This document shows, piece by piece, positions 1 to 24,923 of a stretch of 24,923 nucleotides of DNA. Position 1 is the first letter of the stretch; each line of letters opens with the position of its first letter. The stretch spans positions 1 to 24,923 of the forward strand of contig JAFYOK010000190.1 in the NCBI GenBank assembly GCA_017560175.1, given 5' to 3'. The position numbers and the translations under genes are program-made. The notes under the pieces were generated by a model. It was not told where the DNA came from. It ran no database searches and worked only from the letters and a program-made list of their open reading frames with translations. This DNA comes from Clostridia bacterium. GTDB lineage: Bacteria; Bacillota; Clostridia; Oscillospirales; Butyricicoccaceae.

Positions 1-1257
1 AATGGCGAAGCGGTCTACCTCTATGTTGGCGAGACCCAGGACGAAGAGGGACAGTTTATTGCCAAGACCATTCTGGAAGGTCGTACAAGAGGTGAAAAAC
101 TCAACACATATACCATCCTCTATCGCAACCATGCGCTGTCCAACGGTATCGAGTATGCCTTCAAGCGTAATGGTATTCCGTACCGTATCGTTGCCGGTCA
201 CCGCTTTGCCGATCGTGCCGAAGTCCGTGATATGATCGCTTATCTGTGGGTCATCAGCAATCCCGCCGATACCATCCGTCTGTCCCGCATCATCAATGTT
301 CCTGCCCGTAAGATCGGTGCCAAGACCATTGATATGCTGCAGGAGACCGCTGTTCGTGAAGGCATCTCCATGTTTGAGGCAGCAGAACGCAGCGACAGCT
401 ATGCCGATCTGGCACGCAGCGCACCTGCATTGCAGGCTTTCACCGGTATGATTCGTGAACTGCAGGAGATGAAGAACGAACTGCCCATGGACAAGCTCTA
501 TGATCTGCTTATTGAAAAGAGCGGCTACGACATCTATCTGGCCGGTCAGGGCAATGAGGGTAAGACCCGTATGGAGAACGTTCTGGAACTTAAGTCGAGC
601 ATTCTTGATTATTGCGAAAAGCATGAAGAACCCACCCTGGAGGGCTTCCTGGAAGAGTGGTCGCTTATTGCCGACATTGATACCTTTGACGAGGAGACAG
701 AAGCGGTCACCATGATGACCATGCACTCGGCCAAGGGCCTGGAGTTTGATACTGTCTTTATCTGTGGTGCCGAAGAGGGCATTTTCCCCTCCTACCGCTC
801 GATGGACAGCGAAGAGGAGATCGAGGAAGAACGCCGTATCTGCTATGTTGCTATGACTCGTGCAAAGAAGCACTTGTTCATTACATCCGCCAGACGTCGT
901 CTGTTGTATGGCCAGACCACTTTCGGCAAGCTTTCCCGTTTTGTAGAAGAGATCGATCCGCAGTATATCCAGCGTCATGTGCCTCGTGTCAATCCCACGG
1001 CCGAACAGCGTGCAGCTGCTCCGGCCAGACGTCCTGTTCAGCGCCCCTCGATTTCTGTTGCGCCCAAGAAGGAAGCGCCCAAGGGTGCATTGGCTTTTGC
1101 CAAGGGTGATCTGGTCGTTCACAGAGCCTTCGGCAGCGGACGTATTGAAAATGTCACACCTATGGGTGGCGACCTGCTGTTGGAGATCGTTTTTGCTGAT
1201 GCCGGAACCAAAATGATGATGGCTAAGACAGCATCTCAGTATCTTTCTAAAATCTAA
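1..1257 (+). CDS. pcrA: ATP-dependent DNA helicase PcrA/UvrD, 5'-truncated by the window edge
   Basis: Frame 1 is open from base 1 (NGEAVYLY...ILYRNHALSN...GIPYRIVAG) and continues into the 232..1257 ORF. SF1 motifs TMHSAKGLEF and EERRICYVAMTRAK are present, plus a C-terminal Tudor-like domain (GDLVVHRAFGSG). Confidence 0.95.
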   Translation, partial: NGEAVYLYVGETQDEEGQFIAKTILEGRTRGEKLNTYTILYRNHALSNGIEYAFKRNGIPYRIVAGHRFADRAEVRDMIAYLWVISNPADTIRLSRIINVPARKIGAKTIDMLQETAVREGISMFEAAERSDSYADLARSAPALQAFTGMIRELQEMKNELPMDKLYDLLIEKSGYDIYLAGQGNEGKTRMENVLELKSSILDYCEKHEEPTLEGFLEEWSLIADIDTFDEETEAVTMMTMHSAKGLEFDTVFICGAEEGIFPSYRSMDSEEEIEEERRICYVAMTRAKKHLFITSARRRLLYGQTTFGKLSRFVEEIDPQYIQRHVPRVNPTAEQRAAAPARRPVQRPSISVAPKKEAPKGALAFAKGDLVVHRAFGSGRIENVTPMGGDLLLEIVFADAGTKMMMAKTASQYLSKI

Positions 1258-1286
1258 GATTTATTTAAACAGAAGGGGGTAAAGAT

Positions 1287-2738
1287 ATGACCAATCTGGA
1301 AATGCAGAAAAAGCTCAATGCTGTTATTGAAGAAATGAAGGCGGCATGGCATATTCCGTCCATTATGATGTCGGTCACCTGTAAGGGTGAGACCTTCTAC
1401 TGTGGCGGCGGTATGGCTGATGTGGCAGCGCAGACATCTGCCAATGAGCATACACTCTATGCCATTGCATCGGCATCCAAGGCTTTTATTGCTACAGCTG
1501 TCTGTATGCTGGTCGATGAGGGTAAGTTGACTTTGGATCAGCCGGTCAGACAGCTGCTGCCCGATTTTGAGATGTATGATCCTTATATGACCGAGCATCT
1601 GACCATGCGTGATGCCATGAGTCACCGCAGCGGATTGCCTCGTCATGACCTGACCTGGTATCTGCAGCCCCATCTGAATATCCGTCAGCTGGTCCACAAT
1701 CTGCGCTATATGCCGCCTGCGTACGAGCCTCGTACCCGGATGCACTATCAGAACCACATGTTTACGCTGGCGACCGTCCTGGTAGAAGAACTGTCGGGCA
1801 TGCCCTGGAACGAGTTTGTCGAATCCCGCATCCTCAAGCCGTTGGGTATGAACCGCACCTATTGCCTGCCGGTTCAGTTCCGCGGCATTGCCGATAATGT
1901 TGCCCAGCCTTATGCCTATATGGGCGGTGAGATCCGTCAGATGCCTTATGCAGATATTTCCGGTGTCGGCTGTGCCGGATGTATCACATCGACGGTACAC
2001 GACCTGGCTATCTGGGCTCGTTTGCAGGCAGGGGAAGGTGAGCTGGATGGCGTACGATATTTTTCCAAAGAACGTGCAGCCGACCTGCATTCGCCCCAGA
2101 TGATCATCAAACCGGGTGAGATGTCGGATATGGCTTTTGCCGAAGTCGGCCATACAGCCTATGGCTTGGGTTGGTTTATCGAAAGCTACCGTGGACATAC
2201 ACTGGTTCATCACGGCGGCACCATCGATGGATTCAAGAGCATTGTCGGCTATCTTCCGGAGGAAGATGTCAGTTTTGCGGTGCTGACCAACCTGGAGCGC
2301 AACCAGTCGCCTATGGCACTGACCTATGCACTCTGTGATCTGGCGCTGGGACTGGAACCCATCGACTGGACAGCGAAGATGGGTGCCGAGCTCAAGCGTC
2401 TTGCCGAACTGTCGGCAGGTAAGGCGAAGAATATGCTGGCAGATATCGATCCTTCGGCAGCATTTTCCAAATCTTTTGAGGCTTATGTCGGTACATATAG
2501 TCATGGCGCTTACGGTAATATTACAATAACTGCAGGGGAGAAGGACCTTATGGTCACGTTGGGCAGATTTACATTGCCCCTTACACCTGCAGGCAATGAA
2601 GCCTTTGTGATCGATACCGGTCTGCTTGGTGTACTGCCCGGCTGCTTTATCAGTGACCCCGATGGTAAAGTGATCGGTGTGGAAGCCGGACTGGAGCCCG
2701 ATCTTAATGCATACATCCCCTTCAAAAAGGCAGAATAG
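1287..2738 (+). CDS. Serine hydrolase, beta-lactamase/PBP-like (class C/S12-type) with C-terminal extension; no signal peptide
   Basis: SxxK (ASASK), YxN (HYQN) and HGG (HHGGTIDG) motifs. RBS AAGGGGGT upstream. The N-terminus is charged with no hydrophobic signal stretch. Confidence 0.85.
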   Translation: MTNLEMQKKLNAVIEEMKAAWHIPSIMMSVTCKGETFYCGGGMADVAAQTSANEHTLYAIASASKAFIATAVCMLVDEGKLTLDQPVRQLLPDFEMYDPYMTEHLTMRDAMSHRSGLPRHDLTWYLQPHLNIRQLVHNLRYMPPAYEPRTRMHYQNHMFTLATVLVEELSGMPWNEFVESRILKPLGMNRTYCLPVQFRGIADNVAQPYAYMGGEIRQMPYADISGVGCAGCITSTVHDLAIWARLQAGEGELDGVRYFSKERAADLHSPQMIIKPGEMSDMAFAEVGHTAYGLGWFIESYRGHTLVHHGGTIDGFKSIVGYLPEEDVSFAVLTNLERNQSPMALTYALCDLALGLEPIDWTAKMGAELKRLAELSAGKAKNMLADIDPSAAFSKSFEAYVGTYSHGAYGNITITAGEKDLMVTLGRFTLPLTPAGNEAFVIDTGLLGVLPGCFISDPDGKVIGVEAGLEPDLNAYIPFKKAE

Positions 2739-2783
2739 ACAAAAAAACAGCCTGTAGAAAATACAAAATAGTCAAAATAAAGA

Positions 2784-2812
2784 TTGCATTCTACAGGCGG
2801 CTATGCTATTAT
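2784..2812 (+). promoter_or_regulatory. Sigma-A promoter of rplS
   Basis: TTGCAT (2784-2789), 17 bp spacer, TATTAT (2807-2812) with extended -10 TG at 2804-2805. Confidence 0.75.
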
Positions 2813-2835
2813 AATCAAGCATGCTATTTAATTTA

Positions 2836-2871
2836 CGGATGGTCCTCTGCCGAAGTCGGGCAAGAACATCT
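2836..2871 (+). ncRNA. L19 ribosomal protein leader (cis-regulatory RNA)
   Basis: Stem GATG.TC/GA.CATC encloses CTC and an inner stem TGCC/GGCA, directly upstream of the rplS RBS. It resembles the Firmicute L19 leader consensus (GAUGUUCCGCUG...GAACAUC) as recalled; not verified with a covariance model. Confidence 0.7.
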
Positions 2872-2894
2872 ATGACGAAAGGAATCAAGAAACT

Positions 2895-3236
2895 ATGGAT
2901 CTGATTAAGAAACTGACTGAATCTCAGCTGAAGGACAATGCCATCAACTTCAAGGTCGGCGATACCGTTAAGGTTCACGCTAAGATCAAGGAAGGCACAC
3001 GCGAGAGAATCCAGATCTTCGAGGGTACTGTTATTGCTAGAAAGCACGGCGGCATCCAGGAGACAATGACTGTTAGACGCGTATCTTACGGCGTCGGCGT
3101 CGAGAAGACATTCCCCGTTCACTCCCCCAACATCGAAAAGGTTGAGGTTGTTAGAAGCGGTAAGGTCAGACGCGCTAAGCTGTACTATCTGCGTAATAGA
3201 GTTGGTAAGGCTGCTAAGGTCAAGCAGGATATCTAA
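2895..3236 (+). CDS. rplS: 50S ribosomal protein L19
   Basis: [42 protein letters not shown]; highly expressed codon bias. Confidence 0.99.
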
Positions 3237-3250
3237 CATCCGAAAAAATG

Positions 3251-3279
3251 GGGGACGGGTAACTCGTCCCCTTTCTTTT
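3251..3279 (+). terminator. Intrinsic terminator after rplS
   Basis: GGGGACG / CGTCCCC stem followed by TTTCTTTT. Confidence 0.85.
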
Positions 3280-3343
3280 CATTCCTGCGATTTTTTGGGA
3301 AATGCCATTTGAGGCATTTTGTGATGAAATAAGGTGTTTATCT

Positions 3344-3907
3344 ATGGAAGAAAAAGATAAAAAGACCGGAGAAAACAAGGAAAATACGAGTGTTGCATTG
3401 GAGCTGTTTGGCTGGGCACAGTCGCTGATCTGGGCGCTGCTTGTTCTTGTCTTCATCAGCTCTTTTTTTGTACGTATTTCAGGTGTTAATGGCGACTCAA
3501 TGTATCCTACACTGCATCATGGCGACCGTATGCTGCTTCGTCTGAATTACAACGAACCGAAGCATGGTGATATCGTCGTTGTTATGGCACCCGGATTTGA
3601 CGAAAATGAGCCGTTGGTCAAGCGTATCATTGCAGTTGCCGGTGATGAGATCGATATCGATGACGAAGGCAATGTGTGGGTGAACGGAGAGCATCTCTAC
3701 GAACCCTATGTCAACGAACAGTATTTTAACGGCGGTTCGATGTCTTATCCGTATTATGTCCCTGAAGGACATGTGTTTGTTATGGGCGACAACCGCAACT
3801 ATAGTGCTGACAGCCGCGCCGAATATATCGGTGCGCTGAAAGTAGAAGATATTATCGGTCGTGTATTTTTCCGTATGTGGCCGATGAACAGCTTTGGAGG
3901 TCTTTAA
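3344..3907 (+). CDS. lepB: Signal peptidase I
   Basis: One TM segment, then GDSMYPTL (catalytic Ser), LVKRIIA (catalytic Lys), GDNRNYSADSR. Start placed at ATG 3344 (RBS AAGGTG) rather than 3302. Confidence 0.95.
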   Translation: MEEKDKKTGENKENTSVALELFGWAQSLIWALLVLVFISSFFVRISGVNGDSMYPTLHHGDRMLLRLNYNEPKHGDIVVVMAPGFDENEPLVKRIIAVAGDEIDIDDEGNVWVNGEHLYEPYVNEQYFNGGSMSYPYYVPEGHVFVMGDNRNYSADSRAEYIGALKVEDIIGRVFFRMWPMNSFGGL

Positions 3908-4759
3908 ATGAGCATCAACTGGTATCCCGGACATATGGCCAAGACCCGCAGGCTGATGCTGGGAGATTTGAAAAGTATCGACATGGTCGTTGAGGTGCGT
4001 GATGCACGTATTCCGGAAAGTTCCAAGAACCCCGACCTGGTCGAACTGGCCAATGGCAAAAAGCGTATGCTGGTCCTCAATCGTGAAGACCAGGCGGATC
4101 CCAATGCCACGGCCAAGTGGGTCAATTATTATAAATCTCAGGGCTATACTGTTATGACATCCAACAGTCAGCAGGGTGGCTTTATGAAGGATTTCACCAA
4201 GGCGGTGGAAGAATGCTGCGCCGAGATCATCGAGCGCAATGCACAGAAGGGCATCAACCGTACCATCAAGATTATGATCGTCGGTATCCCCAATGTCGGT
4301 AAGTCTTCTTTTATCAATCGCCTGCTGGGTAAGAAGTCGGCCATTGCCGCCGACCGTCCCGGTGTTACCCGCAGCAAGCAGTGGTTCAATCTGGCCGGTA
4401 AGTATGACTTTATGGATACACCCGGTATGCTGTGGCCTAAGATCGAGGACGATGCCATTGGCTATAAGCTGGCCTTTATGGGTACCATCCGCGATGAGAT
4501 CCTCGATATCGAAGATCTCGCCTGCAAGCTGCTGGAAGTTCTGCGCGAGTCCTATACAGAGAATGTTGTAAAGCGATATGGCATTACAGGCATCAGCGAT
4601 GAACTGACCTATGATACGCTGGAAGAAATGGCACAGAAGCGCGGTTTCCTGGCCGGACGCGGCATGCTGGATACCGAGCGTATGGCCAAGGTCTTCATTG
4701 ATGAGTTCCGTTCGGGTAAGCTGGGCCGCATGACGCTGGAACTGCCTCCGAAGGCATAA
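3908..4759 (+). CDS. rbgA: Ribosome biogenesis GTPase RbgA/YlqF
   Basis: [11 protein letters not shown]-terminus; circularly permuted GTPase motifs [17 protein letters not shown]. Confidence 0.97.
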
Positions 4760-4770
4760 GAATAATAGTG

Positions 4771-5397
4771 ATGTATACCTATGAAAAACCCTATTGGGAT
4801 GAGGCCAAACTGGTCTGCGGCATCGATGAAGCGGGAAGAGGCCCTTTGGCCGGCCCGGTCTGTGCAGCTGCAGTTATCCTCGATCCCAACTATACCATCG
4901 AAGGTCTCAATGACTCCAAGAAGCTGAGTGAGAAGAAACGTGATCTTCTGTTTGAGGAGATCAAGGCACACGCCCTCAGTTACTGTATCGCTTTTGCCAC
5001 CGAGCAGGAGATCGACGAATACAATATCCTGCAGGCTACCTTTATGGCCATGAAACGTGCGTATGACGGTCTTGATCGATCGGCAGATGTTGCCTTTGTT
5101 GATGGCAATCGTGATCCCGGTCTGGCTTGTAATGAAACCATCTGCATTGTGAAGGGCGATGCCAAGAGTGCCTCGGTCGCAGCCGCTTCCATTCTGGCAA
5201 AGGTTACCCGAGACCGCTATATGGAGATGCTGGATGAACAATATCCCCAGTATCTCTTCAAGGTTCATAAGGGATATCCCACCAAGAAGCATGTAGAGAC
5301 GCTGCTGGAACATGGTCCTTCGCCTGTCCATCGTCAGACTTTCCTCAAGAAGATCCTGGCCCGCGGTACCTATAAGACAGCGGACGCTGAGGCCTGA
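4771..5397 (+). CDS. rnhB: Ribonuclease HII
   Basis: GIDEAGRGPLAGPV, DSKKLSEKKR, VKGDAKS, AAASILAKVTRD, KGYPT. Alternative GTG start at 4768. Confidence 0.97.
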   Translation: MYTYEKPYWDEAKLVCGIDEAGRGPLAGPVCAAAVILDPNYTIEGLNDSKKLSEKKRDLLFEEIKAHALSYCIAFATEQEIDEYNILQATFMAMKRAYDGLDRSADVAFVDGNRDPGLACNETICIVKGDAKSASVAAASILAKVTRDRYMEMLDEQYPQYLFKVHKGYPTKKHVETLLEHGPSPVHRQTFLKKILARGTYKTADAEA

Positions 5398-5398
5398 T

Positions 5399-5743
5399 AT
5401 GCAGGATAAACTGATCGGGCGATATGGCGAGGAAATCGCCGCAGCATTTCTGCAGAAGAAGGGCTATACCATCCTGGCTCGAGGTTATCGGAGCTATCAT
5501 GGAGAGATCGATCTGATCGCGCGTAAGGATGATGTAGTGGCTTTTGTAGAGGTCAAGACCCGTAAAAATCAAAGCTATCTGCCGGCCTCTGCGGCTGTAG
5601 GCAGGGAAAAGCAGAAGCGTATTCTTGCCACAGCTGATCGGTGGATCACCGAGCACGAGAGCTGTGACCAGTTCAGTTTTGATATTATTGAAGTATACAC
5701 AGAAGATAAAACCATAAGGCATATCAAGAATGCCTTTGTGTAG
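5399..5743 (+). CDS. yraN: YraN family (UPF0102) nuclease
   Basis: GRYGEEIAAAFL, GEIDLIA, FVEVKTR, FDIIEV. ATG at 5399, 1 bp after the rnhB stop. Confidence 0.92.
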   Translation: MQDKLIGRYGEEIAAAFLQKKGYTILARGYRSYHGEIDLIARKDDVVAFVEVKTRKNQSYLPASAAVGREKQKRILATADRWITEHESCDQFSFDIIEVYTEDKTIRHIKNAFV

Positions 5744-5754
5744 TGGTGATAAAA

Positions 5755-6456
5755 ATGGCACTGTATGCAATCGGAGATATGCACCTGTCGGAAAGCGTCA
5801 ATAAGCCGATGGATATTTTTGGCGGTGCATGGGATAACTACCGTGAAAAGCTGCTCAAGGGTCTTTCCTGCCTGAAGGAAGAGGATATGCTGGTGATCGC
5901 CGGCGATTTTTCCTGGGGCATGAGCCTGAAAGAGGCACTGGCTGATTTTAAGCTGCTGAATACTTTCCCCGGAAAAAAGGTTTTCCTCAAGGGCAACCAT
6001 GATTACTGGTGGGATACGGTCAGCAAAATGAATCGTTTTTTTGATGAGAACGAATTAAAAGATCAGCTCTTTTTGCACAATAATTGTATCTTTTATAACG
6101 ATACGGTTCTCTGTGGCACAAGAGGATGGTTTTTTGACCCTTCTGATGAAACGGCAGGAGATGAAAAGGTCTTCAAGCGCGAATTGATGCGTCTGGAAGC
6201 CTCTTTAAAAGAGGCACATAAGCTGCATCCCGGTTGTGAGATCTATTGTTTCCTTCATTATCCGCCTGTTTTCATGCGGACAGAGGTCGAGCCTATCACA
6301 TCGTTGCTCAAGCAGTATGGCGTTGCCCGCTGCTACTATGGACATCTCCATGGTGAGAGCCTGCGAGGTGCTTTTAATGGTACCCGCGATGGTGTTATCT
6401 ACCAGAATATCTCGGCAGACTATGTCGGCTTCAAGCCGGTGCTGCTCAAGCTGTAA
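5755..6456 (+). CDS. Calcineurin-like metallophosphoesterase, function unknown
   Basis: DMH, AGD, GNHD, HYPP and GHLH metal-binding motifs. ATG 5755 preferred over GTG 5743. Confidence 0.9.
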   Translation: MALYAIGDMHLSESVNKPMDIFGGAWDNYREKLLKGLSCLKEEDMLVIAGDFSWGMSLKEALADFKLLNTFPGKKVFLKGNHDYWWDTVSKMNRFFDENELKDQLFLHNNCIFYNDTVLCGTRGWFFDPSDETAGDEKVFKRELMRLEASLKEAHKLHPGCEIYCFLHYPPVFMRTEVEPITSLLKQYGVARCYYGHLHGESLRGAFNGTRDGVIYQNISADYVGFKPVLLKL

Positions 6457-6464
6457 TAAAACGA

Positions 6465-6503
6465 AAAGCGCATTGGACGCAGGATGTCCGATGCGCTTTC
6501 TTT
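6465..6503 (+). terminator. Intrinsic terminator
   Basis: AAAGCGCATTGGAC / GTCCGATGCGCTTT stem (one G-U) followed by CTTT. Confidence 0.8.
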
Positions 6504-6665
6504 ATGTAAAATTTTACAGATGATTTCGGAAAGTGTATCCGGGTTTTCAAGTGCTTCTTTATAGTATTCTCGGGCAAGATAGATTCTTCGCAGAATAATT
6601 TTTGCAAAAAGCAGGGGAAAACGTCTGAAAACCCTTATGAAAGCAGGGTTTTTACAAAATATCTC

Positions 6666-6694
6666 TTCACAAACAAAAAAAGATGTGCTATGAT
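6666..6694 (+). promoter_or_regulatory. Sigma-A promoter of the tig-clpP-clpX operon
   Basis: TTCACA (6666-6671), 17 bp spacer, TATGAT (6689-6694) with extended -10 TG at 6686-6687. Confidence 0.7.
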
Positions 6695-6836
6695 AGTTCG
6701 GTGAATGTTTGTGGAAGTGTGTTATACACATCAGACACAGATATTGCCCTGCAAGGCAGCATCTGACGGTTTCGCGTTCCGCAGAGCTGTTGTATTAGAG
6801 CATAAAAACTTTAAATATCTTAAGGAGGGTTTCCAA

Positions 6837-8204
6837 GTGAAACTGACAAACGTCGAAAAGAAAGAAAACTTCCAGGTCGAACTGTCCATCATCGTTGAGA
6901 AGGAAGAGTTCGAAGCTGGCATCCAGGCTGCTTACCACAAGATCAAGGGCAGCGTCAACATCCCCGGCTTCCGTAAGGGCAAGGCTCCCAGAAAGATGAT
7001 CGAGAAGATGTACGGCGTAGAAGTCTTCTACGAAGATGCTATCGACCACTGCTATCCCGCTGCTTACGATGCAGCTGTTAAGGAAGCCGGCATTTCTCCC
7101 ATCGCTATCCTGGCTATGACAGACGCTACAGTTGAAGAAGGCGAGCTGAAGCTGGGTCTGCTGGTTCAGCTCAAGCCCGAGCTGACTGTTAAGGCTTACA
7201 AGGGCCTCGAGGCTGAGAAGAAGGCTGCTGAGGTTTCCGACGAGGATGTCCAGGCTGAGCTGGAGAAGATGGCTCAGAGAAACAGCCGCCAGGTCACAGT
7301 TGACCGCGCTGCTAAGATGGGTGACAGCGTCAAGTTCGACTTCAAGGGCTTCCAGGACGGCGTCGCTTTCGAGGGCGGCGAGGCTGAAGGCTATGAGCTG
7401 ATGCTGGGCTCCGGCATGTTCATCCCCGGTTTCGAAGAGCAGATCGAGGGTCATGTCGCCGGTGACGAGTTCGACGTCGATGTTACATTCCCCGCTGAGT
7501 ACCAGGCTGAAGAGCTGGCCGGCAAGCCTGCTGTCTTCAAGTGCAAGCTGCACGAAGTCCACGAGATTCAGAAGCCCGAGCTGGACGACGAGTTCGCTAA
7601 GGACGTCTCCGAGTTCGACACACTGGACGAGTACAAGGCTGATATGAAGTCCAAGATGCAGGCTATGGCTGAGCAGAATGCTGATCGTGCTTTCGAAGAG
7701 GCTCTGATGGGCAAGCTGGTCGAGGGCCTCGAGGGCGAGATCCCCGAAGTCATGGTCGAGAAGGAGATCGACTTCATCGTTAACGACTACTCCTACCAGA
7801 TCGCTATGCAGAGCGGTATGAAGTTCGATGACTACCTGTCCATGAGCGGCATGAACATCGATATGTTCCGTTCCATGTTCAAGGCTACAGCTGAGACACG
7901 CGTCAAGACACGCCTGGCTCTGGAGGCTGTTGTCCGCGCTGAGGCTATCGAAGTCACAGAAGAAGAGATGGAGAAGCAGTTCGCTGATATGGCTGCTCAG
8001 TACGGCATGGAAGTCGAGGCTGTCAAGGCTCAGATCAACGCAGCTGACCTGAAGATGGATCTGGCTGTTTCCAAGGCTGTTGAGGTCGTCAAGGCTGAAG
8101 CTAAGGTTGCTAAGGCTAAGAAGGCTCGCAAGCCCGCTGCTAAGAAGACAAAGAAGGCTGAGGCCGAAGAAGTTTCGACAGAAAAGGCTGAAGACAACGA
8201 GTAA
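6837..8204 (+). CDS. tig: Trigger factor
   Basis: PGFRKGKAP ribosome-binding signature and FKBP domain (FIPGFEEQI). GTG start at 6837 with RBS AAGGAGG at 6822-6828; the ORF-track start at 6705 is too far upstream. Confidence 0.98.
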   Translation: MKLTNVEKKENFQVELSIIVEKEEFEAGIQAAYHKIKGSVNIPGFRKGKAPRKMIEKMYGVEVFYEDAIDHCYPAAYDAAVKEAGISPIAILAMTDATVEEGELKLGLLVQLKPELTVKAYKGLEAEKKAAEVSDEDVQAELEKMAQRNSRQVTVDRAAKMGDSVKFDFKGFQDGVAFEGGEAEGYELMLGSGMFIPGFEEQIEGHVAGDEFDVDVTFPAEYQAEELAGKPAVFKCKLHEVHEIQKPELDDEFAKDVSEFDTLDEYKADMKSKMQAMAEQNADRAFEEALMGKLVEGLEGEIPEVMVEKEIDFIVNDYSYQIAMQSGMKFDDYLSMSGMNIDMFRSMFKATAETRVKTRLALEAVVRAEAIEVTEEEMEKQFADMAAQYGMEVEAVKAQINAADLKMDLAVSKAVEVVKAEAKVAKAKKARKPAAKKTKKAEAEEVSTEKAEDNE

Positions 8205-8247
8205 TATAATTTATATGACTTCGTATCCCGGAAAGGAGAGCATATAA

Positions 8248-8829
8248 ATGCCTTATGTACCTATGGTCGTCGAGCAGACAAGCCGTGGCGAGAGATCCTA
8301 TGATATCTATTCCCGCCTGCTCAATGACCGCGTCGTTATCCTGTCGGATGAGGTCAACGATCAGACTGCAAGCCTGATCGTTGCCCAGCTGCTTTATCTT
8401 GAAGCACAGGATCCCGATAAGGATATCCAGTTCTATATCAATAGCCCCGGCGGCTCGATCTCGTCCGGTCTGGCCATTTACGACACTATGAACTATATCA
8501 AGTGTGACGTATCGACCATCTGCATCGGCATGGCTGCCAGCATGGGTGCATTCCTGCTGACCGCCGGTGCCAAGGGCAAGCGTTTTGCACTGCCCAACAG
8601 CGAGATCATGATCCACCAGCCTCTGGGCGGCATGCAGGGTCAGGCTTCCGATATCAAGATCCACGCAGACCGTATCATCAAGAAGCGTGAAAAGCTCAAC
8701 CAGATCATGTGTGAGTGCACCGGTCAGCCTATGGACGTTATGAATGAAGCCACCGACAGAGATAACTTCATGTCGGCACAGGAGGCCCTGGACTTTGGTC
8801 TGATCGATCAGATCATCGAAAAGAGATAA
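8248..8829 (+). CDS. clpP: ATP-dependent Clp protease proteolytic subunit
   Basis: [21 protein letters not shown] (Ser), MIHQP (His), DRDNFM. Confidence 0.99.
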
Positions 8830-8844
8830 ACGAGGTACTTTCAA

Positions 8845-10083
8845 ATGCCTTCGAACGATAAGAAAGACCTGCGCTGCAGTTTTTGCGGCAGAACGCAGGC
8901 TGAAGTCAAGCGTCTGATTGCCGGCCCCGGCGTTTATATCTGCAATGAGTGCATTGAGATCTGTGCCGAGCTGATTGGCGAAGAGCAGGATCTGCTGGAG
9001 CCTATGCAGGGCTTGGAGGCTCTGGATAAGCTGCCTACACCTGCCGAGATCAAGGAAGGTCTCGATCAGTATATCATTGGTCAGGATCGTGCTAAGGTTG
9101 CGCTGGCGGTCGCCGTTTATAACCACTATAAGCGTATCCGCAGCAAGGAGCAGCACAGCGACGGTGCAGAACTGCAGAAGAGCAATATTCTGATGATCGG
9201 TCCCACAGGCAGTGGTAAGACCTATCTTGCCCAGACCCTGGCCAAGAATCTGCAGGTGCCTTTTGCCATTGCTGATGCTACCACACTGACCGAAGCCGGT
9301 TATGTCGGTGAGGACGTTGAGAATATTCTGCTCCGTCTGATCCAGGCTGCTGATTATGACGTCGAACTGGCTGAGCGCGGCATCATCTATATCGATGAGC
9401 TGGATAAGATCGCCCGTAAGAGCGAGAATCCCTCCATTACCCGTGATGTATCGGGCGAGGGTGTTCAGCAGGCGCTGCTCAAGATCCTGGAGGGTACGGT
9501 TGCCAATGTTCCTCCTCAGGGCGGACGTAAGCATCCCCATCAGGAATTTATCCAGATCGATACAAGCAATATCCTCTTTATTTGCGGCGGTGCCTTTGAC
9601 GGCATCGAAAAGGTCGTTGAAAAGCGTACCGGCAAGCAGGGCATCGGTTTTGGTGCTGAAGTCCATTCCAAGAAGGATATTCGCAATGCCGATCTGCTCC
9701 AGAAGGTCGAGCACCATGATGTGCTCAAGTTCGGTCTGATCCCCGAGCTGGTTGGCCGTCTGCCCATTCTGGTTTCGCTGGACAACCTGGATGAGAATGC
9801 GCTGCTGGATATTCTGGTCAAGCCCAAGAATGCCATCACCAAGCAGTATCAGCATCTTTTCCGTCTGGACAATGTTGAACTTGAGTTTGAAGAAGCGGCT
9901 CTCAAAGCCATCGCCAAAAAGACAATCGAGCGCAATACAGGTGCCCGTGGTCTGCGTTCGGTCGTTGAAGGTCTGCTGACCCAGCTGATGTTTGATGTTC
10001 CTTCCGATCCCTCGATCAAGAAGGCTATTATTACTGAGGAACATGTCAACGGCACAGGCGAACCTAAGCTGATCCGCGAATAA
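8845..10083 (+). CDS. clpX: ATP-dependent Clp protease ATP-binding subunit
   Basis: C4 zinc-binding CSFCG...CNEC, Walker [25 protein letters not shown] loop (GIGFG), TGARGLR. Confidence 0.99.
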
Positions 10084-10128
10084 ATCTTTGCAGATCGATC
10101 AAAAATAAAATAAAGCACTGCTGCTTTT

Positions 10129-10162
10129 GGCAGGGTGAGGGAGACCTCACCCTGCCTTTTTT
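10129..10162 (+). terminator. Intrinsic terminator after clpX
   Basis: Perfect 12 bp stem GGCAGGGTGAGG/CCTCACCCTGCC, GAGA tetraloop, T6 tract. Confidence 0.92.
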
Positions 10163-10202
10163 GAATTTTCTACGACTTTTCCCGGAGAAGTCGCGCGTTG
10201 AC

Positions 10203-10231
10203 TTGAAATAAATCATAATTTGTGGTATACT
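10203..10231 (+). promoter_or_regulatory. Sigma-A promoter of lon
   Basis: TTGAAA (10203-10208), 17 bp spacer, TATACT (10226-10231) with extended -10 TG at 10223-10224. Confidence 0.78.
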
Positions 10232-10258
10232 ATCCACTTAGAATGGAGGAGTATACTA

Positions 10259-12688
10259 ATGCCCAACGAATTCGACAGCCGATTGATCGTTCATAACATT
10301 CCCACCATGGCTCTGGTCGGAATTACGGTCTTTCCCAATACTGTCTTTCATTTTGATGTAGGTCGTCAGGTTTCTATCAATGCGCTGAATAAGGCCATGT
10401 CTGCCGACCAGAAAATTTTCCTTGTTTCCCAGAAAGAGCTCTCTGTTGAAACCCCTACTTTTAACGATATATATCGCATGGGCACCATTGCCAAGATCAA
10501 GCAGGTCCTGCGTATGCCCGGCGGCACGCTGCGTGTCCTGGCCGAAGGTGAATCCCGTGCCATCGTTTACGCACCCCTGTCGGATAACGAATATCTGCGC
10601 TGTGATGCCTATCTGATCGAGGCGGAGGCCCGCGAAGCCACACTCAAGCGTGATCAGGCTGCGCTGCGAACCCTGCGTGATCTGTTCCTGGAGTATGCGG
10701 ATCTGGCCCCCAAGGTCAACCAGGATGTCGTATCCAAGGTTTTTGATAACAACGACATGGCCTGGGTTTCCGACTTTATTGCACAGAATATCTTTATTCA
10801 GCACAATGACAAGCAGCGTGTCCTGGAAGAGACCGATCCCCGTCGCCGCTGCATGCTGCTGACCCGTATTTTGACCGATGAGATCGATATTCTCGTTCTG
10901 GAGCAGGATATTCAGAACAAGGTCAAGCTGCAGATGGACAAGAACCAGCGCGATTATTATCTGCGCGAGCAGATTCGTGTCATCTATGAGGAGCTGGGCG
11001 AAGGCGAAGATGTCCTGTCGGAAGCTAAAAAATATGCCGAGCGTATTGAAGCCCTCAAGTTCCCCCAGGAGATCGAGGACAAGCTCAAGAAGGAAGCTGC
11101 CCGTCTGGGTCGCCTGCAGGCCAATTCTCCCGACGGCGGTGTTATTCGCAACTATCTGGACACCGTTCTGGAGCTGCCCTGGCATAAACTGACCAACGAG
11201 AACAATGATATTGCCAAGGCGGCCAAGATCCTGGATGCCGATCACTACGGTCTGCAGAAGGTCAAGGAGCGTATTCTGGAGTTCTTTGCCGTCAAGCAGC
11301 TGGCCGGTGGCTTCAAGGGTCAGATCATCTGTCTGGTCGGCCCTCCCGGCGTCGGTAAGACATCGATCGCCAGTTCCATCGCCCGTGCACTGGGCCGTAA
11401 TTATGCCCGTATTTCGCTGGGTGGTGTTCGTGACGAGGCCGATATTCGCGGCCATCGCCGTACCTATATCGGCTCTATGCCAGGCCGCATCATTTCTGCT
11501 GTCAAGCAGGCAGGCAGCCGTAATCCCCTCATCCTGATTGATGAGATTGACAAGCTGTCTTCCGATTATAAGGGAGATCCTTCCTCGGCGTTGCTGGAGG
11601 TCTTTGATACCGCACAGAACTCGGCTTTTGTCGACCATTATCTCGATATTCCTTTTGACCTCAGCGATGTTCTCTTTGTCTGTACAGCCAACTATGCCGA
11701 TAATATCCCCGGTCCTCTCTATGACCGAATGGAGATCATCGACCTTTCCGGTTATACCGCAGAAGAGAAGATGCATATCGCTCGCGAGCATCTGCTGCCC
11801 AAGCAGCTTAAGCTCAATGGCCTCAAGGGCTCCAATCTGATCGTTCCCGAAAAGTCCATGCATGCCATCATCGAAGGCTATACCCGCGAAGCAGGTGTCC
11901 GTTCGCTGGAACGTGAACTGGCCAAGCTGTGCCGTAAAACTGCCAAGTATCTGCTGGAAAGCGGCAAGAAGTCGGTTCGCATCAATAACGAAAATATGGT
12001 CAAGTATCTGGGCAATGTCCGCTTCAAGAAGCGCAAGCTGGCCGCAGAGAACGACTGTGGTATTGTCAACGGCTTGGCCTGGACCAGCGTTGGCGGTGAG
12101 ATGCTGGAAGTCGAAGCCATTGCCATCGAAGGCAGCGGCAAGATCGAAGTCACCGGTAATCTCGGCGATGTTATGAAGGAATCGGTCCGTGCGGCTATGA
12201 CCTATATCCGCAGCCGCAGTGAGGCGCTGGGTATCGATAAGGATTTCCATAAGAATAAGGATATACATATCCATTTCCCCGAAGGTGCTGTTCCCAAGGA
12301 CGGTCCCTCGGCAGGTATTACCATTTCTACAGCATTGATTTCTGCACTGACCGGTAAGCGCGTCAGCAGCAGCATCGCCATGACCGGTGAAGTTACCATT
12401 ACCGGCCGCGTTCTGGCCATCGGCGGTCTGAAGGAAAAGACCATGGCGGCTTATCTCCATGATTGCAAGCGTGTCATCATCCCCGAAGAGAATCTCCGTG
12501 ATCTGGACGATATCGATCCCAAGGTTCGCGAGAATCTGGAGTTTGTTGCCGCCAAGCACATGGATGATGTCGTTCGTGCTGTTTTTTCCTATGTCACCGT
12601 TGAGGAGCAGGCTGAAGAGAAGAAAGAGGAATACAACCTCGTTGTTCCTGCCGCTGTTCCCAACGTCACCGGTGTTCGTCAGCAGTAA
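10259..12688 (+). CDS. lon: Lon protease (LonA)
   Basis: LON N-domain, Walker A GPPGVGKT, GHRRTYIGSMPG, catalytic PKDGPSAG and GGLKEK. ATG 10259 with RBS GGAGGA. Confidence 0.99.
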   Translation: MPNEFDSRLIVHNIPTMALVGITVFPNTVFHFDVGRQVSINALNKAMSADQKIFLVSQKELSVETPTFNDIYRMGTIAKIKQVLRMPGGTLRVLAEGESRAIVYAPLSDNEYLRCDAYLIEAEAREATLKRDQAALRTLRDLFLEYADLAPKVNQDVVSKVFDNNDMAWVSDFIAQNIFIQHNDKQRVLEETDPRRRCMLLTRILTDEIDILVLEQDIQNKVKLQMDKNQRDYYLREQIRVIYEELGEGEDVLSEAKKYAERIEALKFPQEIEDKLKKEAARLGRLQANSPDGGVIRNYLDTVLELPWHKLTNENNDIAKAAKILDADHYGLQKVKERILEFFAVKQLAGGFKGQIICLVGPPGVGKTSIASSIARALGRNYARISLGGVRDEADIRGHRRTYIGSMPGRIISAVKQAGSRNPLILIDEIDKLSSDYKGDPSSALLEVFDTAQNSAFVDHYLDIPFDLSDVLFVCTANYADNIPGPLYDRMEIIDLSGYTAEEKMHIAREHLLPKQLKLNGLKGSNLIVPEKSMHAIIEGYTREAGVRSLERELAKLCRKTAKYLLESGKKSVRINNENMVKYLGNVRFKKRKLAAENDCGIVNGLAWTSVGGEMLEVEAIAIEGSGKIEVTGNLGDVMKESVRAAMTYIRSRSEALGIDKDFHKNKDIHIHFPEGAVPKDGPSAGITISTALISALTGKRVSSSIAMTGEVTITGRVLAIGGLKEKTMAAYLHDCKRVIIPEENLRDLDDIDPKVRENLEFVAAKHMDDVVRAVFSYVTVEEQAEEKKEEYNLVVPAAVPNVTGVRQQ

Positions 12689-12705
12689 CTGCTACAGGAG
12701 GAATT

Positions 12706-13290
12706 ATGAACTTAAATAAAACCAAGTTTATCCGTTCGGCGGCATCTCCCAAGGATTTTCCGGCCGACGATGCCAAGCGCTTTGTCTTTGTAGGTCGTTC
12801 CAATGTAGGTAAGTCCTCTACGATCAACTGTCTGGTCGGTAAGAAGGGTTTTGCCAAGGTCAGCTCCATGCCCGGCAAGACCGTCTATGTCAATATGTTC
12901 AATGTTGAAGATAAGGCATGGATCATCGACCTGCCCGGTTATGGCTATTCCAAGACTTCCAAGGAAGAGCGTGCCCGTTATTCGGCGCTGATTGATAAGT
13001 ATTTTGAATGCGATATGGAGAAGATTTCCCGCATTTATGTTATTGTCGATATTCGCCACAAGCCTACGGCCGACGACCAGATGATGGTCGAGTGGATCCG
13101 TGCTTACAATCTGCCCATGACCATCGTTGCCAATAAGCTGGACAAGCTCAAGAAGTCGCAGATCCAGCCTGCACTGGATCTCATCCGTGAGACTCTGCTG
13201 CTGGGTGAAGAGACACCTCTGATTGCAATTTCGGCAGATAAGGGTGATGGCCGCGATCTGCTGGTCAGCGATATGCTGTCGGTATTCTAA
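12706..13290 (+). CDS. engB: GTP-binding protein EngB/YsxC/YihA
   Basis: GRSNVGKSS, PGKT, DLPGYGY, NKLDK. Confidence 0.97.
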   Translation: MNLNKTKFIRSAASPKDFPADDAKRFVFVGRSNVGKSSTINCLVGKKGFAKVSSMPGKTVYVNMFNVEDKAWIIDLPGYGYSKTSKEERARYSALIDKYFECDMEKISRIYVIVDIRHKPTADDQMMVEWIRAYNLPMTIVANKLDKLKKSQIQPALDLIRETLLLGEETPLIAISADKGDGRDLLVSDMLSVF

Positions 13291-13319
13291 GCCGCGCATA
13301 CAAAAAGGAGCTAAAAACA

Positions 13320-13964
13320 TTGAAAGATCTGCAGTATTATATCATCGTTATCCCTGCAGCGCTGATTGCTATTTCTATCCATGAGATGAGCCATGCCTGG
13401 GCGGCATGGCTGCTTGGTGACCGTACAGCGCAGCAGCAGGGAAGATTGAATATGAATCCGCTGTCCCATATCGATCCTTTGGGCTTTCTATGCATGATCT
13501 TTTTTGGATTTGGTTGGGCCAAACCGGTTCCGGTCAATCCCTATTATTTCAAGAACCGTAAACTTGGCATGGCGGTTACTGCTGTTGCCGGTCCGCTGAG
13601 CAATTTTATCCTCGGATTTCTTTCGATTGTTGCCTATGTACTGATCTTTTTCTCCCAGGCGGGAGATATGGTTATGGCACTTGGAAAGTTTCTGATGACA
13701 TTGGGCAGTCTGAGCATAGGCCTGGGTGTCTTTAATCTGTTGCCTATTCCGCCCTTGGACGGCTCCAAAGTCCTGTTTCTGTTCTTGCCTAATAAGGCTA
13801 TCCATTGGGTATATCAGTATGAAGGGTATATTCGTCTGGCGCTGCTGCTTGGTCTTTATTTCGGTGCGTTTCGCAGCTGGATCGGTATCGGCCAGAGTGC
13901 TTTGGTCGATGTGGCCATTGATGGAGGCATCCGTGTGGCAGAGCTGTTGGGCCTGGGGTGGTAA
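13320..13964 (+). CDS. Site-2 protease family (M50) membrane metalloprotease
   Basis: HEMSH zinc motif, GWAKPVPVNP, AGPLSN, NLLPIPPLDG; several TM segments; TTG start with RBS AAGGAG. Confidence 0.92.
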   Translation: MKDLQYYIIVIPAALIAISIHEMSHAWAAWLLGDRTAQQQGRLNMNPLSHIDPLGFLCMIFFGFGWAKPVPVNPYYFKNRKLGMAVTAVAGPLSNFILGFLSIVAYVLIFFSQAGDMVMALGKFLMTLGSLSIGLGVFNLLPIPPLDGSKVLFLFLPNKAIHWVYQYEGYIRLALLLGLYFGAFRSWIGIGQSALVDVAIDGGIRVAELLGLGW

Positions 13965-13966
13965 CT

Positions 13967-14695
13967 ATGGCAGAAAAGGTGACTTTCCATCTGGCGCAGT
14001 TTGATGGCCCTTTGGATCTTCTGCTTCATCTGCTGTCGAGAAATCGCATAGAAATCAAAGATATTCCCATTGCAGAGATCTGCGCTCAGTATTTGGAATA
14101 TCTTGAAAGAATGCGTACCCTGGATATCGAAGTGGCCGGCGAGTTTATTGCTATGGCTTCTCATCTGGTGTATATCAAGTCCAAAATGCTGCTACCGGTT
14201 TATGAAGATGAGGGAGCAGAAGACCCTCGTACGGCTCTGATCGAGACTCTGTTGGATTATCAGAGGGTCAAGCAGGCCGGAGGTATGCTGTTGGGACGCT
14301 ATGAAATGGGCAAAGATGTTTTTACCCGCGATCGAGAAGTTCTGGGTACTGACCCAGGGCAGCTGTATGACCATACAGCAGATCATCTGAAAAAAGCCAT
14401 TATTGCCATTCTGGAACGTGCCGGCCGCAAGTTACCGCCTCCTGTGGAGTCTTTCAGCGGTATTGTCGGTCGACATCGTGTATCGGTAGAGGATAAGATT
14501 ACTGAGATCCTGAAACGGTTCCGTAGCAGTGAGCGTCTGAGTTTTAATCAGTTGGTTCTTGAAGCGGAAGATCGTTCGGGTGTTGTTGCAGTTTTTCTTG
14601 CAGTGCTGGAAATGTCCAAAAACCGAAGGGTACAGATCGAGGAAGAGAACGAACAGTATACACTGATATGGATGGGAGAAAATGATGGAGAGTAA
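13967..14695 (+). CDS. scpA: Segregation and condensation protein A
   Basis: FDGPLDLLLHL, EFIAMASHLVYIKSKMLLP, FLAVLEM. Confidence 0.95.
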   Translation: MAEKVTFHLAQFDGPLDLLLHLLSRNRIEIKDIPIAEICAQYLEYLERMRTLDIEVAGEFIAMASHLVYIKSKMLLPVYEDEGAEDPRTALIETLLDYQRVKQAGGMLLGRYEMGKDVFTRDREVLGTDPGQLYDHTADHLKKAIIAILERAGRKLPPPVESFSGIVGRHRVSVEDKITEILKRFRSSERLSFNQLVLEAEDRSGVVAVFLAVLEMSKNRRVQIEEENEQYTLIWMGENDGE

Positions 14696-15257
14696 CAGAA
14701 AATCTGTATACGCCTTGGAGGCCATCCTTTTCGCTGCAGGCGACTCCATGCCGGCAGAAAAGTTGTGTGCTGTACTGGAGATCGATCGGTCGACATTGGA
14801 AAGCTGGGCTTCACAGCTGGCCGATGAATATGATTACAATATGCGCGGCATGCGGCTGGTGCGGCTGAATGATCGTTACCAGTTGGTCTCTCGTCAGGAG
14901 TATGCCGAACCTGTCCGCAAAGCATTGGAATCCGGAAGGCCACCCGTTCTTTCACAGTCCGCATTGGAAGTGCTGGCGATTATTGCTTATAAACAACCGA
15001 TCACCCGAGCATATATCGATCAGGTACGCGGTATTGCCAGCAGTCATACAGTGGCAGGTCTGGCAGAAAAGGGATTGATCGAAAGCTGCGGTCGTCTGGA
15101 TGTTCCCGGACGTCCCAATTTGTACGTGACCACCGAGAAGTTTCTAAGGTCCTTTGGTCTGTCAGATCTGGAGCAGCTTCCTTATGTTGAGGGCTTTGAG
15201 ATCGAACATGGAAGCGAACAGTTGTCGTTGGAAGCTCAGGAGGGAGAAAGATCATGA
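14685..15257 (+). CDS. scpB: Segregation and condensation protein B
   Basis: LEAILFA, LEVLAIIAYKQPITR, GRLDVPGRP, FLRSFGL. The second ATG (14685) has the better RBS spacing. Confidence 0.95.
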   Translation: MESNRKSVYALEAILFAAGDSMPAEKLCAVLEIDRSTLESWASQLADEYDYNMRGMRLVRLNDRYQLVSRQEYAEPVRKALESGRPPVLSQSALEVLAIIAYKQPITRAYIDQVRGIASSHTVAGLAEKGLIESCGRLDVPGRPNLYVTTEKFLRSFGLSDLEQLPYVEGFEIEHGSEQLSLEAQEGERS

Positions 15258-15928
15258 AATGGATCGGATTTCTTCTGCTTGGATTTTTCACTTTGATCTT
15301 TCTTGTTTTGATTTGTCCTATTTTCGTCCGGATCGATGCTTCCAACGGCACTTTAAGTGTTCATGTGCACATAATAGGCATTTCTTTTAAGGTTTTTCCC
15401 ATGAAGGAAAAAACCCCGGAAGAGAAGGAAGAAGCCGAGGCACGTAAAGCGGCCAAAGCGGAGCAGAAAGAAAAAGAGAAAGCGGCGAAGGCTGCCAAGG
15501 AGCAGGCTGCTGCGGAGAAGGCGCAGGCAGAAGGTAAGCCCATACCCAAGAAAAAGACTTTTGTACAGACACTGACCTTTAACAAGGTTTGTGATCTTCT
15601 GGCATTGGCTAAGGAAGCTATCGTTAAGGTGCTTCGAGGTTTTTCTATTCCAACCTTCCGCCTGTATGCCAATCTGAACGGCGGAGACGCAGCCAATACT
15701 GCCATTCTGTATGGCGGGGCCTGTAGCTTTATGGGTGCAGTTATGCCCCATTTGGAGCGTGTCTGTCGCATAAAAAAGACCGATGTGCAGCTTTATCCTG
15801 CGTTTGAAGGGGAGACTGTTTTTGATTTGACAGTCACCATCCGTACGGTACCCATTCGCCTGGTTGCCGTCGCATTGATTTTGTTGGTTCACTATTTGAA
15901 AATAAATAAAAAACATAAGGCGGTGTAA
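15254..15928 (+). CDS. DUF2953/YtfI-like protein
   Basis: N-terminal TM helix, GGDAANTAILYG motif, position directly before ytfJ. Confidence 0.75.
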   Translation: MKWIGFLLLGFFTLIFLVLICPIFVRIDASNGTLSVHVHIIGISFKVFPMKEKTPEEKEEAEARKAAKAEQKEKEKAAKAAKEQAAAEKAQAEGKPIPKKKTFVQTLTFNKVCDLLALAKEAIVKVLRGFSIPTFRLYANLNGGDAANTAILYGGACSFMGAVMPHLERVCRIKKTDVQLYPAFEGETVFDLTVTIRTVPIRLVAVALILLVHYLKINKKHKAV

Positions 15929-15930
15929 AA

Positions 15931-16311
15931 ATGAGCAGCTTGAATGACGTAATGAATCAGACCATGGCAAAAATGAAGGAGCTGGTTGATGTCAATACCG
16001 TAATCGGTAATCCGATCACCACTCCTGATGGAACAACGCTCATCCCCGTATCCAAGGTCAGTTTTGGCTTTGCGTCGGGCGGCAATGATGGTGTTGGCAA
16101 AAATGACAAGCCTTCTTTTGGTGCCGGCAGCGGTGCAGGTGTATCCATTGTTCCCATCGCCTTCATGGTAGTCACACAGGGCAATGTCCGCATGATCTAT
16201 ATCGATCCGCCTACCAATTCTTCTCTGGATAAAGTTATCGATATGGCACCTGCGCTGATCGATAAGCTCAAATCCGGCAAAAAAGAAGAGCCCGTTGTCC
16301 CCACTCTGTAA
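15931..16311 (+). CDS. ytfJ: Sporulation protein YtfJ/GerW family
   Basis: VDVNTVIGNPI, IPVSKVSFGFASGG, FGAGSGAGVSIVPIAF. Confidence 0.93.
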   Translation: MSSLNDVMNQTMAKMKELVDVNTVIGNPITTPDGTTLIPVSKVSFGFASGGNDGVGKNDKPSFGAGSGAGVSIVPIAFMVVTQGNVRMIYIDPPTNSSLDKVIDMAPALIDKLKSGKKEEPVVPTL

Positions 16312-16312
16312 G

Positions 16313-16340
16313 GTCTGACTTTTCCATCCTCGGCATAGGT
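16313..16340 (+). promoter_or_regulatory. Possible sigma-E-type promoter of dacB
   Basis: GTCTGAC, 14 bp spacer, CATAGGT; loosely resembles the sigma-E consensus (TCATATT-N14-CATAcanT). B. subtilis dacB is sigma-E dependent. Confidence 0.35.
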
Positions 16341-16360
16341 ATTACCGGGGGTGAATCGGA

Positions 16361-17446
16361 TTGAAACGATGGTTATCTTTATGTCTGGCGCTGGTACTGA
16401 TCGGTAGCATGATGCCATGTCAGGCTGCCGAGTTTTCGGCATCGTCAGCCGTACTGTATGATCCGCTGACACAAAAAGTGCTGTATGATAAAAATGGCAA
16501 GGAAGTACGGCCAATGGCCAGTACCACCAAGATCATGACAGCATTGGTGGCGATGGAACTCTATGATATTCATGCATGGGTCGAGATCCGACCGGAGTGG
16601 ACCGGCATAGAGGGGTCTTCCATGTATCTGAAGTCCGGAGAGAAAATGCAGATCATTGATCTCCTATATGGCCTTCTGCTGATGAGCGGCAATGATGCAG
16701 CTGAAGCATTGGCCGGAATATGGACAGGGAACAGGGAAGATTTTATAGCCGTGATGAATCGAAAAGCTGAGATGTTGGGGCTTTCTGATACGGCGTTTGT
16801 CAATCCACATGGCTTAGAAGCGGAAGGGCATTATTCTACGGCGCTGGATCTTGCGCGGTTGATGGCTGTGGCCATGACGAATGAAGTTTTCCGGGAAATC
16901 ACCGGGACGGCATCCTGTCAAAGAGCCGGACGTTATATGCGGAATCACAATAAGCTTCTGACGTTGTATAATGGATGTATTGGTGGGAAGACGGGGTATA
17001 CCCGTAAAGCCGGACGATGCCTTGTTACAGCAGCGGAACAACAGGGGCGTATGCTGATTGCAGTTACGCTGCAGGCACCGGACGATTGGAGCGACCATAC
17101 AATTTTGTATGATGCGGCTTTTTCCGATATGGAACAAGTGCAGATTTTCCAACGAGGTATTGTTGGAAGGATCGCTGTTGCAGGTGGAGGCAACTGTCCA
17201 TTGTACGCAGAAGCAGATTATTCTATAGCATTGCTGTCAGGTGAAGCGAGGAACACGTTTGTGGACATCCATGGTCCAAGATTGGTTTATAGGCCTGTGA
17301 AAGCCGGAGAACAATACGGCTATTTAAATGTAAGATTGGGGGAGCAGGTGGTATTTACTACCCCTCTCTATTATGAAAATGAGATCCCGGCAACCGTAAA
17401 GGCTTCTGTCTGGAGTATGATACGGCAATGGCTAAGGGATCGATGA
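16361..17446 (+). CDS. dacB: D-alanyl-D-alanine carboxypeptidase (S11), DacB-like
   Basis: Signal peptide, SxxK (ASTTK), SGN, KTG, NPHGL; TTG start; located after ytfJ. Confidence 0.85.
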   Translation: MKRWLSLCLALVLIGSMMPCQAAEFSASSAVLYDPLTQKVLYDKNGKEVRPMASTTKIMTALVAMELYDIHAWVEIRPEWTGIEGSSMYLKSGEKMQIIDLLYGLLLMSGNDAAEALAGIWTGNREDFIAVMNRKAEMLGLSDTAFVNPHGLEAEGHYSTALDLARLMAVAMTNEVFREITGTASCQRAGRYMRNHNKLLTLYNGCIGGKTGYTRKAGRCLVTAAEQQGRMLIAVTLQAPDDWSDHTILYDAAFSDMEQVQIFQRGIVGRIAVAGGGNCPLYAEADYSIALLSGEARNTFVDIHGPRLVYRPVKAGEQYGYLNVRLGEQVVFTTPLYYENEIPATVKASVWSMIRQWLRDR

Positions 17447-17460
17447 TATGGAAGTGTATC

Positions 17461-18192
17461 ATGAAAGAAAGATTGCAGAAAATCCTTTCGGCGCAGGGCA
17501 TTTGTTCCCGTCGAAAGGCTGAAGAATACATCAAGGAAGGCGCTGTAAAGGTTAATGGCATTACAGCACTTTTGGGCGAAAGTGCCGATCCGGAAGTCGA
17601 TGAAATTACGCTGGATGGTGTTCTGATCAATCAGATCGGTGCAGAAACCGAAGAAAAAGTTTATATTATGCTTAACAAGCCTCGTGGGTATGTTACCACA
17701 TTGGCGGATGAGTCGGGTCGTCGTACAGTTCTTGATCTGACAGAGAATATTAAGACGCGCATCTATCCTGTCGGCCGACTGGATATGCATTCCGAGGGAC
17801 TGTTGCTGATGACCAATGATGGTGAGCTGACCAATAAGCTGACACATCCCAAGCATAAGGTTTACAAGACCTATCTGCTTAACATCATTTATGATGATGG
17901 ACGGCCGGAAGTGCCTGCAGAGCAGATGCTGAGTAAGCCGATGACCATCGATGGCATTCGTCTGGCTCCTGCCAAGTGCCGTAAGATCACCGATTTGGAA
18001 GACGGATGTATTCTGACCATCAGCATCCGTGAAGGTAAGAACCGTCAGATCCGTCGTATGTGTACGGCCTGCGGTTTTACCGTTCGTTCCCTCAAGCGTG
18101 TATCCATCGGTAAGCTCATGCTGGCCGATCTGCCTGTCGGCGAATATCGTCATCTGACCCGTGAAGAGGTAGAATACCTCAAGTCGCTGTAA
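17461..18192 (+). CDS. rluB: rRNA pseudouridine synthase, RsuA/RluB family
   Basis: S4 domain (ERLQKILS...SRRKAE), NKPRG, GRLD catalytic Asp, EGKNRQIRRM. Start at ATG 17461. Confidence 0.9.
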   Translation: MKERLQKILSAQGICSRRKAEEYIKEGAVKVNGITALLGESADPEVDEITLDGVLINQIGAETEEKVYIMLNKPRGYVTTLADESGRRTVLDLTENIKTRIYPVGRLDMHSEGLLLMTNDGELTNKLTHPKHKVYKTYLLNIIYDDGRPEVPAEQMLSKPMTIDGIRLAPAKCRKITDLEDGCILTISIREGKNRQIRRMCTACGFTVRSLKRVSIGKLMLADLPVGEYRHLTREEVEYLKSL

Positions 18193-18262
18193 AGGGCAGA
18201 ACCATAGAATACTTTTCTGTGCTGCGGCACAGAGCAGAAATAGAGATAAGGGTGATTAAGAG

Positions 18263-19108
18263 ATGAAGCGTATCAACGAAGCCATTTCTGAAAAATACCA
18301 GGGCTTTACCAAGGGTCAGCGTACCCTTGCAGCTTACGTTTCCGAGCATTGTGATAAAGCTGCATTTATGAGCTCCTTTGAGCTGGCCGATGCATCGGGT
18401 GTCAGCCAGTCGACCGTCATGCGTTTTGCTGTTGCATTGGGCTATGCCGGTTACGGCGACTTCCAGCAGGCTATGCAGAATGAACTGCAGGGCCGCCTGA
18501 CCACGTTGTCGGGCTTTGAAAAACAGGAAGAAAAATCGGCCGATCGTGACGCATGGGAGCGCGTTGCTGCCACCGATGCTGTAAATATCAAGAAGAATAT
18601 CGATCTGAACGATATGGAGGCCATTCGCAACCTCTGTATGCGTCTGAACTTCAGTTCCAAGATCTACATTTATGGTCAGGGATATGCTTCCATTGCAGCT
18701 CAGTATCTAAGCGCTTATCTGCGTGTCCTGCTGCGCAATGTCTGCGATGTCAACCATACAGCCATTGAGCCGCTGGCTGCCATTGCCGATATCGATGCAG
18801 GTGATCTGCTGCTGCTGATCAGTTTCCCTGTACATACAGACACAACTAAGCGTATGGCTGCTTATGCGCGTCATCGCGGCGCAGGTGTTGCCACCATCAG
18901 CGAGGGTGCACGTTCGGAGATCGCCGATTATGCTGACCTCAATCTGGTTTCGGAATATGGCGATTATGGCCTCAACGGCACAATGGCACCCCTCATTTCG
19001 CTTTGCGGCAGCATCGTAAGTGTACTTGTCCGCGAAGATGAGAAGGCGCAGAAGAAACTTCGCCTGGCAGAAGAAGCAACAGCTTTCCACATGGGTGACC
19101 TGTCATGA
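18263..19108 (+). CDS. MurR/RpiR family transcriptional regulator (HTH plus SIS)
   Basis: ELADASGVSQSTVMRFAVALGYAGYGDF HTH signature; C-terminal SIS-like domain. Confidence 0.9.
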   Translation: MKRINEAISEKYQGFTKGQRTLAAYVSEHCDKAAFMSSFELADASGVSQSTVMRFAVALGYAGYGDFQQAMQNELQGRLTTLSGFEKQEEKSADRDAWERVAATDAVNIKKNIDLNDMEAIRNLCMRLNFSSKIYIYGQGYASIAAQYLSAYLRVLLRNVCDVNHTAIEPLAAIADIDAGDLLLLISFPVHTDTTKRMAAYARHRGAGVATISEGARSEIADYADLNLVSEYGDYGLNGTMAPLISLCGSIVSVLVREDEKAQKKLRLAEEATAFHMGDLS

Positions 19109-20346
19109 GTATTGCGATCATTGGTGCCGGCGCGGCCGGCATGATGGCTGCCATTGCAGCTAAAGATGCAGGTGCGGGAGAAGTTTTCATCCTTGAGCGC
19201 GGTGCAAGACCCGGCTGGAAGATCAATATTACCGGCAAGGGCAGATGTAATGTTACCAACAACTGCGATGTACAGACATTGATCAAAAATGTTCCCGGCA
19301 ATGGACGTTTCCTGTATTCTGCATTTAATCATTTCAATGCAGAAGATACCATGGCTTTTTTTGAGGGACTGAGTGTTCCGCTCAAGACCGAGCGCGGTAA
19401 TCGTGTTTTCCCGGTTTCCGACAATGCCAAGGATATCAGCGGCGCGCTGATCACAGCCATCAAGCGCCGCGGCATCCGGATCATTACCGATCGTGTTACC
19501 GCTATTGAACTGGAAGATGGTGCGGTCTGCGCCGTACGCGGCGAGAAAGGCCGCTATGCCTGCAAGGCAGCCATTTTAGCCACAGGTGGCAAGTCCTATC
19601 CCCGTACAGGCTCGGACGGCAGTGGATACAAGTTGGCGCGTGAGGTTGGACACACAGTAACCAAGCTGCGCGCATCGTTGGTTCCGCTTGAAGCAAAGGG
19701 AAATATTCCGGCTCAGTTGGAGGGTCTTTCTCTTCGCAATATTGCGGTAACCTTGTCTAAGGATGGTAAGCAGATCTACAATGATTTTGGCGAAATGATC
19801 TTCACGCGAAAGGGTGTATCGGGACCGGTCATTCTGAGTTCTTCGGCGCATGTCGCCCGTGATGAACTGTTTCCCTGCAAACTGACCATTGACCTTAAAC
19901 CTGCCTTGGATGAAGTTACACTGGACAAGCGTGTTCTGCGCGATTTTGAAGAGAATCTTAACCGAGATTTTTCCAATGCGCTGAACAAGCTGCTGCCTTC
20001 CAAGATGATCCCCGTTATGGTTCAGCTCTCGGGTATTCCGGCTAATAAGAAGGTCAATGCCATCACCAAACAGGAACGCGCAGCGTTGATCCATCTGATT
20101 AAGCATTTTGAGCTGGAGATCACAGGTACTGCACCCATTGATGAGGCGATCATTACTGCGGGCGGTGTTTCCACCAAGGAGATCGACCCCAAGACCATGG
20201 CTTCCAAGTTGGTCGATGGCCTGTTTTTCGCCGGAGAAGTCATCGATGTTGATGCCTATACCGGTGGTTTCAACCTGCAGATCGCATGGTCGACAGGTGT
20301 ATGTGCCGGACAGTCGGCTGCAGAGAGGATGTATATGTATGAATAA
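19105..20346 (+). CDS. HI0933/YhiN family FAD-dependent oxidoreductase
   Basis: GAGAAG, ITGKGRCNVTN, GRVFP, ATGGKSYP, TAGGV, GEVIDVDAYTGGFNLQIAWSTG. Confidence 0.93.
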   Translation: MSIAIIGAGAAGMMAAIAAKDAGAGEVFILERGARPGWKINITGKGRCNVTNNCDVQTLIKNVPGNGRFLYSAFNHFNAEDTMAFFEGLSVPLKTERGNRVFPVSDNAKDISGALITAIKRRGIRIITDRVTAIELEDGAVCAVRGEKGRYACKAAILATGGKSYPRTGSDGSGYKLAREVGHTVTKLRASLVPLEAKGNIPAQLEGLSLRNIAVTLSKDGKQIYNDFGEMIFTRKGVSGPVILSSSAHVARDELFPCKLTIDLKPALDEVTLDKRVLRDFEENLNRDFSNALNKLLPSKMIPVMVQLSGIPANKKVNAITKQERAALIHLIKHFELEITGTAPIDEAIITAGGVSTKEIDPKTMASKLVDGLFFAGEVIDVDAYTGGFNLQIAWSTGVCAGQSAAERMYMYE

Positions 20347-21028
20347 CACAAATAAGATCAATATTGCCATTGATGGCCCTTCGGGTGCAGGCAAGAGCAC
20401 CATTGCAAAGTTGCTGGCCGCTGATTTTGGCTTTATCTATGTAGATACCGGAGCCATGTATCGCGCTATCGGTCTGTACATTCTTCGTAAAGGTCTGACA
20501 GCAGAGGACAAGCCTGCAATCATCGATTCTCTGAAGGAGATTGAGGTCAATATTGCTTATGTGGATGGTGCACAGCATATTTACCTCAACGGTGAAGATG
20601 TATCGGGTCTCATTCGTACCGAGACCGTTTCTCAGTATGCTTCCAAGGTTTCGGCGATTCCCGAAGTCCGTGCATTCCTGTTGGCTCTTCAGCGAGATCT
20701 GGCAGCTAAAAACAGCGTTATTATGGACGGCCGAGATATTGGTACAGTTATTCTGCCCGATGCAGAGGTCAAGATTTTCCTGACTGCTGCTGACACAGCA
20801 CGTGCTGAGAGACGTTATAAGGAACTCATTGAGAAGGGCCAGGACGTCACAATGGAAAGCGTATTGGAAAATATCCGTCTGCGTGATAAAAACGATTCTG
20901 AGCGTGCTGCAGCGCCACTGAAGCCTGCAGATGATGCCGTATTGGTCGACACCACCGAGCTGGATCTTCAGCAGTCGGTAGAGGCTATGAAATCTATTAT
21001 TGTGGAGAAGATGAAGCATGGTGTATAA
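20339..21028 (+). CDS. cmk: Cytidylate kinase
   Basis: IAIDGPSGAGKST, VDTGAMYR, MDGRDIGTV, RDKNDSER. Start at ATG 20339, overlapping the upstream gene end. Confidence 0.97.
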   Translation: MNNTNKINIAIDGPSGAGKSTIAKLLAADFGFIYVDTGAMYRAIGLYILRKGLTAEDKPAIIDSLKEIEVNIAYVDGAQHIYLNGEDVSGLIRTETVSQYASKVSAIPEVRAFLLALQRDLAAKNSVIMDGRDIGTVILPDAEVKIFLTAADTARAERRYKELIEKGQDVTMESVLENIRLRDKNDSERAAAPLKPADDAVLVDTTELDLQQSVEAMKSIIVEKMKHGV

Positions 21029-21599
21029 GATCATTTATTGGCTGATCTATGTTCTGGCCAAAATCGTTTATTGGTTCAGATTTGTCGGTTTGGAAAATAT
21101 TCCCCAGGGTGCTGCAATTCTTTGCGGTAACCATACTGCCAATGTAGACTCGGTTCTGGCTATTCTGGCTCTGGGCAGTACAAAGCAGCACGCCGCTATG
21201 GCTAAGGAAGAGCTTTTTAAAATTCCCGGTTTCAACTGGCTGATTCGTCAGTTGGGTGCCTATCCTGTTGCGCGCGGAAACAATGATATTGCAGCGGTTA
21301 AGTTTTCTTTGAAGGTCCTCAAAGATGGCCTCAAGCTGATTATTTTCCCCGAGGGTACTCGTGTTCGTCCCGGCCAGACAGTCGAAGCTAAAGCAGGGGC
21401 GGCAATGTTGGCTGTCAAGACAGGTGCACCTCTTGTGCCTATGCACATTACCCCCGGCAGTAAGTTTTTTGGTGCTACCGTTGTCGTCGGTGAACCTTTT
21501 TATCCGCAGGTTGAAGGCCGTGCGACAGCTGAGGACTATCAGCGTATTACTGCAGAACTGATGGAGCGTATTTGGGCATTGGATCCCAAGAAGAATTAA
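21018..21599 (+). CDS. plsC: 1-acyl-sn-glycerol-3-phosphate acyltransferase
   Basis: NHTANVD (HX4D), MAKEELF, FPEGTR. Confidence 0.92.
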   Translation: MVYKIIYWLIYVLAKIVYWFRFVGLENIPQGAAILCGNHTANVDSVLAILALGSTKQHAAMAKEELFKIPGFNWLIRQLGAYPVARGNNDIAAVKFSLKVLKDGLKLIIFPEGTRVRPGQTVEAKAGAAMLAVKTGAPLVPMHITPGSKFFGATVVVGEPFYPQVEGRATAEDYQRITAELMERIWALDPKKN

Positions 21600-21612
21600 T
21601 AGGGGAGACAAT

Positions 21613-23547
21613 ATGGCGATTACGATTGGTAAAACAGCAGGTTTCTGTTTTGGTGTAAAGCGAGCGGTAGATCTGGCTTTCCGTGAAGGCAGAGAACATC
21701 CCGAAGACAGGATTTATTCAGCCGGTCCGCTCATTCATAACAGTACGGTTCTGGCACAGCTTAAAGAGGGAAATGTTGATCTTCTGGAAGAGGGAGAAGT
21801 TCCTCCTGCAGGCAGTCGTGTCATCATCCGTGCCCATGGCCTGCCCGTGCAGGAGATCCGGCGTCTGGAAGAGGCGGGATGCATCATGATCGATGCAACT
21901 TGTCCTAAGGTTGCGCACATTCACCAGATCGTTGTTGAGGAAGCTGCCAAAGGTCGTCGCATACTGATCATCGGCCATCCGCAGCATCCCGAAGTTAAGG
22001 GCATTGCCTCTCGTTGCAGTGCACCTGTTATTGCTGAAACGGAAAAGGAAATTGATAATTTTATCAAAAACTTTAGCAAGGAAAAGATTTCCGTCGTATG
22101 TCAGACCACTTTCAGCATAAAAAAATACGAGGAGTTTGTAAATAAATTAAAAAACACTTGTAATCAGGTAGTGTTTTTTGATACAATATGTAAGGCGACT
22201 GAGTTTCGGCAGCGCGAAGCTGAAACCTGGGCGTCGCAGTCGGACGGGGTGATCGTGATCGGCGACCCGAAGAGCAGCAATTCCAATCATCTGTATGAGT
22301 TGTGCCACAGATTGTGTGCCAACACCGTTTTTATCGAAACAGCAGAACAGCTGAATACAGAGCAGTTTAGAAATTGCCGTAACATTTTCATCACAGCCGG
22401 AGCGTCCACACCCGATTCGATAATTAAGGAGGTAAACAACAACATGTCTGAAGAAATCAAAAACATCGGCGAGAGCTTCGAAGAACTTCTGGAGCAGTCT
22501 TTCAAAACTTTACATACAGGAGAAAAGGTATCTGGTATCATCACTCAGATCAACGCAACTGATATCCACGTTGACCTGGGCGTAAAGCACGCTGGCTATA
22601 TCCCCACAACAGAGCTGTCTGATGATCCCACATACAGCATTGCCGAGAACATTCACATCGGCGACGAGATCGAAGCCTACGTCATGCGCGTAAACGACGT
22701 TGAAGGCCTGGTCATGCTGTCCAAGAAGCGTCTGGACGCTGTTAAGAACTGGGAGATCCTGGAAGCAGCTTGCGAGAACAAGGAAGTTGTTGAGGGTCTG
22801 ATCGTCGACCAGAACAAGGGCGGCGTCATCGCTAACGTTAAGGGCATCCGCGTCTTCATCCCCGCAAGCCAGACAGGCCTGCCCCGTGAGGCTTCTTTCG
22901 AGTCCATGATGAAGACAACACACAAGATGCGTATCACAGAGATCAACAAGCAGAGAAGACGCGTTGTCGGCTCCATCAAGGCTCTGGCTTCCGAGGTCCG
23001 CAAGGAAGCTGCTGCTAAGGTTTGGGAGACAATCGAAGTCGGCGCTGAGTACACCGGCGTTGTCAAGTCCTTCACAAGCTACGGCGCATTCGTCGATATC
23101 GGCGGTGTTGACGGTATGGTTCACATCTCCGAGCTGTCCTGGAACCGCGTCAAGCATCCTTCCGAGGTTCTGGAAATCGGCCAGGAAGTTTCCGTCTATG
23201 TCATCGCTCTGGACGCTGAGAAGAAGAAGATTTCTCTGGGCTACAGACGTGCACAGGACAATCCCTGGACAAAGTTCGAGACAACCTACAACAAGGGTGA
23301 CGTTGCTAACGTCAAGATCGTCAAGTTCATGCCCTTCGGTGCATTTGCTGAGGTTCTGCCCGGTGTTGACGGTCTGATCCACATTTCCCAGATCTCCGCT
23401 GAGCGCCGCATCGGCAAGGCAGAGGAAGTTCTGGAGATCGGCCAGATGGTCGACGCTATGATCACAGAGATCGATAGCGAGAAGAAGAAGATCTCCCTGA
23501 GCATCAAGGCTCTGCAGGAGCCCGCTCACGAGGAAGACGCTGAGTAA
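21613..23547 (+). CDS. ispH-rpsA: Fused 4-hydroxy-3-methylbut-2-enyl diphosphate reductase / ribosomal protein S1 (IspH-RpsA)
   Basis: IspH Fe-S cysteines in GFCFGV, DATCPKV and DTICKAT, plus AGASTP; then four S1 repeats (e.g. YGAFVDIGGVDGMVHISELSW) in one uninterrupted frame. Confidence 0.97.
   Translation: MAITIGKTAGFCFGVKRAVDLAFREGREHPEDRIYSAGPLIHNSTVLAQLKEGNVDLLEEGEVPPAGSRVIIRAHGLPVQEIRRLEEAGCIMIDATCPKVAHIHQIVVEEAAKGRRILIIGHPQHPEVKGIASRCSAPVIAETEKEIDNFIKNFSKEKISVVCQTTFSIKKYEEFVNKLKNTCNQVVFFDTICKATEFRQREAETWASQSDGVIVIGDPKSSNSNHLYELCHRLCANTVFIETAEQLNTEQFRNCRNIFITAGASTPDSIIKEVNNNMSEEIKNIGESFEELLEQSFKTLHTGEKVSGIITQINATDIHVDLGVKHAGYIPTTELSDDPTYSIAENIHIGDEIEAYVMRVNDVEGLVMLSKKRLDAVKNWEILEAACENKEVVEGLIVDQNKGGVIANVKGIRVFIPASQTGLPREASFESMMKTTHKMRITEINKQRRRVVGSIKALASEVRKEAAAKVWETIEVGAEYTGVVKSFTSYGAFVDIGGVDGMVHISELSWNRVKHPSEVLEIGQEVSVYVIALDAEKKKISLGYRRAQDNPWTKFETTYNKGDVANVKIVKFMPFGAFAEVLPGVDGLIHISQISAERRIGKAEEVLEIGQMVDAMITEIDSEKKKISLSIKALQEPAHEEDAE
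22158..22187 (+). promoter_or_regulatory. Putative intragenic sigma-A promoter inside the ispH part
   Basis: TTGTAA (22158-22163), 18 bp spacer, TACAAT (22182-22187) with extended -10 TG (22179-22180); AT-rich UP-like tract at 22136-22156. Confidence 0.55.
22444..23547 (+). CDS. rpsA: Putative stand-alone ribosomal protein S1 (367 aa) from an internal in-frame start
   Basis: AAGGAGGT at 22426-22433, 10 nt A/C spacer, ATG 22444 (Met278 of the fusion); codon bias changes at this point. Confidence 0.7.
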   Translation: MSEEIKNIGESFEELLEQSFKTLHTGEKVSGIITQINATDIHVDLGVKHAGYIPTTELSDDPTYSIAENIHIGDEIEAYVMRVNDVEGLVMLSKKRLDAVKNWEILEAACENKEVVEGLIVDQNKGGVIANVKGIRVFIPASQTGLPREASFESMMKTTHKMRITEINKQRRRVVGSIKALASEVRKEAAAKVWETIEVGAEYTGVVKSFTSYGAFVDIGGVDGMVHISELSWNRVKHPSEVLEIGQEVSVYVIALDAEKKKISLGYRRAQDNPWTKFETTYNKGDVANVKIVKFMPFGAFAEVLPGVDGLIHISQISAERRIGKAEEVLEIGQMVDAMITEIDSEKKKISLSIKALQEPAHEEDAE

Positions 23548-23563
23548 TTTAGCTTGATTTCTC

Positions 23564-23594
23564 AAGTGCCGCCTGGAAACAGGCGGCACTTTTT
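23564..23594 (+). terminator. Intrinsic terminator after rpsA
   Basis: 12 bp stem AAGTGCCGCCTG/CAGGCGGCACTT, GAAA loop, T tract. Confidence 0.92.
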
Positions 23595-23627
23595 CTATGC
23601 GAAGAATATGAAAAAAGCTCCCCAAGT

Positions 23628-23678
23628 TGAACAGGTCCAGTAAAAACGGACAATAGACAAAAAGCCCCCTAATGTAGG
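23628..23678 (+). repeat. IS left inverted repeat (IRL)
   Basis: TGAACAGGTCCAGTAAAAACGGACA matches the reverse complement of the right end at 17 of 25 positions in register; shared AAAAAGCCCCC..GTAGG further in. Confidence 0.85.
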
Positions 23679-23710
23679 AAAATGAAAGTACTACATTAGG
23701 GGGTATTTGC

Positions 23711-24007
23711 ATGTCAGGAAGAAAAGGGATGAAACAATATCCGGAATGGATAAAGCAAGAAGTTATAAAGCGGATAGCCGCAGGAGAGAGTCAGCACCAA
23801 CTTAGTCGGGAGTTCGGAATCAGCAGATACAGTATCCAAAGTTGGTGTGGACTGCGACCGGAAACAAAACTGCGTCAACTTGCACCGCTGCCTAAAGGAC
23901 GCCCAAAGAGCATGAAAACAATTGAGGATTACAAAAAAGAAAACAAAAGACTTCGGATGGAAGTTTCATTAATGCAGAATTTTCTGCAATCCACAGAAAG
24001 GAAGTGA
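23711..24007 (+). CDS. IS3-family transposase OrfA (HTH)
   Basis: YPEWIKQEVIKRIAAGESQHQLSREFGISRYSIQSW HTH-like segment; ENKRLRMEV coiled-coil; RBS AGGGGG. Confidence 0.88.
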   Translation: MSGRKGMKQYPEWIKQEVIKRIAAGESQHQLSREFGISRYSIQSWCGLRPETKLRQLAPLPKGRPKSMKTIEDYKKENKRLRMEVSLMQNFLQSTERK

Positions 24008-24862
24008 GGCCACAGGCAAAGTATGCGGTTATTTATCGTCACCGAGAAGAATATCCCGGATCCGTCATGTGTCGGTTCTTTGGGGTCTCTCGAAGTGGAT
24101 ACTATGATTTTATACATAGATTAGGTCGCTTTGAAAAGGATGCCGTGCTGGCAGAAGAGATTCGTCAGTTGCAGAAAAGCAGCTATGGTACATATGGATA
24201 CCGCAGGATGCAGATGGCATTGGCATCGAAAGGTATCTATCATAACCCCAAAACTGTACTGCGAGTAATGGAAAAAGTATGATCTGCTGTCTGAAATCCG
24301 TCGCCGTAAGAGATGGGTCAATATGGGACAGCAACTGCACCGCTATGAGAACTTGCTCAACAGAGAGTTTCAAGCTGACAGACCAAACCACAAATGGGTA
24401 ACAGACATCTCCGACATACACACAAAACAAGGTGTTCTGTATTTGTCCATGATCCGCGATTTGTATGATAATAGCATTGTTGCTTATAAAACAGGTACAG
24501 AACAAACGGTAAACCTTGTTTTGGATACTATTCGGCTTGCTGTGCGCAGAGAAAAAAAGAGGGTCGCTGCAGAGTTGCAGCTCCACAGCGACCAGGGCTT
24601 TCAATATACTTCACAGGCATATTTTAAGCTAACTCAATCTTATAGGATAACACCGTCCATGTCAAGACGCGGAAACTGCTATGACAACGCCATGGCAGAG
24701 AATTTCTTTTCCATCCTCAAAACAGAGTGCATCTACAGGCACAAACCTGCTTCATTTGATGAAGCTAATGAAATAATCGACCGCTACATTTATTTCTACA
24801 ACCATGAACGCATCCAGTTAAAAACCGGAGTGGCGCCGCTTGCGCTACGCCACTCTGTTTAA
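24004..24862 (+). pseudogene. IS3-family transposase OrfB (DDE integrase core), split by one extra base
   Basis: 24004-24282 (GVSRSGYY, YGYRRM) continues in the +1 frame from 24278 (YDLLSEIRRRK) into WVTDI, HSDQGFQY and DNAMAENFFSILKTE. Confidence 0.88.
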
Positions 24863-24875
24863 AACTTAATATTTA

Positions 24876-24923
24876 CCTACTTGGGGGCTTTTTTGTGCTG
24901 TCCGTACAATCTGGGGCAGTTCA
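24876..24923 (-). repeat. IS right inverted repeat (IRR)
   Basis: Reverse complement reads TGAACTGCCCCAGATTGTACGGACAGCACAAAAAAGCCCCCAAGTAGG. Confidence 0.85.

Follow-up and report, generated by a model that had tools for sequence, protein, structure and literature searches.

The IspH-S1 protein is a textbook-style 'Rosetta stone' fusion, annotated as one bifunctional protein in Clostridia genomes that number in the thousands and include those of gut commensals, of industrial strains and of pathogens, and Rao et al., who treated this IspH-RPS1 as one polypeptide, proposed for it the role of a ribosome-tethered Fe-S sensor. The question raised by the locus is whether its single reading frame gives only this chimera or, in addition, a free ribosomal protein S1 that is started from within. 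We analyzed one such locus in a stretch of 24,923 nucleotides from a Clostridia bacterium of the Butyricicoccaceae (contig JAFYOK010000190.1 of assembly GCA_017560175.1; hereafter designated the window), together with its homologues in other genomes.

Layout of the ispH-rpsA locus

The locus consists of a single ORF of 644 codons on the plus strand (21613-23547), in which ispH is fused in frame to rpsA, as found from the ORF translation, Pfam and NF000907. The encoded polypeptide contains PF02401 (LYTB) at residues 3-278, followed in an uninterrupted frame by four PF00575 S1 stretches. Residues 1-642 of the whole product align with positions 1-643 of NF000907 (bifunctional IspH/S1) at 669.4 bits, above the cutoff of 624, in line with the statement of the initial annotation that such fusions are usually annotated as one bifunctional protein. 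The IspH (LytB) part (21613-22443), which is of weak codon adaptation and is preceded by a modest Shine-Dalgarno (SD) sequence, GGGGAG (21602-21607), includes GFCFGV, DATCPKV and DTICKAT, the Cys motifs that we take to be the ligand motifs of the IspH 4Fe-4S cluster. The fused ORF is the one IspH match in the whole assembly and hence the sole IspH source found there.

The junction between the two parts (22420-22446) reads ATA ATT AAG GAG GTA AAC AAC AAC ATG. The codons for K-E-V at the C-terminal end of IspH thereby contain the internal SD AAGGAGGT (22426-22433; GGAGG core, 22428-22432), which is followed by the A/C-rich spacer AAACAACAAC (22434-22443) and by an ATG at 22444, that is, codon 278 of the ORF (22444-21613 = 831 = 277x3). 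The SD and the in-frame ATG (Met278) noticed initially at the junction are thus both present in the sequence, and ORF arithmetic and Pfam agree with the 367-residue, four-domain S1 that had been predicted for a start at 22444, as the product of a nested rpsA frame sharing the stop of the fusion (22444-23547). An intrinsic terminator detected by a scan, with a 12-bp stem containing eight G-C pairs and a T-run, ends the transcription unit (23564-23591).

The strength of the internal SD was estimated with the anti-SD assumed to be the typical Firmicute sequence, because a search of the assembly did not turn up the 16S 3' end. On this assumption, the predicted SD/anti-SD duplex amounts to -12.5 kcal/mol, compared with -8.4 kcal/mol for the ispH start, which is close to the genome median of -9.0 kcal/mol, and ranks in the top 16% of the genome's starts. 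Within the window, where about 20 starts were ranked, it belongs to the top five, the best reaching -13.4 kcal/mol; the site had been described as being as strong as, or stronger than, any annotated start in the window, and the first part of this description roughly stands, whereas the second does not. The distance from GGAGG to the ATG, 11 nt, is in the tail of the genome distribution, which has its mode at 7-9 nt and shows clear use of distances of up to 12 nt. Moreover, in the 1.58 Mb of called coding sequence of the genome, this is the only internal AAGGAGGT with an in-frame ATG 4-10 nt on, and it falls exactly on the domain boundary. In the 50-nt mRNA window on the internal ATG, folding is weaker by about 5 kcal/mol than the mean of the gene, which, together with the A/C-rich composition of 22434-22443, bears out the earlier description of an unstructured A/C spacer. 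In 50 of 86 fused genes, the corresponding window falls within the least-structured decile of the windows of its gene.

Conservation of the proposed internal start and states of the fusion

The comparison set comprised 227 distinct fused genes, collected phylum-wide at 36-93% amino acid identity. The initial annotation had suggested inspecting the K-E-V codons in such homologues, and about 225 of the 227 indeed had the pattern NNG GAG GTN, followed at 11 nt by a start codon. GGAGG lay within the three K-E-V-site codons in 224 genes, and a start codon followed its core at 11 nt in 225 (ATG in 221, GTG in two and TTG in two), with one gene having its ATG at 8 nt instead of 11, raw counts that overstate the statistical support because related genomes are not independent. 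At the SD site, Lys was encoded by AAG in 164/164 genes and Glu by GAG in 224/224, compared with backgrounds of 31% for AAG and 36% for GAG, for which the IspH halves of about 113 fused genes (the first sets) served as the reference. The residue before Glu was K, E, R, Q, M or G, and the third base of its codon was always G. The spacer was kept in length while varying in sequence and in encoded residues, there being 122 different tripeptides among the 227 genes. The occurrence of TTG (Leu) or GTG (Val) at the 'Met' position makes sense only as that of a start codon.

An unbiased scan of 366 alignment columns for synonymous constraint ranked the GAG of the SD second (z = 13.1) and the AAG sixth (z = 8.9), and the SD codons together with the -10 codons of a candidate promoter (see below) accounted for five of the seven top scores. 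In one lineage (L065), the SD and the Met have been lost together. Among ispH genes having no S1 start nearby, GGAGG was present in 1 of 21, K-E-V being written there as AAA GAA, AAG GAA or AAA GAG. The near-universal conservation of the SD and the start codon (about 225 of 227 species) argues that abundant free S1 is almost certainly made alongside the rarer fusion.

Relatives in which the two genes are unfused show the same signals in other arrangements. In a Clostridium group (L225, L231 and L249), a TAA stands between ispH and S1, which begins 7 codons further downstream with a new GGAGGG 9 nt ahead of its shifted start, and the K-E-V codons have relaxed to AAA GAA. In L095 (G053), L104-106 and L188, ispH and rpsA are separate overlapping genes, and the S1 start uses the homologous SD in the K-E-V codons. 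In L029 (G023), ispH is mostly deleted, yet the homologous GGAGGT, 9 nt and an ATG head S1. The fused and unfused states are one nucleotide in the spacer or one TAA stop apart. Presumably, the fusion originated from an overlapping ispH/rpsA pair with the SD of rpsA within the last ispH codons. The initial proposal that the fusion may largely be a lost stop codon therefore fits its origin well; however, it probably undersells the fusion, whose reading frame is retained in about 90% of the sampled lineages. Since the in-frame state persists to this extent though many single mutations would break the frame, the comparison of sequences suggests that selection may act on the fusion as such.

Expression of the S1 part and a candidate promoter inside ispH

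In this genome, the CAI is 0.234 before the junction (6.5th percentile; Nc, 54.6) and 0.735 after it (96th percentile), the percentiles being based on ORFs with open ends and on a codon model that was iterated, and among 204 long genes the jump at the junction is exceeded by only one other internal step. Comparable results were obtained with the homologues, where the S1 half had the lower Nc, being more codon-biased, in 79 of 86 fused genes. If all S1 were made via ispH, the ribosome flux would be equal in both halves, and the asymmetry in codon bias argues against this.

A promoter scan and conservation analysis revealed a candidate internal sigma-A promoter inside ispH (22158-22187, plus strand), composed of a -35 element TTGTAA (22158-22163), an 18-nt spacer and an extended -10 element TGaTACAAT (TG, 22179-22180; TACAAT, 22182-22187), which fits the sigma-A extended -10 type (TGnTAnAAT with a TTGACA-like -35 separated from it by 16-19 nt). 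It overlies the F-D-T-I-C codons of an Fe-S ligand motif of IspH, and from the TSS predicted at about 22194 the leader would measure about 250 nt. The codons TTT GAT ACA ATA TGT were invariant in 26 of 29 order-level and 36 of 64 class-level fused genes (62/93) and occurred in 0/20 fused genes of other classes and in 0/20 unfused genes; being absent from the fused genes of other classes, the motif cannot be a general solution. Among the 62 motif-bearing genes, 59 matched the -35 element in at least four of six positions, compared with about 30% at control offsets, and the -10 codons ATA, ACA and GAT ranked 1st, 5th and 13th of the 366 columns for synonymous constraint.

In four bovine gut (rumen) metatranscriptomes, contigs 97-99% identical to the window start at 22141, 22228 and 22279 and reach 23552, these being assembled, unstranded contigs from close relatives in the metagenome and carrying no 5'-end information. 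Contig X1 begins 50 nt upstream of the predicted TSS. No contig was found in the four metatranscriptomes on 21000-22000, a segment that takes in the plsC-like gene and 400 nt from the 5' end of ispH, coverage gaps in assembled contigs being weak evidence. Collectively, the codon bias, the local mRNA unfolding and the metatranscriptome contigs point to a much higher expression of the S1 part. Capp-Switch data for C. beijerinckii place sense TSSs inside ispH at +628 and +775 (PMC9045289), in a species whose near relatives (L225 and L249) are unfused by a TAA. In C. difficile, rpsA is separate, so that its TSS tables are uninformative on the fusion.

Candidate products of the locus and alternative explanations

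Very probably, the locus is a gene within a gene that yields two proteins, free S1 at a high level and the IspH-S1 chimera at a low level. Two such products, with abundant free S1 and scarce fusion, had been put forward in the initial annotation, and the proposal is now supported by conservation, codon bias, mRNA unfolding, the RNA contigs and the unfused relatives. Ribosomes starting at the ispH ATG (21613) from its modest SD would find no stop and would make the 644-residue chimera (about 72 kDa) at an enzyme-like low level, which would be the cell's only IspH. Ribosomes loading on the strong SD (22426-22433) would start at the ATG at 22444 and give the free 367-residue, four-domain S1 (41 kDa) at a high level, probably with its own mRNA transcribed from the candidate promoter inside ispH (-10 at 22182-22187). 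Both mRNAs would end at the terminator (23564-23591). Initiation at 22444, the ratio of the products and the use of the promoter are what we infer from these data.

The conserved motif might alternatively reflect a constraint on the protein, K-E-V-x-x-x-M being required in the C-terminal helix or linker of IspH, rather than RNA signals. Indeed, I-I-K-E-V belongs to a conserved C-terminal helix of IspH, stand-alone IspH included. The codon-level data contradict this explanation, however, which we regard as extremely improbable: in stand-alone ispH genes, these residues are written with AAA, GAA and CAA codons and no Met is present at +4, the -5 residue may be K, E, R, Q, M or G with the third base of its codon staying G, and TTG and GTG replace ATG. 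No more credible is a functionless relic of the old RBS of rpsA left by a recent fusion, as might be imagined from the single nucleotide or stop that separates the fused from the unfused state. The fusion spans the phylum sample at 36-56% amino acid identity with synonymous sites elsewhere saturated, and GAG and NNG are nonetheless invariant (z = 13.1 and 8.9), whereas a relic would have decayed, as the motif has where the start moved (AAA GAA). The location of GGAGG exactly at the domain boundary would also suit an SD-like pause site that aids IspH folding or Fe-S insertion before the S1 repeats emerge, with the Met being incidental; anti-SD pausing by internal SD-like sequences has been proposed, and its effect is disputed. 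Such a pause needs no start codon at a fixed 11 nt, yet 225 of 227 genes have ATG, GTG or TTG there. It predicts neither the minimal mRNA structure on the ATG nor the step in codon bias, nor the relocation of the SD with the S1 start and the use of the homologous SD/ATG as the S1 start in unfused genomes, and a pause site is thus very unlikely.

A larger, though still small, probability is assigned to an internal start that works only to a minor extent, the chimera being the main S1 and free S1 a small supplement, for example, a condition-specific one. The rather long SD spacing is compatible with this, the fused frame in about 90% of the sampled lineages suggests that the chimera matters, and the expressed full-length protein has proved stable and active (PMC4746011). 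A minor start is, however, difficult to reconcile with the codon adaptation of the S1 half at the 96th percentile against the 6.5th for the IspH half, with the same asymmetry in 79 of 86 homologues, and with RNA contigs that lie on S1 and not on the 5' half of ispH.

Under the preferred reading, with free S1 as the abundant product of the nested gene, the in-frame state may also be actively maintained across most Clostridia, IspH existing only as the chimera and S1 being made free from its own promoter and RBS. The S1 tail might then place a minority of the O2/iron-sensitive 4Fe-4S enzyme on ribosomes or mRNA, or pair it with free S1. We offer this extension tentatively, as possible rather than probable. 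If it is true, the two-proteoform system would link isoprenoid and redox state to translation, and it would be wrong to infer from the 'Rosetta stone' that every S1 molecule is tethered to IspH, with the chimera still having a dedicated function.

Relation to known systems and consequences

Full-text searches of the literature retrieved no paper describing an internal start or promoter for ispH-rpsA. Such a start is not mentioned in a 2026 review on N-terminal proteoforms in bacteria, and the text of Rao et al. is without the terms 'internal', 'Shine' and 'start codon'. The only biochemical study of the fusion used an N-terminal His tag (PMC4746011), with which an internally started product could not be recovered. 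The present locus is like the IspH-RPS1 of Rao et al. in combining LytB and four S1 repeats in one ORF of anaerobic Firmicutes, with no second ispH or rpsA in the genome, and differs in that it is read here as two nested genes, with free S1 as the likely major product.

If free S1 is the main product, ideas of an obligatory S1-IspH tether need revision, and annotation pipelines miss a ribosomal-protein gene phylum-wide. Proteomic or Ribo-seq counts made per 'gene' would mix two products of very different abundance, and work on clostridial IspH as a drug target would be dealing with an enzyme present only on a minor chimera. The locus further offers a clean natural case of promoter and RBS signals written in the codons of an essential enzyme, including those of an Fe-S ligand motif.

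In translationally coupled, overlapping gene pairs (ATGA/TAATG-type junctions), the SD of the second gene lies within the 3' end of the first. The unfused G053, the L104-106 family and G023 are arranged in exactly this way, their homologous SD being part of the K-E-V codons, whereas the upstream frame of the window has no stop, so that ribosomes would read on into S1. In-frame internal initiation giving two proteoforms is known for infB (IF2-alpha/beta), clpB and cheA. Phage endolysins such as CTP1L are further cases (PMC4777826, PMC9430671). These systems and ispH-rpsA have in common an SD and an in-frame start within an ORF, from which full-length and N-truncated products with a common C-terminus result. 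In ispH-rpsA, however, the short product, probably the dominant of the two, would be an ancestral stand-alone protein in its complete form, the long product would be a chimera with an unrelated metabolic enzyme, and the internal gene probably has its own promoter in the upstream coding sequence; moreover, the arrangement is phylum-wide.

The nested S1 resembles the stand-alone four-domain S1 of low-GC Gram-positives (NF005208/PRK06676; B. subtilis YpfD-type) in its four S1 domains and its cmk-rpsA neighbourhood, and differs in having no separate ORF. Against NF005208, the 367-residue product scored 363.9 bits, a near miss just under the cutoff of 368, with residues 10-365 aligned on positions 4-358 of the 391-position model. 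An S1-domain paralogue of about 300 residues (contig C152:2015-2938, minus strand) was evaluated as a possible 'real' S1 and rejected, its NF005208 score being 95 bits against the same cutoff. The classical cmk-rpsA neighbourhood is retained at the locus, with the plsC-like gene and ispH intervening.

A probable start signal at the IspH/S1 junction

The fused ispH-rpsA gene is a single ORF of 644 codons (21613-23547, plus strand), in which Pfam assigns residues 3-278 to LytB/IspH and finds four S1 domains downstream, and which passes the NCBIfam equivalog NF000907 (bifunctional IspH/30S ribosomal protein S1) with 669 bits against a cutoff of 624. At the junction (22420-22446, plus strand), the codons ATA ATT AAG GAG GTA AAC AAC AAC ATG contain the Shine-Dalgarno (SD) sequence AAGGAGGT (22426-22433, plus strand) and an in-frame ATG at 22444 (plus strand), codon 278 of the fused ORF. 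The initial annotation had read this as a perfect SD with Met278 as the start of a 367-residue, four-domain S1, and the sequence and the Pfam assignments bear out the motif, the in-frame ATG and the four domains. With NF005208, the model for stand-alone Firmicute S1, the 367-residue product scored 363.9 bits, under the cutoff of 368, the match beginning at the tenth residue.

Within the 1.58 Mb of called coding sequence in the genome, an internal AAGGAGGT with an in-frame ATG is unique to this junction, falling exactly at the IspH/S1 domain boundary. The predicted SD/anti-SD duplex (assuming a typical Firmicute anti-SD) amounts to -12.5 kcal/mol, as compared with -8.4 for the ispH start itself and a genome median of -9.0. 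The site was claimed to be as strong as or stronger than any other in the window; it indeed ranks among the five strongest starts there, but is not the strongest. The distance of 11 nt from GGAGG to ATG is rather long for this genome, in which spacings are most frequent at 7-9 nt and values up to 12 are still clearly represented. The junction motif is correct as observed and far beyond chance. A further internal AAGGAGG followed by an in-frame ATG was seen at codon 339 of 425, deep in a called ORF elsewhere in the genome (contig C46, 6083-7360, plus strand), which may be another fused or nested pair, unless the ORF caller has joined two genes.

The source is an uncultured Oscillospiraceae-like Clostridia MAG from ruminant gut; its identity is 93% to a MAG from goat caecum and 64% to Intestinimonas. 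Apart from the fused gene, the assembly (88.7% complete) has no IspH match and no rpsA-grade S1. A conserved S1-domain protein of about 300 residues (contig C152, 2015-2938, minus strand), found also in most relatives, was ruled out as rpsA, scoring 95 bits against the cutoff of 368. The gene order in the window is pseudouridine synthase, RpiR regulator, HI0933-like flavoprotein, cmk, PlsC-like acyltransferase and ispH-rpsA, the same as the classical cmk-rpsA neighbourhood except for two inserted genes. The cmk ORF as listed (20108-21028, plus strand) has a TTG start and shares about 240 nt with the HI0933-like gene; its cytidylate-kinase match starts only at residue 86, and the true start is probably much later. 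A strong terminator (23564-23591) lies 3' of ispH-rpsA, with IS3-type transposase pieces beyond: three successive ORFs right after it (23711-24862, plus strand) carry HTH_28, HTH_21 and rve integrase domains and resemble an IS3-family transposase broken into pieces. A 400-residue antisense ORF opposite the S1 half (22510-23712, minus strand) was rejected as a gene; strong codon bias, by avoiding codons complementary to stops, leaves such frames open as a by-product.

Conservation in fused and unfused loci

All eight congeners and 13 families of the order carry the fused ORF, as do most of the 250 genomes sampled at class level and about 120 of the 140 sampled at phylum level. The comparative set comprised 253 distinct ispH loci, 227 of them fused (36-93% protein identity to the window) and 26 unfused. 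The initial annotation had proposed an alignment test, namely whether K-E-V is kept in SD-spelling codons with a Met nearby, and its outcome was positive: the K-E-V-equivalent codons spell GGAGG in 224 of the 227 fused genes, and the codon 11 nt past this core is a start codon in 225 (ATG 221, GTG 2, TTG 2), one further gene having its ATG at 8 nt instead. That Leu (TTG) or Val (GTG) can take the place of the "Met" is predicted by a start-codon constraint, not by a protein constraint. The residue before Glu may be K, E, R, Q, M or G, encoded by AAG, GAG, AGG, CAG, ATG or GGG, and never by AAA, GAA, AGA or CGN; the Glu codon itself is GAG in 224/224. As background, the IspH halves of about 113 genes (first sets) elsewhere use GAG for 36% of Glu and AAG for 31% of Lys codons. 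Across the fused genes, the three-codon spacer encodes 122 different tripeptides. An unbiased synonymous-constraint scan, scoring the excess of one synonymous codon over the full 366 alignment columns in which a degenerate residue is conserved, placed the SD codons GAG and AAG second (z = 13.1) and sixth (z = 8.9), respectively.

A single fused gene (L065, contig C25 of genome G126) has lost both SD and Met, its K-E-V codons being AAT GAT GTT; a Met occurs nine codons downstream with AAGGTAGGTAGG ahead of it, possibly a ribosome-binding site rebuilt in the linker. A second patch of strong synonymous constraint was observed at codons 299-303 (K-T-L-H-T-G; about 22507-22521), 60-75 nt past the internal ATG, with TTA for Leu300 (z = 11.4), ACT for Thr299, ACA for Thr302 and GGA for Gly303 in 89 fused genes; a preference for A/U-rich codons near the 5' end may account for it, or an RNA element.

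The unfused loci served as controls; the fused and the unfused state differ by one spacer nucleotide or one stop codon. In five of them (L095 in genome G053, L104-106 and L188), ispH and rpsA are separate and overlapping, and S1 begins out of frame about 9-10 nt past the same K-E-V-encoded GGAGG; therefore, the signal inside the fused gene is the homologue of a genuine ribosome-binding site of rpsA. The other 21 have no S1 start nearby; only one of them has GGAGG, and the same residues are encoded by AAA GAA, AAG GAA, AAA GAG, CAA GAA, CGG GAA or GAA GAA. A Clostridium group (L225, L231, L249) has the two genes split by an in-frame TAA; S1 there begins at an ATG seven codons downstream, a new GGAGGG sits 9 nt before this ATG, and the K-E-V codons are relaxed to AAA GAA, showing that the SD travels with the start codon. 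In L029 (genome G023), where ispH is deleted except for its last 55 or so codons, S1 is still preceded by GGAGGT, 9 nt and ATG, and the remnant frame ends in an ATGA overlap.

Codon usage, mRNA structure and the two proposed products

The main codon-usage axis of the genome sets PFOR, PPDK, enolase, GroEL and acetate kinase apart from the rest, and on it the S1 half lies at the 2.9th percentile, at the highly expressed end, as against the 92.7th for the IspH half. Likewise, the codon adaptation index, referenced to the 70 most biased genes, is 0.234 for the IspH half (6.5th percentile) and 0.735 for the S1 half (96th percentile), a step at the junction that is the second largest inside any of 204 long genes. 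S1 synthesis wholly via the ispH start would mean equal ribosome flux for both halves. Among fused genes, the effective number of codons is lower in the S1 half in 79 of 86 (means, 41.5 for S1 versus 50.1 for IspH). The 50 nt around the junction ATG, taken as a window centred on it, are predicted to fold about 5 kcal/mol less stably than the average for the gene, and in 50 of the 86 genes this window ranks among the 10% of in-gene windows with the least structure; such low predicted structure is the usual signature of a real start. Windows of 50 nt centred 30-45 nt 5' of the ATG are, in the 86 genes, 2.4-3.3 kcal/mol more structured than the gene mean; this stretch (about 22399-22414) either owes its structure to the composition of the G-A-S-T-P codons or forms a conserved hairpin next to the SD.

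The best-supported reading is very probably a nested gene, in which the upstream ispH start would give the IspH-S1 chimera at a low level and the internal SD and ATG at 22444 would give abundant free S1. Two such products had been proposed from the initial annotation, and conservation, the unfused controls, the codon-bias step and mRNA structure all support them. Selection probably acts on the chimera as well, since the genes could be unfused by many different single mutations and nevertheless stay in frame in about 90% of the lineages sampled.

In-frame internal initiation is an already known class, to which this locus would belong; its occurrence in a widely annotated "bifunctional" gene, with the ancestral ribosomal protein as the short form, appears to be undescribed. 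Rao et al. (2015) described 447 IspH-RPS1 fusions as Rosetta-stone proteins, in genomes with no other ispH or rps1 gene, found that catalysis does not need the S1 repeats, and proposed an Fe-S sensor tethered to the ribosome (PMC4746011). Their text makes no mention of an internal start, and the C. thermocellum protein was expressed with an N-terminal His tag (PMC4746011), which would miss an internally started product. Salah et al. (2009) only note the F. nucleatum LytB-S1 fusion (PMC2760812), and the searchable literature yielded no paper on an internal start in ispH-rpsA.

A candidate promoter inside ispH

A candidate sigma-A-type site, TTGTAA-18-TGaTACAAT, lies inside ispH (22158-22187), its extended -10 overlapping the codons for F-D-T-I-C, which is a Cys motif like those binding the Fe-S cluster in IspH. 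Among the fused genes, 26 of 29 at order level and 36 of 64 at class level keep TTT GAT ACA ATA TGT unchanged, and it is absent from all 20 fused genes of other classes and all 20 unfused genes; with Asn in place of Asp, the Thr and Ile codons vary freely. In the synonymous-constraint scan, the -10 codons ATA, ACA and GAT ranked first, fifth and 13th. In 59 of 62 cases, a -35 hexamer (at least 4/6 match) precedes the -10 by 16-19 nt, versus about 30% at control offsets, and the residues encoded there differ (C-K, F-E, F-D, I-A).

Four metatranscriptomes from bovine gut hold contigs with 97-99% identity to the window that span from 22141, 22228 or 22279 to 23552. Except for a small piece of low depth in a single run, none covers 21000-22000, this upstream stretch serving as a silent control against DNA carry-over. 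The coverage, which comes from unstranded assemblies and not from reads, is consistent with an internal promoter or processing, but is no proof of a promoter. Free S1 in this clade would, somewhat more probably than not, also arise from an internal promoter. For C. beijerinckii, sense TSSs at +628 and, in two strains, at +775 of ispH are listed in Capp-Switch data (PMC9045289 supplement).
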